From Pedosphaera sp. (lineage in GTDB: Bacteria; Verrucomicrobiota; Verrucomicrobiia; Limisphaerales; SIBH01): a stretch of 64,000 bases of DNA. Below are positions 1 to 64,000 of this stretch, piece by piece. Positions within the stretch are counted from its first letter, which is position 1, and the number at the start of each line of letters is the position of its first letter. The stretch spans positions 9,090 to 73,089 of the forward strand of contig JANOQV010000105.1 in the NCBI GenBank assembly GCA_031414955.1. Direction: 5' to 3'. The position numbers were made by a program, and so were the translations under genes. A model generated the notes under the pieces. It did no database searches. It had not been told where the DNA came from and worked only from the letters and a program-made list of their open reading frames with translations.

Positions 1-70
1 GGGCAGGATCTTGTTCCTCCATCATGCGTGCGTGATTGCCAACGCCCGTTCGCTCACTCAGTCTCCGTGC

Positions 71-1000
71 ATGAACTTGCTTTCGAACAACAACGCAGCG
101 TGGCTCCTGGCTGTGCTCATCGCCAGCTTCGTTGAAATTCCTATCAGTCATGCAGCGGAGCAACCAGCATCTCCGGCCATTCCGCTCGAACTCGACACCA
201 AGAGTTCCGAACTCATCAAGATCGTCATCCTGGCGGGTGAGCCGAGCGGCAAGCCGGGGCAGCACGAATACTTTGCCGACTGTGCGCTGATATACGATTG
301 GCTCAAGCAGACGCCCGGCGTGTGGCCGGTGCTGGCGCGGACGTGGCCGACCAACGAGGCCATCTTCGACGGCGCGAAATGCATCGTCGCGCTCATGGAT
401 GGCGGCGCGAAGCATCCGCTCATCGAGGAGGCGCGACAGAAGAAACTCGGCGAACTGGCGGAAAAGGGCATCGGCTTCGCGGCGTTTCATCAAGCGGTCG
501 ATATTCCCCAGGAGCACGCGGAGGGTGCCCAGGCCGCCATCGGCGGCGTGTGGCAGGCGGACATCGGCTGTCGCGGGCATTGGGACATGGACTTGAAGCC
601 GAAGGGCGCGCATCCGGTGCTGCGCGGCGTGAAGCCGTTCACGGCGAAGGGCGACGGCTGGCTCTACAATTTGCATTTCGCGAACGACACCGGATTCACG
701 CCGCTGCTGGTCGGCGCGGTTCCTGACAAGTCGCGCACCACCGCTGATGCGAAGGAACACATCGGTCGCGACGAAGTCATCGGCTGGGCGTACGAGCGGG
801 AGGGCGGTGGGCGGGCGTTTTGTTTCACCGGCATTGACCTGCACAAGAATTGGGAACTCGAAAGCCAGCGCCGCTTCGTCGTGAATGGAATTCTGTGGAG
901 CGCCGGAGTGGAGGTGCCGCGGGCCGGAGCACGGGTGGAGATGAAGCCTGGGGATCTGGAGAAACATGTGCGCCCGGCGGCCCCTGCAAAATCCAAGTAG
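71..1000 (+). CDS. Secreted ThuA-like domain protein
   Basis: ORF 11..1000. The internal Met at 71 (MNLLSNNNAAWLLAVLIASFV..HAAE) gives a signal peptide. The body (KIVILAGEPSGKPGQHEY, GFAAFHQA, VIGWAYE) resembles ThuA-domain proteins; recognised by eye only. Confidence 0.55.
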   Translation: MNLLSNNNAAWLLAVLIASFVEIPISHAAEQPASPAIPLELDTKSSELIKIVILAGEPSGKPGQHEYFADCALIYDWLKQTPGVWPVLARTWPTNEAIFDGAKCIVALMDGGAKHPLIEEARQKKLGELAEKGIGFAAFHQAVDIPQEHAEGAQAAIGGVWQADIGCRGHWDMDLKPKGAHPVLRGVKPFTAKGDGWLYNLHFANDTGFTPLLVGAVPDKSRTTADAKEHIGRDEVIGWAYEREGGGRAFCFTGIDLHKNWELESQRRFVVNGILWSAGVEVPRAGARVEMKPGDLEKHVRPAAPAKSK

Positions 1001-1207
1001 CGCGCAGCGTCCGGTTCTCCAGCCCTCGGAAGCTGGGACTGAATCCAGAAAGCTGGAAGTCCAGACGGCCGGGCGACGGCTGGGGCCGCCCTCTGGGCGC
1101 GTTCTTAAAAGTCGTCCGGCAGTCGGTTCGGCCCGCCGAAAAAACCCAAACTCCTGCTTGCCAAAAGATCGCTCCTCCGTAGTCTGGGCCGCTCTTATCT
1201 GGAAACT

Positions 1208-1546
1208 ATGACCGTAAATTGTCTATTTGCATTGCTGGCTCAAGCGACGACGCCCGATCCCAAGGGGGAAATGGTTAAACTGGTGGGCATGGTCGTCATC
1301 ATGGGATTCATGATGTACTTCATCATCATCCGCCCGCAACGTAGCCGCCAGAAGCAGCTCAATACCTTGATGGGGAACCTCAAGGCGGGCGATAAAATCC
1401 TCACCTCGAGCGGCATCGTCGGCGTGGTCATCAGCGTGAAGGACAAGACCGTTTCCCTCCGCTCCGCCGACTCCAAGCTCGAAGTGCTGAAGTCCACCAT
1501 TTCTGAAATCACCGAGAAAGCCGGCGTCGATGCCGCGCAAGCGTAG
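1208..1546 (+). CDS. yajC: Preprotein translocase subunit YajC
   Basis: 112 aa. Single TM followed by IIRPQRSRQKQ and LKAGDKILTSSGIVGVV, the typical YajC signature. Sits immediately upstream of secDF. Confidence 0.85.
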   Translation: MTVNCLFALLAQATTPDPKGEMVKLVGMVVIMGFMMYFIIIRPQRSRQKQLNTLMGNLKAGDKILTSSGIVGVVISVKDKTVSLRSADSKLEVLKSTISEITEKAGVDAAQA

Positions 1547-1564
1547 CCCTAGCCCCATCCTCCC

Positions 1565-4069
1565 ATGAATCGCAGTCACCTTTGGAAGCTCCTTATCATC
1601 GTCCTCGTCGTCGCCTGGAGCGCGTCGGAAATGATGCCGCCGAAAAGCCGGCCGCTGATTGATGCTTTCCGGGAAAATGTCGGCAAGCGCGACGGCGCTT
1701 ACAGCAACATCCTCGAAAGCTTTGCGGTGTTGCAAAAGCAGAACCCCCAGGCCGAATACAACAACCTCAAAAACGCCATCGGGACCAACGACATCTCCCG
1801 CCACTTCGAGACCGACACCAAAGGCTCAAAGGATCCGACCCAGACCATCCTGAACGACTTGCAGCGCAAGGCCGCCGGCAAGATCAAGCTCGGCCTCGAC
1901 TTGCAGGGCGGCGTGTCCTTCCTCGTGCGCTTGGAGACGGGCAAGCTGGCCACGAACGTCAGTCAGCAGGCGGCGGTCGATAACGCCGTGGAAGTGCTGC
2001 GCAAGCGCGTGGATCGGTTCGGCGTGGCCGAACCGCTCATCCAGCCCCAGAGCGACAACCGCATCCTCATTCAGATGCCCGGCCTGGGTGAAGACGTGAT
2101 GAACAGCGTGCGCACCGCCATCCAGAAGGCGGCCTTCCTCGAGTTCCGCATGGTTCACGAAGAAAGCCCGGCCTTGCTCCGCGACGGCATCACGCCGCCC
2201 GGTTACGAAGTCTTGAAAGAAGTCCGCACCAACCCCGATGGCACCAAGGGTGTGACGGCATTCATCGTAAGCAAACAGCGGGTGGCCGGCCTGACCGGCA
2301 AGAACGTGAAGAACGCCTTCTTCACGCGTGGCAATTTGAACGACCCGCGCATCGCCTTCCGTTTCGACTCCGAGGGTGCCGCCGCCTTTGCCAAGCTCAC
2401 CACGGAGAACATCGGCAAGCAAATGGCCATCGTCCTCGACGGCGAACTTTACTCCGCGCCGTTTATCCGTTCGCCCATCACCGAAGGCTCGGGCGAAATC
2501 TCCGGCGGCAGCATGACCGAGAAGGAAGCTTCCGACATCGCGGCCATCATGCAGAACCCGCTCGAAGCTCCGGTGAGCATCGAGACGGAGACGAAGGTCG
2601 ATCCCTCGCTGGGCGCCGCCACCATCAACAGCGGCATTCAATCGGCCATCTGGGGCGTGGTCGCCGTGGCCGCGTTCATGGCGGTTTACTATCTGTTTGC
2701 CGGCATGGTGGCCAACTTCGCGCTCGTCCTCAACCTGATCATCCTGCTGGGCGTGATGTGCGGCAAGGGTCTCACCCTCACTCTGCCTGGTATCGCTGGC
2801 ATCGTGCTGACCGCGGGCATGGCGGTCGATGCCAACGTGCTTATCTTCGAGCGCATTCGGGAGGAAATGGCCAAGGGCAAGTCCTTGCGCGGCGCGCTGG
2901 CCGCCGGTTACAGCCGGGCCTTCGGCACCATCTTCGACTCGCACGTCACCACGCTCATCTCGTCGATCATTTTGATCTTCATGGGCACGGGCACCATTCA
3001 AGGCTTCGGCTGGGCGCTGACCATCGGCGTCGCGGCCAGTTTGTTCACTTCCCTGGTGGTCACACGCCTGGTGTTCGATGCGATGATCTCGTTCAACCTG
3101 ATCAAGACCATGCCGATGCTGCACATCATCCGCGTACCGAACATCGACTTCATGAAGCTGGCCAAGCCCGCCTTTATCATCTCCTGGACCTTGATCCTCG
3201 TCGGCGTGAGCTACGGCTTCTCCCGCGGCAAGAGCATGGTCGGCTTTGAATTCCTCGGCGGTGACAACCTGAACATCGAGTTCAAGCAGAAGGTGGAGCA
3301 GGACAAACTTTCCCAGGCCATCAAGCAGTTGAACGTGGGCGAGGCGCTGATTCAGTACCAGCGCGAAGTGCTCGGCACCACCGAGAAACTGCGCATCACG
3401 GCCAACTTCGACAGCGCCGACAAAATCATGGCCGCCCTGACCAGCACCTTCCCCGAGGCGGGCTTCGTCTTGAAAGGCTCCGAGCGTGTCGGTCCGACCG
3501 TGGGCGAGGAGATTCTCCGCACCGCTGTGGTCGCCTTGCTCGTGTCGCTGCTCGGCATCCTGATCTACGTCGCCTTCCGCTACGAGTTCTCGTTCGCCGT
3601 CGCCGCCATCGTGGCCATTCTGCACGACATCTTGATGACCTTCGGCTGGTACTCCCTGACCGGACTGATGGGCCACGGGCGTGAGATCAATTCCACCATG
3701 ATCGCGGCCATTCTCACCATCATCGGCTTCTCCATCAACGACACCATCGTCATCTTTGACCGCATCCGCGAAGACCTGAAACTGGGCGTGCGCGGGACGT
3801 TTCGCGAACTGATCAACAAGGCGCTCAACCAGACCCTGAGCCGCACGCTCATCACCTCCGGCACGGTGTTCCTCGCCACCATGTCGCTCTACCTGTTTGG
3901 CGGCGGCGCGATCAACGACTTCGCCTTCACCTTCCTGATCGGCATCATCACCGGCACCTATTCGTCCATCTACATCGCCAGCGCCATCGTGCTCTGGTGG
4001 CACAAGGGACAGCGTCCCCAGACCAGCGTGCAGGTCACGATGGAAGGCGCGGCTGCGGTCAAGGTCTGA
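1565..4069 (+). CDS. secDF: Protein translocase subunit SecDF (fused SecD-SecF)
   Basis: 834 aa. Periplasmic SecD head (LGLDLQGG, RVDRFGVAEP) followed by two 6-TM modules (DANVLIFERIREE and NDTIVIFDRIRED). Confidence 0.9.
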   Translation: MNRSHLWKLLIIVLVVAWSASEMMPPKSRPLIDAFRENVGKRDGAYSNILESFAVLQKQNPQAEYNNLKNAIGTNDISRHFETDTKGSKDPTQTILNDLQRKAAGKIKLGLDLQGGVSFLVRLETGKLATNVSQQAAVDNAVEVLRKRVDRFGVAEPLIQPQSDNRILIQMPGLGEDVMNSVRTAIQKAAFLEFRMVHEESPALLRDGITPPGYEVLKEVRTNPDGTKGVTAFIVSKQRVAGLTGKNVKNAFFTRGNLNDPRIAFRFDSEGAAAFAKLTTENIGKQMAIVLDGELYSAPFIRSPITEGSGEISGGSMTEKEASDIAAIMQNPLEAPVSIETETKVDPSLGAATINSGIQSAIWGVVAVAAFMAVYYLFAGMVANFALVLNLIILLGVMCGKGLTLTLPGIAGIVLTAGMAVDANVLIFERIREEMAKGKSLRGALAAGYSRAFGTIFDSHVTTLISSIILIFMGTGTIQGFGWALTIGVAASLFTSLVVTRLVFDAMISFNLIKTMPMLHIIRVPNIDFMKLAKPAFIISWTLILVGVSYGFSRGKSMVGFEFLGGDNLNIEFKQKVEQDKLSQAIKQLNVGEALIQYQREVLGTTEKLRITANFDSADKIMAALTSTFPEAGFVLKGSERVGPTVGEEILRTAVVALLVSLLGILIYVAFRYEFSFAVAAIVAILHDILMTFGWYSLTGLMGHGREINSTMIAAILTIIGFSINDTIVIFDRIREDLKLGVRGTFRELINKALNQTLSRTLITSGTVFLATMSLYLFGGGAINDFAFTFLIGIITGTYSSIYIASAIVLWWHKGQRPQTSVQVTMEGAAAVKV

Positions 4070-4088
4070 GCAAAGCAGAAATTTCACG

Positions 4089-4125
4089 ACGCCCGGTGCC
4101 AGCGATGGCCCGGGCGTTTTGCTTT
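4089..4125 (+). terminator. Rho-independent terminator after secDF
   Basis: Stem ACGCCCGG (4089..4096) pairs with CCGGGCGT (4110..4117), followed by TTTTGCTTT. Confidence 0.55.
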
Positions 4126-4174
4126 AAGGACGACCCGCGCGCCGCTTTCCACCGCCACTGAAGTGCGACGTAGC

Positions 4175-4216
4175 GCCGGCTTTCCAGCCGGCAGGTGACG
4201 AGACTTTCCAGTCTCG
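4175..4216. repeat. Two tandem hairpins with identical TTTCCA loops
   Basis: GCCGGC-TTTCCA-GCCGGC (4175..4192) and CGAGAC-TTTCCA-GTCTCG (4199..4216). Confidence 0.5.
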
Positions 4217-4304
4217 TTTTGGTGATGCTGGCAAAAGGCGCCCCTTCGAACCTCCGGCCGCATTTTCTCTTTGCGCCCCGCGAGCCGTCGGTAAAACTGC
4301 GCCG

Positions 4305-5225
4305 GTGAACGTGACCGTCACCCAACTTACCGACCAAATGCTTGCCTCCTACGCTCGCGTGGGAGGCATCAACCACCTCGACGGCAAAAATCTCCCCAGC
4401 AAAAGCGCGATCTGCTCCATCACGGTGGACTTGCTCCGGCTGCTCTTTCCCGGCTTCTTCCACGATCAGATCATTCACTCCTCGGAATTAAAGGTGGAGA
4501 CCACCGCGCTGATTGATTCCGTACTCGGTCGGTTGGAGGATGAAACTTACAAAAGTCTCGAGTATCGCACGCCAGCCGGGCTGCAAAAGAAAGACCTGCG
4601 TCCGCTGGCGCATGGCACGGTGCTCGAATTTCTTTCCAACCTGCCGCGCTTGCGCGAACTCCTCCAAACCGACGCCGAAGCCGCCTTCAACGGCGACCCA
4701 GCGGCCTTGAGCAAGGAGGAGATCATCGTCGCGTATCCGTCCATGGAGGCGGTCGCCGTGCATCGACTGGCCCACGAGCTTTACCGGCGCGATGTGCCGC
4801 TCATCCCCCGCATCATGGCCGAGTGGGCGCACAGCCGCACGGGCATGGACTTGCATCCGGGCGCGACCATCGGCTCGCACTTTTTCGTCGATCATTGCAC
4901 CGGCACGGTCATCGGCGAGACCGCCACCATCGGAAATCATGTCAAGATGTATCAGGGCGTGGGCCTGGTGGCACGCTCGCTGGCCAAAGGGCAGGCGTTG
5001 CGTGGACAGAAGCGCCACCCGACCATCGAGGATCGGGTCACGATTTACGCGGGCGCGACCATCATGGGCGGCGACACGGTCGTCGGAGCGGGCAGCACCA
5101 TCGGCGCGAACGTGTTTCTCAACCAGAGCGTCCCGCCCAACTCACTGGTTGTGCCCGACGAGATGAAGATGAAAATCCTGAGCCGGAAAGAGCGCGAGGG
5201 CGCGCCGGTGAACTTTGATATTTGA
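4305..5225 (+). CDS. cysE: Serine O-acetyltransferase (long form)
   Basis: 306 aa, GTG start. Left-handed beta-helix hexapeptide repeats (DLHPGATIGSHFFVDHCTGTVIGETATIGNHVKMYQGVGL, TIEDRVTIYAGATIMGGDTVVGAGSTIGANVF). Confidence 0.8.
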   Translation: MNVTVTQLTDQMLASYARVGGINHLDGKNLPSKSAICSITVDLLRLLFPGFFHDQIIHSSELKVETTALIDSVLGRLEDETYKSLEYRTPAGLQKKDLRPLAHGTVLEFLSNLPRLRELLQTDAEAAFNGDPAALSKEEIIVAYPSMEAVAVHRLAHELYRRDVPLIPRIMAEWAHSRTGMDLHPGATIGSHFFVDHCTGTVIGETATIGNHVKMYQGVGLVARSLAKGQALRGQKRHPTIEDRVTIYAGATIMGGDTVVGAGSTIGANVFLNQSVPPNSLVVPDEMKMKILSRKEREGAPVNFDI

Positions 5226-5258
5226 GATCCGGCCTCGACTGCCCCTGCCCCGCCGGGC

Positions 5259-6158
5259 TTAAAACTTGGTCAGCTTCCCCAACTCCTTCACGCGCTGCTC
5301 AATGTGGCCGCGCTGAATAGTTGTGGTCTTCTTCAGCCCGAAACCTTCGCAGCAGAAGCTGGCCGTGACACTCCCGTAGATCATCGCGCGCCGTATGTTC
5401 GAGTCGATGCCGCCGCGCGCGGTGGCGAGGAAGCCCATCATCCCGCCCACGAAGCTGTCGCCCGCCCCCGTCGGATCCTTGACCGTGTGCAGCGGATACG
5501 CCGGACAGATGAAGTAGCCGGCCGGCCCGGAAAGGATCGACCCATGCGACCCTTTTTTAATGATCACGTACTTCGGCCCCATCTTGTGAATCTTGCGCAA
5601 GGCCGCGAAGACGTTGTCGCACTCCGTCAACTGATGCGCCTCGCTGTCATTCAACACGAAACCATCCACGCGCTTGATCAGGCTCACCACATCGCCCTTG
5701 GCGATGTTCAGCCAGAGATCCATCGTGTCGGCGACGACGAACTTGGGCTTCTTCATCTGGTCGAGAACGTGGTGCTGCAAGGCCGGCGCGATGTTGGCCA
5801 GCAGCACGAAGCTTGATTCTTTGTAGGCCTCCGGCAAGTGCGGCGTAAATTTCTCGAACACGCCCAACTCGGTCAGCAGCGTGCGCCGGTTGTTCATATT
5901 CACCTCATACTCGCCGCTCCAATGGAAGGTCTTCCCTTCCTGAATTTGCAACCCCTCTAGGTCGATCTGGTGGCTCTGGTAGAGGGAAATATATCGGTTC
6001 GGAAAATCCTTACCCACCACGCCGACCAGCCGCACCGGCGAGAAAAAGCTGGCCGCGACGGCGGCATGGCTGGCCGAACCTCCGAGCAGGCGCGGATGCT
6101 CCGCAGCGGGAGTCTTGATCGAATCGAGGGCCGTGGAACCGACAATAAGGACGCTCAT
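5259..6158 (-). CDS. PfkB-family carbohydrate/nucleoside kinase
   Basis: ORF 5259..6236. A start at 6158 (MSVLIVGSTALD) fits the family N-terminus. C-terminal DPTGAGDSFVGG is the PfkB signature. Confidence 0.8.
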   Translation of the reverse strand: MSVLIVGSTALDSIKTPAAEHPRLLGGSASHAAVAASFFSPVRLVGVVGKDFPNRYISLYQSHQIDLEGLQIQEGKTFHWSGEYEVNMNNRRTLLTELGVFEKFTPHLPEAYKESSFVLLANIAPALQHHVLDQMKKPKFVVADTMDLWLNIAKGDVVSLIKRVDGFVLNDSEAHQLTECDNVFAALRKIHKMGPKYVIIKKGSHGSILSGPAGYFICPAYPLHTVKDPTGAGDSFVGGMMGFLATARGGIDSNIRRAMIYGSVTASFCCEGFGLKKTTTIQRGHIEQRVKELGKLTKF

Positions 6159-6546
6159 GTGCTGTGTTGGTGTTCTTGTTTGAATGTTATGAAACGAAAC
6201 GGCGCGCAAGCTAGGCGCTGCCCCGCGCGAGCGCAAGCCTGCCCATCACTTCGGATGGAATCGAGGTTGGCGGACCGCCGCCCAGCGGTTCAAACCTTGC
6301 CCCTGACCGAGTTCTCGTGGAGAGGAACGGCCTTCGCGCGGCGGGCGGGTGTTTCCCATCGCCCCGCCCTCTCACTCCGGAAGCTGACAGGAGTGAGACG
6401 GCACACCACGCTCTGGCCCGCGATGCGATTGCGGCCACGCGGTCAGACCGGCACTCCATCCACGCCGTGACCGCTACTTTCAATCGCAACCGAGGCCAAG
6501 TGCGCCATTGAGTTCAGCTTTTGGAACCGCTTAAGGTTTTTTCCTT

Positions 6547-6882
6547 ATGAGCAAACCAGCCTGCCCGATGTGCGAGATGACCGAAGTCTTGGATCATCCT
6601 CAACGCTGGGAATGTGTCACCTGCGGTCACGAGTGGGAACGCTCGCCGGAACCGGATGCACCCGCCGGGCCGCGCGTGGTCAAAGATGCCCATGGAAACG
6701 TGCTCGTGGAGGGCGATTGCGTCATCCTGATCAAAGACCTGCCGTTGAAAGGCTCTTCGCAAGCCCTTAAAGGTGGAACGAAGTCCAAACCCATCCGCCT
6801 GGTGGATGGCGATCACGAAATCTCCTGCAAGATGGACGGAATCGCCATCGGCCTCAAAGCCTGCTTCGTGAAGAAGGCGTAA
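6547..6882 (+). CDS. phnA: PhnA/YjdM zinc-ribbon protein
   Basis: 111 aa. N-terminal CPMC..CVTCGHEW zinc ribbon plus a C-terminal VKDAHGNVL..GD.V..IKDL..KG domain, typical of PhnA/YjdM. Confidence 0.8.
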   Translation: MSKPACPMCEMTEVLDHPQRWECVTCGHEWERSPEPDAPAGPRVVKDAHGNVLVEGDCVILIKDLPLKGSSQALKGGTKSKPIRLVDGDHEISCKMDGIAIGLKACFVKKA

Positions 6883-7109
6883 AGCCGGAACAATCCTCGC
6901 GCCGCCAGTCACTGCATGTGGCCTTGACCGGGCGCGACGAGGCGACGTCGGGCGTGGGCCGAAGCATGGAAGGTAGCAGTAGTTTTGCAGTAAAAAGCTT
7001 CTTAGCGTGGGTGGCGGGGCAAATCGCGGCCAGGCCGACGCAACCCACAATGCTTCCCGCTCGGTGCCGATGGTTGACGACCCGTTCCGAGTTCGCGACG
7101 CTCGCGCCC

Positions 7110-8930
7110 ATGAATTTCCTGACCTTTCTTCGCCGCGCCACCCCGTTGCTGCTTGCCGCGCTGGGCCTGCTCGAACGCAGCACCCGGGCCGCCGGGCCGT
7201 CCGAGATGCAGGACTCCATCCGCCATTACGTGGCGGACCAGTCCACGGTGGCGCGCGCGTATGACATGGCCTGGTCGCGCGCGCGCTTCGAGCGGTTGGA
7301 GAAGCTCTATCAGGACTGGCAGCAGCGCCTGCCGTCATTGGACTTCAAGGAACTGAATCAGCAGGGCCGCCTTGATTACATCCTGCTGCGCAATGAAATC
7401 GGGTCCGAACTGGATCGACTCTCGTTGCAACGGCAACGGTTGGACGAGATGGAGGAGTTGTTGTCCTTCCGCGGATCAATCCAGGATTTGGAAACAGCGC
7501 GCGCGCAACGCAAGGCCGTGGAGCCGCCAGCCGCCGCCGCGCAATTGAGTCAATTGACGGAAAAAGTGAAGCAGTTGAAAGAGCGGGTGGAGAAGGGGCG
7601 CAAGGCGAAGGATGAAAAGAAATCGGAGCGAACCAATGAGAGCGCCACCGCCGCAGCCCTCAAGGAATCAAAAGACAAGCCGGAGGCGGTGCCATTGAAA
7701 GTTTCGCCCACGATGGCACGCCGCACCGCGAGCGCGGTCAACGAAGTGAAGGGCACGTTGAAGGCTTGGTATTCGTTCTACGACGGCTATCAGCCGGATT
7801 TCTCGTGGTGGCTGAAGAAGCCTTACGACGAGGCGAATACGGCGCTGGAGGGCTACGCGAAGTATCTGAAGGAGGAGGTCGCGGAGTTGAAGGGCAAGGA
7901 TGAAGACCCGCTGCTCGGTGATCCGATCGGCCGCGAATCGCTGCTGCGTGATCTCGCCCATGAGATGATTCCCTACACCCCGGAGGAATTGATCGCCATC
8001 GGAGAGAAGGAATTTGCCTGGTGTGAGGCGGAGATGCGGAAGGCGGCCAAGGAGATGGGCGAGCAGGATTGGAAAAAGGCGCTGGCGAGAGTGAAGTCGG
8101 ATTTTGTTCCGCCGGGCCAGCAGGATGATCTGGTGGCGCAGTTCGCGCGCGAGTCGATCGAGTTTCTCCAGGCGAAAGATCTCGTGACGGTGCCGCCGCT
8201 TTGCGCCGAGGTCTGGCGCATCTCGATGGTCTCGCCGGAAGGTCAGAAGACGCTGCCCTACGCGGCCTACGGCGGTCAGTCAGTGATGGTGGCCTACGCC
8301 AAGGACGAGATGAAGCACGAGGACAAGCTGATGTCGATGCGGGGCAACAACCGTCATTACACGCGCATCGTCACGGCGCACGAGTTGATCCCAGGGCACC
8401 ATTTGCAAAGCTTCGTGGCGGCGCGGAACCGCGAGTATCGCAGTCTTTTTTCGACGCCCTTCCTGACCGAGGGCTGGGCGCTCTACTGGGAGATTCGCTT
8501 GTGGGATTTGAAGTTCGGCCAGACGCCGGAGGATCGCATCGGGATGCTGTTCTGGAGGATGCACCGCAGTGCGCGCATCATCGTGAGCCTGAAGTTTCAT
8601 CTCAGCCAGATGCAGCCGAAAGAGATGGTGGACTTTCTGGTCGAGCGTGTGGGGCACGAGAAGTTCGGCGCGACGAGTGAGGTGCGGCGCTTCATCGAAG
8701 GATCGTATTCTCCGCTCTACCAATGCGGTTACATGATTGGCGGGATGCAGTTGAACGCGCTGCGCAAGGAAATCGTCGGCGCGATGAAGATGACCGACCG
8801 GCAGTTCAACGATACCGTGCTGACTTACAACTCGATGCCTATCGAACTGATCCGCGCTGGAATGCTGAACCTGCCGCTGACCCGCGACACGAAATCAACC
8901 TGGCGTTTCCAGGATGCGCCGTCCCAATAG
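7110..8930 (+). CDS. DUF885-family (metallopeptidase-like) secreted protein
   Basis: ORF 6918..8930. The Met at 7110 gives a signal peptide (MNFLTFLRRATPLLLAALGLL). HELIPGHHLQ and YMIGG motifs are typical of DUF885. Confidence 0.7.
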   Translation: MNFLTFLRRATPLLLAALGLLERSTRAAGPSEMQDSIRHYVADQSTVARAYDMAWSRARFERLEKLYQDWQQRLPSLDFKELNQQGRLDYILLRNEIGSELDRLSLQRQRLDEMEELLSFRGSIQDLETARAQRKAVEPPAAAAQLSQLTEKVKQLKERVEKGRKAKDEKKSERTNESATAAALKESKDKPEAVPLKVSPTMARRTASAVNEVKGTLKAWYSFYDGYQPDFSWWLKKPYDEANTALEGYAKYLKEEVAELKGKDEDPLLGDPIGRESLLRDLAHEMIPYTPEELIAIGEKEFAWCEAEMRKAAKEMGEQDWKKALARVKSDFVPPGQQDDLVAQFARESIEFLQAKDLVTVPPLCAEVWRISMVSPEGQKTLPYAAYGGQSVMVAYAKDEMKHEDKLMSMRGNNRHYTRIVTAHELIPGHHLQSFVAARNREYRSLFSTPFLTEGWALYWEIRLWDLKFGQTPEDRIGMLFWRMHRSARIIVSLKFHLSQMQPKEMVDFLVERVGHEKFGATSEVRRFIEGSYSPLYQCGYMIGGMQLNALRKEIVGAMKMTDRQFNDTVLTYNSMPIELIRAGMLNLPLTRDTKSTWRFQDAPSQ

Positions 8931-8944
8931 CACCGCCTTCGCCT

Positions 8945-10195
8945 ATGAAGAACACCATGCTTTCCCTCGCCGCCCTCGTCGTCCTTACCGCCACGCGGGC
9001 GGGCGGCAACGACTGGCCGCAGTTTCGCGGACCGGGCGGACAAGGCCACGCCGAGGCCAGCCGACTGCCGATGATCTGGAGTCCGAACAAAAATGTGGTT
9101 TGGAAGCGGGAGATTCCCGGCGCGGGCTGGTCGTCGCCAATTCTCCAGAACGGTCGGGTCTATCTCACCACGGCGGTACGTCCGGCCGAGGGCGGTGCGT
9201 TGTCCTTGCGCGCGCTCTGCCTGGAGGTGCCCACGGGAAAGACAATTTGGAGCACGGAGGTTTTCTCCGTCACGAGCGTCGGGGCGCACCAGAAGAACAG
9301 TCACGCCAGCCCCACGCCCGTCACGGATGGCGCGCGGCTTTATGTTCACTTCGGCCAGTACGGAACGGCCGCGCTCGATCTGAACGGCAAGGTGGCGTGG
9401 CGCAACACGGAGCTGAAGTACCCGCCGGTTCACGGCAACGGGGGTTCGCCCATTCTGGTGGAGAACGCGCTCGTGTTCAGTTGCGACGGGCAGAGCAATC
9501 CGTTCATCGCCGCCCTCGACAAGGCGAGTGGCAAGCTGCTCTGGCGGACGCCGCGCAGCACGGAACCGAAGAAGACGTTTTCCTTCAGCACTCCGCTGGC
9601 GATCATGGTGGATGGGAAGCCGCAAGTCATCAGCCCGACCAGCGGCGGCGTCCTCGCCTACGATCCGCGCGACGGGAAGGAAATCTGGCGCGTCCGCTAT
9701 GCGGAAGGCTACTCCGTGGTGCCGCGCCCGGTCTTCGGACATGGGCTGGTTTATGTTTCCAGCGCGTTTGATCGTCCGGTGGTGTATGCGATTCGTCCCG
9801 ACGGGAAGGGCGATGTCACGGACACCCACATCGCCTGGAGCATCAACAAGGGAGCGCCGAACACGCCTTCGCCGCTGTTGGTCGGCGAGGAGATTTATTT
9901 TGTCTCCGACGCGGGCATCATGACCTGCGCGGATGCCCGCACGGGCACCGTGCATTGGCAGGAACGAGTGGGCGGCAACTATTCCGCCTCGCCGGTTTTT
10001 GCCAGCGGCAGGATTTTTGTGCAAAGCGAGGAAGGGGTTGGCACGGTGTTGAAGGCGGGCAAGGTTTTTGAAGTGCTGGCGAAGAATGATTTGCAGGAAC
10101 GCACGCTCGCTTCCTATGCGCTGGATGATGCGGACATCTACATCCGCACGGCGCAGCATCTCTTTCGCATCCAGGAACCGATCCCCACGCCGTAA
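8945..10195 (+). CDS. PQQ-like beta-propeller repeat protein (BamB-like fold), secreted
   Basis: ORF 8723..10195. The Met at 8945 gives a signal peptide, then NDWPQFRGPGGQG. Repeated G.VY...DG.L.A.D..TGK..W blades. Confidence 0.75.
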   Translation: MKNTMLSLAALVVLTATRAGGNDWPQFRGPGGQGHAEASRLPMIWSPNKNVVWKREIPGAGWSSPILQNGRVYLTTAVRPAEGGALSLRALCLEVPTGKTIWSTEVFSVTSVGAHQKNSHASPTPVTDGARLYVHFGQYGTAALDLNGKVAWRNTELKYPPVHGNGGSPILVENALVFSCDGQSNPFIAALDKASGKLLWRTPRSTEPKKTFSFSTPLAIMVDGKPQVISPTSGGVLAYDPRDGKEIWRVRYAEGYSVVPRPVFGHGLVYVSSAFDRPVVYAIRPDGKGDVTDTHIAWSINKGAPNTPSPLLVGEEIYFVSDAGIMTCADARTGTVHWQERVGGNYSASPVFASGRIFVQSEEGVGTVLKAGKVFEVLAKNDLQERTLASYALDDADIYIRTAQHLFRIQEPIPTP

Positions 10196-10230
10196 GGCGG
10201 ACCGGGCGAACCGGTAGAACGACCAGGCAA

Positions 10231-10268
10231 AAAAGAAGGCCGGCCACTTGCGTGGCCGGCCCTTTGAT
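10231..10268. terminator. Bidirectional hairpin terminator between convergent genes
   Basis: GGCCGGCCAC (10237..10246), TTGC loop, GTGGCCGGCC (10251..10260). Flanked by an A-run on the plus strand, which is a T-run for the minus-strand gene. Confidence 0.55.
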
Positions 10269-10283
10269 TCGAGGCGGTAAGGA

Positions 10284-10502
10284 TTACTTCGCGGGAGCCG
10301 CGTCCTTCTTTTCCTTCTTCTTGTCCGCGTTGAGGGCGGCGCGCTCTTCTTTGCTGAGCTTGCCGTCGCCGTCTTTGTCGTACTTCTTGACCTCTTCGGC
10401 GGTCGGCTTGTTGCCCTTCTTCGGTGCCGCGTCATCGGCAGCGGAGAGGGTGAGCCCGGCAATCATGGTGACGGCCAGCGTGAGCAATGTGATTTTCTTC
10501 AT
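10284..10502 (-). CDS. Small secreted EF-hand calcium-binding protein
   Basis: 72 aa. Signal peptide MKKITLLTLAVTMIAGLTLSA, canonical EF-hand loop DKDGDGKLSKEE, Lys-rich tail. Confidence 0.7.
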   Translation of the reverse strand: MKKITLLTLAVTMIAGLTLSAADDAAPKKGNKPTAEEVKKYDKDGDGKLSKEERAALNADKKKEKKDAAPAK

Positions 10503-10738
10503 ACTACTATTTTGTTTTACCGGGCCGCTTCCAGACGACCTCTACTGACTCAGCGCTGAAGACTGGAATCTCATCCGCTTCGATTGCATCTGGACTTCCA
10601 GGCAAACGCCGGACTCGGCGCTGATAAATTCTTTCCCGCCTCGGAACCGCCAGAGGGCCTCCGCCCGCCCCAACTGTTTGACCGCAGCCTGACTGACTCT
10701 GACTGACGGCCTTTTCGACGGAACGGTTACGTGGAAAT

Positions 10739-11857
10739 TCATCGGTCAGAGGAGGGCTGGCCAGCTCGCATCCGCCGCACAGCGGCCACGACCCGCCCCA
10801 CCGTGATGCCCCTCAGACAGCGGAGGTCCACCGGGCACGTCGGCAGGAAACATGGTGCGCACGGCGCTACGCCCAGAATGATTTCATGCCGCGATCCTGG
10901 ACTGGGGGCTGGCCCGGTCAACTCAGGGGAGGTGCTGCCAAAGGGCACGACAACTGGGGTGCCGACGGCGGCGGAAACGTGCATCGGGCCAGTGTCGTTC
11001 GTCAGCAGGAGTTCGCAGGCTTTCAACGCCGCGCACAGCTCACGCAGCGAAGTCTGGCCGCAAAGGTTGATGACGTTCAGGCCGCCGATCTGCGCGGCCA
11101 GAGTCGCGGCCAGGTTGGCGACCAACTCACGGTCACGGCCGCCGCCGAAAAGCAACCATCGGCAACGTGTCTCGTAGTGCAGCTCGGACGCAGCGGCAAC
11201 GAAATGCTCCGCAGGCCAGCGTTTGGCCGGGCCATACTCGGCCCCGGCATTCAGCCCGAAGAGCGGCGCGTCGCCGGCCAGTCCGAATCGCTTCCGTGCC
11301 GCCGTCACCTCCGCGTCGCTCACAAAAAGCAGCGGGGGCAGCGGCTCGGCGGACGCGCCGCACGCGGCAACAATGCGCAGATAGTCATGCACATGGTGCG
11401 AGGTGGCGGGAAAAACGTCGCGGCTGGCTCCGGCGGAAATGCGCCGCCGCACTGCGGCGGCGGAACGCTTGCGCATCGCCGGCCCGCCGGGACGCGGCGG
11501 AATCGTGCGCGTGAGAAACAAATTGCGCCACGACCTGGCCAGCCCGGTACGTTCGGGAATGCGGGCCAGAAAAGCTTCCAGGGCGGAACGTGGAGAATTG
11601 GGCAGCACAATGGCCGAGGTAAACTGCTCCGGGCGCAGCCTTCGCGCCACGCTGAACACACTCTCGCCCGCCGTGAACGTCAGCACCGCGTCGAGACTCG
11701 GATGGCCGTGCCACAAGCCGGCCAGCTTCTCGTGCGTGAGCAAGGTGATGTGTGCGCCGGGCCTGGCTTCGCGCAAGCGTTGCAGCGCGGGCGTGGTCAT
11801 CACGGCGTCCCCCAGCCAGTTCACTCCGCGCACGAGAATCTTTTCAAACTGAGACAT
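10739..11857 (-). CDS. waaF: Glycosyltransferase family 9 (LPS heptosyltransferase II-like)
   Basis: ORF 10739..11977. The ATG at 11857 gives MSQFEKILVRGVNWLGDAVMTTPALQRL, the typical GT9 N-terminus. C-terminal LLTNDTGPMHVSAAVGTPVV motif. Confidence 0.8.
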   Translation of the reverse strand: MSQFEKILVRGVNWLGDAVMTTPALQRLREARPGAHITLLTHEKLAGLWHGHPSLDAVLTFTAGESVFSVARRLRPEQFTSAIVLPNSPRSALEAFLARIPERTGLARSWRNLFLTRTIPPRPGGPAMRKRSAAAVRRRISAGASRDVFPATSHHVHDYLRIVAACGASAEPLPPLLFVSDAEVTAARKRFGLAGDAPLFGLNAGAEYGPAKRWPAEHFVAAASELHYETRCRWLLFGGGRDRELVANLAATLAAQIGGLNVINLCGQTSLRELCAALKACELLLTNDTGPMHVSAAVGTPVVVPFGSTSPELTGPAPSPGSRHEIILGVAPCAPCFLPTCPVDLRCLRGITVGRVVAAVRRMRAGQPSSDR

Positions 11858-11873
11858 GTTTAACCGGTGCTGG

Positions 11874-13046
11874 TCAGCGGAAACAGATTTGCCGCACGCA
11901 CTCGTGGAAGTCTTTGGCCCCGCTAAGAATCTTGATCTCGACGCGCATGAATAGAATGGGGAGGTCACGGCGGTCAATCTTGGGAAAGCGCACCGCGTCC
12001 TTCTGCGTGGTCAGGATCACGGCGGCCTGGCGCTTCTTGCTGCGATTGATGGCGTTCAGCACTTCCTGCTGGGTGAAGCGATGGTGGTCGGCGTAGCGCT
12101 TGGCGTAGACCAGTTCCGCGCCCAGCTTGACGAGGCTTTGCTCGAAGCTCTCCGGCTGGGCGATGCCGCTGAAGGAAGCGACCTTCCTGCCCTGGAGAAA
12201 CTCCAACCCATGTCGTTCGCCGGTGAACACATCCTCGAAGTAGAGCGGGCTGTGGATGCACTCGATGATAGGTGCGGTGGGATTGTTCCGGGCCATGCGC
12301 GCCCGCAAGGCCGCCGTGTTGCCATCGCTCTTGGTGATGAAAAAAACGCTGGCCCGCGCGAGGTGCGACTCCGGTTCGCGCAAAGTGCCCCGCGGCAATA
12401 GGTGCTCGTTGCCGAAGGGCGACTGGCAGTCCACCAGCACGATGTCGCGGCGCCGTCCGGCCAGCTTCCAATACTGAAAGCCGTCGTCGAGCAGCAGCGT
12501 GTCGCAGCCGAATTTCTCGATGGCGTAACGGCCGCTCTTCACGCGGTTCTTGTCCACCAGCACGATCACGTCCTTGAGATTCGAGGCGAGCATGTAGGGT
12601 TCGTCGCCGGCGGTTTCAGAATCGAGCAGCAAGGATTTGCCGTCCGACACAACTCGCGGCGGGGTGCGATCGTCGCGAAATAAAATTCTGTCGATGAACC
12701 GCTTGCTCAAGGGCGGCGGCTTGGAACGATAGCCGCGCGAGAGGATGGCGACGACGCGCCCTTGTTCCTTCAACTCGCGGGCGAACTTTTCCACCACGGG
12801 CGTCTTGCCCGTGCCCCCCACGGTGAGGTTGCCGATGGCGATGACCTGCACGCCGAGTGTCGAGTCGCGCAGGATGCGGAAGTTGTAAAGAATGCGCCGC
12901 AAGCGCACGGCCAGCGCGTACACCTTCGACATTAGGAAAAGGATGAAACGGGCCAGCGCCGCGCCTTTGCCGCGCCGCTGCCCGCTGATGATTTCCAGGA
13001 CTACGGTTTCGACCGTTTCCGTCCACATCCGAATCTGCTCGCGCAT
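11874..13046 (-). CDS. lpxK: Tetraacyldisaccharide 4'-kinase
   Basis: GNLTVGGTGKTP P-loop, SRGY, DDGFQ motifs. The maximal ORF reaches 13085 (TTG); the ATG at 13046 is preferred but the start is uncertain. Confidence 0.85.
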   Translation of the reverse strand: MREQIRMWTETVETVVLEIISGQRRGKGAALARFILFLMSKVYALAVRLRRILYNFRILRDSTLGVQVIAIGNLTVGGTGKTPVVEKFARELKEQGRVVAILSRGYRSKPPPLSKRFIDRILFRDDRTPPRVVSDGKSLLLDSETAGDEPYMLASNLKDVIVLVDKNRVKSGRYAIEKFGCDTLLLDDGFQYWKLAGRRRDIVLVDCQSPFGNEHLLPRGTLREPESHLARASVFFITKSDGNTAALRARMARNNPTAPIIECIHSPLYFEDVFTGERHGLEFLQGRKVASFSGIAQPESFEQSLVKLGAELVYAKRYADHHRFTQQEVLNAINRSKKRQAAVILTTQKDAVRFPKIDRRDLPILFMRVEIKILSGAKDFHECVRQICFR

Positions 13047-13213
13047 CGAGGCGCGGAGTGTGCCCGCAGCCCGGAGTGAGGGCAAGGAGGCGTGTGGATT
13101 CGGACCGACAGAGGCGCAGGGGTTGCTCCAGATTCACCATCGCTCATCGGGCAGACCGCTGCCTGCCCTGGCAGTTTGGTTGGACCCGTCCGCGCGAACC
13201 CAAGGCACCAGAA

Positions 13214-13852
13214 TTATCGCCGTCCGCCCTTGGGCACCTGCTGCACACTGCCGTCACCCAACCCGATGTTGCCGTGGATGGGGCAACGGAACACGGTCTG
13301 GTTGAATACGTCCGCCTCCTTGGCCCCGGGCAACAGGAATTCGTAGGTCACATTGGCCGAGGCGTCGAACTGCGACCAGTCCGGAGCGGGCTTCTTCGAC
13401 TTGTCGGCGGGGCAGATAAGAATCTTGGGCGTGACCAACTCGTTTTTCATGGAAATGAAATCCATGGGCAGAATGTCCTTGTTGTCGTTCGACCACAGGC
13501 GGGCCGCCAGCCCGATTTGTTTCATGTGGCTTGTGCAAGAACTGGTCTGTGCGTGGCCTTTGGCCCTGGCCAGTGCCGGCAAGAGCAGCGCGGCCAGCAC
13601 GGCGATGACGGTGACCAGCAACGTCCCGATGTAGCCCATGATCAGACCGGTCAAAGCCATCGAAGCTCCGCCGTAAGTTTGAGGATCTCGCCTGGCCCGC
13701 GCGTGGGCGATGTGGCCGGTGATGATGGCCGGGATGCCAGTGAGAAACAGGCACCCCAGCACAGAGAGAATGCCCAGCACGAGGCTGGTGATGCTGAGTC
13801 CGTTCTGGGTCTGGCCCACCGGGGCGGAGGTTGGTTGCTGGCCGTCGTTCAT
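13214..13852 (-). CDS. Membrane protein: DUF4190-like two-TM module fused to a pseudopilin-like (LLPALARAK.., DUF1559-style) domain
   Basis: ORF 13214..13999, ATG at 13852. GIPAIITGHIA..GG.MALTGLIMGYIG is DUF4190-like. VLAALLLPALARAKGHAQTSSCTSHMKQIGLAARLW matches the mature N-terminal helix of PVC pseudopilin-like proteins, but without a prepilin cleavage motif. Confidence 0.6.
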   Translation of the reverse strand: MNDGQQPTSAPVGQTQNGLSITSLVLGILSVLGCLFLTGIPAIITGHIAHARARRDPQTYGGASMALTGLIMGYIGTLLVTVIAVLAALLLPALARAKGHAQTSSCTSHMKQIGLAARLWSNDNKDILPMDFISMKNELVTPKILICPADKSKKPAPDWSQFDASANVTYEFLLPGAKEADVFNQTVFRCPIHGNIGLGDGSVQQVPKGGRR

Positions 13853-13993
13853 AGTTTGTGGCGTTGAGTGTTTGCTGAGCCAGAGCGTTATAGCGGGCGA
13901 ACTGAGTTCGGCCAAGGTGTTTCCCGCTTCGTGATCCAGTCGCTTTTGCGTCCTTGCCGCCGAGTTGCTCCCGGTCAACGATGCCGCCGACTC

Positions 13994-14935
13994 ATGCAAA
14001 GATTCATCTTCATTTCGTTGCTGGCCGCGTGGTGTTCGTTCGCGAGTGTCCTCCGCGCCGCCGAGCGTCCCGCCGCCGCCGGGTATTCACTGTTTGCCCG
14101 CACCAATCTGGTGGCGTGGTGCATCGTCCCGTTCGACGCCAAGAAGCGCGGGCCGGAGGATCGCGCGGCGATGCTGGAGCAAATTGGCTTCAGGATGTTC
14201 GCCTACGATTATCGCGCCGAACACATCCCGACGTTCGACGCCGAGGTCGAGGCGCTCCAGCGTCATCGGGTGCGGTTGCTCGCCTGGTGGTTTCCAACCT
14301 CACTCAACGCCGAGGCGCAGCAAATTCTCGGTGTGCTTCAACGCCACAAGATCCACGCGCAGCTTTGGGTGATGGGCGGCGGCGCTCCGACGAAGACGCC
14401 CGAGGAACAGCAGGCCCTCGTTGCGTCTGAGGCAAAACGCCTCAAGTCCATCGCCGAGGCCGCGGCGAAAATCGGCTGCACCGTGGGCCTCTACAACCAC
14501 GGCTCCTGGTTCGGCGAGCCGGAGAATCAGATCGCCGTCATCGAAAAGTTGCGGACTGGCGGCATCACGAACGTCGGCATCGTTTACAATCTCCATCACG
14601 GCCACGATCATCTCGACCGCTTTCCGGCGCTGCTCCAGAAAATGAAGCCTCACCTCTACGTGCTGAACCTCAACGGGATGGTGCGCGACGGCGAACGCTC
14701 CGGGCGCAAGATTCTGCCCTTGGGCCAAGGCGATCTCGACCTTTCGCTGCTGAGGACGATTCGCGACAGTGGCTGGCACGGCCCGCTGGGCATCTTGAAC
14801 CACACCGATGAAGACGCCGAGTCCCGCCTGCGCGACAACTTGGACGGCCTCGATTGGCTCCTGCCCCAACTCGAAGGACGACCCGCCGGAGTCAGCCCGA
14901 CGCCGCGCAGTTGGCCTCCGTCCGGTCCCCGTTGA
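13994..14935 (+). CDS. Secreted xylose-isomerase-like TIM-barrel protein (sugar phosphate isomerase/epimerase family)
   Basis: ORF 13868..14935. The ATG at 13994 gives the signal peptide MQRFIFISLLAAWCSFASVLRA. Motifs YNHGSWFGE and VYNLHHGHDH fit the family. Confidence 0.65.
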   Translation: MQRFIFISLLAAWCSFASVLRAAERPAAAGYSLFARTNLVAWCIVPFDAKKRGPEDRAAMLEQIGFRMFAYDYRAEHIPTFDAEVEALQRHRVRLLAWWFPTSLNAEAQQILGVLQRHKIHAQLWVMGGGAPTKTPEEQQALVASEAKRLKSIAEAAAKIGCTVGLYNHGSWFGEPENQIAVIEKLRTGGITNVGIVYNLHHGHDHLDRFPALLQKMKPHLYVLNLNGMVRDGERSGRKILPLGQGDLDLSLLRTIRDSGWHGPLGILNHTDEDAESRLRDNLDGLDWLLPQLEGRPAGVSPTPRSWPPSGPR

Positions 14936-15147
14936 ACCTTCGCGCACGCCCCGGACCCCGAAAATTCCCCAAAAAAAGCTATTGCTATCTGCGCGGAACT
15001 GTTCAAGGTGCCTCCCGTCTGTAGATCGCTTGTCAGATCCAAGGCATGGTAAATCCTCAGGTGAACTCGGTTCAGTGATGATTTTAGACCCGGTGGTTCG
15101 GGAACAGTCTGGAGACAACAAGGGTTAGTCTAAGACAGTAACATCAC

Positions 15148-15522
<375 letters not shown>

Positions 15523-15540
15523 TTCCAACTGATTCTCGCA

Positions 15541-15575
15541 CGAGGCCCGGGTCAAACCGGGCCTCGTTTTATTTT
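15541..15575 (+). terminator. Rho-independent terminator
   Basis: CGAGGCCCGG, GTCAAA loop, CCGGGCCTCG, followed by TTTTATTTT. Confidence 0.75.
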
Positions 15576-15692
15576 CAGAGTTAAACCCCAAAAATGCCAA
15601 ATGCTTAGAAGCGTCAACGACTTCTGTTGCCAAAAATTCATGCCCCATTCTGATTCCTTGCCCCGCGCGGCTTCGCAGTCCCCCCCCCGCTC

Positions 15693-17597
15693 ATGAGCGC
15701 CACTCCCTCTTTGATTTCCGCCAATGAGCTTTCGCTCGCCTACGGGCACCAACGACTGCTTGAAGGCGTCACCCTGGCCGTTGCCCCCGGCGAAAAGGTC
15801 GGCCTCGTCGGACGCAACGGCTGCGGCAAAACCTCGCTGCTCAAAATCATCGCCGGGGAAATCAATCCCGACGCCGGGGAAGTTTCCCGGCGACGCGGCT
15901 TGCGCATCGGCTATCTCCCTCAGGAATTCGAACTCGATGAATCCCGGACCATCCTTCAGAATATCGAAGCTGGGGCCGCCGATCTCATCGAGTGGCTCAA
16001 CCGCTACGAGTCGGGTCAGGGCAGCGAAGCCGAACTGGGCGAACTGCTCCACAACATTGAGCACGCGGATGGCTGGAACTTCCACTCACGCATCAAGGCC
16101 GAAGCCACCGCGCTCGGCGTCCCGCCCCTCGACTTCCCCGTCGCGCGACTTTCCGGCGGCGAAAAACGCCGGGTCGCCCTCTGCCGCGCCCTCGCCGCAC
16201 AGCCTGATCTCCTGCTGCTCGACGAGCCGACCAACCATCTTGATGCCGAGACCATTCGCTGGCTTGAGGAATGTCTCCGCAATTTCCCCGGGGCCGTCAT
16301 CTTCGTCACCCACGACCGCTACTTCCTCGACGTCATCGCGACGCGTGTGGTCGAGATCGCCGAGGGCCGCGCCTACTCCCATCCCGGCAATTATACCGCG
16401 TATCTTGAATCGAAAGCCATCCGCCAGCAGATCACCGAGCAGTCCGAGCGCCGCCGGCAGCGGTTTCTCAGTGTCGAGCTGGCCTGGGTGCGTTCCGGCG
16501 CGCGCGCCCAGCGCACCAAAGCACAGCACCGAATGCGGGCCTATTACCAGCTCTCCGGGCAGGAGGCTCCGCCCGAGGAACGCGAACTCGATCTGCTCAT
16601 CCCGCCCGCCCCGCCGATGGGCAACACCCTCATTGATCTGGAAAACGTCGGCGCAAAAGTAGGCGAAGGCTCCGACGAACGCTGGCTCTTCCAACACCTG
16701 GATCTCATTTTGAAACCCGGCCAGTGCACGGGCGTCGTCGGCCGCAACGGCGTGGGCAAAACCACGCTGCTCCGCCTTTGCCTCGGCGAACGCCAACCCG
16801 ACGAAGGCACCGCCAAGATGGGACGGCAGGTCAAAATCAACTACGTCGATCAAGCGCGCATGCAGCTCGACGACACCAAGACCGTGATGGAGCAGATCGC
16901 CGACGGTGGCGAGACCGTGCTCTTCGGCGACGAGCACATCAGCGCCCGTGGCTACCTGCGCCGCTTCCTCTTCGCGGACGATCGGGCCAACGAACCCATC
17001 AGCAAACTCTCCGGTGGCGAGCGCGCCCGCCTCATGCTGGCCAAGGTGCTCAAGCGCGGGGGCAACTTCATCGTGCTCGACGAGCCGACCAACGACCTCG
17101 ATCTCCCCAGCCTCCGCATGTTGGAAGAGGCCATCGTCGAGTTCGCTGGCAGCGTGCTCGTCGTTAGCCACGACCGCTATTTCCTCGACCGCATCTGCGA
17201 TCAGATCGTCGCCTTCGAGGATGCCGGCCTGTTCGTCCAACCCGGCAACTACTCCTATTATCTGGAAAAGAAAAAGGAGCGCGACGCTCGCCGGTCTGCC
17301 TACGCGCCGGTGGAGGGCCGGCCTCCGACCCGGTTTGAAGAAACTCCGACCTCCGTCAAATCCACTCGCCCGCGCAAGCTTGGTTTCAAGGAACAGCGCG
17401 AACTCGACGGCATGGAAGCCGCCATCCACGCCACCGAGGCCCGCGCCGCCGAGATTGAAGCCACGCTCAACGATCCAAACTTCTACGCCACCCGCAGCCG
17501 CGAGGCGTCCCAACTCATCAACGAACTGGATCACACCAAGGCCGAAGTCACCCGCCTCTACGCTCGCTGGGAGGATCTGGCAGCGGTGGGAACGTAA
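15693..17597 (+). CDS. ABC-F family ATPase (Uup-like, C-terminal coiled coil)
   Basis: 634 aa. Two ABC cassettes (GRNGCGKTS / LSGGEKRR / LLLDEPTNHLD and GRNGVGKTT / LSGGERAR / IVLDEPTNDLD), no TM domain, coiled-coil tail. Confidence 0.9.
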   Translation: MSATPSLISANELSLAYGHQRLLEGVTLAVAPGEKVGLVGRNGCGKTSLLKIIAGEINPDAGEVSRRRGLRIGYLPQEFELDESRTILQNIEAGAADLIEWLNRYESGQGSEAELGELLHNIEHADGWNFHSRIKAEATALGVPPLDFPVARLSGGEKRRVALCRALAAQPDLLLLDEPTNHLDAETIRWLEECLRNFPGAVIFVTHDRYFLDVIATRVVEIAEGRAYSHPGNYTAYLESKAIRQQITEQSERRRQRFLSVELAWVRSGARAQRTKAQHRMRAYYQLSGQEAPPEERELDLLIPPAPPMGNTLIDLENVGAKVGEGSDERWLFQHLDLILKPGQCTGVVGRNGVGKTTLLRLCLGERQPDEGTAKMGRQVKINYVDQARMQLDDTKTVMEQIADGGETVLFGDEHISARGYLRRFLFADDRANEPISKLSGGERARLMLAKVLKRGGNFIVLDEPTNDLDLPSLRMLEEAIVEFAGSVLVVSHDRYFLDRICDQIVAFEDAGLFVQPGNYSYYLEKKKERDARRSAYAPVEGRPPTRFEETPTSVKSTRPRKLGFKEQRELDGMEAAIHATEARAAEIEATLNDPNFYATRSREASQLINELDHTKAEVTRLYARWEDLAAVGT

Positions 17598-17847
17598 AGG
17601 GATTGAGAGTTCGCTGGCGGGGTCTGTTCGCCGGCGTGAGCGCAGCCTGGCGGACTGCTCACGTTGATCGGATCGAGTTGGGCGCACTCCGTGACAACTG
17701 CTTTCCATCGCACCGGGCGGGGAATCCTGACGGTCCAAGGCAGGGGAATCGACAGCCATCAAGTAGATGTGGCTGCTCCCCTCGACGGGTCTGGGATTCG
17801 AGCGGCCTCTCCCCTGCCCTTTCGCACATCGGCGTCCCGGCCTCTCG

Positions 17848-18543
17848 TTACTTCAATTCCCGAATCTTCAGGTTCCGGAACCATGCCTCGTCGCCGTGGT
17901 CAGTGAGCATGATGTGGCCGGGGACTTTTTCGCCAAACTTGGCCGTGTTCTTAAACTTGCTGGCCGCCACGGCCTGCTTGACCGCTGGGCTGCCCAGTTC
18001 GTACTCCAGCACTTTCGCGCCATTCAACCAGTGCTCGACGCGATTGCCCTGAACGAGAATACGCGAGGCGTTCCACTCGCCAACCGGCTTGAGGGGCTTG
18101 CCTCCGGCCGGAGGCAACACATCGTAGAAAGCGGCGGTCTGCCGCCTGGCACTCAGTTTGCCATCGGGGTGGCCCGTGTCATCGATCAACTGGTACTCGT
18201 GGCCGGGCGCACCGGCCCGGGCCTCGGTGACGAGATACTTCAAACCGTTGTTGGCTGCGGGTGCGACGCGCCACTCCCAGGCCAGCTCGAAGTCCTCGTA
18301 CTGGTTGGTGGTGATGATGTCGCCGCCCTTCACCTGGGCGAGTTTCTTGAGCATGCCTTCCTCGGCTCTCCAGCCGGCACCCGGTGGCGTCGGCTTGCGA
18401 AACTGCCGCCAGCCGCTGGTGTCCCGGCCATTGAAGAGCAGCTTCCAGCCGGCGGCTTTTTCCTCGGCGGTGAGTTGATTGAGTTCCGCCGCCGGCACGG
18501 CAAACGCGGCCAGCAAGGCGCACAGGGTGGAAAAGGATTTCAT
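17848..18543 (-). CDS. DUF1080 (3-keto-disaccharide hydrolase-like) secreted protein
   Basis: ORF 17848..18582. The ATG at 18543 gives the signal peptide MKSFSTLCALLAAFAVPA. GWKLLFNGRDTSGW and WFRNLKIREL are the typical DUF1080 ends. Confidence 0.75.
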   Translation of the reverse strand: MKSFSTLCALLAAFAVPAAELNQLTAEEKAAGWKLLFNGRDTSGWRQFRKPTPPGAGWRAEEGMLKKLAQVKGGDIITTNQYEDFELAWEWRVAPAANNGLKYLVTEARAGAPGHEYQLIDDTGHPDGKLSARRQTAAFYDVLPPAGGKPLKPVGEWNASRILVQGNRVEHWLNGAKVLEYELGSPAVKQAVAASKFKNTAKFGEKVPGHIMLTDHGDEAWFRNLKIRELK

Positions 18544-18621
18544 GCCGGAAATCATTTCGAGGCGGGGAAAATATGCCAGCACGAAAATGGTCGTGGAGGA
18601 ACCGCCCGGCGCAAACTCGAC

Positions 18622-20778
18622 TCACAGCCCCGTCACCGGGACTGCCATCTTCTCACCGGCCCGCATGTACTGATACAGCGCGTTGATCTGTTGCTCCGCA
18701 TCGCCCTCGTAGAAATCCGTCAGTGCGCTGCGGCCATCCTCGAAATAGGCGGGCATCTTCGAGCCGGGGTCGACGGCAAGGGGAGCCCGAAGCCAGCGGA
18801 AGAAATACGGCTTCATCAAGCGCACGCCGGTCAGTCCGAGGTTCAGACCTTCGCTCTCGAACACGGCGGTCGCCGACAATTCATTCACCGCGTGACAATT
18901 GACGCACGACAACCCGCCATCCATGCCGGCGAGCTTGTGGCCGACCTTCGCCGCCGCCTCGTCAATTGGGCCTTCGTTGCGTGACGTTGGCGCGTAGCCC
19001 TGCTGCATGGCCATCGCCCCGGCGAGCAGCTTGGCGCGCGACTTGAAGGCCGGCATTCGCGCCTCGACCCACAACTCGCCTTTGGGATGGAGGTCGGCTC
19101 GGACCTTGAAGGGATCGCCTCCGATGAAGGCCGCCGCCCACTCCGGCTTCAATTTCCCGCCCAGAACATCAAGGGCCGGCACCAGATCAATCTGCCCGTG
19201 GCAGGCGGCACAACTGAGCAGCCGGGTCGCGCGCGCGGCGAACTCCAGCGGACTGTGGCGAGAAAGCGAGGCAAAGTCTGTTTTCACAAACGCCACCAGC
19301 GCCTCCCGTTCCCTCGCGTTGAACCCAAAGTCCGGCGCTTTCGATTTCTCATCGCGCTTCTCCGCGAGGCAGCCCTTCGTCTCCTTCGCCAGCTTCGCTA
19401 GACCCACGGTGCTGAACTTGTTCTCCTCCATCGCAGCCGAATGGCAGTTCAAACAACCGGTGCTCTGCACCAGTTCTCTTCCACGGGAAGCATTCGATTT
19501 TTTGTCGAGAACCTGGGGCGGTTGCGGCTGGTCGGCATTCTTAAACAGGAACGCCGCCAGTTCCTTCGCCTCGGCCTCGGCCAGTTTGAAGTTCGGCATC
19601 CGAATCCAGGTGAAGTGCCGCTCCGGTGCCGTGAGAAACTCCGCCAGCTTGCCTTCGCTGAATTTCTGGGCGACGTGCTTGAGTGAAATCTTGGCTGCTT
19701 CCGCCGCCGACTGATCCGGCGCGTTGTGGCAACTGATGCAATGCAGCCGCTCGAAGATCGGTTTCCTCTCCTGATTCACATCGGCGGGCGTCTCGTTGCC
19801 GTCGCCAGCCGAGGGTTTGGCGCTCACACCGGAGCGCCTGGCAATTTCTCCGAGCGCCTTGAAGTGACGCGGAGATTGAATGGCGTTGGGGTCGTCAAGC
19901 TCGGTCACGATGTATTTGATCTCGGCCACCTTTAATGCCCCCGTCCGGGCGACAACATTCGTGGTCAACGAATTCAAGTAATCCGCCATCGCCTCCGCGT
20001 CCTCCTTCGCCTGCGGCCCATGCAGCAGCTTCGGCATGTGGACCGACGCACGCGTAGACTTCGGATCGAGAATCCACTTCGCGAGCCAGTCGCGATTCCG
20101 TCGCGCGCCGATGCCGTCGAAAGCCGGCGCATCCATCGCCAGCTCCGGCACGGGCGACGCGAACTTCTCCATGTGGCACTTGGCGCAGCGATTCTCCAGA
20201 AACAACTCGCGGCCGAGATAAAGCGTCTCCGCTTGCTGCAACTCCGGCGTGCTGGCGTGCGTGATGATACTATGCGGAATCGGGTTCACGTTCGTGCCCT
20301 TCTCCGTCCAGCCGACGCGCAACGCGGAACCGCCGATGGCGGCGCTAGTGAATGTGGCCCGCAGCGCGTTCGGGCCTTTGTTGATCTGCACCGGCTTGCT
20401 CAAGGCACCCGGGACGCTCGTGTCCAGCACCACGAGGCTGTTGATCTCAAGCTTGAGCGTGCCGCCCAGTTCCTCGGCCTGGAAAGTGTAACTCGAACGC
20501 AAGTCGCCGTTGATGCTGCCCTCGAACACGGCGGTGAACTTCCCCGGCGGTAGGAATGGCGTGGCTGCCTGCCCCGACTCGACGTAGAGCCAGAGGTTTG
20601 GCAGCACCATCAGGTCGGAGGATTTTCCATCCGCAGCCGTGAACTTGACGGCGAAGCCATGCGGCAGGGCGGCAAGGACGGCGGACGGCAACGAAACCGG
20701 CGCGAGGAGGAGGAGAACTGCAAGTTCACTCCTCCAGCCAAGCCACCGGGGAAGAAAGCCAAACTGTTTGAATATCAT
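18622..20778 (-). CDS. Multi-haem c-type cytochrome, secreted
   Basis: 718 aa. Five CXXCH motifs (CAKCH, CISCH, CLNCH, CAACH, CVNCH) after a roughly 190-aa non-haem N-terminal domain. Confidence 0.75.
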   Translation of the reverse strand: MIFKQFGFLPRWLGWRSELAVLLLLAPVSLPSAVLAALPHGFAVKFTAADGKSSDLMVLPNLWLYVESGQAATPFLPPGKFTAVFEGSINGDLRSSYTFQAEELGGTLKLEINSLVVLDTSVPGALSKPVQINKGPNALRATFTSAAIGGSALRVGWTEKGTNVNPIPHSIITHASTPELQQAETLYLGRELFLENRCAKCHMEKFASPVPELAMDAPAFDGIGARRNRDWLAKWILDPKSTRASVHMPKLLHGPQAKEDAEAMADYLNSLTTNVVARTGALKVAEIKYIVTELDDPNAIQSPRHFKALGEIARRSGVSAKPSAGDGNETPADVNQERKPIFERLHCISCHNAPDQSAAEAAKISLKHVAQKFSEGKLAEFLTAPERHFTWIRMPNFKLAEAEAKELAAFLFKNADQPQPPQVLDKKSNASRGRELVQSTGCLNCHSAAMEENKFSTVGLAKLAKETKGCLAEKRDEKSKAPDFGFNAREREALVAFVKTDFASLSRHSPLEFAARATRLLSCAACHGQIDLVPALDVLGGKLKPEWAAAFIGGDPFKVRADLHPKGELWVEARMPAFKSRAKLLAGAMAMQQGYAPTSRNEGPIDEAAAKVGHKLAGMDGGLSCVNCHAVNELSATAVFESEGLNLGLTGVRLMKPYFFRWLRAPLAVDPGSKMPAYFEDGRSALTDFYEGDAEQQINALYQYMRAGEKMAVPVTGL

Positions 20779-21066
20779 AAATCGTAATTCACAAGCGAAC
20801 CTCGCTCTTGCGGCTTTGAGACTAACAAAATGACGACCACCATCAAGGCGGAGCGCCCACGCTCAAAACGGCGTGAGCCGATGCGAGCAAAATCATTGGT
20901 GAACCCGCAATGATGAAGACCCGGCCCAGAGTTGGCCGCGCCTCGACGACGCAAGAATCAACCACTACAGCGGTGACTCAAGGCTCGGAGCAACTCGAGA
21001 TTGTGGCCTCCAGCCTGCGGCCCTGGGCCGCCATTTCCAATCCTCCCTCTTTTCGGAAAATAGTGG

Positions 21067-21118
21067 TTGCACGAGAATTTCCGATTGCTACAGTCCGCCT
21101 CCGCTTTTGGAAAAGCGG
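21067..21118 (+). promoter_or_regulatory. Candidate promoter and leader hairpin of the rpsJ operon
   Basis: TTGCAC (21067..21072), 16-nt spacer, TACAGT (21089..21094). Then hairpin CCGCTT-TTGGAA-AAGCGG (21101..21118), 36 nt before the rpsJ ATG. Confidence 0.3.
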
Positions 21119-21153
21119 AAGGTTTTAACCATTAACAGACAATTGTTCTTTGT

Positions 21154-21462
21154 ATGGCTGGACAACGTATTCGTATTCGCCTGAAGGCGTATGACCATCG
21201 GGTCATCGACCAATCAGCGCATGACATTGTGGAAACCGTGAAGCGCAGCGGTGCTCGCGTGGCTGGTCCCATTCCGCTCCCAACTCGCGTCGAACGCTTC
21301 ACCGTGCAACGCTCACCCCACGCGGACAAAAAATCCCAGGAAACATTCGAACAGCGCACCCACAAGCGCCTCTTGGACATCCTCGACCCGACGGCCAAGA
21401 CAGTGGACGAGCTGAAGAAACTGAACCTCCCCGCCGGCGTGGATATCACCATCAAAATCTGA
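21154..21462 (+). CDS. rpsJ: 30S ribosomal protein S10
   Basis: [15 protein letters not shown]...PLPT...FTV.RSPH.DKKS..QFE.R.HKRL; unmistakable S10. Confidence 0.97.
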
Positions 21463-21467
21463 CTTTT

Positions 21468-22208
21468 ATGCCTCTCGGACTTCTCGGAAAAAAATTGGGC
21501 CAGACCCGTGTGTATGACGCCACCGGCGTGATGCACTCGGTGACGGTGGTGCATGTCGGACCGAATCGCGTGATTCAGGTCAAGACGCAGGGCGGCAAAG
21601 ACGGCTATAACGCCGTGCAGCTCGGCCTGTATGAGCAAAAGGAAAGCCGCGTCGCCAAGCCGACGCTGGGTCACTTCAAGAAGTTCGGCGTGCCGGCCTT
21701 CAAAAAGGTGGCCGAGTTCCGCAACTTCTCCAAGGAAGTGAAGAGCGGTGACACGGTCGGGGCGGATCTCTTCTCCGTGGGCGATTTCATCGACGCCATC
21801 GGCGTGACGAAGGGCCGCGGTTTCGAGGGCGTGGTGGCCCGTCACGGTTTCCGTGGCGGCGACAGCACGCACGGAGCGAAGGGCTTTCATCGCCGCAACG
21901 GCGCCATCGGACAGCGTTTGTTCCCCGGCACAGTCATGCGCGGCATGAAGATGCCCGGCCATCTGGGCCAGGTGCGCCGCACCACCCAGAACCTCGAAGT
22001 GATTCAGGTTCGCCCCGAGGACAACATTCTGCTCATCAAGGGCGCGATTCCCGGCTCGAACGACGATTACGTCATCATCCGTGAAGCGAAGAAGATGCCC
22101 CGCGAACTCGTGGCTAAGAAACGCGCCGCTGCCGAGGCAAAAGCCAAGGCCGCGCCGGCCAAGAAATCCAAAGCCCCCGCTCCCGCCAAGGCCGCAGCCA
22201 AAAAGTAA
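21468..22208 (+). CDS. rplC: 50S ribosomal protein L3 with Lys/Ala/Pro-rich C-terminal extension
   Basis: GLLGKKLGQTRVYD, TKGRGFEGV, GQRLFPG.V..G.KM.G motifs. Roughly 35 extra C-terminal residues (AKKRAAAEAKAKAAPAKKSKAPAPAKAAAKK). Confidence 0.95.
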   Translation: MPLGLLGKKLGQTRVYDATGVMHSVTVVHVGPNRVIQVKTQGGKDGYNAVQLGLYEQKESRVAKPTLGHFKKFGVPAFKKVAEFRNFSKEVKSGDTVGADLFSVGDFIDAIGVTKGRGFEGVVARHGFRGGDSTHGAKGFHRRNGAIGQRLFPGTVMRGMKMPGHLGQVRRTTQNLEVIQVRPEDNILLIKGAIPGSNDDYVIIREAKKMPRELVAKKRAAAEAKAKAAPAKKSKAPAPAKAAAKK

Positions 22209-22214
22209 ACCCAC

Positions 22215-22838
22215 ATGAAAATCTCAATCAAAGACATCAAAGGCAAAGCCAGCGGCGAGATGGAAACGAGCTTCCCGCTCGTCGAGGGCGGCAAGGGCAC
22301 CCAGGCTGTTCACGACGTGGTGGTCGCATATCGCGCGGCCCAGCGCAGTGGCACGGCTTGCACCAAGAACGTGGGCGAAGTCTCCGGCAGCAACAAGAAG
22401 CCGTGGCGCCAGAAGGGCACCGGCCGCGCGCGCGCCGGCTCCCATCAGTCCCCGCTCTGGGTGGGTGGCGGCGTGGTCTTCGGTCCGCGTCCGCGTGATT
22501 TCTCCAAGAAAGTCTCGAAGACAACCCGGCAGCTCTCCTTGCGCAAGGCCTTCACCGAACGCTTGAAGGCAGGCGACGTGACAGTGGTGGACGACATCAA
22601 GCTCGCCACCTCGAAGACCAAGGATTTCATCACGGTGCTCAAGGCGCTGGACATCAAGAACACCGCCCTGCTCGTAACGCACCTCGCGGACAAGAACCTT
22701 GAACTGGCCTCCCGCAACGTGCCGAAGATCGAGGTCACGACCAGCGATTTCGTCAACACCTACCAGTTGCTCCGCAGCGACAAGCTCGTCTTCACGCGCG
22801 GCGCATTCGAGAAACTCGAAGAACGTCTCCAAAAGTAA
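22215..22838 (+). CDS. rplD: 50S ribosomal protein L4
   Basis: [28 protein letters not shown] motif. Position after rplC. Confidence 0.95.
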
Positions 22839-22839
22839 C

Positions 22840-23121
22840 ATGAACGCTTTCGACATCATCAAGACCGTCCGCGTGACGGAAAAAGGCACCCGTCAGGGGG
22901 AGAAGCTCAACCAGTTCACCGTGGTCGCTGATCCCCGCGCCAACAAGGTGCAGATCCGCCAGGCGGTGCAGGAGCTGTTCAAAGTCAAGGTCATCAAGGT
23001 CAACACTTTGAACGTGCGCGGCAAAGCCCGCCGCAAGCGCACCGCGCAAGCTGGTCAGACCAACGACTGGAAGAAAGCCATCGTCACCTTGAAAGAGGGC
23101 GACCGCATCGTGCTGACCTAG
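22840..23121 (+). CDS. rplW: 50S ribosomal protein L23
   Basis: ATG at 22840 inside ORF 22699..23121. MNAFDIIKTVRVTEKG...FKV.V..VNT...GK..R and KKAIVTLKEG are typical of L23. Confidence 0.95.
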   Translation: MNAFDIIKTVRVTEKGTRQGEKLNQFTVVADPRANKVQIRQAVQELFKVKVIKVNTLNVRGKARRKRTAQAGQTNDWKKAIVTLKEGDRIVLT

Positions 23122-23139
23122 TCCAGGGAAAATTCATAC

Positions 23140-23173
23140 GGCGCGGGGCAGAAATGCTTCGCGCCATTTTTTT
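23140..23173 (+). terminator. Possible terminator directly after rplW
   Basis: GGCGCG (23140..23145) pairs with CGCGCC (23160..23165), followed by ATTTTTTT. The stem is short and the loop is 14 nt. Confidence 0.4.
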
Positions 23174-23319
23174 GATTGTGAACTCCGATCATGGCCTGAT
23201 TGGAACTTGTTCCAAGCGGATGGCTGGCAGAGGTCTATGCGGACTGAGCAGACTCGCGACGATTGAAACCGCCAGCTTACGTTTAGCGAATCAGGGAGGA
23301 AGTTTGGATTTCGATGGTA

Positions 23320-23486
23320 GGGCTATGCACTTGATTCCCATCACGGCGGAACGCGGAACTGTGGGCAGAAAGATTGATGGCGGAAAAATAAAACGCCCAT
23401 GTTTTTGCCATCAATTTTTCTACCACCGCTTTCGGTTTGCATCCGGTGCCCGCTCCCACCGGGAAGGGGAATTAAGTGCATAGCCC
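23320..23486. repeat. MITE-like element with nested inverted repeats
   Basis: 20-nt terminal inverted repeats: GGGCTATGCACTTGATTCCC (23320..23339) and GGGAATTAAGTGCATAGCCC (23467..23486), 1 mismatch. Inner inverted repeat: GAAAGATTGATGGC (23368..23381) and GCCATCAATTTTTC (23407..23420). Confidence 0.5.
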
Positions 23487-23690
23487 AATTAGATGGATTC
23501 TGCTGATGCTCACGTTAGCGGAATCGCTCGTGGTGCCCGCGCAGCATTCAGTTCCACCGAACTGAGCAGCAAAATCACCCCGGCACTAGCCCCCCCCGCC
23601 GGGACCACGCCAAGTTGGATGGCATCGGCGATGGCGGCAATTATTTCTGGAGGGAAGTGTTTGGCGGTGCATGAAGTCTACCCTGCCCTT

Positions 23691-24158
23691 TCAAATCACG
23701 AAATCGGCCGCGCTGATGGGTTCCTGTTCCAGTTTACGGGCGCGCTCGCACATCTCCGCCACGGTTACGCGCTCCACCACTTTCACCACGGCGTCACGCG
23801 CTTCCTTCATCACGGAACGGATGGCGCAGCGACCTTCGTCGGGGCAGGAACATTTTTCGTAAAAGCGTTCGCTTACACAACTCACCGGCGCGAGCGCCCC
23901 TTCGACATGGCGGATGACTTCGGCCAGAGTGATCTTTTCCGGCGGCCGGCTCAGGCGATAGCCGCCCGCGACGCCGCGTTTGCTCTCGACTACACGCGCC
24001 GACTTGAGGTCGTTGAGAATCTGTTCGAGGAACCGCTTTGGGATATTCTGCTGCTCGGAGATTTCCTGGATGCGGACCACCGAGTCATCCTCCTGATAAT
24101 CGCGCCCAAGGACGAGCAGGGCGCGCAGGGCGTATTCGCCGCGAGTGGACAGCTTCAT
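23691..24158 (-). CDS. Rrf2-family transcriptional regulator (IscR/CymR-like, Cys-rich cluster-binding segment)
   Basis: MKLSTRGEYALRALL...I.EISE.Q.IP..FLEQIL..L..A..V.S.RG..GGY.L. Cys cluster CVSERFYEKCSCPDEGRC. Divergent from the sulfate-uptake genes. Confidence 0.85.
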   Translation of the reverse strand: MKLSTRGEYALRALLVLGRDYQEDDSVVRIQEISEQQNIPKRFLEQILNDLKSARVVESKRGVAGGYRLSRPPEKITLAEVIRHVEGALAPVSCVSERFYEKCSCPDEGRCAIRSVMKEARDAVVKVVERVTVAEMCERARKLEQEPISAADFVI

Positions 24159-24314
24159 TTGCGGCCAACCGTAGTAATCTACAGTTGTTCAATCAAGTTT
24201 TTGTTCCAGCGTGAGAATTTACCCATTTTCATTCAGGAAAACATTTTTTCCAAACACTATTGACTGAGTAGGGATTAAATTAGTTATCGTCGCCAACAGA
24301 AGAAATTAAGCGAT

Positions 24315-24494
24315 ATGAGCGCACCAGTGAACGAAATTGAAATCTCGCCCGAATGGGTCGGGATTCTGGTCAAGCAGATCGAGTCGCTGCGCTTCGGCGT
24401 GGTGCAAATCACGGTGCATGAATCGCGCGTGGTGCAGATCGAGAAGACCGAGAAAGTGCGCCTCGACCAAAGCGAGCGGAAGGAAGCGCGCTGA
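24315..24494 (+). CDS. yezD: YezD-family small protein (DUF2292)
   Basis: 59-aa ORF below the track cutoff, read directly: MSAPVNEIEISPEWVGILVKQIESLRFGVVQITVHESRVVQIEKTEKVRLDQSERKEAR. The LRFG.VQITVH...V.QIEK.EK.R core is the YezD pattern. First gene of the sulfate locus. Confidence 0.7.
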   Translation: MSAPVNEIEISPEWVGILVKQIESLRFGVVQITVHESRVVQIEKTEKVRLDQSERKEAR

Positions 24495-24585
24495 GATTTT
24501 GCCTACCAGTCGAACTGGCGGCCAACGGACCAAGCAAAAGTGAACCGACCGAACCATCGGAGGAGAGCTGAAATGAAAGCAGAAA

Positions 24586-26025
24586 ATGAAATTAACTCGA
24601 TGGATGGTGGTCGTGGCGCTGTTGAGCGCGCAGACCAGTTACGTGCTGGCTCAGGATCAAAGTGATGAACTGAAGCGGCTGAAACAACAATTGCAGGAAC
24701 TGGATCAAAAAGTGCGAATTCTGGAACGCAGCAACGAACTCGAAGCCGAGGTGGCGGACGCGAAAGCAAAGACGCTGCCGACGGTGAGCCTCGGCGCGGG
24801 CGGGTTGATCGCCACGTCGGGTGACTCAAACTTCGTGATGAAGATTCGCGGCTACGTGCAGGCGGATTCGCGGACGTTCATCGGCGGCGAAGACATTAAA
24901 GGCAACGACACGTTCGGGCTTCGCCGTGTGCGGCCAATCATCGAAGGCTCGGTCTGGAAGGATTTCGAGTATCGCCTCATGCTCGACTTCGGCACCGGCA
25001 TCACGTCGGGCACGGGTAACAATGCTTTTCTCCAGGACGGCTACGTCAACTTCCATCACTGGGACGAAGTGCAGCTTCAGGTGGGCAAGATGAAGGAGCC
25101 AGTGGGGCTGGAGCGGTTGCAGTCGGGCCGCAATCTCCTCTTCATCGAACGCAGTCTGCCGACGCAGCTCGTGCCAAACCGTGACGTGGGCGCGCAATTG
25201 CATGGCAAGCTCTGGGGCAACTTGCTGGCCTACCAGGTCGGCTACTTCAACGGCGTGGAGGATGGCGGCAGCGGCGACATCGAAGTGAGTGATGACGGCA
25301 AGGACGTGGCGGCTCGTTTGTTTGTGCAGCCGTTTGACCGGACGGGCCTTGACCCGCTGAAGAAGTTAGGACTCGGTGTTGCGGTCACACATGGCACGCA
25401 CGTCGGCGCGTTGCGCAATTACGCGACCTCGGGACAACAGACCTGGTTTCGCTGGCGTACCGGCGCGGGCACGACAGCGGCTCCGAATGTGACGGCCGAT
25501 GGGCCGACGGATCGTTTCACGCCGCAGGCTTGGTACTACTGGGGACCTTTTGGCCTTTATGGCGAATATGTGATTACCTCGCATGAAGTAGCCCTCAAAG
25601 CCGGCGCAGCCCCGGGGCAGACGAGCCACGAGACATTCGACAACCGCGCCTGGCAGATTTCGGCCAGCTATTTCCTGACCGGCGAGGAGAATTCCTTCGG
25701 GGTGGTGACGCCGAAGCGTCCGTTTGGCTTTGGCCCGGGCAGCGGCTGGGGCGCATGGGAGATTGCCGCGCGAATTGGGCAGATCTCCGTCGATGACGCG
25801 GTGTTCCGGGATCGCGATGCGGTGGCCGGGCCGGACTTTGCCACGGACAATTCCGCCCGTGAGGCCAAGGAGTGGGGCGTCGGACTGAACTGGCATCTGA
25901 ACTCGAACATCAAGGCGAGCGCGAACTATCTGCACACGGACTTCAAAGGCGGCAGCCGGGCCAAAGGTGAAGTGACGGCGCAGGACGAGGAAGCTATTTT
26001 CGCCCGCGTGCAGTTCGTCTTTTAA
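24586..26025 (+). CDS. OprO/OprP-family anion-selective porin with N-terminal coiled coil
   Basis: 479 aa. Signal peptide, coiled coil (LKRLKQQLQELDQKVRILE), then GYVQADSRTF..D.FGLRRVRPIIEG....FEYRLMLDF, typical of the phosphate-selective porin O/P family. Ends in the aromatic VQFVF. Confidence 0.8.
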   Translation: MKLTRWMVVVALLSAQTSYVLAQDQSDELKRLKQQLQELDQKVRILERSNELEAEVADAKAKTLPTVSLGAGGLIATSGDSNFVMKIRGYVQADSRTFIGGEDIKGNDTFGLRRVRPIIEGSVWKDFEYRLMLDFGTGITSGTGNNAFLQDGYVNFHHWDEVQLQVGKMKEPVGLERLQSGRNLLFIERSLPTQLVPNRDVGAQLHGKLWGNLLAYQVGYFNGVEDGGSGDIEVSDDGKDVAARLFVQPFDRTGLDPLKKLGLGVAVTHGTHVGALRNYATSGQQTWFRWRTGAGTTAAPNVTADGPTDRFTPQAWYYWGPFGLYGEYVITSHEVALKAGAAPGQTSHETFDNRAWQISASYFLTGEENSFGVVTPKRPFGFGPGSGWGAWEIAARIGQISVDDAVFRDRDAVAGPDFATDNSAREAKEWGVGLNWHLNSNIKASANYLHTDFKGGSRAKGEVTAQDEEAIFARVQFVF

Positions 26026-26040
26026 CAAGCGGAGCAAACC

Positions 26041-27045
26041 ATGAAGAAGAAACTACTGACCATATTGGCGCTGTCCCTGGCTGGCGTGACCGTTTTCGCG
26101 GCGGCCAGGCCGGCCACGCTGCTCAATGTCTCGTATGATCCCACTCGCGAGTTGTATGTGGAATTCAACTCGGCCTTCGCCAAGCACTGGGAAGACAAGA
26201 CCGGGCAGAAAGTTAAAATCAAGCAGGCGCATGACGGTTCGGGCAAACAAAGCCGCAAGGTCATCGACGGCCTGCCTGCCGATGTCGTGACGCTGGCGCT
26301 GGCCTACGACATCGACGCCATCGCCGAGCGGAGCAAGCTGCTCCCCGCCGACTGGCAGAAGCGGCTGCCCCACAACAGCTCGCCCTACACTTCGACGATC
26401 GTTTTCGTGGTGCGAAAGGGAAATCCCAAGGGCATCAAAGACTGGGACGATCTTGTGAAGACCGGGGTGGCCGTGGTGACGCCCAACCCCAAGACCTCCG
26501 GCGGCGCCCGGTGGAATTATCTTGCGGCGTGGGCTTACGAATTGATCCGGACGAAGGATGAGACGAAGGCCCAGGAGTTTGTGGCCAGGATCTACAAGAA
26601 CACCCCGGTGCTCGACATCGGAGCGCGCGGCTCGACCACGACGTTTGTCCAGCGCGGCATCGGAGACGTGTTCATCTCGTGGGAGAACGAAGCGTATCTC
26701 GCGGTCAAGGAATACGGCGCGGCCAAACTCGAGATCGTCAACCCCTCCATCAGCATACTTGCCGAGCCGCCGGTCTCCGTGGTGGACAAGGCGGCGCGCA
26801 AGAATGGTAACGAGGCCGTGGCCAGGGCCTATCTCGAATACCTTTACAGCGACGTGGGCCAGGAAATCGCGGCGAAGAATTTCTACCGTCCACGCAACGA
26901 GGCCATTGCACTGAAGCACGCCGGCAAATTTCCGAGATTGAAGCTCGTCACCATTGATGAAGTGTTCGGCGGCTGGGCCAGGGCGCAGAAGACGCACTTC
27001 AGCGACGGCGGCACTTTTGATCAGATTTCGCGCGCCAACCGATGA
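26041..27045 (+). CDS. sbp: Sulfate/thiosulfate ABC transporter substrate-binding protein
   Basis: [18 protein letters not shown]...[27 protein letters not shown] and [16 protein letters not shown] are classic Sbp/CysP motifs. Confidence 0.9.
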
Positions 27046-27102
27046 ACCAGGCGGGCCAGGTTGCGCCGCGGCCGGGCCGGCCATTCAACACGACCACACG
27101 AC

Positions 27103-27926
27103 ATGAGAACCATTGTTGAAGCTCCGACACCAGTCGCCCGGAAGCAGATTGTCGCCGACCAGCGTTCGGCGGAGAAACTCCTCGCACCCTTCGATGACCT
27201 GGCGGCCCGTCCGCCGAGCGTCGTGGCGAAGCCGCTGGTCGAGTTCGACAGCCGCGGCCGGAAATACACGGTGCCGCGTTACCTGTGGCTTGGCCCCAAA
27301 GGCGGCGGCGACATCATCCGCATCGGCAGCTTCGCCACCATTCATGGGGATGAACCGGAAGGCGCGCTCGCGCGCTTCCTCGCTGCGCTGGAAAAGGCTC
27401 CTGAACTGGCCGAAGGCTACGCGTTGTTCATCTATCCCATCTGCAATCCCGCGGGGTTCGAGGACAACACGCGCCATTCGCACAGCGGCAAGGATTTGAA
27501 CCGTGAGTTCTGGGCAGAATCGCCGGAACCGGAAGTGCGGGCACTCGAAACCGAAATCTGGACGCACGCATTTCACGGCATCATCACGCTGCACTCGGAC
27601 GACACGAGCCACGGCCTGGATGGCTTCGTGAATGGCGCGGTCCTCTCGGAGCATCTGCTCGAGCCGGCGCTTCAATCGGCGGAGACTTCCCTGCCGCGCA
27701 ACCGGCGCCGCACCATCGACGGCTTCCCCGCGCGGCGCGGGCTGATCTACTCCTGCTACGGCGGCGTGCTGAAGTCGCCGGCGGGCCTGAGCCAGCCGCC
27801 TGCGAGATTACGCTGGAGACCCCGCAGGCCGCACCGCTGCACTTGCAGGTCGGGGCGTGCCAGGCCGCGTTGCAAACCATCCTCACCGAGTACCGTTACC
27901 TGATGGCGGTGGCGCAGAACATTTGA
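27103..27926 (+). pseudogene. M14 / succinylglutamate-desuccinylase-aspartoacylase-like zinc peptidase, apparent frameshift near 27798
   Basis: HGDEPEG (HxxE zinc site), DLNREF and ITLHSD are in the frame of ORF 27061..27903. That frame ends in Arg/Pro-rich nonsense. A different frame from about 27801 reads CEITLETPQAAPLHLQVGACQAALQTILTEYRYLMAVAQNI and stops at 27924..27926; it contains the expected catalytic-Glu TLE motif. Confidence 0.6.
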
Positions 27927-28092
27927 ACAAGATGAACGACCAACGAGGCGCTTCGGTCACACTCTGCCCGCAACGGGGAACGGGAGGCTCGTTCTGGCCT
28001 GCTGGGAACGTCGGCAATGGTCCGGCTCGCTCGTTGTTCTGCGGGAGAAAAAGTTTCTCTGTCCCACACGGTTCTGATTCGATAGCTCGCCC

Positions 28093-28917
28093 ATGCTGAA
28101 CAGAAAATTCAACGCGCTGCCCGGCTTCGGCCTCACCATGGGTTTCACGCTGTTCTATCTCAGCGTGATTGTGCTCATCCCGATGGCGGCGCTGCTCCTC
28201 AAGACCTTCCAGCTTTCGTGGGCGGACTTCTGGGGCGTGGTGACGACGGAGCGCGCGCTGGCCGCGTATCGCCTGACCTTTGGGGCGTCGCTCATCGCGG
28301 CGCTGATCAACGCGGTGTTCGGCACCATCCTGGCCTGGGTGCTGGTGCGTTACCATTTTCCCGGCCGCAAATTCATCGATGCCCTGGTGGACTTCCCCTT
28401 CGCCCTGCCGACGGCGGTGGCCGGATTAACCCTCGCCAGCCTTTTCGCCGGCAACGGCTGGCTTGGGCAATACCTCGTGCCGCTCGGCATCGAGGGTGCG
28501 TACACGCAACTGGGCATTGTCATTGCGCTCACTTTCGTCGGCATGCCGTTCTCGGTGCGCACGCTGCAGCCCGTGCTGGAGAATCTGGATCGCGGCCTGG
28601 AGGAAGCCGCCGCCACGCTCGGCGCGGGACGGATGCGCACCTTCCTGCAAGTGATTGGTCCGAGTCTCGCGCCGACCATCATCACGGGCTTCGCGCTGTC
28701 CTTCGCGCGGGCCGTCGGCGAATACGGCTCCATCGTCTTCATCTCCGGGAACATTCAGTACAAAACCCAGATTGCGCCCATGCTGATTTTTGAGCACCTG
28801 GAAAACTACGATTACCTCAGCGCCACCGCCGTGGCCGCAGTCTTGATGGTCATCTCCTTCGTGATCCTCATCGTGGTCAACTACCTTGAGGCCTGGGCGG
28901 GACGCCTCACCAAATAA
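28093..28917 (+). CDS. cysT: Sulfate ABC transporter permease CysT
   Basis: 274 aa, multi-TM. EAA-loop LEEAAATLGAGRMRTF. Position after sbp. Confidence 0.9.
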   Translation: MLNRKFNALPGFGLTMGFTLFYLSVIVLIPMAALLLKTFQLSWADFWGVVTTERALAAYRLTFGASLIAALINAVFGTILAWVLVRYHFPGRKFIDALVDFPFALPTAVAGLTLASLFAGNGWLGQYLVPLGIEGAYTQLGIVIALTFVGMPFSVRTLQPVLENLDRGLEEAAATLGAGRMRTFLQVIGPSLAPTIITGFALSFARAVGEYGSIVFISGNIQYKTQIAPMLIFEHLENYDYLSATAVAAVLMVISFVILIVVNYLEAWAGRLTK

Positions 28918-28918
28918 C

Positions 28919-29833
28919 ATGGCTGGCTACGCAAAACGCGGAAAGGGAGCAACGAGCGCATCCAGGCGCGGCACGGAAGAATCGCCGTTCGTGAAGTGGC
29001 TGCTCATCGGCGTGGCGCTCACCTTCTCGCTCGTCTTCCTGTTGCTGCCGCTGGTGAACGTCTTTGCGCAAGCCTTCAGCAAAGGGCTGGGCGCGTATTT
29101 CCACGCGCTGGCCGATCCCGACTCGTGGGCGGCCATGAAGCTGACGCTCCTCGTCGCGGCCATCACCGTGCCGTGCAACGTCCTCTTTGGTTTCGCCTCG
29201 GCCTGGGCCATCGCCAAGTTCGAGTTTCGCGGCAAGTCACTGCTCACCACGCTCATCGATCTGCCATTCTCCGTGTCACCCGTGGTGGCAGGTCTCATGT
29301 ATGTGCTCCTGTTCGGCATGCAGGGCTACTTTGGCGAGTGGTTGAACGAGCGCGACTTCAGAATTATTTTTGCCCTGCCCGGCATCGTGCTCGTCACCAT
29401 CTTCATCACCTTCCCGTTCGTCGCCCGCGAGTTGATCCCGGTCATGCAGGCCGCCGGCACCGCGCAGGAACAGGCCGCGCTCACCTTGGGCGCGGGCGGG
29501 TTCAGGACGTTCTGGCATGTCACCCTGCCCTCGGTGAAATGGGGGATGGTTTACGGCATCATCCTCTGCAACGCCCGGGCCATGGGCGAATTCGGCGCGG
29601 TCTCCGTGGTGAGCGGCAACATCGCCGGGATGAGTGAAACGATGCCGTTGCAGGTCGAGCGGCTTTACAAGGAATTCAACGCCGTGGGCGCTTTCGCCGT
29701 GGCCAGCCTGCTGGCGCTGCTCGCCCTCGTCACGCTGGGGATCAAGACCTGGCTCGAGTACCGCGCGCAAAAGGAAGAGGAAGCCGCGCAGCACGCCATC
29801 GACGTGCCGACGACGAAAAGTCATTTTTCATGA
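28919..29833 (+). CDS. cysW: Sulfate ABC transporter permease CysW
   Basis: ATG at 28919 within ORF 28886..29833. EAA-loop QEQAALTLGAGGFRTF. Overlaps the cysA start by 4 nt. Confidence 0.9.
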   Translation: MAGYAKRGKGATSASRRGTEESPFVKWLLIGVALTFSLVFLLLPLVNVFAQAFSKGLGAYFHALADPDSWAAMKLTLLVAAITVPCNVLFGFASAWAIAKFEFRGKSLLTTLIDLPFSVSPVVAGLMYVLLFGMQGYFGEWLNERDFRIIFALPGIVLVTIFITFPFVARELIPVMQAAGTAQEQAALTLGAGGFRTFWHVTLPSVKWGMVYGIILCNARAMGEFGAVSVVSGNIAGMSETMPLQVERLYKEFNAVGAFAVASLLALLALVTLGIKTWLEYRAQKEEEAAQHAIDVPTTKSHFS

Positions 29834-30933
29834 GCATCGAAGTCAGAAACGTCAGCAAGCGCTTTGGCGGCGTCGCCGCCGTCAGCAACGTGAGTTTCTC
29901 GGTCAAGGACGGCGAGTTGATCGCCCTCCTCGGGCCGAGCGGCGGCGGCAAAACCACCGTGCTGCGCATGATCGCCGGGCTGGAACAGCCGACCGAGGGC
30001 GACATTTACATTCGAGGCAAGCGCGTCAACGACGTGAAGGTGCAGAAGCGCAACATCGGTTTCGTGTTTCAGAACTACGCGCTCTTCGGCACCATGAACG
30101 TGTTCAAGAACATCGCCTTCGGCCTGAAGATCAAGAAATGGAAGCAGCCGGAGATCGAAGCGCGCGTGGCCGAGTTGCTGGAGCTGCTCGAGCTGAAGGG
30201 ATATGAAAAGCGCCTGCCGCACCAACTCTCCGGTGGCCAGCGCCAGCGGGTGGCCATCGCCCGCGCGCTCGCGCCCAAACCGGATGTTCTGTTGCTTGAT
30301 GAGCCGTTCGGCGCGGTGGACGCGAAGATCCGCCAGGAACTCCGCGAGTGGCTCGTGCATCTGCATCACGACCTGAACGTGACGACGCTCTTTGTCACTC
30401 ACGATCAGGAGGAAGCGTTGGAGGTTTCCGACCGCATCGTCATCTTCTCCCAGGGCAACCTCGAACAGATCGGCACCCCGCGCGAAGTCTACGAGCAGCC
30501 GAACAACGAGTTCGTGGCCCGCTTCATCGGCGTGATGAACGTGATCGAGTGCGAGGTGCGAGGCGGCGTGGCACGGCTCAACGAACTGGAGTTCCCCTCG
30601 CACGGCGTGGCCGACGGGCAGAAGCTGCGCCTCGGGTTCCGGCCCTATTCCGTGCAGGTTTCCACGGACCTGACGGCGCATCGCTACCAGGGCGTGCTGC
30701 GCCGCACCTATTTTCTCGGCATCCTGCTCCGCATCGAGGTGGAACTGCCCAGCGGCCTGCTCGTGCGCTCGCGCCTGACCAAGGAGGAATATGCACGATT
30801 CGGCCTGCGCGACGGCGTCCCCGTCTCGTTCCAAATCCGTCAGTACCGAGTGCTGGGCACGGACGCGGACTCTCTCACCTCGGAAGTTTCGGTCACGCAC
30901 GACATGCCCACCAGCCTGGGCGAGGGCATTTGA
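29830..30933 (+). CDS. cysA: Sulfate ABC transporter ATP-binding protein CysA
   Basis: GPSGGGKTT Walker A, LSGGQRQRVAIARAL, LLLDEPFGAVD. C-terminal regulatory domain typical of CysA. Confidence 0.9.
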   Translation: MSIEVRNVSKRFGGVAAVSNVSFSVKDGELIALLGPSGGGKTTVLRMIAGLEQPTEGDIYIRGKRVNDVKVQKRNIGFVFQNYALFGTMNVFKNIAFGLKIKKWKQPEIEARVAELLELLELKGYEKRLPHQLSGGQRQRVAIARALAPKPDVLLLDEPFGAVDAKIRQELREWLVHLHHDLNVTTLFVTHDQEEALEVSDRIVIFSQGNLEQIGTPREVYEQPNNEFVARFIGVMNVIECEVRGGVARLNELEFPSHGVADGQKLRLGFRPYSVQVSTDLTAHRYQGVLRRTYFLGILLRIEVELPSGLLVRSRLTKEEYARFGLRDGVPVSFQIRQYRVLGTDADSLTSEVSVTHDMPTSLGEGI

Positions 30934-31107
30934 AGCGGCCAGGCCCAGACGCCTGGGCCAAAGGGACTGGAGCGCCCGCATGATGAGGATCACAGGATCC
31001 AGATCCATCTCTCCTGCCCCAGCCTGGCCGCTTTCCCATCGTTTGAACTTTTTCTAAACAAACCGCCCGGTTGCTCCGTCCATTCCCGGCAACAAACAAC
31101 TCGGCTT

Positions 31108-32442
31108 ATGACAAACACTGGACCATTTGTTTCGACCCGCCGGGCCATGTCGCGCCGCACCTTCCTGCGCGGCGCTGGTATCGCCCTCTCGCTGCCACTG
31201 CTCGACTCGATGGTGCCGGCCTTTGCGGCTGTCACCCGGAAGTCCGCCACCGCCAGGCCCGGCGGCACGCCGCGCCGCGTGCTGGGCATTTGCAACAATC
31301 TTGGCCTGTTGCCCGACAACTTTTTCCCCAAGCAGGACGGGCGCGACTATCCGCTCTCGCCTTACCTGGAGGTGCTCAAGGATCATCGCCAGGACTTCAC
31401 CGTCTTCAGCGGAGTGTCACATCCCGAGGTCGATGGCGGGCATCCCGCCGATAATTGCTTTCTCACCGCGGCGCCCCATCCGGGCAGCGCGGGGTTCAAG
31501 AACACCATCTCGCTCGACCAGTACATCAGCGAACGCCTCGGGCACCTGACGCGCTTTCCGTCCCTCACGCTCGGAGTCAATGTGCAGCAGGGATCGCGCA
31601 GTCTGTCCTGGACCGGATCGGGCGTGCTGATTCCCTGCGAGGAAAAGGCGGCGGATGTTTTCGCCCGGATGTTTTTGCAGGGCACCAGAGCGGAGACGGA
31701 GGCGCAGGTGCGCAAGCTGGAGACGGGGCAAAGCATTCTCGATGCGGTGGCCGGACAGGCGAAGGATTTGCAGCGCCACGCCGGAGCGCGTGACCGCGAC
31801 CGCCTTGATCAATACTTCACCAGCGTCCGCGATCTGGAGCAGCGGCTGAAGATGTCGCGCGAATGGGAACGGCAGCCCAAGCCGAAGACGACCGCCTCCG
31901 TCCCGCTCGATCCGGCCAGCCCCAAGGCCTACATGGAAAAGGTCAAACTGATGTACGACATGGCCCGCCTGGCCTTCGAGACGGATTCCACCCGCGCCAT
32001 CTCGCTCCTGCTCGACAGCGTGAACTCACCCGCCATCGACGTGGACGACGTGAAGATCACCGACGGCTATCACAACCTCTCGCACCACGGACGATCGAAG
32101 GAGAAACTGGCGCAGTTGAAAGCCATCGACGAATGGCACATGAAGCTGCTGGCGAACCTGTTCACCGAGCTCAAAGCCGTGCGCGAGGACGGCTCCACCC
32201 TGCTCGACCAGACCATGATTCTCTACGGCTCGAACCTCGGCAACGCCAACACCCATGTGACCACAAATCTGCCGACGCTCTTTGCCGGCGGCGGCTTCCG
32301 GCATGGCCAGCATCTGGCCTTCGACACGGAGCGGAATTACCCGCTGCCCAACCTCTTCGTCTCCATGCTGCAACGCTTGGGATTGGAGACGGAGAAATTT
32401 GCCTCGGCCACGGGCACGATGCGCGGACTGGAGCTGGCCTAA
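31108..32442 (+). CDS. DUF1552-domain protein with twin-arginine signal
   Basis: [21 protein letters not shown] Tat-like leader. The body ([31 protein letters not shown]) is typical of PVC DUF1552 proteins. No DUF1592-type partner lies next to it in this window. Confidence 0.8.
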
Positions 32443-32451
32443 GTTGCGCGA

Positions 32452-32949
32452 CTAGAAGACCACTTGGCCGAGAATTTGGTCGAGGCGGACTTTGACCAGC
32501 ACCGAGACCGCGCGGTTGTCACCCATCACGTAATAGGTCTCGAATCCCAGCACCACGGCCTCAATTGGCCAGGGAACTTGCGTCTCGACATACTTCTCCT
32601 CCAGGCGCGCGCCATTGATGTGGACGAGGCCGTTGGTGAAGCTGATTTCCTCGCCGGGCAGCCCGATGATGCGCTTGATGTAGATATTCTCGCTCGACAC
32701 CTGCACCCCTACCACGTCGCCGCGCTGCGGGGGATCGGCACGGTAGGCGAACTTATTGATGAAATGGCGTTCACCGGCGTGGTAGTTCGGCTCCATGCTG
32801 TCGCCGAGTATGCTCACCGGCCACAGCACCCAGCGGAGGATCGCGTAAATCACGAAGGCGACCAGCATGGCGGTGAAGAGCACCTTGAAGCGGAGCACTC
32901 CGAGCCGGCCCGCCTTTTCGCCGGGGATGATGAATTTCGTCCAGTCCAC
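32452..32949 (-). CDS. lepB: Signal peptidase I
   Basis: GDSMEPNY (catalytic Ser), RGDVV, IKRIIGLPGE, YYVMGDNR boxes. The maximal ORF reaches 33138, but its first 63 aa are Arg/Cys-rich and not protein-like. The in-frame GTG at 32949 precedes the single TM. Confidence 0.8.
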   Translation of the reverse strand: MDWTKFIIPGEKAGRLGVLRFKVLFTAMLVAFVIYAILRWVLWPVSILGDSMEPNYHAGERHFINKFAYRADPPQRGDVVGVQVSSENIYIKRIIGLPGEEISFTNGLVHINGARLEEKYVETQVPWPIEAVVLGFETYYVMGDNRAVSVLVKVRLDQILGQVVF

Positions 32950-33305
32950 AAATTCAATTGTCTGCCCTGGACAGTCATCGGCGGTACGACGGCGGCACTG
33001 AATCCGATCGTTGAAATGGAGTTGTGCCTGGACACAACTCAACGCGCCTGGAGGCCGACGGGAAGGAACGGCTCTGAGTTGGAACGTCCGCAGTTGGGTC
33101 CGGCAGAAACCGTTCCAGCCGCGGCTGAGTTCATCCATGATTCTCTGTCTCCAGCGGTGGCTCTCCCCTTCCGACCTCTAGCCTTGGACTGAACTACACC
33201 CTACCTTCCCTCCTGCGCTTGCGACGGGCGCGTTCCCACTCACGCGCTGGTCCTCGCCCCCTGCACAGTGGTTGCCATGGGGCCGATCAAACGCTTCACT
33301 GGCTC

Positions 33306-34118
33306 ATGGCCTGGTCGAAAAAAAGAATCGCACTCGTCGCACTCCTGATCGTATGCGCTGCGAACAGCCTGTTGCTCGTGGCCATCCTCCTGGGGCAGCG
33401 TTGGCTGGCCCGCCCGCTCTTTCCCGCCGGAGCCGCGCGCTCCCTCATCGCCTACGAACCGTTCGACTATCCGTCCGACACCCTCCTCGAGGGCCAGGGC
33501 GGCGGGCATGGTTTTGCCGGCCCGTGGGAACCAGGTGGTTTCAACGTCGCCCGATCCGACGTCATCCAGATCAACCCCGGTGCGCTCACCTTCTCCAACC
33601 TCGCGACCACGGGCGCGAATCATCTCCGCATCGACGCGCCGCCGGAAGGCGATGCCTCCATCTGCGGACTGGCCCGACGGCTTGGCTCCGACCTCGCTGC
33701 GGCCGGGGGCACGTATTATCTCAGCTTCCTCTACCGTCCCCTGGGCGAAGGCGGGTATGGCACCCTCGTGCTCGGAACGGGCCAGGGACGCGAGCTTTCG
33801 ATGGGCAAATCCAGTTCCGGAGCTCAGTTTCACCTCTCGCAACGGGGCGGGACGGGGCGGGTCTTTTCCGATCAGGAAGTCATCGTGGGGCAGACGGTGT
33901 TCCTCGTGGTCAAGCTCGAGTTCCGCGACGGCCCGGACCGTTTCACCCTTCAGGTAAACCCTGCCCCCGGCCAACCCGAGCCGGCCGGCGGCTTCGTGAA
34001 AGAAGACCTCGATCTCACCGCCGCCAGCCACCTGATGATCTATTCGCGCGCCGCCTGGAGCCTGGATGAACTCCGCCTCGGCACCTCTTGGGCCGCAGTG
34101 ACTCCAGCACGCCATTAA
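33306..34118 (+). CDS. Membrane-anchored hypothetical protein (possible LamG/concanavalin-like beta-sandwich)
   Basis: ATG at 33306 within ORF 33219..34118. N-terminal TM (IALVALLIVCAANSLLLVAILL). The rest is beta-rich and ends LDELRLGTSW. No recognised motif. Confidence 0.55.
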   Translation: MAWSKKRIALVALLIVCAANSLLLVAILLGQRWLARPLFPAGAARSLIAYEPFDYPSDTLLEGQGGGHGFAGPWEPGGFNVARSDVIQINPGALTFSNLATTGANHLRIDAPPEGDASICGLARRLGSDLAAAGGTYYLSFLYRPLGEGGYGTLVLGTGQGRELSMGKSSSGAQFHLSQRGGTGRVFSDQEVIVGQTVFLVVKLEFRDGPDRFTLQVNPAPGQPEPAGGFVKEDLDLTAASHLMIYSRAAWSLDELRLGTSWAAVTPARH

Positions 34119-34242
34119 CCTGGAGCCGGGAAGATCAGAGTCCAAGTCCGCTCGTCCGGTGTTGGGGAAAGATTCGCGACGTAGTATTGAGCCGTAGTTC
34201 TAAAAGCCTGTCTGAAAAATCGTTTGGGCGGCGCAGGCCACT

Positions 34243-34362
34243 GGCCCCGGAGTGCGCCCGTCCCCGGGCGCAGCCACTTGGCCAAGGCGGACGGTGTGGA
34301 TTTTTCCAACGCGCTCGGCGTCATCACCTGGCTGCGCCCGAGGACGGGCGCACTCCGGGGCC
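34243..34362. repeat. 33-nt near-perfect inverted repeat (each arm itself palindromic)
   Basis: GGCCCCGGAGTGCGCCCGTCCCCGGGCGCAGCC (34243..34275) against GGCTGCGCCCGAGGACGGGCGCACTCCGGGGCC (34330..34362). 1 mismatch, 54-nt spacer. Confidence 0.7.
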
Positions 34363-34591
34363 GAATTTTCAGACCGGCTCTCTGACTGAATTCAGACTTC
34401 TGCCCCCGATCCACTTCGATGTTCGCTGGGGTATAGAACTCAAACCTTGGCTTCACATGCTTGTTCCGCGTAACAGAAACTTCCCTTGTCCGACACATTT
34501 TCGTAACCTTTCACCGAACCCAAACATTCCAGAAGCCGTGCTCTGACTCTCAGCGCACTCTCTTTTGGAGCAGTGCAAAAACTCGAAAGCT

Positions 34592-36907
34592 ATGAAAACG
34601 TCCATGCATCCCTTGGGATGGAGCCGAACGCGGCCATCCTTTTCCCCTCGCAAAATCACCGCCACACTGCTCGCCGTATTGGCGCTCGGCGCGGCTTCCT
34701 TAACGGCCCGTGCGGCCAACATCCTGTGGGTCAGCGACGCGCCTCCAGGCACCGCGAACAACAGCGTGTTCTCCGGGCCAGGCACAAGTTTCACCGATCA
34801 GGGCTTTGTGAAACTGCTCCAGGACGCCGGGCACAACGTCAACCGCATGAACACCCCGGACAGCGGAGCGACCAACATCACGGTCGCGGAACTCGCGGCC
34901 ATGAACACCAATGACCTGATCATCGTGGGCCGCGCCGCGGGCAGCGCCGGGTGGCAAAACAACCAGGCCACGAACTGGAATCGCGATGTGACCCGGCCGG
35001 TCGTCATCATGAGTCCCTATCTGGTGCGCACCGACGGCAATCGCGTCGGCTGGTTTGGCGGCGGCAATGGCGTCCTGCCCGACTCCACCCCTGCGCCTTT
35101 GACTCCTGGCCTGTCCGGCCATCCGGTGATTGATTATATCTTCCAGGATGTCCCGACCAGCGGGACCAACACGACCGAGCTTTTCGAGGAACCGATGGAC
35201 CGCAACACCAGCCTGATTGCGAATCCTCCGGTCGCCGGGGCTTTGGTCATCGCCACGGCCACGTTCGCCCGCGAGGACAATCTGGCCATCATCACCAATG
35301 CCAACGTCATCGTCGGTTTCCCGGCCGGGACAGTGGTGCGAGGCGGTTTTGATGTCCTCCCGGCCTACCGGATGTTTTGGGGCGGCGGCACGCGCGAATC
35401 GGCCACGGCCCTCAACGTCATTCCGCTCTACACCGGCCGCGAGAATCTCACGCCCACGGGCGAAAGGGTTTTCCTGCGCTCGATCGAGATCGCCTTGAAC
35501 AGCGGCGTGGCCCCCACCACCAACGATGGCCCGGCGGGGATTTCCAGCCAACCGGCCAACGTCACGGTGCCGCAGGACACCGCGACCGCCTTCTCCGTGA
35601 CTGCGACCGGCGCGACTCCGCGGCTCGTTTTCTGGCAGCGCGGCGATGGCGTGGGCGGTTTCACGAACATTCCCAACACGGAGAGCGTGCTGACCAAATC
35701 CACGTTAAAGATTCCTGTAGCCGGGCTGACGGACAGTGGCGCGCAGTTTCAAGCCGTGGTTTCCAACTCCCTGATCATGGCGACCAGCGACGTGGTGACA
35801 CTGACGGTGACCGCCGACACGGATGCGCCCCTGGTGCTGGGCGCGGCCAGCCTGGACGGCCTGAACATCGTGGTCTGTTACAATGAACTGGTGCAGCCGG
35901 GCACCGCCGGCGACGCCGGCAATTACCAGATCAACGGCGGCCTGGGACCGGATGTGTCCCTAGCCACCATGCGCCCCGACGGACGCTCGGTGAATCTGCT
36001 CCTGCTTAGCCCCATGGGCAGCACGGCCACGGTGGACGTGCTGGCGCGGAGCGACAACAACGGCAACTTCTCCGCCGATCCGGTGACCCTGACGGCCACG
36101 AATTACGGGCTGACCGGCGTCGATGTCGGGGTGCTCAATCCCGTGGGCGCGAACGTGGCCTGCGACGCGAACAGCTTCAGCGTGACCGGCGGCGGTCTGG
36201 ACATGGCCAGCACGGCGGACTTCCTTCGCTTCGTGTACAAGAACATCACCGGTCCCTTCGACGCGCGGGTGCGGGTCGTCTCGTTCGTGGGCACCAACGA
36301 CCACTTCGAGACCACGGCCAAGGCGGCGCTCACCGCGCGTGAAACCACGGCCAACAACTCCACGGCGGTGAACATTTTTATCACGCCAGCCGCTCCGGGA
36401 GACAACAACATCGTCTCAAACTTCCGCGGCGCGATCGCCGCCGTTACGAACTCGCTGGGCGCGAGCGTCCCGCGCACGACCTCGAACACCTGGTTGCGCA
36501 TCCGCCGCGTGGGCAGCGCCTTCACCACCTACCACAGCACCAACGGCACGGACTGGGTGACCTACGGCACGGCCACGACGGTGTTCGGTCCCACCATGAG
36601 CGTCGGCGTCGGCGTGGTCTCGCACCGTAACGGCAAGGTCGTCACCGGCACTTTCAGCGATTTCACCATCGTACCGGTGCTGCTCCCGACCATGCTGACC
36701 AACTCGGTGCCGGGCGTCGGCACCTTCACCTCGTCCTTCCAGACGCAGAATGGATTCAGCTACACGGTGGAATACAAGGATGACCTGAACCTGGTCCCGT
36801 GGACTTGGCTGGAAACCATCCCCGGCGACGGCACGCTCAAGACCTTCACCGATCTCGGCCCGGCTTCGCTGACCGGCACGCGCGTGTATCGGGTCAACGC
36901 GCAATAA
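34592..36907 (+). CDS. Large secreted protein with Ig-like domain and beta-sandwich modules
   Basis: ATG at 34592 within ORF 34565..36907. Signal peptide ATLLAVLALGAASLTARA. Ig-like segment ISSQPANVTVPQDTATAFSVTATG..LTDSGAQFQAVVSN. Thr/Asn/Gly-rich beta modules. Confidence 0.7.
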   Translation: MKTSMHPLGWSRTRPSFSPRKITATLLAVLALGAASLTARAANILWVSDAPPGTANNSVFSGPGTSFTDQGFVKLLQDAGHNVNRMNTPDSGATNITVAELAAMNTNDLIIVGRAAGSAGWQNNQATNWNRDVTRPVVIMSPYLVRTDGNRVGWFGGGNGVLPDSTPAPLTPGLSGHPVIDYIFQDVPTSGTNTTELFEEPMDRNTSLIANPPVAGALVIATATFAREDNLAIITNANVIVGFPAGTVVRGGFDVLPAYRMFWGGGTRESATALNVIPLYTGRENLTPTGERVFLRSIEIALNSGVAPTTNDGPAGISSQPANVTVPQDTATAFSVTATGATPRLVFWQRGDGVGGFTNIPNTESVLTKSTLKIPVAGLTDSGAQFQAVVSNSLIMATSDVVTLTVTADTDAPLVLGAASLDGLNIVVCYNELVQPGTAGDAGNYQINGGLGPDVSLATMRPDGRSVNLLLLSPMGSTATVDVLARSDNNGNFSADPVTLTATNYGLTGVDVGVLNPVGANVACDANSFSVTGGGLDMASTADFLRFVYKNITGPFDARVRVVSFVGTNDHFETTAKAALTARETTANNSTAVNIFITPAAPGDNNIVSNFRGAIAAVTNSLGASVPRTTSNTWLRIRRVGSAFTTYHSTNGTDWVTYGTATTVFGPTMSVGVGVVSHRNGKVVTGTFSDFTIVPVLLPTMLTNSVPGVGTFTSSFQTQNGFSYTVEYKDDLNLVPWTWLETIPGDGTLKTFTDLGPASLTGTRVYRVNAQ

Positions 36908-36941
36908 GCTAGCCAACCCAGTTGGGACCAACCACTTCGTC

Positions 36942-36975
36942 ACGCCGCGCCCCTCGGGGCGCGGCGTTTTGCTTT
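36942..36975 (+). terminator. Rho-independent terminator
   Basis: ACGCCGCGCC..GGCGCGGCGT hairpin followed by TTTTGCTTT. Confidence 0.65.
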
Positions 36976-37071
36976 CCAGACCGAGGCGGGCCATTGGTTC
37001 CTGATGGCCCCGCAATTCCCCTACGCCGAGACCGGGGTTGCAGCGCGGCGGTCTTTCGCTAACCTGCGCGC

Positions 37072-37677
37072 GTGCCGGGCCAGCAAATTTTTCATCTTCG
37101 CCGCGTGTTCCTAACCGCGTTTCTCGGCGTCATTCTCCTGGCCTTTCCAAAACTTCAAGCCACCAGCGTGCGCGCTCCGGGCTTCCACGCGCTGGTGGAT
37201 CGCGCCGAACTTATCTTCACCGGCCAGATGCTCTCGCAGCACTGCGAGTGGCGCGTCCTCGAAGGGCGGCGCAGCATCGTCACGCTGGTGTCGTTCGGCG
37301 TGGAAAGGTGGCACAAGGGTGTGTCCCCGGCGGTGGTCACGTTGCAATTCCTCGGCGGCACGATGGGCGAGATCACTTTGAGTGTGTCGGAGATGCCAAG
37401 GTTCAAGACCGGCGAACGCACCGTGCTCTTCGTCGAAGGCAACGGGGTGACGGCCTGCCCGGTGATTGGGTTTTATCACGGACGCTTCTCGCTGAAGCGC
37501 GATGACTCAGGCCGCGAGATCGTGCTCAAGCACGATGGTGAACCGCTGACCGAAACCAGCGGCGCGGGCCAGGACAAGGCGGTGAAGCAAGCACCGTCCG
37601 CGCCCCGCCCGGCCCTGTCACACGACGAATTTTCCACCGTGGTCCGTGCCCGCGTCGCCGCCGCGCCTCGCCCTTGA
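37072..37677 (+). CDS. Secreted hypothetical protein
   Basis: 201 aa, GTG start, signal peptide LTAFLGVILLAFPKLQA. Its stop lies 2 nt before the ATG of the matrixin gene. No recognised domain. Confidence 0.55.
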   Translation: MPGQQIFHLRRVFLTAFLGVILLAFPKLQATSVRAPGFHALVDRAELIFTGQMLSQHCEWRVLEGRRSIVTLVSFGVERWHKGVSPAVVTLQFLGGTMGEITLSVSEMPRFKTGERTVLFVEGNGVTACPVIGFYHGRFSLKRDDSGREIVLKHDGEPLTETSGAGQDKAVKQAPSAPRPALSHDEFSTVVRARVAAAPRP

Positions 37678-37679
37678 CC

Positions 37680-38789
37680 ATGAAACAGCTTGCTGTCATC
37701 GCCTTGCTCTTCCTCGGGTGCTCCGCCCGCGTGGCGCACGGCTACGACTTCCTCGGCCTGCGCCCGCTCAAGTGGGAGCCGGGCAGCATCGCGATGGATT
37801 TGCAACTCAACGCCACCCAGCCGCCGGAACCTTTGCGCGATGGCCGCAGTTCGTGGAATTCCGTCGCGCAGTCGGCCCTCGGACTCTGGAACGCGCGCCT
37901 CTCCCAGGTGCGATTCACCACCTTCACGGACAACACGCACGGCCAAGGCAACCGCAAGAACGAGGTCTTTTTCAGCCCCACGATTTACGGGCACGCCTTC
38001 GGACGGGATGTGCTGGCCGTGACCACGGTCTGGCGCGTCGGCCGCGCGCGCGTCGAAGCGGACACCATTTTCAACACTGCCATCGACTGGAACTCCTACC
38101 GGGGCGAACTCGGCGTCAGCAGCATGGATCTGCGCCGCGTGGCCCTCCATGAGTTCGGTCACACGCTCGGGCTGGACCATCCCGATCAGGCCCGGCAGAT
38201 CCGCGTCGCGATCATGAACAGCACCATTTCCGATCTCGACACCCTGGCCACCGACGACATCCGCGGCGTGCGCGGCCTCTATCCGTCGTTTGACCGCTAC
38301 GTGCTCGACCTACAGGTGCTCTCGACCGGACGGGGCGTCATCCTGGCCGATCCCGCGCCCGGCCCGGACGGCAAATATCCCGCCGGCCAGATCGTCACGC
38401 TCACGGCCCGGCCGCGCCGGGGCAACCGCTTCAACTATTGGGACACGACCTCCGACCCCACCCGCCGGACCATCCGGGTGCAAGTGGTCGAGAACGAAAC
38501 CATTCGCGCCGACTTCTCCACCAATCGCGCCCCGCTCATCACGGTGCAGCCCCGGGGGAAACTCGCCTCCTACGCCGAGACGGTGAGCTTCCGCGTGGCC
38601 GCGTTGAACGCCACCGGCGCGAGCCACCAATGGCAGTATAATCATGTCGATCTTCGTAATGCCACGAATGCCTCGCTGGTGTTGTATCTCGTGACTCATG
38701 GCGACTCAGGACTCTACTCCTGCCGCGTCACCACGCCGCGCGGCTCCACGCAGAGCCGGTCCGCGCGGCTGGTTGTGGACGGCTATTGA
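37680..38789 (+). CDS. Matrixin-type (M10) zinc metalloprotease with C-terminal Ig-like domain
   Basis: HEFGHTLGLDH (38148..38180) is the HExxHxxGxxH zincin motif, followed by IMNS (a possible Met-turn). Signal peptide MKQLAVIALLFLGCSA. C-terminal Ig-like segment ..THGDSGLYSCRVTT..ARLVV. The track ORF begins at the TTG at 37674. Confidence 0.8.
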   Translation: MKQLAVIALLFLGCSARVAHGYDFLGLRPLKWEPGSIAMDLQLNATQPPEPLRDGRSSWNSVAQSALGLWNARLSQVRFTTFTDNTHGQGNRKNEVFFSPTIYGHAFGRDVLAVTTVWRVGRARVEADTIFNTAIDWNSYRGELGVSSMDLRRVALHEFGHTLGLDHPDQARQIRVAIMNSTISDLDTLATDDIRGVRGLYPSFDRYVLDLQVLSTGRGVILADPAPGPDGKYPAGQIVTLTARPRRGNRFNYWDTTSDPTRRTIRVQVVENETIRADFSTNRAPLITVQPRGKLASYAETVSFRVAALNATGASHQWQYNHVDLRNATNASLVLYLVTHGDSGLYSCRVTTPRGSTQSRSARLVVDGY

Positions 38790-39336
38790 CCGGCTGCGCG
38801 CCTGGTTGGGAGGCAGGGCTTTTCGCTCCTCCGCGCCGCCCGCTGTCTCCGCCGCTTCCCGTCTCGTGAAACGCTGCGCCGATGGCAGCGTGGTGGAATT
38901 TGGTCGCGGACGCTTCGATGACTGGTGCGTTTACGTGCGCCGGCCCGGAGGCGAACGCCGCGCGCCGCGCGACGTCGATTACTTCTCGGAGTTGAAGCAG
39001 TTGCACGCGCAACACCCCGGGCTGCACGACGACTTCATCACCGTGTTCATGGCGACCGGGAAGGCAATCGATCCCGTCGTCAGCGAACGCATTTCCGAAC
39101 TGGCCGGATCGTATCCCGCCCCCCTGCGCACCGACCTCGAGGTGCTGCTGGCCACGCTATACGCCGCCATGATCGCCGAGGAAAACCGCGCCCACGCCCC
39201 GCTCGGCAAACGCATCAAGCGACTCGGCGTGCATCAGGTGCTGGTGGAAGGAATGCCGGTGGAGGAGGCCGCGAACTTCAGCCGGGGCAAACCGTGGCGG
39301 GAATTGGAGCAGATCTGCGTAGCGCGCGGGTTTTAG
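38698..39336 (+). CDS. Hypothetical protein (start uncertain)
   Basis: The maximal ORF overlaps the matrixin gene by 92 nt. In-frame alternatives are TTG 38806 and GTG 38866 (MKRCADGSVVEFGRGRFDDWCVYV). No recognised domain. Confidence 0.5.
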   Translation: MATQDSTPAASPRRAAPRRAGPRGWLWTAIDRLRAWLGGRAFRSSAPPAVSAASRLVKRCADGSVVEFGRGRFDDWCVYVRRPGGERRAPRDVDYFSELKQLHAQHPGLHDDFITVFMATGKAIDPVVSERISELAGSYPAPLRTDLEVLLATLYAAMIAEENRAHAPLGKRIKRLGVHQVLVEGMPVEEAANFSRGKPWRELEQICVARGF

Positions 39337-39363
39337 CAGGCGTTGGCAGCCGGAGAAAAACAG

Positions 39364-39487
39364 GGTCTCGCGAAGGCGGCAAAGGAGGCGAAGGAGAAAA
39401 TAAAGTCCTCCTTGATTGCGCCCGCAACTGAACGAGTGAAGTTTTCCGACACCGCCTCCTCAATTCCTTCGCCGCCTTCGCGAGACC
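39364..39487. repeat. Imperfect 33-nt inverted repeat between convergent genes
   Basis: GGTCTCGCGAAGGCGGCAAAGGAGGCGAAGGAG (39364..39396) against CTCCTCAATTCCTTCGCCGCCTTCGCGAGACC (39455..39487). Confidence 0.6.
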
Positions 39488-39512
39488 ATCCCTTGCCGTT
39501 TCACATTTCCGA

Positions 39513-39911
39513 CTACTCCAGCGGCAGCCCGAAGTAGAGCCGCAGCCACGGCTCCAGTTCCTCGAACTCGACCGCCTTGCCCGTGGAGACGAGGAACGAG
39601 CGCATGTTGTCCGAGAAACCCGTGCCGGCGAAGACCACCAGGCCGGGGATGGGCCAGGCCTCGATGTCCTTGATCGTGGCCGGGATTTTTTCCTCCGCGC
39701 TGCCGACCACGGATTGGAATTTGCATTCGAGTCCGAGTGTCTTGCGTGACCCGGGATGAATGAGCACCACGTCGATGTGGCGCACCGCGCCCCAGATGCG
39801 GCGGGCCACCCGGACCTGCTCGCGCGCTTCCAGTCCAAGTTCCTGGCCGAGCGCCACCACGGCCTTGGCCAGCCCGTCTCCATTCTGAACTGCAAGCGCG
39901 CGTCCGGCCAT
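39513..39911 (-). CDS. Minimal PD-(D/E)XK-fold nuclease (candidate restriction component)
   Basis: 132 aa. HIDVVLIHPGSRKTLGLECKFQ fits the D...(D/E)xK core, preceded by a GDGLAKAVV..L helix as in Hjc/YraN-like nucleases. Starts 1 nt after the stop of the upstream gene. Confidence 0.5.
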   Translation of the reverse strand: MAGRALAVQNGDGLAKAVVALGQELGLEAREQVRVARRIWGAVRHIDVVLIHPGSRKTLGLECKFQSVVGSAEEKIPATIKDIEAWPIPGLVVFAGTGFSDNMRSFLVSTGKAVEFEELEPWLRLYFGLPLE

Positions 39912-39912
39912 G

Positions 39913-40719
39913 TCAGTCTTCCGCTCTGAAAATATGAAGCTGGTGCCTCATCCCACTTTCGAGCAACCAAATCTCATCCTCTCCGTTAACAACTTCGAGG
40001 ATCGTCTCAACAAATAATTTCTCAAAGAACCAGCGAATCTGTGCTGCCCTGCATTCCGCTTCGTTCATGTCTTTTCCGCTCCCACACGGAAAAATAAACC
40101 TTACAACTGCCGTGGTTTCATCAACCAGGTACCGATTAACGCCAACAGCTTCCGCTTCCACAATTTCCCTTCTGCTCTTGAGGTTTCCAACCTTGAAACG
40201 ACCGCTGACGTGACTAATGGAATACCCGCCGAAAACGTCGGAGATCCACTTGCATAGTCGTTCGAGGAATTCGTCATTGGTTTCGTCTTTCCGAGGAAAC
40301 TGAGCTTCGAGCTTGTCGAATCCGATAGCTTTTAGCCGGGGAACAACTGCGTCTTTGAAGAACAAAGAATCGAGAGCCGACTTAAGCCATTCCTCATTTC
40401 GTAATGGCATGAAGAATTCAAATAGCAGGACATGGTTGTAGCAAATGGCCTGGTATTTGCGCCGGAAGCGGCGCTTCTGCGTGGCAATCTCGTCTCGAAA
40501 TTTCGGCCAAGTGAATTGCCGGAACGCTAGAATTACCCGAAACGTGTTCCCCGGGCGTGGCTCAAGAAGTGACCTGAATTGTTTTGACAGATAAGTGTCG
40601 AAAGAACTCCGACTGAACCCCGTCGCGGCACGAAACTCATCCAGCGTAAACGGCTCCTGAGTGATGCAGCGTTGGTGCAAAAAATCGAACGCTTTGTGAT
40701 GGTCAGATCCGAGTGTCAT
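39913..40719 (-). CDS. Hypothetical 268-aa protein (possible N-terminal winged-helix), middle gene of the methyltransferase operon
   Basis: Clean ORF, visibly more AT-rich than the flanks. ATGA overlap with the methyltransferase stop. N-terminal FTLDEFRAATGFSRSSFDTYLSKQF looks HTH-like. No catalytic motif recognised. Confidence 0.6.
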   Translation of the reverse strand: MTLGSDHHKAFDFLHQRCITQEPFTLDEFRAATGFSRSSFDTYLSKQFRSLLEPRPGNTFRVILAFRQFTWPKFRDEIATQKRRFRRKYQAICYNHVLLFEFFMPLRNEEWLKSALDSLFFKDAVVPRLKAIGFDKLEAQFPRKDETNDEFLERLCKWISDVFGGYSISHVSGRFKVGNLKSRREIVEAEAVGVNRYLVDETTAVVRFIFPCGSGKDMNEAECRAAQIRWFFEKLFVETILEVVNGEDEIWLLESGMRHQLHIFRAED

Positions 40720-41717
40720 ATCGCCTTTTTGCCTTCACCTGTCAGCTCAGGGTGGAGTATTGAGGCCTCCTTCATGCGTTTGATGGCAACCCGAACGTGA
40801 TTTTCATCCAACTCGATACCGATGAAGTCACGGTCCAATTGAACACAAGCGACACCAGACGTTCCCGCGCCCATGAACGGGTCCAGCACAATCGCCCCCT
40901 TGTTTGTAGAGGCTTTGAGGCACAACTCGATAAGCGCGATGGGTTTTTGAGTGGGGTGCTTTCCAAAAACCTTTTCGCGCTTCGGCGGAGCGGCAATTTT
41001 CCAGACTGATTTCATCTGCTTTCCCGCGTTCAGCCGCTTCATGTCCTGGTAGTTGAAAAGATGCTTACTCTTCTCGTTCTTTGCCGCCCAGAGAATCGTC
41101 TCGGTCGAGTGCGTGAAGTAACGGCAGGAGAGGTTCGGCGGCGGGTTGGGTTTTTCCCACGCGATGTCGTTCAGGATTTTCATCCCGAGCTGCTGCATGG
41201 CGTAGCCGACGGAGAAAATGACGTGCTGCGTGCCGGTGACCCAGATCGTGCCGTTGGGCTTGAGCACGCGCTGGCAGCGGCGCAGCCACTCGGTGTTGAA
41301 CTCGTGGTTCAGCTCCGGCCCCTTCGACTTGTCCCAGTCGCCCTTGTCCACCTTGACCATCTTGCCGGCGTGGCAGGTGATGCCGCCGTTGGAGAGGAAG
41401 TAGGGCGGATCGGCGAAGATGCAGTCGAAGCAGCCGTCGGGAAATTTCTCGTGCATGGCGTCGAGCACTTCCAGTGAATTGCCCTGCACCAGCGCGGCCC
41501 CGCCGATCTCGGCGCGCAGATGCGTTCGCACCACCTCGAGAATTTGGGGCCAGCCGGGAAACTGGGCCGGGGTCTTGCCGCGTTTGAGCACGCGCGACGA
41601 TACAGTCGCCGCGCGCGGCGGGTGCAAGAGAAATGAGCGCAGGCGCGCGACCCCAGGCTCATCGGGAGACATATTTTGCCTGGGTTTGAACTTCCTCAGA
41701 ATTTTTCTTCTCGCCAC
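40716..41717 (-). CDS. Beta-class N6-adenine/N4-cytosine DNA methyltransferase
   Basis: Motif IV IFADPPYF precedes HPTQKP and motif I VLDPFMGAGTSGVA, which is the beta-class order. GTG start at 41717, or ATG at 41672. Confidence 0.85.
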   Translation of the reverse strand: MARRKILRKFKPRQNMSPDEPGVARLRSFLLHPPRAATVSSRVLKRGKTPAQFPGWPQILEVVRTHLRAEIGGAALVQGNSLEVLDAMHEKFPDGCFDCIFADPPYFLSNGGITCHAGKMVKVDKGDWDKSKGPELNHEFNTEWLRRCQRVLKPNGTIWVTGTQHVIFSVGYAMQQLGMKILNDIAWEKPNPPPNLSCRYFTHSTETILWAAKNEKSKHLFNYQDMKRLNAGKQMKSVWKIAAPPKREKVFGKHPTQKPIALIELCLKASTNKGAIVLDPFMGAGTSGVACVQLDRDFIGIELDENHVRVAIKRMKEASILHPELTGEGKKAI

Positions 41718-41783
41718 TCGTCGGTTTAATTCGGAGAAATTGACGCTCTCGCTCCCAAGGGGAGCCGGTGTGAGCAGTCTTCA

Positions 41784-43442
41784 ATGAAGAAAGTTTGGCC
41801 AATTCTATGTCTGGTGTGCGGCGCGCTGCTGTTGGGCGGCGCACTGCTCGTGCCGGTGCATTGGCGCGCGGTGGATGCCTCGGCGGTCGAACGCGCAGGC
41901 CGGGGAGGCGCCGGCGCGGCCACCCCCACTTTGATTGAGGAAGGTCTGACTTTCCTGAGCGTGGAAAAACTCGGCCCGGCTCGGATGCTCTTGCGCACCG
42001 CTCAATCGGAGGGTGTGCCGCGCGCCGAGGTGCTGGCGGCGGCGGTCGCCCAGTTTGCCAAGGACAATCCCGCTCAGGTGGCACTGGGCGGCGAGGAACC
42101 GGTTTTGAGCAAGGTGGATCTGGCTCTGGGCGCGCTGACCGAGCCGCGTCCGATCGTGGAGTTGCTGGCCCGCCGCACGGCGCGCGAGAAGGCGCTGCAA
42201 TCCTTGCAGCAATCGCGCCGGCCCGCCGTGTTGCAGATTCTCAAGAACCGTAATCTCACCCGGACGGTTCACTTTCCTGCGGCGACGTCCTCCTCCGGTC
42301 AGGCCCTGGAAGCAGCCATCATTACCGCCGGCCTCTTGTTTCAAGGCGACTATTTCACGGCATCGTTCCGCGAGGCGCTGGAGTGGCTGGCGGTGAGCGC
42401 GAATCGCGGCGAGAACTCCGGCGCACTCGAACTGGTCTATCTCGATCTGCTCTCCGTGGGCAAACGCCTCGACTGGGTGTCCATGACGGAACTGGTCAAA
42501 CATGTGGACAGCATCGCCACCTTGCGCGACCTCGCCGAAGCGGTGCGCTCCCACGAGGACGCCATGCCGAACATCTTCGCGGCCGTCGCCCTGTCGGGCA
42601 ACGGCCGGGGCGTGGCCAAGTATCTCGACACCTTTTCCGAGACCGGGATGAATGACGTCAACTTCGCCCTGCGCCACGGGCGCGGCGCGGTGGATTTGCT
42701 CATCAAGCAGCAGCAGCGCATTTATTCCGCCGGCCAGTTTCGCAGCCAGGTCGTCAAGTATGATCCGTTTGGTGCGTTCTTCCACGGCCTGATGCCAGCC
42801 GCCATTGGCTCCCATGTCGGCGCCTTGTTTCTAAAGTATGCCCTGCTGCTCTTTGCCGCTTTGTTCATCGCCCGCACCATCGGGTTCATCGTTCCGCCGG
42901 TCGGCCATCGCTTCGGCGTGCGGTTCGGTGCCGACCTGGTGCTGGCCGCAGCCATCGCCTTCATCGTCGCGCTCTCGGTCGAGCCGTTCGTCGGGCTGCC
43001 CGCCCAAATCACGGAACTTCCTTTTCGCATCCAATTCCCCGGCTTCGGGGACGCCGCCGCCACCAATCCGCAAACCATCCATCAACCATTTATGAAACAA
43101 CTCAGCCTTGTCTCACTGTCGGTGTTCTTCGTCATCCAGGCGCTGATCTACGTCTGGTGTCTCGCCAAGATCGCGCAGATCCGCCGCGAGCCAAACAGCG
43201 CCCGCGTGAAGCTGCGCCTCCTGGAGAACGAAGACCACCTCTTCGACGCCGGCCTCTACATCGGCTTCGCCGGCACGGTCATCTCGCTCATCCTCGTGGC
43301 GCTGAACATTCTCGGCAAAGGCAGCACGATGATGGCGTATTCCTCGACCTCGTTCGGCATCATCTTCGTCTCGGTGCTGAAGATTTTTCATCTCCGCCCG
43401 CTGCGCCGGAAGCTGATCCTCGAAAGTGAAGAGCAGCCATGA
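41784..43442 (+). CDS. Membrane protein with C-terminal MotA/TolQ/ExbB-like channel segment
   Basis: 552 aa. N-terminal TM, roughly 320-aa helical domain, then TM helices. The last two read LYIGFAGTVISLI and AYSSTSFGIIFVSV..LRPLRRK, resembling the G(L/F)xGTV and A..(T/S)T..G(L/I) signatures of TolQ/ExbB TM2-TM3. By-eye match only. Confidence 0.5.
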   Translation: MKKVWPILCLVCGALLLGGALLVPVHWRAVDASAVERAGRGGAGAATPTLIEEGLTFLSVEKLGPARMLLRTAQSEGVPRAEVLAAAVAQFAKDNPAQVALGGEEPVLSKVDLALGALTEPRPIVELLARRTAREKALQSLQQSRRPAVLQILKNRNLTRTVHFPAATSSSGQALEAAIITAGLLFQGDYFTASFREALEWLAVSANRGENSGALELVYLDLLSVGKRLDWVSMTELVKHVDSIATLRDLAEAVRSHEDAMPNIFAAVALSGNGRGVAKYLDTFSETGMNDVNFALRHGRGAVDLLIKQQQRIYSAGQFRSQVVKYDPFGAFFHGLMPAAIGSHVGALFLKYALLLFAALFIARTIGFIVPPVGHRFGVRFGADLVLAAAIAFIVALSVEPFVGLPAQITELPFRIQFPGFGDAAATNPQTIHQPFMKQLSLVSLSVFFVIQALIYVWCLAKIAQIRREPNSARVKLRLLENEDHLFDAGLYIGFAGTVISLILVALNILGKGSTMMAYSSTSFGIIFVSVLKIFHLRPLRRKLILESEEQP

Positions 43443-44866
43443 ACCGCTCGATCCTCATCGTCATCTGCGACTTCCTGCTCGTCACGCTGGTGGCGTTCTC
43501 GAACTTCGACACCGACAAGCTGGAGCAGCCCGAGACCCGCATCGCCCAGGCGCCCAAGGGCATCGGCGGCAACCAGGACATGATGGGCACGCTCCAACTC
43601 GCCCTCGAGGACGAGAAGCAGACGCGCGAGAAGTTGACCTCTGATTTGCGCGCGCAGGAGCAGGCGGCCACCGAGCGCGAGCAGAAGATCAAGGAGTTCC
43701 AGGAAAGCCTCCGGCGCACCGAGGAGCAGGCCAAGCAAATCGAAACGCAACGGTCCGCGCTCGCCCAGCAGGCGGCCGCCGCCCAGTCGAGTTTGCAGGA
43801 TGTGCAGGGCAAGCTCTCCACGGTCAGCGCGCAGAATCTTGTCTCCCAGGAAAAGCTCGCTTCACTCCAGGCGGATCTGAAGAAACGTGAAGAGGAAGCC
43901 AAGGTGCTCCAGGCGAAACTCTCCGAGACCGAGCGCGCCGCGCAGGCCACGCTGGCGGAGAAGCAGCAGATCTCGGCGCAGCTTCAAGTGTCCGAAGCCG
44001 AAAAGCGCCTGACCCGCGAGCAAGTCGCCGAACTGCGCGGCACCGTCGCCACCGAGCGCCAGGAAAAGGCGAAGCTTCAGGAGCATGCCTCGTCCCTGGC
44101 CACGAATCTCTCCACCCTGGCCCAGCAATCGGGTGAACTGACCAAGGAGATTCGCGACACCCGGCCGCTCTCGCCGAATGCCATCTTCAACGGCTTCCTC
44201 AGCAACCGTATCACGGCCAGGTTCGATGCGGCCCGCAGCGGCCTCTTCGGTCGCGACGTGGCCAAGGAGAAGAGCAGCCAATGCCTGCTGTTCACCGAGG
44301 GCACGCAGACCTTCGCCCTGTTCCATGTGGACAGCACGCCGCTGACGATTTGGAATCCAGGCACGGACTGGAGCAGCCTCACCACAGTCCTGCAGCACGG
44401 AAAAGTCGCATTTTCTGGCGTGAGATTGTCGTTCCTCGCCCAAGATCCACGCGTGGTAGTGGTGCCCATCGGCACCGCGCAGGCCAAACAATATGGCGTG
44501 AAGATTTACAATGCCGGCATCGATCCGTTCAAATTCCAGGAGGCCGTCATCGTGGGAGCCAACGAAGGCTATTACGGCGAGTGCAAGTTCCAAATCGACA
44601 CCAGCACGCCCAACTACGTGAAGGTCGATCGCAGCCTGCTCAAGGGCTTGTTCGGACAGTTCAACCCCTCGCGCGGCGACTTCGTCCTGACCAAGACCGG
44701 CGACCTCATCGGCGTCATGGTCAACGGGGAGTATTGCGCCCTGCTGAACAAGGTCATGCCCACGCGCACTATCACCCTCGGCAACGATGTCTCCACCCAG
44801 CAGACCGGCCAGATGCTTTCGCAGCTCTACGATCGCATCTTCCAGATGCCGCTGAAGCTGCAGTAA
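43439..44866 (+). CDS. ExbD/TolR-like single-TM protein extended by a long coiled coil and a C-terminal globular domain
   Basis: ATGA overlap with the upstream gene. N-terminal MNRSILIVICDFLLVTLVAF has an intramembrane Asp in an I.D.LLV.L..F context, like the TolR/ExbD TM. About 200 aa are Q/A/E/K-rich heptad-like sequence. The C-terminal domain carries SRGDFVLTKTGDLIGVMVNG, reminiscent of a Ser-less trypsin-fold motif. Confidence 0.45.
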   Translation: MNRSILIVICDFLLVTLVAFSNFDTDKLEQPETRIAQAPKGIGGNQDMMGTLQLALEDEKQTREKLTSDLRAQEQAATEREQKIKEFQESLRRTEEQAKQIETQRSALAQQAAAAQSSLQDVQGKLSTVSAQNLVSQEKLASLQADLKKREEEAKVLQAKLSETERAAQATLAEKQQISAQLQVSEAEKRLTREQVAELRGTVATERQEKAKLQEHASSLATNLSTLAQQSGELTKEIRDTRPLSPNAIFNGFLSNRITARFDAARSGLFGRDVAKEKSSQCLLFTEGTQTFALFHVDSTPLTIWNPGTDWSSLTTVLQHGKVAFSGVRLSFLAQDPRVVVVPIGTAQAKQYGVKIYNAGIDPFKFQEAVIVGANEGYYGECKFQIDTSTPNYVKVDRSLLKGLFGQFNPSRGDFVLTKTGDLIGVMVNGEYCALLNKVMPTRTITLGNDVSTQQTGQMLSQLYDRIFQMPLKLQ

Positions 44867-44872
44867 CGGCCG

Positions 44873-45526
44873 GTGAAAACCAACGCCTCGGGAATCCTGC
44901 TGCTGGGTTTGGGGTTTCTTATCGTCGGCTGCGCTTCGTTCGCGAAGCGCCTGGAAGCGGTCACGGTTTCAAAAATCCAGCCTGGGTCCACGACGCGCCC
45001 AGAAGTGGAGCAACGTCTCGGTGTACCCAGCGAAACCGTCCGGGGAACCAATGGCACCAGGGTGGTGAGATATTTCTTTCATGAGTTTGAACGCTCAATG
45101 GATGTGAGCCACCACCGTCGGCGCTTCGAGCCGGGCCTCGTCCTTTTCCGCACGCTCACGCTGAGTTACAGCCCCGAGGAGGTTGTCACGCGCCGGCTAT
45201 ACGATGAAAGCCTCACGCCAATTTACCGGACCAACGCCTGGTTCTCAGCTGGGCCGGTGCTGACGTCCGCATCGACTGCCTTTTGCCAGCGCGGCGTCAC
45301 GACGCACTCTGAGGCCGTGGACCGGCTCGGCAGGCCCAGTTCGCACACTTTTGATCAGACTGAAGGTTCAGTGCTCGTCTGGTTCAGCCTCAAGACCCGC
45401 CAATCGAACTGGAGCGATCCAGACATCGGGAAACTAATCATGAGGTTCGACGAGCGTGGAGTGCTTGGAGACTTCACCCTGGTCGAACACGTCCGGATCA
45501 ACCTTGATCCATTGGCTCTCCCCTGA
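44873..45526 (+). CDS. Lipoprotein with two BamE/SmpA-OmlA-like repeats
   Basis: GTG start. Lipobox GFLIVGC. Repeats KIQPGSTTRPEVEQRLGVPSE and CQRGVTTHSEAVDRLGRPSS resemble the BamE G.T..EV...LG.P pattern. Confidence 0.5.
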   Translation: MKTNASGILLLGLGFLIVGCASFAKRLEAVTVSKIQPGSTTRPEVEQRLGVPSETVRGTNGTRVVRYFFHEFERSMDVSHHRRRFEPGLVLFRTLTLSYSPEEVVTRRLYDESLTPIYRTNAWFSAGPVLTSASTAFCQRGVTTHSEAVDRLGRPSSHTFDQTEGSVLVWFSLKTRQSNWSDPDIGKLIMRFDERGVLGDFTLVEHVRINLDPLALP

Positions 45527-45640
45527 ATAGAGAGCGGCCCCGGCGACAATCGGCCGATCACGGCTGAAGCGCGCCCGTTTTCCGTACCCCATTAGGAATT
45601 GAAGATTGCCCGTGACCAGCCTCTCCGGTAAGTCACACCC

Positions 45641-46027
45641 ATGCGTTTCCTGCGCCAGTATCGATTCATTGTCGCGTTCTTTCTGCTGCTGATCTTTTGC
45701 ACCGTGATGTGGGTCCGGCAGATGAATATTCGCCAGTCCAAGCATGTCGAAATGCGCGAGGCTTTCATCCTGCTCTTCATGCGCAACTACACCCTGGAGG
45801 CGCGGCATCTCTTCGACAAGCTGGTCATCGAGGTGCCTAAGTACACCGGGAAGCTTTCCGACAAGGAAGTGCTGGATGACTTCCAGCGCACCCTGCTGCT
45901 GGTGGATCCTTACTCCAACCAGACCAACAACCTGATTTGGAAGTACCATTGGATGCTGAGTGAGGAACTGGACAAACGCTCCGTGGATCTGCTGGAGCGT
46001 GCCCACCAACTGGCCGAAAAGGAATAA
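45641..46027 (+). CDS. Small single-TM hypothetical protein
   Basis: 128 aa. TM FIVAFFLLLIFCTVMW followed by a helical soluble part. No recognised domain. Confidence 0.5.
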   Translation: MRFLRQYRFIVAFFLLLIFCTVMWVRQMNIRQSKHVEMREAFILLFMRNYTLEARHLFDKLVIEVPKYTGKLSDKEVLDDFQRTLLLVDPYSNQTNNLIWKYHWMLSEELDKRSVDLLERAHQLAEKE

Positions 46028-46109
46028 TGGCAAAGGCCGAGCGCGCCGTTGACAGCCAGGTGGACGCGGCATACTTTTCGCCGTCACTTAAACCCTTTGG
46101 ATTGAAGTC

Positions 46110-46865
46110 ATGTTGCTGCGAATCAGTTTAATTTTGGCGATCCTGGCCGGTCTCGGCACGATCGCGGTCATCCACACCAAGACCCGCGAGCACATCAACG
46201 GCATCCGGACCGTGCGGGACGAAAACATTCAAGGCCGCGCGAAGGAAAAGGGCCGCGCGGAAAAAGCCGAGAAGGAACTGGCCTCCACCAAGGACACTCT
46301 CACTCAGACCAAAGACACCCTGGCCAAGACCGAGGAGGAATTGAACGGAGCCAAGCAGCGTCTCGTCGTCGCGGAGGAAAGCATCGGCAAACTGAAGGGT
46401 GAGTTGGCCGGTGCCGTAGAGAGCCGGAAGAAGGCCGAGGCTGACTTGGCCAAGTGGAGCTCGCTGGGGCTTACCCCCGAGCAGGTGGTGGAACTAGGCA
46501 AAAAGGAAAAAGCGCAAAAGGATGCCATCGCCGCGTTGGAGGACGAGAAGTTGATTTTGGCGCGCAATGCCAAGGAACTCCAAAACAGGCTCGACATTCT
46601 CCTGGGGGGCGATGAATTCGTCGTCAAACTCCCGGCCAACACCAAAGGCAACATTATGGCGGTTGATCCCAAGTGGAATTTCGTCGTGGTCGATCTCGGC
46701 AAGAACAAGGAAATGCTCGAAGGCGGCGTCCTCATGGTGCATCGCAACAGCCAACTCGTCGGCAAGGTCCGCATCCGCGAAGTGCAGGCCGACCGCTGCG
46801 TGGCCACGGTGATGCCCGGCTGGCAATTGGGCGAAATCGAAGAAGGCGATCAGGTCATTTACTGA
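46110..46865 (+). CDS. TM-anchored coiled-coil protein with C-terminal beta-barrel-like domain (TolA/TonB-like architecture)
   Basis: 251 aa. TM ISLILAILAGLGTIAVIH with a His, K/E/A-rich coiled coil, and C-terminal GNIMAVDPKWNFVVVDLG...GGVLMVHR..QLVGKVRI.EV....VATV......IEEGDQV. Confidence 0.55.
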   Translation: MLLRISLILAILAGLGTIAVIHTKTREHINGIRTVRDENIQGRAKEKGRAEKAEKELASTKDTLTQTKDTLAKTEEELNGAKQRLVVAEESIGKLKGELAGAVESRKKAEADLAKWSSLGLTPEQVVELGKKEKAQKDAIAALEDEKLILARNAKELQNRLDILLGGDEFVVKLPANTKGNIMAVDPKWNFVVVDLGKNKEMLEGGVLMVHRNSQLVGKVRIREVQADRCVATVMPGWQLGEIEEGDQVIY

Positions 46866-46866
46866 A

Positions 46867-47025
46867 ATGAACTTGTTCCGATTAATTTTTCTCTGTGCCG
46901 CCGTCGTTGCCGCCTGCACGGGATGCAAGACCTCTCCGGAGCCGGAGAACGCTTCCGAGCGTCCCTGGAACGGCCAGCGCGGCTGGGAGCACGGACTGCC
47001 AGCGGGCATCAATCAGGGACGGTAA
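46867..47025 (+). CDS. 52-aa candidate lipoprotein (not in ORF track)
   Basis: Read directly: MNLFRLIFLCAAVVAACTGCKTSPEPENASERPWNGQRGWEHGLPAGINQGR. The ATG lies 1 nt after the stop of the previous gene. Lipobox-like VAAC. Confidence 0.45.
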   Translation: MNLFRLIFLCAAVVAACTGCKTSPEPENASERPWNGQRGWEHGLPAGINQGR

Positions 47026-47115
47026 ACCTCGGCAGTTTTTCCCGTTCTCCTTCGATTCATTTCGGCGGCATGACTTCAATTGACAGCCCGCGCACCCTTT
47101 CCGCACTCTAGTTCC

Positions 47116-48024
47116 ATGTCGAAACCCGCTCTTGGCCGTGGACTCGGCGCGCTGCTCGGGAATACGCCCGTGGCACCCGCCATGCCGGCCAATCCCCCCC
47201 CTGCCCCGGTCGATGACCGAGATCGTGTCTTGCGCGTCAAGCTCGACCGCATCAAGCCCAGCCCGCTCCAACCCCGCAAAGATTTCACTCCGGAGGCGTT
47301 GCAGGAACTGGCCGCCTCGATCAAGGAGCAAGGCATTGTGCAACCACTCATCGTGCGCGATCAAAAGACGCACTACGAACTCATCGCCGGCGAACGCCGC
47401 TGGCGCGCGGCGCAGTTGCTCATGCTGGCCGACGTGCCGGTCATCGTGCGCCAGGCCGACGATCGTTCGGTCCTCGAACTGGCGTTGATTGAAAATCTGC
47501 AGCGCGAGAATCTGAACCCGATGGAGGAGGCGCTCGGTTACTCGCAACTCATCGGGCAATTCCAACTGCGCCAGGAAGATGTCGCGACCAAAGTGGGCAA
47601 GAGCCGCGTGGCCGTGGCCAACGCCCTGCGCCTGCTCAAGCTTGCCCCCGAGGTTCAGATTTACGTGCGCGATGGCCGCCTCTCCGTCGGACACGCCAAA
47701 GTGATCTTGTCCCTGGCGCTGGGCGAGCAGCAGAAGCTCGCCGCCGAGCGCGTGCTCAAGAACGGTCTGACCGTGCGCCAGGTTGAGGAACTGGTCTCGC
47801 ACTTGCAGAACCAGCCCGCAGCGACGTCCGGCACCCCGATGCCGGCCGGACTTCCAGCCATTCGTGACCTGCACGTCGTCGCGGTGGAGAACAAGATTCG
47901 CGAGCGCTTCGGCACCAAGGTCCAGTTGCGCTACCGCCAGGGTAAAGGCTCCATCGAAGTGAAGTTCTACAGCGAAGCCGACCTGGATCGAATCCTCAAC
48001 GTCATTGGAGTTAAACCCGACTGA
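47116..48024 (+). CDS. parB: Chromosome partitioning protein ParB/Spo0J
   Basis: ATG at 47116 within ORF 47080..48024. MSKPALGRGLGALL, PRKDF..E.L.ELA.SI...G..QP..VR, ELIAGERRWRAA and ENLQRE.L.P.EEA motifs. Confidence 0.9.
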   Translation: MSKPALGRGLGALLGNTPVAPAMPANPPPAPVDDRDRVLRVKLDRIKPSPLQPRKDFTPEALQELAASIKEQGIVQPLIVRDQKTHYELIAGERRWRAAQLLMLADVPVIVRQADDRSVLELALIENLQRENLNPMEEALGYSQLIGQFQLRQEDVATKVGKSRVAVANALRLLKLAPEVQIYVRDGRLSVGHAKVILSLALGEQQKLAAERVLKNGLTVRQVEELVSHLQNQPAATSGTPMPAGLPAIRDLHVVAVENKIRERFGTKVQLRYRQGKGSIEVKFYSEADLDRILNVIGVKPD

Positions 48025-49157
48025 TGCTTGCCTTGCCCCAGGAACTGCGCGAGCAGTGCGCCAAACAACTGCTCGCCTCGGCAGAAAAAGCCAGCCAACT
48101 CACGGCCTTCGTCGGACTGGATGGCTTCGTCGATGAGATCCTCCATCTCGTCGATGTGCGCCACAACGCGGCCGAGTTCGAGCGCCTCCCGACCATCGCG
48201 CGATTGGCGGAACGGCTGGCCGGCGCCGCCGGCCAGAGCACCAACCTCGAGGCCGTGACCCAGCGCGTGAAGCTCGGTGGCAACGGACCCATCATGGCCA
48301 ATGCGCTTTGCCGCTTCGGCGTGAAAGTCACTTATGTCGGCGCGCTCGGTTATCCGAGCCTGCATCCGGTGTTCGCTGACTTCGCCGCCAGCGCCGAGGT
48401 GCATTCCATCGCCCCGCCGGGACTGACTGACGCCTATGAGTTCCAGGACGGCAAGGTGATGATCGGCAAGACCGTGCAACTGGGCGAAATCACCTGGGAG
48501 AACATCCAGTTGCGCGTCGGCCGCAAATGGTTCGCCGATAAATTCTTCAGCTCGGACCTCGTGGCCTTCGTGAACTGGACCATGATCCCGTTCATGAGCG
48601 ACATCTGGGAAGCCGTGCAAAAGGAACTCTGCCCGGCCAGTAAAGTCCGGCGGCGGAAAATCTTCTTCGACCTGGCCGATCCCGAGAAGCGGACCCAGGA
48701 GGACATCGGGCGCGCGCTGAAATTGATCGAAGGATTCCGCGCCTACTTCGACGTGATCCTCGGGCTGAACGAAAAGGAGGCGAGGGAACTGGGCGCGGTG
48801 CTCGGTCTCGGCGAGGACACGAGTTCGCGCGCCGCTCTCTCCAGCCTGGCTCGCAAAATCCGGCAGACGACCGGCGTGGACACGCTGGTCGTGCATCCGG
48901 TGACTTACGCCGTGGCGGTCACGGGCGATGATTGTGAAATCGTGGACGGCCCGTTCATCGCCCAACCGCTGATCACCACCGGGGCCGGCGATCATTTCAA
49001 CGCCGGCTTCTGCCTCGGCAAATCCCTCGGCCTGGACGACGAAATGTCCTTGCTGGCCGGCGTGACCACGAGCGGCTTCTACGTCCGCAACGCGCAAAGC
49101 CCGCGCCTCACCGATCTCGCCGACATGATGCGGCACTGGCCCAGCAAAGAATCGTGA
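48024..49157 (+). CDS. PfkB-like carbohydrate kinase family protein
   Basis: 377 aa. C-terminal ITTGAGDHFNAGF matches the PfkB anion-hole motif. The start overlaps the parB stop by 1 nt. Confidence 0.65.
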   Translation: MLALPQELREQCAKQLLASAEKASQLTAFVGLDGFVDEILHLVDVRHNAAEFERLPTIARLAERLAGAAGQSTNLEAVTQRVKLGGNGPIMANALCRFGVKVTYVGALGYPSLHPVFADFAASAEVHSIAPPGLTDAYEFQDGKVMIGKTVQLGEITWENIQLRVGRKWFADKFFSSDLVAFVNWTMIPFMSDIWEAVQKELCPASKVRRRKIFFDLADPEKRTQEDIGRALKLIEGFRAYFDVILGLNEKEARELGAVLGLGEDTSSRAALSSLARKIRQTTGVDTLVVHPVTYAVAVTGDDCEIVDGPFIAQPLITTGAGDHFNAGFCLGKSLGLDDEMSLLAGVTTSGFYVRNAQSPRLTDLADMMRHWPSKES

Positions 49158-49726
49158 AACTGCCCATCCACAAATTTGGCGATCCGATCCTCCGGCGCAA
49201 AGGCGCGCGGATCGAGAAGATCACTCCCGAGATCCAGAAGTTCGTCGCCGACATGTTCGACACCATGTACGACGCGCGCGGCGTGGGCCTGGCTGCGCAG
49301 CAGGTCGGCCAGGCTTTGCAAGTCACGGTCATCGACGTGCGGGGCATCAAGGATCGTCCCTCGACCATGCACATCGCTGGCCAACCGGTTGATCTCGAAG
49401 CCCACATGCCTTTGGTCCTGATCAATCCCGAGTTGAAGCCCGGCCCGGACACTGTCAAAGGCCCGGAAGGCTGTCTCAGCTTCCCGGAAGTTTTTGCCGA
49501 CGTCATCCGACCCGCCGAAGTGGACGTGACGGCGATGAACAACCAAGGCGAGACGTATTCCTTCCGGGCCGGCGGACTGCTGGCCAAGGCCGTCCAACAC
49601 GAGTTCGATCACTTGCAGGGAATTCTCTTCATCGACCGCATGACCACCGAGGACAAAGCCGACGTGCGGGCCGAGATCGACCTGCTGGCGGAGGAGACCA
49701 AGGCGGAGTTGAAGAAGAAGCGGTGA
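49154..49726 (+). CDS. def: Peptide deformylase
   Basis: GVGLAAQQVG, EGCLSFP and QHEFDHLQG, the three deformylase motifs. GTG start overlapping the upstream stop. Confidence 0.92.
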   Translation: MKLPIHKFGDPILRRKGARIEKITPEIQKFVADMFDTMYDARGVGLAAQQVGQALQVTVIDVRGIKDRPSTMHIAGQPVDLEAHMPLVLINPELKPGPDTVKGPEGCLSFPEVFADVIRPAEVDVTAMNNQGETYSFRAGGLLAKAVQHEFDHLQGILFIDRMTTEDKADVRAEIDLLAEETKAELKKKR

Positions 49727-49770
49727 AGTGAAAATCCTGCGTCTGGTCGAGGCCCGAAGCACCCTTGCGC

Positions 49771-50517
49771 TTATCGGGCCGGAGCCGGAACCGGAGATCC
49801 GGCCTCAGCGCGCGGGCGCTTGGCCTTCTTCGACGCCTTGAAAATGTCGCCGAGGGCAGGAAACAGATTTTCGCGCACCACCTCGTTCGTGGACAGCACG
49901 GGCAGCAGCGCCCACATCAACTTGCCCGTGATGTCGTCTTGCGTTTTCAAGTTCTGCATCACGGCGTCCTTCAGGCCGATGTTGAGCACCTGATTCTTCC
50001 GGGCGTCTGCGAGGTCGGTAAACCTGAGCCGGTCGATGGTGAGATACAGAGTGTCGATGCCGTCGAAATTGTCCCCGGCGCTGGGGTCCTTCTCCTTGTT
50101 CCGGCGTTTGCGCTCCTGGGCGTGCTTATCCAGCAAGTCGAGATTGGAAACACCGTTCTTGTCCTTCACGAGGTGAAGTTCGGCCAGATGCACTCGCAGG
50201 GTCTTGAGCCGGATTTTCCCTTGGCCCGCCGCGTCGATGTCGTACTCCATGCGCATCTCGGGCAGATCGAGCAGGCTGCCGCCGCCGAAGCCAGCCGGGT
50301 TGTAAATCTTCAAGCCCTGCATGTTCATCGTGGGGGTGGCCAGGCCCAGTTCCATTCTCGTGATCTGCGCGTCCATGCCGGTGCCGTCGCGCAGGTTCCG
50401 TTCCGTGAGGGTTTTGGCCAGCACGTCCTTGAGCAGCACCAACGCCACCACCAGCAGCACGCCGCTAAAAATCAGCGTGACGGTGGCGCGGATGATCCAG
50501 CGTAGAATCGTTCTCAT
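49771..50517 (-). CDS. Membrane-anchored hypothetical protein
   Basis: ATG at 50517 within ORF 49771..50658. N-terminal TM (ATVTLIFSGVLLVVALVLL). Faintly AsmA-like; no firm motif. Confidence 0.5.
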   Translation of the reverse strand: MRTILRWIIRATVTLIFSGVLLVVALVLLKDVLAKTLTERNLRDGTGMDAQITRMELGLATPTMNMQGLKIYNPAGFGGGSLLDLPEMRMEYDIDAAGQGKIRLKTLRVHLAELHLVKDKNGVSNLDLLDKHAQERKRRNKEKDPSAGDNFDGIDTLYLTIDRLRFTDLADARKNQVLNIGLKDAVMQNLKTQDDITGKLMWALLPVLSTNEVVRENLFPALGDIFKASKKAKRPRAEAGSPVPAPAR

Positions 50518-50617
50518 GTAACTTGGTCCACAATCCTGACCGATGGCCGTCCCGAGGCCGATGGCCCCGGCCCCGAAGTCCAGGACACCAACGGTTGGTC
50601 GCATCTCCTTGTCACCT

Positions 50618-51256
50618 TCAGAGCGGAATGTCCTCCGGCCGAACTTCCAGGCACTCATCCTGATCCTCCCAAATCACGGCCGCGTAACTCTCCAGCAACC
50701 TGGGCGCAAGCGTTTGCCCAGCGGTGGCCAGCAGACGCTCCGCCGTCTGCGCGGCCTCCTCCAGTTTGTCCTGATAACCGCCGCCTCGCTTCTGCTTCTC
50801 CTTCTCCCAATGCGCCACGCCGTGGACCGGCGCGTAGTCGTCAGCCCATTGGGCCAGCTCAGTTTGGAGCGCGGACGGAATGTCTTCAAACGCCACGGCC
50901 GTGCCGCCGCAATGCGTGCAGCCCAGGCCCGACTCCTTCACATCGCGCGTCAGCAACGGCACCAGCGGCGCGCGGCAACACTCCGCTTCGAGATAAGCGG
51001 CCGGCAGGGTGGCCAACCGTCGCAATGAGAGTCCCCGGTCATGCGCCGTTTGCGCCGCGAGCCGGTAGGCACCGAGCAACGGGTGCGAGAGACGCCAGGT
51101 CCGGCCTTCCAACTGGCCGAGCGTCTGCGCCATCCACCGCGCCAGCTTCAAGTCGTCGAACTCTTTGAAGACGTTCGCGTACTCCTGCCAAAGTTTGTCG
51201 AGAGGTGATTCCGGATTGCCCGCCATTGGCGCGGACGTTCCGGGTTCACCGGGCAA
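50618..51256 (-). CDS. Hypothetical protein with CC...C..C cysteine cluster
   Basis: 212 aa (alternative ATG at 51226). ECCRAP...GCTHCGG suggests a zinc-ribbon. No recognised family. Confidence 0.5.
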   Translation of the reverse strand: MPGEPGTSAPMAGNPESPLDKLWQEYANVFKEFDDLKLARWMAQTLGQLEGRTWRLSHPLLGAYRLAAQTAHDRGLSLRRLATLPAAYLEAECCRAPLVPLLTRDVKESGLGCTHCGGTAVAFEDIPSALQTELAQWADDYAPVHGVAHWEKEKQKRGGGYQDKLEEAAQTAERLLATAGQTLAPRLLESYAAVIWEDQDECLEVRPEDIPL

Positions 51257-51468
51257 AGTTCAAGGGTGAAGGCGCGAGGAGAATGACTGCGCGTGCTGTT
51301 CGGCCCGGTGGCCGGTTAGCCAGCGGGGCGGGGCGCACTGGTGGCGATGAGACAATTTCCACCTTGCCGGCACGGGTCGTTGAGACTTTCCAGATGCACC
51401 GACTTTGACGATCTCGGCAACTCTCAACTTCCAACCTTGAACCTCCTCTGCTACCAACGGCGCGCTCA

Positions 51469-52542
51469 ATGCGCAGTGAATTGAACAACGCCCAACGAAT
51501 CGTCGTGAAGCTCGGCACGGCCGTGCTCACGGACCAACACAAGCAGCCCGACCTCGCCCAAATGGGGCAGCTCGTGGCGCAAATGTCTCAACTCCGCAAA
51601 GACGGGAAGGAAGTCGTCATCGTCACCTCCGGCGCGGTCGGCGCAGGCATGGGCGTGCTCGGATACGAGGACCGGCCCAGCTCGGTCGCGGAACAGCAGG
51701 CCTGCGCGGCCGTCGGCCAGTCGCGGCTCATGGCGACTTACGAGAAGCTCTTTGCCCACTACGGTTTGCACGTCGGGCAAGTGTTGGTCACGCACGCGGA
51801 CTTGCAGGACGAGCAACGCCATCGCAACGCGCGCAACACTCTCACCACCCTGCTCCGCCGCGGCGTCATCCCCGTCATCAACGAGAACGACGCCGTCTCC
51901 ACCACCGAGCTGAAGTTCGGCGACAACGACAAGCTCTCCGCGCTCATCGCCGCGCTGCTGCCGGCGGATCTGCTGGTGATTCTCACCAGCGTGGACGGGG
52001 TGATTGAACACTTTGGCAAGGCGAACGCGCGGCGGCTGTCCGTGATCGAGTCCATCGACGGACAGATCGAATCGATAGCCGGCGGAACAACGAGCGCGAC
52101 GGCGGTGGGCGGGATGAAGTCGAAAATTCAAGCGGCGAAGATTGTCGTCCGCAGCGGCATCCCGCTGATCATCGCACCGGGACGTGGCAAGAAAGTGCTC
52201 GCCGAAATCATGGCAGGCGAAGATGTCGGCACACTGTTCCAACCGCAGCCTGGCAAACTGCGCGGACGCAAGCGCTGGATCGCATTTTTTCATCATCCGC
52301 AGGGCGCAGTCATCGTGGACGCAGGCGCGCGACGCGCGCTCGTCGAGAACGGCCGCAGCCTGCTGCCGCCCGGCGTGACCCGCTGTGAAGGCACGTTCGC
52401 CGCCGGCGACATCGTGAGCATCTGCGACGGCGACGGCCTGGAGTTTGCGCGCGGCATCGCACGCTGCGGCGCGGCGGAGATCAGCGAGCGCAAGGCGGCG
52501 CGCGGTGAAGTCGTGCATCGGGATGACTTGGTAATTCTGTGA
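51469..52542 (+). CDS. proB: Glutamate 5-kinase with PUA domain
   Basis: IVVKLGT..LT, VIVTSGAVGAG, PVINENDAV. C-terminal PUA (VDAGA..AL...G.SLLP.GV). Confidence 0.92.
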   Translation: MRSELNNAQRIVVKLGTAVLTDQHKQPDLAQMGQLVAQMSQLRKDGKEVVIVTSGAVGAGMGVLGYEDRPSSVAEQQACAAVGQSRLMATYEKLFAHYGLHVGQVLVTHADLQDEQRHRNARNTLTTLLRRGVIPVINENDAVSTTELKFGDNDKLSALIAALLPADLLVILTSVDGVIEHFGKANARRLSVIESIDGQIESIAGGTTSATAVGGMKSKIQAAKIVVRSGIPLIIAPGRGKKVLAEIMAGEDVGTLFQPQPGKLRGRKRWIAFFHHPQGAVIVDAGARRALVENGRSLLPPGVTRCEGTFAAGDIVSICDGDGLEFARGIARCGAAEISERKAARGEVVHRDDLVIL

Positions 52543-53195
52543 AAAGGAAATCCCCCGCCATCAACGACCTGCTCGCCGTCATGGCAAAACTCCGCTCGCC
52601 CAAGGGCTGCCCGTGGGACCGCGAGCAGGATCACATGACCCTGCGCTTTCACGCGGTCGAGGAAGTCTATGAACTGATGGACGCCATCGAAGCCGGCGAC
52701 GATCACGAGATGGCGGAGGAACTGGGCGACCTCTTGCTGCAAGTCGTCTTTCATTGCCAGCTCGCGCGCGAGCGCGGCGCGTTCGACTTCGAAAAGGTGG
52801 CGCGCATCATCACGGACAAGCTCATCCGCCGCCACCCGCACGTCTTCGGCGACGTGAAGGTGAAGAACGTCGCCCAGGTCTGGGCCAACTGGGAGCAGAT
52901 CAAGCGGGCCGAGAAGAAGGGCACGAAACATGACCGGCCCTCGGCCTTCGACGGCATCCCGAAACACCTCCCCGCCCTGCTCCGCGCCGAGAAACTGGTG
53001 AAGAAGGCGCGCAAGGCGAAGGTGTTTGGTGAATTGAAGGGCGGACCGAAGTTCTCACGTCAGGATGTCAGTCGCGCGCTCTTTGCCGCGGTGGAAATGG
53101 CCCAGCAACGCGGCTGGTCCGCCGAGGAATTGCTGCGCGCAGAAACCAAGCGATGGGAGCGCGTGTGGCGCAAGATGGAGGCGAAGAAACCTTAG
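52539..53195 (+). CDS. mazG: Nucleoside triphosphate pyrophosphohydrolase MazG
   Basis: LR.P.GCPWD.EQ......EE.YE..DAIE, EELGDLLLQVVFH, RHPHVFG. GTG start overlapping the proB stop. Confidence 0.85.
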   Translation: MKRKSPAINDLLAVMAKLRSPKGCPWDREQDHMTLRFHAVEEVYELMDAIEAGDDHEMAEELGDLLLQVVFHCQLARERGAFDFEKVARIITDKLIRRHPHVFGDVKVKNVAQVWANWEQIKRAEKKGTKHDRPSAFDGIPKHLPALLRAEKLVKKARKAKVFGELKGGPKFSRQDVSRALFAAVEMAQQRGWSAEELLRAETKRWERVWRKMEAKKP

Positions 53196-53215
53196 CGCCA
53201 AAGCCGCGGCAGCAA

Positions 53216-53369
53216 GTAGCCCACAGCGTGAACTGTGGGCCACGAGTCATCAAAGATTTCAGCCCCGGCGGGGCGAAAGAACTTTGGCCCGATGGGAGTC
53301 TCTATCTTGCGCCCCGCTGGGTCTTGAGCCTTCTCGTGCGCTGATCCCACGGCTGACGCCGTGGGCTAC
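53216..53369. repeat. Intergenic element bounded by 13-nt inverted repeats, with two internal hairpins
   Basis: GTAGCCCACAGCG (53216..53228) against CGCCGTGGGCTAC (53357..53369). Hairpins GCCCACAG..CTGTGGGC (53218..53239) and CCCACGGC..GCCGTGGG (53346..53365). Confidence 0.45.
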
Positions 53370-53432
53370 TCTCCAACGCCGCTCTGCGGCTCCAGTGTCG
53401 AGTCCACGCGCAACTGCACCCGTCTTGTCCTG

Positions 53433-54308
53433 CTAAAACTTCACACCTTCGAGATACTTCAAACTGCCCGGCATGTGCCGCGCGGCCTCATCCGCCTCGT
53501 CTTCGATGAAGTACCATTTCACATCCGCCTTTTTCGCCGCCGCGAGAATGGCCGGCCAGTCCATGACGCCGGTGCCGAGTTCCACGTCGTTGTTCACATC
53601 GGACTTGCCGGTGAGGTCGCCCTTGGTGCCGATCTTCATATCCTTGACGTGCATCAGCTCGAAACGGCTGCCGTACTTGTTGAGCAGCTTGACCGGGTCC
53701 TGGCCGGGATGGACGACCCAGAAGACATCCATCTCGTAGCTCACCAGCTTGGGATCGGTCTCAGCCATGATGAGGTCGAAGAGCGTGCCGTTGCCGTGCG
53801 GACGGAACTCATAGCCGTGCGTGTGGTAGAAGAATTTGATGCCGTGCTCGGCCAGCGCCTTGCCGGCTGCGTTGAACACCGCCGCTGCGTCGCGCGCTTC
53901 CTTCTCATCGAAGTCACCCTGGTGCGGAATCCACGCGCAGCCGGCGAACTTCAAGCCCAGTTCCTCGGCCAGATGCGCCACGCCGTGGGCGTTGGTGCGA
54001 TACATGTCGTAGGAAAAATGGCCGCTGACCGCATTCAACCCGTTGGACTTGAGCAGGGCGAGGAAAGGCTCCGGCTTCATGTCGTAAGTGCCGGCGAGTT
54101 CCACGTCCTTGAAGCCGAAGGTCGCAACCCGGGCCATCGTGCCCGGCACGTCCTTCTTGAAATCCGCGCGCAAGCTGTAGAGTTGGAGGCCAATCGGCCC
54201 CTTGAAACTCGCGCCGGTCCCGGCAGTGGGAGCGCTGGCGCAGCCGGAGAACAGCAGCGCGGCCAGGACGGTTGAACCTACAACGGCGAACAAGGTGAAG
54301 TGCTTCAT
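53433..54308 (-). CDS. Lipoprotein, xylose-isomerase-like TIM-barrel (sugar phosphate isomerase/epimerase)
   Basis: ATG at 54308 within ORF 53433..54551. Signal/lipobox ALLFSGC. Motifs [21 protein letters not shown] and YFIEDE fit the family. Confidence 0.75.
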
Positions 54309-54405
54309 GCGCGGATTAAGCCGAAGCGGCGCACGGCCCGCAAGTGGAGTTTGGTGTTGGCCCCGCCCCGGCGCATCCCTACGCTCGCGCCGAATTCCAA
54401 AAGGC

Positions 54406-55881
54406 ATGAACGACGCAAACACGACCGCCGCGGTTTCCTCCGATGCGCCCGCGCGCGAAGCGGAGACGCTCCGCGAGATCTCGCCCCAGCAATGGAAGTC
54501 CGGCACCGCCGCGTGGCTGGGCTGGCTCTTCGACGGGCTGGACATGCACATCTACACGCTGGTGGCGACGGCGTTCGTCGCGATTCTTCTGAACGGCGAC
54601 AGCTTCCGTTCGGAGTTCTCCAAGCTCGACGCGGATGGCAACAGCCAGATCACGATGCTCGAATGGGCCGGCGCAGAACAGTTCGCTCAAGCGGATCGAG
54701 ATGGGAGTGGAACCGTCTCGCGCGAAGAGCATGAAGTTTTCGCCGCGCGCAGCCACACCGGCGATCAGGCGACGAAGGAGAAAAGCTCGTGGATTCAGGC
54801 GGCGTTCCTCGTCGGCTGGGCGCTGGGCGGGGCGTTCTTCGGGCGCATTGGCGATTTGCTCGGACGCAGCCGCGCGCTCTGCCTCACGGTCCTGACTTAT
54901 GCACTGTTTACCGGCCTCTCGTTCTTCGCGCAAGAATGGTGGCATCTGCTCATCTTCCGTTTTCTCGCCGCGCTTGGCATTGGTGGTGAATGGGCCGTCG
55001 GCTCCACGTTGCTCGCCGAGACCTGGCCCAAACGCTGGCGGCCTTGGACGGCGGCCGTGTTGCAAACCGGGGTGAACCTCGGCGTGCTCGTCGCCTGCCT
55101 CGCGGGCGTGTTGCTCCAGGGGCGTCATCCGAAATGGATCTTCCTCATCGGCGTGGTGCCGGCGCTGCTCGTCTTCTGGATTCGCCGCCATGTCCCGGAG
55201 CCGGAAGCCTGGAGCGCGGCGGCGGCGAAAAAGGCGCGTCCACCCAGCGTGGGCGATTTGTTTCGCGGCCCCACGCGCCGGATCACCCTGGTCTCCATCC
55301 TGATCTGCGCGCTCGGCCTCACCGGATGGTGGGCCTTCATGTTCTGGCAGGCGCAACACGTCCGCAGCCTGCCCGAGGTCGTCGCGATGGGCGCGGGCGA
55401 GCGGGACCGGTTGGTCGCGGTCACCTTCGCCCTCATCATCAGCATCTCCATCATCGGGAACTTCGTGGCGGGCGCGCTGGCGAAAAGATTTGGCTACAAA
55501 ACCGCGCTCGTGATCATGTTCGGCGGATTCTTCGTCACCTTCCTCGCCACCTTCGGCCCGGAGCATCCGCTGCCGGCGCTGACCCGCTTCTGGCTGCCGG
55601 CGGTGGGATTCTGGAGCGGCTTGTTCGGACTGTTCACCATGCTGCTGCCGCCGCTCTTTCCGACCCTGCTGCGCACCACGGGCGCGGGCTTCTGCTACAA
55701 CATCGGCCGTATCGCCGCCGCCGCCGGCACGATCTTCGCCGCGCAGATTTCGCGCGGGGGCAACTTCCGACAGACGCTGTTCTACACCGGCTTCCTCTTC
55801 CTCCTCGCCATTCCCGCCGTGCTGCTGCTGCCCAAGTCCACCGGCGAGGAACCCGCGGCCGCCACGGAACCGGTGGATTGA
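54406..55881 (+). CDS. MFS transporter with EF-hand pair inserted between TM1 and TM2
   Basis: ATG at 54406 within ORF 54202..55881. MFS motifs [11 protein letters not shown] and [10 protein letters not shown], about 12 TMs. The loop after TM1 carries [12 protein letters not shown] and [12 protein letters not shown]. Confidence 0.8.
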
Positions 55882-55928
55882 TTCCGCTTGCCAGTCCGCG
55901 CGGCGGACAGGAACTTCGCCGTGCTCGC

Positions 55929-57086
55929 ATGAATGTCCGCTTAAACAGCTTCGTTGGAGCACTGCTGCTGGCCGCCGTGGCGCAGGCCAGTCCGCCGGGA
56001 GAATCCTTCTTCACCAACCGCGTCCCGCACGCCTTCGAGATCGAGATCCCCTGGACGAACCTCGTCGCGTTGCGCCGCGAACCGCGCGAGTACGTGCGGG
56101 CTACCGTCCGCTGCGCTGGCCTCAGCTACACCAACGTCGGCGTTCACATCAAGGGCGTGGCCACCTTCCGCCCCATCGACGACAAGCCGTCGCTGACCTT
56201 GAACTTCAGCAAGTTCGCCCCCAAGCAACGCTTTCACGGGCTGAAGAAGGTTCATCTCAACAACGGCAAGGAAGACCCCTCGTTCCTCTGCGAAGCTCTC
56301 AGTGCGGAAATGTTCGCTGCCGGTGGTCTGTCCGTGGCGCGCGTGACGCACGCCAGCGCGAAGTTGAACGGCCGCGACCTCGGGGCCTACGCGGCCATCG
56401 AGGGATTCACCGAGGAATTCCTGGGCCGCTACTTCGAGAAGACCAAGGGCAACCTCTACGACAGCGGTTTCCGCAAGGACATCAACGCCTCGCTGGAGAA
56501 ACTCTCGGGCAAGAAGCCCCACGACTGGGCCGACCTGCAACAGCTCGCCGCCGCCGCGCGCACGCCCGACCTGACGCAGCGTTGGGAGCGCTTGACGCGC
56601 TCGCTCGACACGAACAACTTCGCGCGCTACCTGGCCATGCAGGTGCTCACGGCCAACTGGGACGGCTACGCGATGTACAAAAATAATTACCGCCTCTATC
56701 ACGACCCAGCTTCCGACCGGCTCTTCTTCATGCCCCACGGGATGGATCAGATGTTCGCGCGCCCCACCATGCCGATGGTGCCGGTGTGGCAGGGCTTGGT
56801 GGCGAATGCATTCATGGCAACCTCCGAGGGCCAGGCGCTGTACCAGGAACACGTCGCGATGCTCTACACCAACACTTATCAGACCGAGGTGCTGGTGGGC
56901 CGGGTCGATGAACTCGCGGCCCGCGTGCGTCCGCTGCTCGGGGCCGGCCACGATGTGCCGCCCGAGGAACACGACGCTCTCGTCGCCCTGCTGCGCCGGC
57001 AAATCGTCCAGCGCGGCGCGTTCCTCGGCCAGCAACTCGGCACCACCAACTGGATGACCCCGCGCCGCTGGGTGGCGCGGCCTTGA
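55929..57086 (+). CDS. CotH-family (atypical kinase fold) secreted protein
   Basis: In-frame ATG at 55929 of composite ORF 54990..57086. Signal peptide SFVGALLLAAVAQA. ANWDGYAMYKNNYRLYHDP..DRLFFMPHGMDQMF matches the CotH core pattern. Confidence 0.7.
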   Translation: MNVRLNSFVGALLLAAVAQASPPGESFFTNRVPHAFEIEIPWTNLVALRREPREYVRATVRCAGLSYTNVGVHIKGVATFRPIDDKPSLTLNFSKFAPKQRFHGLKKVHLNNGKEDPSFLCEALSAEMFAAGGLSVARVTHASAKLNGRDLGAYAAIEGFTEEFLGRYFEKTKGNLYDSGFRKDINASLEKLSGKKPHDWADLQQLAAAARTPDLTQRWERLTRSLDTNNFARYLAMQVLTANWDGYAMYKNNYRLYHDPASDRLFFMPHGMDQMFARPTMPMVPVWQGLVANAFMATSEGQALYQEHVAMLYTNTYQTEVLVGRVDELAARVRPLLGAGHDVPPEEHDALVALLRRQIVQRGAFLGQQLGTTNWMTPRRWVARP

Positions 57087-57241
57087 GGTCAGGGTCAGTT
57101 TGGAGGCCACCCGGCCCACGCCCCGCCGGAAGAGAGACGGAAAAGCGAAAGGCCAGGGAGGTGGCGGCGACCTCCGACCGTGTGCCGGGCGGGTTCAACC
57201 CCCAGGGCCGACGCATCTCAATTTGGTGAGATCCCACGGGG

Positions 57242-57394
57242 GAAAACCCAAACCCCAAACACCAGGGAAGCTCCAAACCCCAAGATCCAAGCGGTGGCGG
57301 CTCCGACTGGGCCGATGGCCTGGAGGCTCCGGGGCGCTTTGAGGTTTGGAGCTTGGGGTTTCTCTGGTGCTTGGTGCTTGGGGTTTGGGGTTTC
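57242..57394. repeat. Large imperfect palindrome of CCCAAA/GGGTTT-rich repeats
   Basis: The left arm GAAAACCCAAACCCCAAACACCAGGGAAGCTCCAAACC matches the reverse complement of the right arm ..GGTTTGGAGCTTGGGGTTTCTCTGGTGCTTGGTGCTTGGGGTTTGGGGTTTC, with an indel. Confidence 0.55.
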
Positions 57395-57529
57395 GGAGGC
57401 TCGTGGCGCGCCGATTTAGATGCGTCGGCCCGGGTTCAACCCCGGATGGAAAGGACGCTGCGCGCGACCACACCCCACTTCCAAACCATCCTCCCCGCCG
57501 CGCTCCGGTCCTTTCCAATCCTTTGGTGA

Positions 57530-57991
57530 TTAGGCGGCATCGTCTTCATACCAAAGTGAAAAGTCAGCAAATCGAATCTGCAACTCAATGCCGGATGAGA
57601 ACAGAATACGATGCTCGAAGAGGCCAGCCGAGATGACCTCAATCTCGTCATAGCCTAAATCGCCGTAACCATGCGGCCCACCCAAGCCCTTCTTGGGGTC
57701 GGCAGTGCTGGTGAGCGAGCGAACATCTCGGTAAGTCAGCCGAAACTCACGGCTGCCGGGAGAATACTTGCCTTTGTCTCTGCGCTCACCATCAAGTCGC
57801 AACTCAAGTGTGCCGTCCATGAAATGTAGCCGGCGCAAATGAGAATCGTGCAAACTGACATCCCAATGAAGCCGCTTGAGGTCGGCTGGGAGAGATGCCT
57901 GAACCGACTCCATGTAGCGACAGTATTTGTCGTTTACAGCCATCTGGTTCTTCACTTTGCCTTCCCACCATTTGAGCGTGAAATACTTCAT
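57530..57991 (-). CDS. DUF4085-like hypothetical protein (immunity-protein-like)
   Basis: ATG at 57991 within ORF 57530..58054. MKYFTLKWW N-terminus and DVSLHDSHLRRLHFMDGTLELRLDG resemble DUF4085 proteins (recalled from memory, unverified). More AT-rich than the surroundings. Confidence 0.45.
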   Translation of the reverse strand: MKYFTLKWWEGKVKNQMAVNDKYCRYMESVQASLPADLKRLHWDVSLHDSHLRRLHFMDGTLELRLDGERRDKGKYSPGSREFRLTYRDVRSLTSTADPKKGLGGPHGYGDLGYDEIEVISAGLFEHRILFSSGIELQIRFADFSLWYEDDAA

Positions 57992-58092
57992 GCGCGTAAC
58001 AGGGTGCCGCCTAACATTGTTATTAAGCCGCAGTGCTTGCACGGCATCGTGCAAGGTTGATTTCCACTGGAGCCTTTGTTTTCAATGGTCCG

Positions 58093-58317
58093 ATGCAAGC
58101 CGACTTCCGCATTTCTGTAAAGGATTCTGCGCGCGGTAAAACCCTCAAGGTCCAGCTCGCGCGCGTCCCTTTCAGCCGCCACTTCCTCGTGCGGATGAAC
58201 GGGGCCAAGTGGCCGGGGGATGGGCGGCCGGTCTCGTTGTCCAAGGTCTTTGCCTCCTTGCGTAAGGCGGTGGTGCGGCGGGTGGAAGGTGGGTCGGCCG
58301 AGCCTGGTGCGGACTGA
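58093..58317 (+). CDS. Small hypothetical protein
   Basis: 74 aa from the internal ATG of ORF 58033..58317 (MQADFRISVKDSARGKTLKVQLARVPF..). Weak coding evidence. Confidence 0.3.
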   Translation: MQADFRISVKDSARGKTLKVQLARVPFSRHFLVRMNGAKWPGDGRPVSLSKVFASLRKAVVRRVEGGSAEPGAD

Positions 58318-58446
58318 GTGGGCGAAGGTGGACCTGGCCTGGACCACCGTGGGGCGGTGGCAGGAGGTTCCATTTCTGAGCCACGTTTTCCAAGGACGGG
58401 ACAGGGGCCGCTTTTTTTCCTCGAAAACCCCGTCGGGAGTGGTCGC

Positions 58447-58505
58447 CAGTTGATATTTTGGCGCGGTCAGTTGATAGGGAGCGACGGACAGTTGATATTT
58501 TGGCG
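58447..58505. repeat. Three direct repeats phased at 21 nt
   Basis: CAGTTGATATTTTGGCG at 58447 and 58489, and the variant CAGTTGATAGGGAGCG at 58468. Confidence 0.7.
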
Positions 58506-58650
58506 TCGGCACTCGGTCGGGCGGCGCGGGCGTGTCCTATTTTTGGATCAACTCTGGATCGGGAGGCGTGGCGAGTGGCGGTCGGCGCGGTCCGATGGGG
58601 TGCGGAAGCGCCAATATCGTATGGCGGTGCCTGGCGTGGGGGTGGGCGAT

Positions 58651-58801
58651 TTCCCATTTCAAAGTTCAACTGTTCAAAGTTCAGAGTTCAAAGTTTCCGG
58701 TGCAGGGCAGGGAAAAACTTTGAACTTTGAATTCGAACTCCGAAGCAGCGGCGGCGCAGCCGCCGGGGTAGCCCGGGCCACTTTTTCCCATTTCAGAGTT
58801 C
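58651..58801. repeat. TTCAAAGTTC-type repeats and hairpin upstream of the dehydrogenase gene
   Basis: TTCCCATTTCA(A/G)AGTTC at 58651 and 58785. Hairpin GTTCAAAGTTTCC (58686..58698) with GGAAAAACTTTGAAC (58711..58725). Confidence 0.5.
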
Positions 58802-58819
58802 GGATTCAGAGCAGACACC

Positions 58820-61525
58820 ATGAATCTTCCCGCGCCGGCCTCAGTCCATTTCCGCTTCATGAAATGGAGCAATTGTTTGAGTCGCGCGGCGTCGGTGTGG
58901 GTGCTGTCGCTGTGGGTGCCGTGCTCGCGCGGGGCCGAAGTCCCGCCGGACTACCGCTTCAAGGCGGAGACGCTGGCCACCGGCATGGCGCAGCCGATGG
59001 AACTGGAGTTGGCACCCGACGGGCGCATCTTCTTCAACGAGATCAACGGCAAGCTGCGCCTCTGGAAACCGGGCGCGGGCCTGTTCGAGGCGGGGAAGAT
59101 TCCGGTGTTTACGGCGCAGGAGAATGGGTTCCTCGGCTTCGCACTCGATCCGAAATTCGCGCGCAACGGTCACATCTTCCTCTACTACTCGCCGACCAAT
59201 CACACCGGTCAGCGCCTGAGCCGCTTCGTGATGAAGGGCGACACGCTGGACACGGCGAGCGAGAAGACCGTGCTGCAATTTCCCGAGCAGCGGAAGGATT
59301 GCTGCCATCATGCCGGCTCGGTGGAGTTCGCGCCGGATGGAAATCTGTTCATCTCCACCGGCGACAACACGCATCCCGGCGGTGACTCGGCGGGCTACGC
59401 GCCGATGGACGAGCGGCCCGGCCGCGACGAGTACGACGCGCAAGATGGCCCGGGTAACACGCACGACTTGCGCGGGAAAATTCTCCGCATTCGCGTGACG
59501 GCCGACGGCGGCTACACGATTCCCACTGGCAATCTGTTTCCCAAGGACGGCTCGCAGGGTCGCCCGGAGATTTACGCGATGGGCTGCCGCAATCCGTGGC
59601 GCATGAGCGTGGATGAGAAGACGGGGATCGTCTATTGGGGCGAGGTCGGGCCGGATGCGGGCGGCGACGGCTCGCGGGGGTCGCGCGGTTACGACGAGAT
59701 CAATCAGGCGAAGAAGCCGGGGTTCTTCGGCTGGCCGTTTTTCGTGGGGAGCAACTCCGCTTACGCGCGCTACGACTTTGAAACGAAGAAGGTAGGCGAG
59801 AAGTTTGATCCGGCGCGTCCGCTCAACGAGGGGCGCAACAACACGGGCGCGAGAGTGCTGCCGCCCGCGACCCCCGCGTTCATCTACTGGCCCTACGGCG
59901 CGTCGAAGGATTTCCCCATGCTCGGTGAAGGCGGGCGCACGGCCTGCGCGGGGCCGGTTTTTCACTTCAAATCGAGCTTCAAGAAGACCGGCGGCTTTCC
60001 CGAGCACTTCGACAATTGTCTGCTCTTTTACGATTGGCAGCGGCCGTTCATGAAGTGGGCGCGGCTGGACAAGGATTCCAACCTCAAGGGCATCGAGCCG
60101 TTCACGAGTGCGGTGTCGTTGATGAACGAGCGCACCAGAATCAACGCCGCCGAGCAGCGGGGCGAATACGTCCTTCGTCGCGTGGTCGATTCGCAGTTTG
60201 GTCCCGACGGTTGCCTCTACCTGCTCGACTACGGCGAGACGTGGGGCGCAAACGCCGACGCCAAGCTGGTGAAGATTTCTTATCAGTGGGGCAACCTTGC
60301 TCCTGTCGCCAAAGCCACCGCCACTCCGGGTGCCGGACGCGAACCGCTCATGGTTGCACTTTCCGCCGCTGGCTCGAAGGATCATGAGGGCGACGCCTTG
60401 CGCCATGAGTGGCGCTTGCACCCCGGCGGAAAACTACTGGCCAAGGAAGCGAACGCGCGGGCGATCATCGACCAACCCGGCAATTACGTCCTCGAACTCA
60501 TCGTCACCGACAGCAAGGGCGCGAGGGGCCAGACCAGTCTGCCGTTGACCGTGGGGAACACGCCGCCCCAAGTCGCCTTCAAGGAACCGCACGAGGGCGA
60601 TTTCTTCACGCCGGGCAAACCACTGGGCTACGAAGTCGCCGTGCGCGACGCCGAGGACGGCCGTTCCGAGAATGAAGACGAGTTCATGGACGCGCGCGTT
60701 TACGTCAGCGCGAAGTGGAGCCGCGGCGAGGGCAAGGAACAGACTGATGAACCGGGTCTCGCGCTGATGAAGCAGAGCGATTGCTTCAACTGCCACGCCG
60801 TCGAGTCGAAGATCGTCGGCCCGCCTTTCCTCGACGTGGCGAAGAAGTATCGCGGCCAGCCAGGCGCGTTCGAGGCCAGCGTGCAGCGCGTGCGCCTCGG
60901 CAGCAGCAAGGTCTGGAGCGAGGTGCCGATGCTCCCGCATGAATCGATGAGCGCGGACCAGATTCAACTGATGGTGCGCTGGGTTTACGGCCTGGAGCCG
61001 GGCAAGGCCGGCGCGGGGCTTATCCGCGGCCTGCGCGGCGAATTGAGGGCGCCGAAGGACGATAAGATGCGCACCGCCATTCTCGAAGCCAGCTACACCG
61101 ACGGCGGACGCGCGCCCGCTGGTTCGCTCGCTGGCTCCACGACTGTGAAGCTCCGTCATCGTCGCCTCGAAGCCGAGCGCGCCGACACCATCACCGGCGC
61201 GAAGATTCTCGGCAGCAGCGTCGGGGCGATTGATCACGGCCATTGGCTCCGCTTCGCCGCGTTGAATCTTTCAGACTCAACGAACGCCACGGTGCGGGCC
61301 TCATCCGGCAACGTGGGCGGCGTCATCGAAGTGCGTTCGGGTTCAGCGACCGGCGAACTGCTCGCCAGCTTCGAGGTAAAATCCACCGGCGGCTGGGACA
61401 AATGGGTGGAACTCACTTCTCCGCTCAAGCCGGCGACTCGCGGCGATGTGTTCGTCGTCTTCACCAATCCCGGCAAAGGCGGCTTGATGAACCTCGACTG
61501 GATTCAGTTCAACGCGCAGCCGTAG
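58820..61525 (+). CDS. Multidomain secreted protein: PQQ/sorbosone-dehydrogenase-like beta-propeller, PKD domain, c-type cytochrome domain, CBM6-like domain
   Basis: 901 aa. LAPDGRIFF, HHAGSVEFAPDGNLFISTGDN and GCRNPWR (propeller). PKD-like LIVTDSKGARG. CFNCH plus PMLPH (haem c). C-terminal GGWDKW...NLDWIQFN (CBM6-like). Confidence 0.8.
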   Translation: MNLPAPASVHFRFMKWSNCLSRAASVWVLSLWVPCSRGAEVPPDYRFKAETLATGMAQPMELELAPDGRIFFNEINGKLRLWKPGAGLFEAGKIPVFTAQENGFLGFALDPKFARNGHIFLYYSPTNHTGQRLSRFVMKGDTLDTASEKTVLQFPEQRKDCCHHAGSVEFAPDGNLFISTGDNTHPGGDSAGYAPMDERPGRDEYDAQDGPGNTHDLRGKILRIRVTADGGYTIPTGNLFPKDGSQGRPEIYAMGCRNPWRMSVDEKTGIVYWGEVGPDAGGDGSRGSRGYDEINQAKKPGFFGWPFFVGSNSAYARYDFETKKVGEKFDPARPLNEGRNNTGARVLPPATPAFIYWPYGASKDFPMLGEGGRTACAGPVFHFKSSFKKTGGFPEHFDNCLLFYDWQRPFMKWARLDKDSNLKGIEPFTSAVSLMNERTRINAAEQRGEYVLRRVVDSQFGPDGCLYLLDYGETWGANADAKLVKISYQWGNLAPVAKATATPGAGREPLMVALSAAGSKDHEGDALRHEWRLHPGGKLLAKEANARAIIDQPGNYVLELIVTDSKGARGQTSLPLTVGNTPPQVAFKEPHEGDFFTPGKPLGYEVAVRDAEDGRSENEDEFMDARVYVSAKWSRGEGKEQTDEPGLALMKQSDCFNCHAVESKIVGPPFLDVAKKYRGQPGAFEASVQRVRLGSSKVWSEVPMLPHESMSADQIQLMVRWVYGLEPGKAGAGLIRGLRGELRAPKDDKMRTAILEASYTDGGRAPAGSLAGSTTVKLRHRRLEAERADTITGAKILGSSVGAIDHGHWLRFAALNLSDSTNATVRASSGNVGGVIEVRSGSATGELLASFEVKSTGGWDKWVELTSPLKPATRGDVFVVFTNPGKGGLMNLDWIQFNAQP

Positions 61526-61600
61526 CGGACCAGTCTCTGGGGTTGAACGGACACTGGTCCTTGCTCATGCTCGCGACATGAACCCATTGCGCGCCTGACT

Positions 61601-62356
61601 TTGCTCCCAGCCTTCGCCGTGGGGACTGTGCCCGCAGCCCGACTCGCCGCCGCCGATGCACCCGCGAAGCCAGAGTCAGGTTCCGCGGCTGAAGTGGCGA
61701 AGCAAACGTGGACCTTCACTCCGGATCCGAAACTGCCCGACGTGCTCATCCTCGGAGACTCAATCTCGATCGGCTACACGCTGGAGGTGCGAGCCTTGCT
61801 GGCGGGCCAGGCCAATGTTTTTCGCCCCATCTCGACGGACGGGAAGAGTGCGGAGAATTGCAGTGGTACGACCAAGGGCGTCCAGGCGGTGGACTGCTGG
61901 CTGGGCGACCGCAAATGGGCGGTGATTCATTTCAACTTCGGCCTGCACGACTTGAAGCATGTGGCCAAGCCGGGGGCCGACACTGCCACAAGCAAGACCC
62001 CGGATCCGCGTCAGGCGGACGTGGAGCAGTATCGCAAGAATCTCGAAGCGATTGTTCCCAAGCTGAAGGCCACGGGCGCGCGACCGGTCTTTGCCACCAC
62101 CACGCCCGTTGCGCCGGGCACGGCCAGTCCGCTACGCGAACCCGACGCCCCGCCCCGCTACAACGCCACCGCGCTGGAGGTGATGAAGGAGCACGGCATC
62201 CGGGTGAATGACCTGTTCGCCTTCTGCACACCGCAATTGGAGAAGCTGCAGTTGCCGAAGAATGTCCGCTTCTCTACCTCCGGATCAAAAGCCCTCGCCC
62301 AACAGGTGGCGCAAGTGATCGAGATGGAACTCAAGGCGAAGGCGGCGAACAAATGA
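61601..62356 (+). CDS. SGNH/GDSL hydrolase-family protein
   Basis: LILGDSISIGYT (block I), HFNFGLHD (block III). The TTG start at 61601 is uncertain (see rejected notes). Confidence 0.75.
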   Translation: MLPAFAVGTVPAARLAAADAPAKPESGSAAEVAKQTWTFTPDPKLPDVLILGDSISIGYTLEVRALLAGQANVFRPISTDGKSAENCSGTTKGVQAVDCWLGDRKWAVIHFNFGLHDLKHVAKPGADTATSKTPDPRQADVEQYRKNLEAIVPKLKATGARPVFATTTPVAPGTASPLREPDAPPRYNATALEVMKEHGIRVNDLFAFCTPQLEKLQLPKNVRFSTSGSKALAQQVAQVIEMELKAKAANK

Positions 62357-62387
62357 TCAGCACGCCCGGGAACGAACTTTGCCGACC

Positions 62388-62569
62388 ATGAAAACTCTGG
62401 CGTTGATTCTGAAATCTCTCGTTCTTGTTACGGCGCTGGCGGCGTCACCGGGAATGCTTTCCGCGGCGGACCGGCCAAACGTCGCCATCTTTCTCGCGGA
62501 TGATTCGGGCTGGGGCGATTACAGCATCAACGGCAACAAACAGTTACGCACGCCGAACATCGACTCACT
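62388..62569 (+). pseudogene. N-terminal fragment of a sulfatase gene
   Basis: MKTLALILKSLVLVTALAASPGMLSAADRPNVAIFLADDSGWGDYSINGNKQLRTPNIDSL is a sulfatase signal peptide plus its first conserved blocks. Homology stops at 62569, before the C/S-x-P-x-R active-site motif. Confidence 0.6.
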
Positions 62570-64000
62570 CTATGGATTCTGCCCCACGTTCTCGGCATCA
62601 ATGGACTCCAGGCTGGGCGGCCGCCAGTGCCAGAGATCTTTTTCGCTCAAGCCGAGAACAGTGTCCGCATCCAGGAAGATCGGGGTGAAGCTTTGCAGGC
62701 GGGCCACCTGCCGGTTCGCCTCCAGATCGAAGAGCAGCGCATCGCTCCATTCATTCACGAACAACCGCTTGCCGTCCGGCGAAAACGAGACCCGGAAAAA
62801 ACTGGTGCGGCTCCCACGAAAGCGCGCGATCTCCCGGCGCGTGGCCAGATCCCACACCCGGACGGTGGCGTCCCAGCTCGTCGAGGCCAGCCGCCGGCCG
62901 TCGCTCGAGATGGCCACGCGGTTGATCGGATCATCGTGTCCGGCCAGATCCACCAGGCGGCGGCCGGAGGCAACTTCCCAGACTGAAATTTTTCCGCCGC
63001 GGTGGCTGAAGGCGATCTGCCTGCTGTCGGGTGAGAATTGTCCGGTCACGGCCTCCACCGGAGTTTCTTTCCAGTGATGAGCGAGATATGCCGGCTCCAG
63101 CGACCAGAGGTAAAAAGACCGGTCTTTCGCCACGCCGGCCAGCCAGCGATCGTCGGCTGAGAACACGAGGCTGGACATCTGGTTGGAACCGGGCGGCTTC
63201 AGCAAGGCCGCGCGCGTCGTCCCGTCGGTTTCCCAAAGGCCCAGCCCTTCGCCGCTGTCGATGGCCAGCAGCCGGCCCGCCGGACCGACCGCCACCTTGG
63301 TCACGTTCGTAACGGGCAGGGCCAGTTCCTTCCGCACCCGCCCGGCCCGCGGATCGATCAGCACGCCGGTGCCGTCCGCTCGCAGCGCCGCGAGGGCCGA
63401 GGCGTCGGGCGCGATGCCGCCGTTTCTTTCGGAGACAATTTCCGACGCCAGCTCCAGTCGCATTTTGCCCCGCAACGGAAAATCACTTCCCAGGGGGCGG
63501 GCCAGGATTTGCCCGTCCGGTCGCGCGCTTAAAAGCAGGCCGGCCTTCGGCAGCACCGTGATGGTCAGGTGGGACTCGCTCGACTTGAGCATGGCGACGG
63601 TGCGCCAGGTGCCCTTCTCCCGAACTTCGATCATCTGATCGTAGCTCATGGTGATTAGTTGAGAGTCGTCGGCGGAGAACTTGACCCAGGTGACCTGATC
63701 CAGATGGGCCGCGAAGTTGGTCGTCTGGAGGCCGGTTTCCAGGTTCCAAATTTGCACGCGGTAATCCGTACCCACGCCAAACGCCACCGCTGCCGCGAGC
63801 GTCTTGCCGTCACCGGCGAGCGCCAGGGCCAGCGGATGGCCGGTGAACATGTGGCCGGACTGGAAGACCGTGGTCTTGTCCGTGTCCGCCCGCCACACGG
63901 TGATCTCCCGCTGACCGGAACTCACGGCCAGCGTCGAGCCGTTGCGCGACCAGGCCGTGACCGTCCCGCGCGGCACGGTGTGTTCGCGGAGCAACCGGCG
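62570..64000 (-). CDS. WD40-repeat beta-propeller protein (partial, N-terminus beyond window)
   Basis: Repeated GH...V..VAFSPDG..LAS.S.D.TV.VWD units (for example AGHDDPINRVAISSDGRRLASTSWDATVRVWDL). The frame stays open to position 64000. Confidence 0.8.
   Translation of the reverse strand, partial: RRLLREHTVPRGTVTAWSRNGSTLAVSSGQREITVWRADTDKTTVFQSGHMFTGHPLALALAGDGKTLAAAVAFGVGTDYRVQIWNLETGLQTTNFAAHLDQVTWVKFSADDSQLITMSYDQMIEVREKGTWRTVAMLKSSESHLTITVLPKAGLLLSARPDGQILARPLGSDFPLRGKMRLELASEIVSERNGGIAPDASALAALRADGTGVLIDPRAGRVRKELALPVTNVTKVAVGPAGRLLAIDSGEGLGLWETDGTTRAALLKPPGSNQMSSLVFSADDRWLAGVAKDRSFYLWSLEPAYLAHHWKETPVEAVTGQFSPDSRQIAFSHRGGKISVWEVASGRRLVDLAGHDDPINRVAISSDGRRLASTSWDATVRVWDLATRREIARFRGSRTSFFRVSFSPDGKRLFVNEWSDALLFDLEANRQVARLQSFTPIFLDADTVLGLSEKDLWHWRPPSLESIDAENVGQNP

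Follow-up and report, generated by a model that had tools for sequence, protein, structure and literature searches.

A recombined accessory gene between an adenine methyltransferase gene and a minimal nuclease gene in Pedosphaera sp.: a possible methylation-linked sensor/effector

What is a gene of no recognised family doing between a DNA methyltransferase gene and a small nuclease gene? Restriction-modification (R-M) is the most common prokaryotic defence, and to our knowledge its accessory genes are few and well catalogued, namely C-proteins, Vsr and second methylases. We analysed a 64,000-nt stretch of a Pedosphaera sp. contig (hereafter the window), in which three tightly packed open reading frames span 39513..41717, all on the minus strand. 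The initial annotation had described this packing together with the motifs IFADPPYF, HPTQKP, FMGAGTSGVA and HIDVV...LECKFQ; all four were found in the translations, and the junctions were confirmed by reading the sequence directly, with an ATGA overlap at 40719..40716 between the methylase gene and the second gene (G2) and only base 39912 separating the TGA of G2 from the ATG of the third gene (G3). The three genes form one operon of two layers, a methylase-nuclease pair and the accessory G2 (Table 1). The hairpin behind G3 folds as RNA at -79.7 kcal/mol (z = -5.4; 0 of 200 shuffles equally stable), and together with the adjoining U5 run it is probably the terminator of the operon, shared with the convergent DUF7004 gene. 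On inspection of the neighbourhood, the genes around the cassette were ordinary and neither a tRNA nor an integrase was found among them, so the suggestion of a defence island was abandoned.

Table 1. Positions of the cassette and its parts in the window.
Feature	Position	Strand	Description or basis
Methylase gene (gene 1)	40716..41717	-	333 aa; predicted beta-class N6-adenine DNA methyltransferase
Recombinant low-GC 3' third of the methylase gene, codons ~201-334	40716..41117	-	GC3 drop, homology break
G2 (gene 2)	39913..40719	-	268 aa; undescribed methyltransferase-associated family
G2 winged helix (predicted), aa ~1-80	40480..40719	-	Secondary structure of AF2 model; conserved SF.TY.SKQF in recognition helix
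G2 C-terminal GlnB/PII-like alpha/beta sandwich (predicted), ~57-aa helical insert	39916..40464	-	Domain model and Foldseek
G3 (gene 3)	39513..39911	-	132 aa; putative minimal PD-(D/E)XK nuclease (PDDEXK_11)
Probable operon terminator	39356..39487	-	GC-rich hairpin 39364-39487, then U5 run 39356-39360

Gene 1 matches PF01555 N6_N4_Mtase (7e-58) and carries motif IV DPPY (in IFADPPYF) and the SAM-binding motif I FxGxG (in FMGAGTSG). Its closest solved relative is CcrM (6pbd, 1.8e-53; alignment over chain residues 7-267 of 366), and PADLOC returned the generic MTase_II match only (8e-91). By these matches and motifs, gene 1 is classed as a beta-class N6-adenine DNA methyltransferase with a CcrM/HinfI-like catalytic core. 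Although this core is closest to CcrM, the protein scored 232 bits with the NCBIfam CcrM equivalog model and did not reach the cut-off of 830, and in the 6pbd alignment it ends where the ~80-aa C-terminal DNA-binding domain of CcrM would begin, that domain being absent. Whether translation starts at the GTG at 41717 is uncertain; an alternative in-frame ATG lies at 41672, DNA homology of the gene to its relatives starts near 41636, and the ATG is possibly the true start.

G3 matches PF20472 PDDEXK_11 (2.8e-17; 63.2 bits against a curated cut-off of 23.7). In the family alignment R38, D47, K64, Q66, E73 and K75 are invariant in both subtypes, while E62 is present in the subtype of the window and replaced by S in a 138-aa subtype. 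The Pfam match and the motifs place G3 among the PD-(D/E)XK nucleases with an apparently intact active site, D47...E62-x-K64...E73, and G3 is probably the restriction component of the cassette. PvuII is a minimal dimeric PD-(D/E)XK enzyme of 157 aa, and Cfr10I-type sites are D...SxK...E variants. G3 is likewise small and has a D...ExK core, and the S in place of E62 together with the invariant E73 in the 138-aa subtype may recall the relocated glutamate of Cfr10I-type sites. By sequence, however, G3 could not be related to any restriction enzyme of solved structure, and its family (at least 2509 clusters) is unusually conserved, with 80-92% identity across more than 100 clusters, which is much above the restriction-enzyme norm. 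Our literature searches found no paper on PDDEXK_11/PF20472 and none on a methylase-G2-nuclease cassette.

We then examined 80 metagenome loci centred on the nuclease. A methylase was found beside the nuclease in 67 of them, mostly directly adjacent, and most of the 13 loci without a detected methylase were cut by contig ends. The partner methylases were alpha-class in 46 loci and beta-class in 22, with both classes together in a few (L035, L049, L135), and the pairs occurred in both gene orders and both orientations. In the two-gene modules the partner is either CcrM-like or Dam/DpnM-like; the alpha-class partners most resemble DpnM and Dam and have the recognition hairpin sequence of Dam. 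G2 was present in 10 of the 80 loci and is thus an optional add-on, while 57 carried methylase and nuclease without G2, 20 of these flanked on either side by 900 nt of sequence or more. Since most nuclease loci carry the pair without G2, we conclude that the methylase and the PDDEXK_11 nuclease constitute a self-sufficient, widespread two-gene module. This module shows what is expected of a type II R-M system, namely a methylase with motifs IV and I, an adjacent nuclease with an intact motif, and recurrence of the pair across unrelated genomes. The two-gene modules are near host GC (on average -2.2 points), and in L052-L058, from one verrucomicrobial group, they lie directly after dnaA; these two features would also fit a domesticated, non-defence role.

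By analogy, candidate recognition sites are GATC from the Dam-like partners and GANTC from the CcrM-like core. Their observed/expected ratios in the window were 0.81 and 0.84, respectively, and neither was strongly avoided there or in pooled host flanks; such mild avoidance is weak for a restriction system with a 4-5 bp site. A k-mer avoidance scan of the window and the pooled host flanks gave no consistent site, and GTAC had a ratio of 0.51 in the window, its tie to the cassette being unproven.

The mosaic base composition proposed in the initial annotation was borne out by a GC and GC3 profile. Mean GC of the window is 0.618 (SD 0.029, 800-nt windows over the whole 64 kb), and the 800-nt window from 39901 is the minimum of the entire stretch at 0.491, about 4.4 SD under the mean; this sharpest trough coincides with G2 and the 3' segment of the methylase gene. 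G2 has a GC of 0.488 and a GC3 of 0.546, G3 has 0.657 and 0.835, and the GC3 of the methylase gene falls from 0.70-0.98 in codons 1-200 to 0.56-0.74 in codons 201-334. The trough also coincides with a segment lacking DNA homology to the two-gene modules; this homology stops at 40876-40926 and resumes at 39911-39917. Residues 60-200 of the methylase are 89-96% identical to those of two-gene modules, whereas residues 281-333 are 35-44% identical to these and 63-64% identical to those of G2-bearing cassettes. With its two parts resembling different sources in this way, the methylase is chimeric. The closest relatives of G3, at 86-89% identity, belong to methylase-nuclease pairs. These sequence comparisons place the upstream crossover between about 41117 and 40877; G2 was recombined between the methylase gene and G3, and the final ~50 codons of the methylase gene came in with it from a foreign source. 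The mosaic composition thus reflects genuine recombination, matching both the breaks in DNA homology and the switch in methylase identity. Among 57 loci compared, G2 was AT-richer than its flanking sequence in 56.

Clustering at 90% identity gave at least 998 clusters for the G2 family, and at 50% identity 510 representatives; the family occurs in Bacteria and Asgard archaea. The window protein matched nothing in Pfam, NCBIfam, PADLOC, PHROGs or PDB sequences, so the novelty claimed for the middle gene stood. Forty members scanned against Pfam with an E limit of 5, and a PDB sequence search with the family profile, gave no match either, and neither G2 nor G3 had a match in PADLOC-DB v2 or, by tblastn, in plasmid and phage collections. 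As judged from these searches and the gene context, G2 is a new accessory part in an R-M-type pair, from a family previously undescribed. An R.HinfI-like enzyme, which the CcrM/HinfI-like methylase and a similar length had led us to consider, was rejected; no match supported it, and G2 pairs with Dam-like methylases too.

Structure prediction suggested two domains in G2. The full-length AF2 model (pLDDT 87) gave no significant Foldseek match, with IclR-type regulators at low probability. By DSSP, its N-terminus (pLDDT 81-97) reads H5-20, b24, H26-33, H37-51, b52-55 and b59-62, that is H1-b1-H2-H3-b2-b3, which in the model is a winged-helix domain with predicted DNA binding. In the recognition helix K46 is invariant and F40, T42, Y43, S45 and Q47 are nearly so, and the helix is almost invariant regardless of the class of the adjacent methylase. 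When the C-terminal domain was modelled in isolation (pLDDT 87.2, pTM 0.80), the best Foldseek match was the phage SAM lyase 6znb (E 7.2e-4, probability 1.00), followed by GlnK/PII (E 0.01-0.03), other SAM lyases and SAM-AMP lyase; this signal appeared only with the isolated domain and not with full-length G2. With TM scores of 0.40 (query) and 0.55 (target), an rmsd of 5.9 Å and 10% identity, the match to 6znb is a likeness at the level of fold only. GlnB-like sandwiches are common among proteins, which lowers the weight of the SAM-lyase likeness. BFVD matches of the fold were small phage proteins (E 1e-4 to 1e-3). By sequence, no membership of the SAM lyase or GlnB families was seen for this domain, either in Pfam (40 members) or among PDB sequences. 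Within it H170, R174, E201, T202, T203, E247 and E254 are invariant and D200, D248 and E249 nearly so.

The distribution of G2 gives a view of its partners. In 46 loci centred on G2, a methylase was found in 38, a ~100-aa domain that we call X in 29, and the nuclease in 23. All Asgard loci carry an alpha methylase and G2 only, without the nuclease, and G2 with a methylase and no nuclease also occurs in the bacterial loci L005, L007, L014, L025 and L044. The conserved neighbours in the Asgard loci, an AAA-type ATPase-like protein and three other large proteins, looked by eye like ordinary synteny. Co-conservation of the trio was upheld, since the three genes co-occur in several phyla with varying gene order; the order of G2 and G3 is not fixed, and in L006 and L013 G2 is convergent to the methylase-nuclease genes. 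These observations indicate that G2 tracks methyltransferases rather than the nuclease. Its usual companion is X, which is either free or fused to the C- or N-terminus of alpha or beta methylases or to the C-terminus of G2, and no G2-nuclease fusion was seen among the fusions found. In the loci sampled, X is present only where there is a protein with a G2-type winged helix. The canonical cassette, as the initial annotation had missed, has X as a fourth part. X is missing in the window lineage (with L059 and L062), so this lineage is without the proposed tether between G2 and the methylase. We rejected the identification of X with the C-terminal domain of CcrM; the alignment of the L002 methylase-X fusion to 6pbd extends no further than chain residue 261, and X by itself matches nothing. 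A search with X returned only 38 standalone proteins and no new architectures. In L081, a G2-type winged helix (hhalign 89.8%, E 1.8e-6) is fused to a Ser/Thr kinase in the slot of the C-domain, with X retained, while P0339 and P0378 carry a G2-type C-domain on other N-termini. Based on this kinase swap and the C-domain on other N-termini, we suggest that the C-domain has the role of an output domain. Fragmentary remnants of G2 were found in L047-L051.

Taken as a whole, our preferred though still tentative explanation is an R-M-type pair with a recombined accessory gene whose product is a methylation-linked sensor/effector. The beta-class m6A methyltransferase would mark host DNA, and the PDDEXK_11 nuclease, by its motifs, would cut unmarked DNA. 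The winged helix of G2 may read DNA and perhaps sense whether the target site of the neighbouring methylase is methylated, and in most relatives X would tie G2 to the methylase. The C-domain would be the output and, going by its modelled fold, would most likely bind or cleave SAM or a related adenosyl compound. G2 would act beside the nuclease and not as its subunit; it is probably a methylation-linked sensor/effector rather than a recognition subunit. A more specific form, in which G2 is a host-encoded relative of the phage SAM lyases that carries a winged helix for reading DNA and is coupled to the methylase via X, we consider rather unlikely. It has two versions. First, G2 may be an abortive or interference effector guarded by methylation, which binds unmarked foreign DNA and destroys or sequesters SAM, the kinase variant phosphorylating targets instead. 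Second, it may be a reader-writer coupler limiting the methylase to hemimethylated DNA, as a prokaryotic analogue of UHRF1-DNMT1.

Other explanations were weighed against the same observations. G2 might be a transcriptional controller, a ligand-gated analogue of C-proteins whose winged helix binds an operator and whose GlnB-like domain senses SAM, SAH or an adenine nucleotide. Such sensing would time the expression of methylase and nuclease, and a winged helix joined to a small-molecule-binding fold is the classic architecture of one-component regulators, in line with the low-probability IclR-type matches; R-M systems often carry controllers. We nevertheless find this unlikely, because a protein kinase replaces the C-domain in L081 and the C-domain is found with unrelated N-termini as well, the X-methylase fusions suggest coupling at the protein-protein or DNA level rather than promoter control, and the number of invariant acidic, His and Arg residues suggests catalysis. 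A crude k-mer test, dominated by base composition, showed no conserved operator-like motif upstream of G2-bearing operons.

Quite unlikely is a domesticated epigenetic or repair module, with a Dam/MutH-like strand-discrimination nuclease or a replication-linked function and G2 as reader of the methyl mark. The host-like GC of the two-gene modules, their place after dnaA, the unusual conservation of the nuclease, the DpnM/Dam-like alpha partners and the mild avoidance of candidate sites are all consistent with it. On the other hand, the 89%-identical nucleases of the window and L052 lie in different neighbourhoods, the system is scattered unevenly over phyla, with methylases of either class and in every gene order, and the G2-bearing cassettes are AT-rich relative to their hosts and have left G2 remnants. 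Patchy spread, AT-richness, remnants and shifting neighbourhoods are typical of mobile R-M-type genes.

It is improbable that G2 is itself a nuclease of new fold, that is, a further restriction enzyme relying on the methylase that G3 also uses. The strict link to methylases of two unrelated classes, the existence of methylase-G2 pairs and the many invariant acidic residues plus His and Arg, from which a metal-dependent site of D200-E201/E247-D248-E249/E254/H170 could be drawn, would suit such an enzyme, but Foldseek found no nuclease fold with the full-length or the domain model, the best matches were GlnB-like ligand-binding proteins and lyases, and the kinase swap argues for a signalling or effector domain over DNA cutting. 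Finally, the split restriction enzyme of the initial annotation, with G2 as DNA-recognition and G3 as catalytic subunit of a BspD6I-type heteromeric endonuclease, is very improbable despite the tight packing and 1-nt gap, the minimal G3, the predicted winged helix and the co-conserved trio, because G3 mostly occurs without G2 (57 of the 80 loci) and G2 also without G3, fusions join G2-X and X-methylase but never G2-G3, and the order of the two genes is not fixed; the methyltransferase link, the PD-(D/E)XK nuclease and the novel middle gene of that reading were retained.

The sensor/effector that we prefer resembles several known systems in part. In DpnII (DpnM, DpnA and R.DpnII) and in the HinfI/CcrM-type GANTC systems, an m6A methylase likewise adjoins a PD-(D/E)XK-type nuclease, and DpnII unites both methylase classes in one system, as do L035, L049 and L135. 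Unlike DpnII, MboI and HinfI, the cassette has an uncharacterised 132-aa PDDEXK_11 nuclease and the extra gene G2. C-proteins are, like G2 by prediction, DNA-binding accessories inside R-M operons, but they are HTH proteins of ~80-100 aa, whereas G2, at 268 aa, includes a second domain that is large and conserved, can be present where the nuclease is absent, and matches no HTH family. In Pgl/BREX type 2, the PglX methylase occurs with the Ser/Thr kinase PglW, and L081 likewise joins an adenine methylase and a kinase-bearing accessory; by contrast, homologues of PglZ, BrxC and PglX are lacking, the proteins are far smaller, and PADLOC gave no BREX/Pgl match for G2 or G3. The phage SAM lyases Svi3-3 and T3 SAMase have been described in connection with the GlnB/PII-like superfamily (PMC7877911). 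Svi3-3 (6znb) is the best PDB match of the modelled G2 C-domain, and the genomic setting of G2 is one of SAM-dependent methylation, but G2 has the 57-aa helical insert and the winged helix, shows no sequence similarity to the lyases, and is encoded by the host next to a methylase, whereas the lyases are anti-restriction genes of phages. According to a published account, DpnI-type winged-helix m6A readers and wH-fusion Type IV enzymes avoid cognate methylases nearby (PMC11037411). G2 likewise combines a winged helix with a variable effector domain in a context of adenine methylation, but it almost always adjoins a methylase, the sequence link to these enzymes is not established, and methyl-reading by G2 is speculative.

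The cassette adds three uncharacterised parts to the R-M repertoire, namely the G2 family, the ~100-aa X and the 132-aa nuclease family, and for both G2 and the nuclease the associated adenine methyltransferases fall into two unrelated classes. The clean junctions in the window show how an accessory module is swapped into a resident R-M pair, by recombination in the conserved methylase and nuclease genes. The predicted link to a phage SAM-lyase fold inside a SAM-dependent system offers a concrete biochemical hypothesis that is cheap to pursue. If G2 were a coupler limiting the methylase to hemimethylated DNA, phage escape via accidental methylation would become rarer, and if either this version or the methylation-guarded effector is true, G2 would add a new functional class to the R-M accessories of Bacteria and Asgard archaea.

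The three minus-strand ORFs of the cassette, encoding a methylase (gene 1), a middle protein (G2) and a nuclease (G3), lie exactly where the initial annotation placed them, and both the ATGA overlap between methylase and G2 and the single base between the G2 TGA and the G3 ATG can be read in the sequence. Its calls for the outer genes were also borne out, as gene 1 encodes a beta-class (N6_N4) DNA methyltransferase (PF01555, 7e-58) and G3, read as a PD-(D/E)XK nuclease, matches PF20472 PDDEXK_11 at 2.8e-17. The GTG start of the methylase (window 41672-41717) is doubtful, since the ORF opening at 41717 has an in-frame ATG at 41672, DNA homology to relatives begins near 41636, and the lengths of related methylases are 286-321 aa. 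The best solved relative of gene 1 is CcrM (6pbd, 1.8e-53; alignment limited to chain residues 7-267), but gene 1 falls far under the threshold of the CcrM equivalog (232 vs 830 bits). The CcrM-like core would suggest GANTC as the site. Instead of the proposed defence island, we found a lone cassette among ordinary neighbours, namely a convergent DUF7004 protein, a matrixin-like peptidase and proteins without Pfam match, with no tRNA gene around it. The DUF7004 gene was not seen beside related cassettes and is therefore probably unrelated, and the hairpin with its U5 run probably terminates the operon as a bidirectional terminator.

Coordinates of the cassette, its adjoining elements and a gene flanking related cassettes
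Feature	Coordinates	Strand or location	Remarks
Methylase (gene 1)	40716..41717	-	333-aa ORF
G2	39913..40719	-	268-aa ORF
G3	39513..39911	-	132-aa ORF
DUF7004 protein	38698-39336	+	212 aa; match 8e-54; convergent to cassette
Hairpin then UUUUU	39356-39487	between G3 stop and convergent DUF7004 gene	-79.7 kcal/mol, z -5.4 vs shuffles
225-241-aa flanking protein	L001:3380-4105, L013:8873-9550, L014:8219-8896, L026:3313-4017		

G3 has homologues in at least 2509 clusters, of which over 100 show 79-92% identity. The closest relatives (86-89% identical) belong to two-gene units of a 286-308-aa N6_N4 methylase followed by a 132-aa nuclease, and in this verrucomicrobial group (L052-L058, e.g. L052:2691-5399) the unit lies immediately 3' of dnaA without G2, an arrangement kept over several contigs. 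That the cassette is a domesticated epigenetic module with a non-defence role has a lower probability than the reading as a restriction-modification (R-M) pair. When we sampled 80 metagenome loci centred on the nuclease, a methylase was found beside it in 67, and most of the remaining loci were truncated by contig ends. Alpha-class partners, Dam/DpnM-like with PF02086, account for 46 loci and beta-class partners for 22; both gene orders and both orientations occur, and two-gene modules lie near host GC (mean -2.2 points). DpnM (1.7e-35) and E. coli Dam are the nearest relatives of the alpha-class partners, which share with Dam the hairpin sequence LNR..YNGLCR.N..GEFNVPFGRYK, the element with which Dam reads GATC, so that GATC is a reasonable guess for their recognition site. 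A second nuclease subtype of about 138 aa, merely 21-28% identical to G3, also matches PDDEXK_11 (2e-13); R38, D47, K64, Q66, E73 and K75 are invariant in both subtypes, and the 138-aa form has Ser in place of E62. At four loci (L035, L049, L135, L023) alpha- and beta-class adenine methylases surround one cassette, and the DpnII system likewise has two methylase classes (DpnM and DpnA). GTAC is strongly depleted across the window (45 observed vs 88 expected, o/e 0.51), with an o/e of 0.65 in pooled hosts of beta-methylase/nuclease modules and 0.87 in alpha-class hosts; a link to the methylase-nuclease system is unproven.

The compositional discontinuity first noticed by eye was recovered by computation. 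The GC minimum of the window (0.491 in 800-nt windows, about 4.4 SD under the mean) starts at 39901, and GC is 0.488 in G2 (GC3 0.546) and 0.657 in G3 (GC3 0.835) vs a window mean of 0.618. Within the methylase gene, codons 1-200 have a GC3 of 0.70-0.98, which drops to 0.56-0.74 over codons 201-334. On both flanks of G2, the DNA of two-gene modules is 76-85% identical to the window; homology breaks within the methylase gene (40846-40926) and where G3 starts (39911-39917). As judged from the segment-wise protein identities, a G2-bearing segment was recombined, together with the 3' end of the methylase gene that it came with, into a resident methylase-nuclease pair, in line with the recombined cassette suspected earlier: methylase residues 60-200 match two-gene modules and residues 281-333 match G2-bearing cassettes.

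Protein identity of cassette segments to the two kinds of relatives
Segment	Two-gene modules	G2-bearing cassettes
Methylase residues 60-200	89-96% (L052, L056, L060)	66-88%
Methylase residues 201-280	68-75%	56-69%
Methylase residues 281-333	35-44%	63-64% (L059, L077, L003)
G3	80-89% (L052, L056, L060: 86-89%)	63-85%

In 56 of 57 loci G2 exceeds its flanks in AT content (median 8.6 points), which fits a high turnover. Short G2 remnants were found in L047-L051. Several apparent frameshifts fall in 'MFD' MAG assemblies, presumably long-read, and could reflect sequencing errors. A second low-GC patch of the window (~23700-24900, 0.52-0.53) looks ordinary; it contains a 155-aa ORF (23691-24158, minus strand) whose N-terminus resembles Rrf2/IscR by eye, and covers the region upstream of a 479-aa ORF, porin-like (outer membrane) by eye.

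The AF2 model of G2 is confident (pLDDT 87.2) and shows winged-helix topology in residues 1-62, where the recognition helix holds the most conserved N-terminal residues (K46 invariant; F40, T42, Y43, S45 and Q47 nearly invariant). The full-length model gave no significant Foldseek match in the PDB. When the C-terminal domain (aa 86-268) was modelled alone (pLDDT 87.2, pTM 0.80), its best match was the phage SAM lyase Svi3-3 (6znb; E 7.2e-4, probability 1.00, TM 0.40/0.55), followed by GlnK/PII proteins, two more SAM-lyase entries and one SAM-AMP lyase; matches in BFVD were small uncharacterised phage proteins (E 1e-4 to 1e-3). SAM lyases are trimers of the GlnB-like type whose active sites lie between the subunits (PMC7877911), and the likeness of the modelled domain to them is at the fold level only. 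Its strands are densely set with conserved polar residues, which points to a putative ligand-binding or catalytic site; H170, R174, E201, T202, T203, E247 and E254 are invariant and D200, D248 and E249 nearly so. Readings of G2 as a C-protein-like controller, or as a nuclease of a new fold, have a lower probability than that of an accessory sensor or effector.

G2 matched nothing in Pfam, NCBIfam, PADLOC, PHROGs or PDB sequences, and a Pfam scan of all 40 aligned family members was likewise negative. At 90% identity the homologues form at least 998 clusters; at 50%, a set of 1.84 billion proteins yields 510 representatives. They occur in Verrucomicrobiota, Acidobacteriota, Gamma- and Deltaproteobacteria, Binatia, Myxococcota, Chloroflexia, Spirochaetes and Asgard archaea. 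One cultured bacterium, Colwellia psychrerythraea ND2E, encodes a G2 homologue (L009, 48% identity). Substantial G2 matches were found at 46 genome loci: an adenine methylase of either class adjoins G2 in 38, an X domain (a companion of about 100 aa) is present in 29 and the PDDEXK_11 nuclease in 23, and Asgard loci have the alpha methylase and G2 only. Of the 80 nuclease-centred loci, 10 carry G2, and in 57 the methylase and nuclease stand without it; in 20 of the 57, the sequence extends 900 nt or more to either side. G2 is thus an optional module, separate from the pair and tied to methylases, and these co-occurrence statistics disfavour the earlier proposal of a restriction enzyme split over two polypeptides. 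A 225-241-aa protein (weak DUF3644 match, 7e-4) flanks the cassette in four taxa and may be another optional accessory gene. The contig of L036, assigned to Nanopelagicaceae (Actinobacteria) but with a GC of 0.31 and an entire Asgard-type gene neighbourhood, is probably mis-binned.

The X domain (consensus W..NGY.D....I...W...G..TRRNWW.VLAG...G.P..V.G..FPVL.AA..RQG) has no Pfam or PDB match. Besides standalone X proteins there are fusions in which X is joined to either end of an alpha- or beta-class methylase, or extends G2 at its C-terminus (P0286, P0317, P0351). In the sampled loci X occurs only where a G2-type winged-helix protein is present, and neither G2 nor X was seen fused to the nuclease. 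One lineage, made up of the window, L059 and L062, lacks X. At L081 (1044-2556), the slot after beta methylase and nuclease holds a 366-385-aa protein that aligns at its N-terminus with the winged helix of G2 (hhalign, 89.8% probability, E 1.8e-6) and otherwise consists, where G2 has the GlnB-like domain, of a Ser/Thr protein kinase (Pkinase, 2.5e-34); an X-domain gene is retained next to it on the opposite strand. The G2 C-domain also stands behind unrelated N-termini (P0339, P0378), or alone as 196-227-aa homologues in L037 and in Spirochaetes (L038, L039, L041), four loci in which no methylase was detected. A conserved 120-164-aa ORF lies upstream of the G2 homologue in L038 and L041, immediately so in L041. 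Based on the kinase swap, the unrelated N-termini and the C-domain-only Spirochaete homologues, G2 reads as a sensor, in which the winged helix works with X and the methylase, joined to an exchangeable output domain.

The best-supported reading of the locus is a Type II-like R-M pair of methylase and minimal nuclease, with G2 as an accessory, methylation-linked sensor or effector, for which we infer the following biochemical roles. The winged helix of G2 would address DNA, X, where present, would tie G2 to the methylase, and the GlnB/SAM-lyase-like domain would provide the output, for which SAM or a related adenosyl ligand is the most plausible target.

Follow-up and report, generated by a model that had tools for sequence, protein, structure and literature searches.

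The ion-driven motors of the MotAB, ExbBD and TolQR kind are 5:2 complexes; in TolQ-TolR-TolA (the Tol-Pal system) and ExbB-ExbD-TonB, the transducers TolA and TonB are separate proteins at the periphery of the ring. The pore-lining hydroxyl residues are T145 and T178 in TolQ, which correspond to T148 and T181 in ExbB, respectively. In the GldL-GldM and PorL-PorM systems of gliding motility and type IX secretion, a dimer of GldM contributes a single TM to the motor and extends a long periplasmic part, consisting of four globular domains, to outer-membrane-associated partners; besides its two TMs, GldL has a cytoplasmic domain. ExbB/TolQ homologues with N-terminal appendages have been discussed as well (PMC12505986). 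Those with periplasmic DUF2341 or DUF3450 appendages, such as the 604-aa Methylomagnum and 625-aa Ralstonia proteins, carry large domains ahead of the MotA/ExbB-type TM core, are easily recognized as MotA/TolQ/ExbB and have a normal ExbD and TonB after them. Finally, TPH-vWA force transducers paired with TolQ-like genes have been reported, as a prediction only, in Proteobacteria and Verrucomicrobia (Mol Biol Evol 2025; PMC12204202, section 8). These systems have no separate tolR/exbD: a TolR-like transpore helix with a conserved Asp is fused to a long periplasmic effector with a vWA head, the A subunit is a recognizable TolQ homologue, and its partners mostly occur in heterologous pairs (PMC12204202).

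Here we describe a pair of genes, A and B, located within a 64-kb window (the whole stretch of DNA analysed), which we regard, with somewhat better than even confidence, as a new and so far unannotated variant among the 5:2 ion-driven motors, organized as a TolR-TolA-like fusion. The features of the pair are as follows.

41784..43442, + strand: gene A, an ORF of 552 aa; predicted six-TM inner-membrane protein, candidate MotA/ExbB/TolQ-type (pentamer-forming) subunit
41793..41849, + strand: TM1 of A (residues 4-22), an AF2 helix; predicted N-in signal-anchor after MKK, of ordinary conservation (0.50)
41856..42803, + strand: predicted periplasmic all-helical domain of A (residues 25-340), 316 aa, pLDDT ~90
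42813..42980, + strand: TM2-TM3 hairpin of A (residues 344-399), extra outer helices (AF2 344-369 and 377-399), conservation ~0.50
43086..43439, + strand: conserved core of A (residues 435-552), comprising TM4, a 23-aa cytoplasmic loop (NEDHLFDAG), TM5 (GFAGTV) and TM6 (YSSTSFG); candidate ExbB/TolQ-like TM1-loop-TM2-TM3 unit
43439..44866, + strand: gene B, an ORF of 475 aa; predicted bitopic protein, candidate ExbD/TolR/MotB-type (dimeric axle) subunit
43439..43501, + strand: TM helix of B, MNRSILIVICDFLLVTLVAFS, with the D11 codon at 43469..43471; candidate proton-carrying transpore helix
43502..43573, + strand: variable linker of B (residues 22-45), 24 aa, probably disordered (pLDDT <50 for residues 20-46), conservation 0.33
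43574..44161, + strand: coiled-coil stalk of B (residues 46-241), AF2 helices 46-131 and 137-241
44165..44863, + strand: C-terminal head of B (residues 243-475), ~230 aa; modelled two-barrel trypsin/HtrA fold followed by a C-terminal helix
44324..44326, 44444..44446, 44669..44671 and 44672..44674, within the head: conserved residues H296, D336 (DPR motif) and, in the NPSRGD motif, S411 and R412; conserved in addition are C382 and C433

Both ORFs, the sequences quoted from them in an earlier note on this DNA and the ATGA at 43439..43442, where the start ATG of B overlaps the stop codon of A, are present in the DNA. The conservation of the pair across Verrucomicrobiota, suggested as a check in the same note, is borne out: B lies directly downstream of A in 80 of the 81 related loci, with the 4-nt overlap retained in 69 of 75. 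This order and coupling are the same as those of exbBD and tolQR in the reference loci, and like those of the TolQ-TolR-TolA and ExbB-ExbD-TonB systems. Within 4 kb on either side of the pair, no third conserved gene was found; A and B form a strict two-gene module. The A family comprises 806 homologue clusters (E<=1e-3), and in a collection with one genome per species the pair occurs in 172 stretches, each of which is labelled as Verrucomicrobiota or plausibly belongs there. The homologues of both proteins are named either "hypothetical" or by a name explained by the coiled coil, so the family is uncharacterized and unannotated, as had been claimed; the fusion of a TolR-type helix to a transducer is, however, not wholly unprecedented, given the TPH-vWA proteins (PMC12204202). 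In the window, a parB-like gene is located 2 kb downstream of the pair, which shows no linkage to parB in other genomes.

The AF2 model of A (pLDDT 79) contains six predicted TM helices (residues 4-22, 344-369, 377-399, 435-468, 489-506 and 512-550) rather than the one N-terminal and two C-terminal TMs of the earlier description, of which the helical domain of about 320 aa is retained. No recognizable fold relative of this domain was detected by Foldseek against the PDB (best E 1.2). When the AF2 helices are combined with the counts of K+R residues, 2, 1, 5 and 4 in the inside loops versus 1 in each of the two short outside loops, the positive-inside rule predicts an N-in, C-in topology with the large domain outside, apparently in the periplasm, and with the TM4-loop-TM5-TM6 unit in the orientation of ExbB; the last three TMs of A are thus predicted to share the topology of TolQ/ExbB. 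Strong conservation in A is limited to these three TMs and the short cytoplasmic loop, whereas TM1-3 show ordinary conservation. Position 498 in TM5 (codon 43275..43277) is occupied by T in 159 sequences and by S in 70, that is, T/S in 229 of 229; T522 in TM6 (codon 43347..43349) is kept in 224 of the 229 sequences and G525 in 228.

Direct searches, among them the PF01618 and PF02472 profile searches suggested in the earlier note, gave no matches to the motor families. In Pfam, including PF01618, A has no match at E<=1, and 33 of its homologues have none at E<=10; NCBIfam and PADLOC, with the ZorA and ZorB models included, yield no match to A; an hmmsearch of all PDB sequences with the A profile retrieves, at E<=10, none of MotA, ExbB, TolQ, GldL and ZorA; and the complete model of A, searched with Foldseek, gives no MotA/ExbB match (best E 1.2). 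Likewise, B matches neither PF02472 nor OmpA in Pfam at E<=1. When the profiles of 229 A and 14 ExbB/TolQ sequences are compared by hhalign, the best local match over all 552 positions of A is the alignment of LYIGFAGTV in TM5 with PYIGLFGTV, the motif around T145 of TolQ (P 9e-4 to 1e-3). Its score of 24.8 compares with 11.8 +/- 2.5 for the column-shuffle null, where 1 of 300 shuffles reaches it; the HH probability is only ~20%, and similarity between TM segments is liable to composition artefacts. A low-confidence extension of this alignment places A T522-S-F-G525 on TolQ T178-A-I-G181, so that conserved hydroxyl residues of A, within the G-x-x-G-T-V and T-x-x-G motifs, are aligned where T145 and T178 of TolQ lie, the latter only in the extension. 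When 2882 ORFs are ranked with an ExbB/TolQ core HMM, those of the A family take places 1 to 4 and, in all, 27 of the first 40, at scores of only ~6 bits.

A differs from TolQ/ExbB in several respects. In addition to having no PF01618 match, A lacks the prolines of TM2 and TM3 (SPYIG and AAIPAV, compared with DAGLYIG and FGIIFVSV in A, where the first Pro is P539), has a cytoplasmic segment of only ~23 residues versus ~100 in ExbB, and possesses three extra TMs and the 316-aa helical domain, predicted to be periplasmic. The ExbB/TolQ homologues with DUF2341 or DUF3450 appendages resemble A in carrying large domains ahead of the core and in being followed by an exbD-like gene, but the appendage of A is all-helical, contains an additional TM hairpin and has no known relative by fold.

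Similarly to ExbD/TolR, B has a single N-terminal TM with an Asp in the D-[VF]-[LM]-L-V context. This residue, numbered D12 in the earlier note, is actually D11; its TolR/ExbD-like context holds, and it is invariant in 188 of 188 sequences. The TM helix, with 12 of 21 columns conserved at 97% or more, is the best-conserved region of B. When full-length B is compared with 12 ExbD/TolR sequences, the best local hhalign match is that of ICDFLLVTLVAF with LLDVLLVLLLIF, which places D11 on TolR D23 within the motifs CDFLLV and LDVLLV, respectively; the match spans 12 columns, and 7 of 300 shuffles reach its score (empirical P ~0.02). Unlike ExbD, TolR and MotB, B has no small periplasmic domain: its periplasmic part is predicted to consist of a coiled coil and a trypsin fold rather than an ExbD-type alpha/beta domain or, as in MotB, an OmpA-like domain that binds peptidoglycan.

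The best-conserved parts of both proteins are the TM segments that are implicated in the motor reading, and the synteny, the retained overlap, the invariance of D11 and the conservation of the B helix jointly indicate that the pairing is more than chance. Given that there is no match among curated profiles, PDB sequences or whole models, the putative homology of the TM cores to ExbB and ExbD is derived from profile-profile statistics that are marginal (P ~1e-3 and ~2e-2) and from context; topology, gene order and coupling are consistent with a motor. The interpretation given in the earlier note is supported in part.

The head of B is modelled by AF2 as a beta-rich domain (residues 258-446) followed by a C-terminal helix (pLDDT ~85-95). 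The trypsin-like fold suspected in the earlier note was recovered by Foldseek with the B model, the PDB matches being Deg2, Deg9 and HTRA1 (E 4e-6 to 1.6e-4, probability 1.0, ~205 aligned columns); in the model, the head has the trypsin/HtrA (two-beta-barrel chymotrypsin) fold. At the sequence level, neither Trypsin, Trypsin_2 nor any other Pfam family was found in 13 head sequences at E<=10, and an hmmsearch against PDB sequences yields no S1 match. Alignment with 13 HtrA sequences by hhalign (P 0.02) is collinear over 144-191 columns, including the G-x-x-V-x-A-x-G-x-(D)PF and G-(D/E)-L-(I/L)-G strand motifs that are shared with HtrA/Deg (S1C) proteins along with the C-terminal helix. In this register, H296 (conserved in 187 of 188 sequences) falls on the catalytic His, the variable S326 on the catalytic Asp and R412 (171/188) on the catalytic Ser, with S411 (181/188, 96%) one residue upstream, beside a gap. 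Because the canonical Asp and Ser positions are seemingly substituted while the His is kept, the head is probably a non-catalytic pseudo-protease. The "Ser-less" head of the earlier note is thus probably right in substance, but the register is different, F415 having been put at the Ser position. In further contrast to HtrA/Deg, B ends after the protease-like domain, without a PDZ domain, and carries this domain on a coiled coil that is anchored in the membrane. Both C382 and C433 are present in 174 of 188 sequences, consistent with a disulfide if the head is periplasmic.

Since the HtrA-like head is the sole firmly identified fold, a non-motor role has to be considered, in which B would be a membrane-anchored HtrA-like (pseudo)protease on a coiled-coil stalk and A a polytopic partner serving, for example, as scaffold, sensor, regulator or in substrate delivery; the buried Asp, like the polar residues of A, would only hold TM helices together, and the likeness to ExbB/ExbD motifs would be convergent or due to chance. 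The negative searches for MotA, ExbB and ExbD among curated profiles, PDB sequences and whole models, the marginal statistics in favour of a motor, and the Foldseek matches to EmrA and to periplasmic regulators with coiled coils, for example EnvC of FtsEX-EnvC, all speak for this explanation. However, an anchor or dimerization helix is seldom the most conserved part of a protein, as the TM of B is; in each of two independent proteins, encoded in the expected gene order, the best local match falls on the functionally critical motif of the partner family that was expected; the topology of A agrees with that of ExbB; and a plain protease role is doubtful for a head in which the canonical Asp and Ser are apparently missing. 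On balance, we consider a non-motor role a serious but distinctly less probable alternative.

The long coil in B that had been recognized from the sequence is supported both by the AF2 helices and by the pattern of indels, most of which are multiples of 7. The modal length of the coil is 196 aa. The length of each half varies independently of that of the other, which, together with the heptad indels, fits an extended dimeric stalk; such a stalk would be ~29 nm long if extended in the periplasm. In the AF2 model of the B monomer, the coil may fold back on itself, given that Foldseek with this model also matches helical hairpins such as YscO; the head would then be near the inner membrane. Profile matches to residues 46-241 in Pfam, NCBIfam and PADLOC are of the coiled-coil type only. 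Among the profile matches are coiled coils of the SMC/Rad50 type; conceivably, the topology could be inverted, so that the coil and head of B and the helical domain of A would be cytoplasmic and B would be a membrane-tethered cytoskeletal or chromosome-associated protein, a reading that the parB-like gene downstream would fit. Although the charges of B by themselves predict its topology only weakly, its N-terminal tail having just three residues, R3 precedes the TM and acidic residues follow it, and the positive-inside counts of A strongly favour N-in/C-in. With the head cysteines suggesting a disulfide, the SMC matches reflecting generic coiled-coil similarity and parB unlinked to the pair in other genomes, we deem an inverted topology very unlikely.

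Under the motor reading, A and B would form an inner-membrane ion-driven complex, with the 5:2 stoichiometry assumed by analogy. The ring would be built from TM4-TM6 of A, with T/S498 (TM5) and T522 (TM6) facing D11 of two central B helices, and proton flow via D11 would turn the ring and the axle relative to each other. Beyond the membrane, B would continue through the flexible linker into the dimeric coiled coil, with the five periplasmic helical domains of A ringing the base of the stalk; the head at the tip would serve as a module for binding, close to the peptidoglycan or the outer membrane. With pore helix, stalk and head in one chain, B would combine the roles of TolR and TolA (or GldM), and if so, the pair represents a single-chain TolR+TolA (or GldM-like) solution, in which the rotating or pulling element itself spans the periplasm. 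We see an even chance that this is an unrecognized family of 5:2 rotary motors confined to Verrucomicrobiota, with an axle helix, a coiled-coil shaft and a pseudo-protease head in one polypeptide and a ring subunit with a new periplasmic helical collar.

The stalk of B, a long helical element that would span the periplasm, resembles domain II of TolA, but is fused to the pore helix instead of belonging to a separate peripheral transducer, and the trypsin-fold head differs from the C-terminal domain of TolA/TonB. The TPH-vWA systems share with the pair the fused TolR-like helix; the heptad coiled-coil stalk, the trypsin-fold head, the single B gene and an A subunit unrecognized by any profile set the pair apart. 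Like GldM, B would be a dimer with a single TM helix in the motor and a long part crossing the periplasm. The periplasmic part of GldM has no coiled coil, the charged residues are arranged differently, GldLM is a Bacteroidota system, and no GldL, GldM, PorL or PorM chain is among the matches listed by Foldseek for the A and B models in the PDB.

Next to gene A, on its upstream side, the window has a low-GC patch with genes for a type II methyltransferase and a PD-(D/E)XK nuclease. A Zorya-like anti-phage defence module, in which a MotAB-like sensor-motor in the membrane bears a long coiled coil, would be compatible with this restriction-modification cassette and with a weak PADLOC match of B to the tail region of ZorA1 (E 0.018). 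That match, however, covers the coiled coil only, amid many matches to coils of the SMC/JetC type, and A has no PADLOC match; in Zorya systems, it is the A subunit that has the long tail, which lies in the cytoplasm. We consider such a defence function extremely unlikely, considering also that neither a ZorC-, ZorD- or ZorE-like gene nor any conserved third gene accompanies the pair and that its presence in the 172 stretches is unlike the patchy distribution of defence islands. At the other A-B loci, the restriction-modification genes are missing and the neighbours are housekeeping genes.

The two same-strand ORFs described in the earlier note, together with the peptide strings quoted from them, are present in the window:

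41784..43442, + strand, gene A, ORF of 552 aa, candidate ring subunit of the MotA/ExbB/TolQ type
43439..44866, + strand, gene B, ORF of 475 aa, candidate axle subunit of the ExbD/TolR/MotB type

The ATG of B overlaps the TGA of A in the tetranucleotide ATGA (...cagccATGAac), as had been claimed. A word-indexed protein search retrieved 338 clusters of A homologs and 1647 clusters of B homologs, all of them unnamed or carrying automatic names that are explained by a coiled coil. The automatic JGI names of the B homologs (AcrA, CheA, "membrane protein involved in colicin uptake", myosin) are apparent artifacts of this kind. An exhaustive HMMER search with a profile of A yielded 806 clusters at 50% identity (E<=1e-3), 346 of which reached E<=1e-30; among the 150 matches listed, every one is a full-length family member. 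In a collection with one genome per species, 172 stretches encode a relative, and the 80 stretches that were fetched come from MAGs of Verrucomicrobiota (Pedosphaera, Limisphaerales and subdivision 3), with the exception of a few with evidently mis-binned labels. The pair is syntenic in these relatives: a B homolog is located immediately downstream of A, on the same strand, in 80 of 81 loci, the 4-nt overlap is retained in 69 of the 75 loci where it was measurable, and B always starts with ATG, then reads MNR(S/T). Clustering of the flanking ORFs detected no third conserved gene, none being represented in more than 12 of the 80 loci. Given the synteny, the overlap and the lack of a third conserved gene, A and B form a strict, translationally coupled two-gene module, set in variable, mostly housekeeping surroundings. 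A scan for promoters and terminators gave no signal above the shuffle expectation.

Directly upstream of A in the window lies a likely restriction-modification cassette (39513..41717, - strand), and three ORFs follow B:

39513..39911, - strand, PD-(D/E)XK nuclease (PF20472)
39913..40719, - strand, unknown 268-aa ORF within the cassette
40716..41717, - strand, type II N6/N4 DNA methyltransferase (PF01555, E 7e-58)
44873..45526, + strand, 217-aa lipoprotein-like ORF with a lipobox-like LIVGC, starting 7 nt past the B stop
45641..46027, + strand, 128-aa ORF with one transmembrane (TM) segment
46110..46865, + strand, 251-aa protein combining a TM helix, a coiled coil and a C-terminal domain

The GC content dips at the cassette (0.557 vs ~0.62), which is probably a horizontally acquired insertion; a link with A/B was rejected because the cassette is not syntenic with the pair elsewhere. 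The three downstream ORFs (44873..46865) are absent beside A/B in the 80 related loci and, therefore, probably lie outside the module. An ORF that is ParB-like by its sequence only is located 2 kb downstream of the pair (47080..48024, + strand) and shows no linkage to A/B in other genomes. Farther upstream are an ORF strongly matching DUF7004, a domain of unknown function (38698..39336, + strand; PF22539, E 8e-54), a secreted-looking 371-aa protein with the zinc-metalloprotease motif HEFGHTLGLDH (37674..38789, + strand), and a large, also secreted-looking 780-aa ORF (34565..36907).

In the AF2 model of A (mean pLDDT 79), six TM helices are predicted instead of the three counted originally, with the following layout by residue:

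4-22, TM1
25-340, all-helical domain (pLDDT ~90)
344-369 and 377-399, TM hairpin
400-434, poorly predicted loop
435-468, TM4
473-487, short amphipathic segment
489-506, TM5
512-550, TM6

By positive-inside counts, the cytoplasmic parts of A are its N-terminus, the loops at 370-376 and 466-488, and the C-tail, so that the large domain is predicted to be periplasmic; with these counts, we consider an inverted topology very unlikely. In the predicted topology, the TM4-loop-TM5-TM6 core of A is oriented like TM1, the cytoplasmic domain, TM2 and TM3 of ExbB/TolQ. Conservation reaches 0.87 in TM6, 0.80 in the cytoplasmic loop and 0.77 in TM5, whereas TM1-3 stay at ~0.50 and the periplasmic domain at 0.54. 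The residues that are invariant or nearly so in 229 A sequences include Q452, N482, E483, D488, A489, G490, Y492, G494, G497, T/S498, Y519, S521, T522, G525, K533 and R538.

The B protein, also modeled with a mean pLDDT of 79, has the following predicted parts, again by residue:

4-20, TM helix
21-45, low-confidence linker
46-131 and 137-241, helices
258-446, beta-rich domain
456-468, final helix

Conservation of B across 188 sequences peaks in the TM segment (mean top-residue frequency 0.90, with 12 of 21 columns at least 97% conserved) and is lowest in the linker (0.33). The aspartate reported in the TM helix is indeed there, at residue 11 (GAC, 43469..43471, + strand) rather than 12, and is present in all 188 sequences. 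The coil (43574..44161) has a modal length of 196 residues, and its length variants among the 188 homologs are mostly multiples of seven, as would be expected of an extended coiled coil whose register is preserved; with a rise of 0.148 nm per residue, its 196 residues would span ~29 nm. The coil length resembles a ruler under selection for heptad register. The two halves of the coil differ in length independently (63-157 aa for the first, 82-123 aa for the second), which makes an intramolecular hairpin, a form suggested by the AF2 monomer and by Foldseek matches to YscO, SMC arms and EnvC, less likely. Many B homologs carry the precomputed Pfam tag PF24161, to which the B protein of the window gives no hmmscan match at E<=1.

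For the C-terminal head of B (residues 243-475), a Foldseek search of the PDB with the B model retrieved protease domains, namely those of human HTRA1 (PDB 8SE7) and of Deg2 and Deg9 from plants (E 4e-6 to 1.6e-4, probability 1.0, ~205 aligned columns, 10-12% identity), followed by sobemovirus serine proteases. A trypsin/HtrA fold of the modeled head is thus supported by the Deg2, Deg9 and HTRA1 matches; it is not seen by sequence profiles, including an hmmsearch of the B-head profile against PDB sequences. In a profile-profile comparison (hhalign), the head is collinear over 144-191 columns (P 0.02) with 13 HtrA sequences, of which 11 came from plasmid records and two were added, HTRA1 among them; used as a query, HTRA1 retrieved HtrA-family genes at 31-46% identity. 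This alignment and the strand order of the model place H296 on the catalytic His of HtrA, the variable residue 326 on the catalytic Asp, and D336 in the loop between the last two barrel-1 strands, ahead of the strand VVVVPI that corresponds to LPVLLLG of HtrA. The catalytic Ser falls on R412, with S411 one residue upstream beside a 7-residue gap, in a register uncertain by one residue; S411 is kept in 181 of the 188 sequences (T, N or H in the remainder) and R412 in 171. Our first manual reading of an intact H296/D336/S411 triad, which would have contradicted the description of the head as Ser-less in the earlier note, was withdrawn because D336 lies in the barrel-1 loop and R412 occupies the Ser position. 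Judging from the alignment and the model, the head is less likely an enzyme than a pseudo-protease serving as a binding module. C382 and C433 occur together in 174 of the 188 sequences, and a putative disulfide between them would fit a periplasmic location of the head.

The interpretation of A and B in the earlier note as a motor-type pair is partly supported: the underlying observation was confirmed, and the profile checks that it proposed were negative. Neither protein matches PF01618 or PF02472 at E<=1; among 33 A homologs searched at E<=10, these two profiles were not found, and Pfam gave only spurious TM matches, e.g. to UL41A and a pilin. Searches of Pfam, NCBIfam and PADLOC with A, B and their neighbors returned no relevant match for A, and for B the matches amount to coiled-coil noise. 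An hmmsearch of the A profile against all PDB sequences (E<=10) returned no relevant match, and Foldseek with the whole A model returned nothing below E 1. The NCBIfam models and the ZorA and ZorB models of PADLOC, likewise, do not match A. A Zorya-like defense module appears highly improbable: in addition to the absence of ZorA/ZorB profile matches, effector genes are missing, and the defense-island context is limited to this window.

For profile-profile comparison with the motor families, we used 13 ExbB/TolQ and 12 ExbD/TolR genes from plasmid and chromid records along with E. coli ExbB; the TolQ sequence used agreed with the database at 99.6%. The best local match of the 229 A sequences to the ExbB/TolQ set (hhalign) pairs LYIGFAGTV with PYIGLFGTV (P 9e-4 to 1.1e-3, probability 20-23%), whether the query consists of the C-terminal 123 residues or all 552; the latter motif contains the pore threonine, TolQ T145. 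At a permissive threshold, the alignment runs on through the short periplasmic loop and puts T522-x-x-G525 on TolQ T178-x-x-G181. Of 300 shuffles of the reference-core columns, which average 11.8 +/- 2.5, one reached the observed score of 24.8; the reversed reference scored 15.2 against A. Among 2882 ORFs from the window and the related loci ranked with an unfiltered ExbB/TolQ core HMM, A-family ORFs occupy ranks 1-4 and 27 of the top 40 positions, at scores of only ~6 bits; as the members of the A family are mutually related, this test counts as one observation. With single E. coli sequences, TolQ and ExbB located the right motif at a non-significant level, and MotA gave no match to A. The full-length B profile has its best local match to ExbD/TolR at ICDFLLVTLVAF versus LLDVLLVLLLIF, which aligns D11 with TolR D23; 7 of 300 shuffles reach the observed score.

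Each of these sequence-based results is marginal on its own and comes from composition-biased segments. Nevertheless, because both proteins match the critical motif of the expected partner family, the gene order is as expected, the genes are translationally coupled, the topology matches and the strongest constraint is on the TM segments, we consider true homology of the A/B core to MotA/ExbB and ExbD, from which a motor-type mechanism follows, moderately probable. Caution is due given the missing TM prolines in A and its very small cytoplasmic part. In an alternative reading without a motor, which seems less likely to us beside the motif matches in both proteins, B would be a (pseudo)protease anchored in the membrane and in complex with A, its polytopic partner. 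Provided that the motor homology holds, A/B would be a new relative of the known motor systems.

Starting from the established anatomy, conservation, synteny and head fold, we infer the remainder of a mechanism modeled on the solved 5:2 complexes (reviewed in PMC9389320). By analogy with these, a ring of five A subunits would enclose two B helices, and proton transfer via D11, flanked by rings of T/S498 and T522, would cause relative rotation. The linker, coiled coil and head of B would transmit the motion, or tension, to a target within the peptidoglycan/outer-membrane layer, and the periplasmic helical domains of A may form a collar round the base of the stalk.

The known 5:2 ion-driven machines are the flagellar stators, Ton, Tol, Gld/Por, Agl and Zorya, and, if the motor reading is true, A/B would join this small set as a widespread new family annotated by no profile library. 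Proton-motive energy would then cross the periplasm through a rigid shaft, the coiled coil, joined directly to the axle helix, making it easier to test whether the B-subunit dimer itself rotates and whether rotation or tension travels along the shaft; the shaft length varies by heptad steps in nature, and its engineering is conceivable. A trypsin-fold domain would have been taken over as a likely binding module, and the pair would point to an unstudied envelope function in Verrucomicrobiota, where genetic models are scarce. Large and conserved, the A/B family is entirely unannotated; its architecture should interest motor specialists.

As functional analogs, TolQRA/ExbBD-TonB and GldLM come closest to A/B. 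Among published concepts, the nearest is that of the TPH-vWA proteins (transpore helix fused to a vWA effector), which are predicted to partner TolQ-like genes and join a TolR-like helix, including its Asp, to an effector in the periplasm (PMC12204202). Large periplasmic appendages at the N-terminus (DUF2341, DUF3450) are also known from ExbB homologs (PMC12505986). Beyond these two papers, the literature searched contained nothing on the A/B architecture; we did not find there a profile-undetected A that bears an additional TM hairpin and a helical collar, combined with a single B in which a heptad-ruled coiled coil leads to a trypsin-fold head. Among the plasmid/chromid records, two ExbB-type proteins, one of 604 aa from Methylomagnum, annotated as DUF2341 domain-containing (L092, 175..1989), and one of 625 aa from Ralstonia (L090, 109..1986), have a large N-terminal extension and are followed by exbD, and are precedents for appendages on ring subunits.
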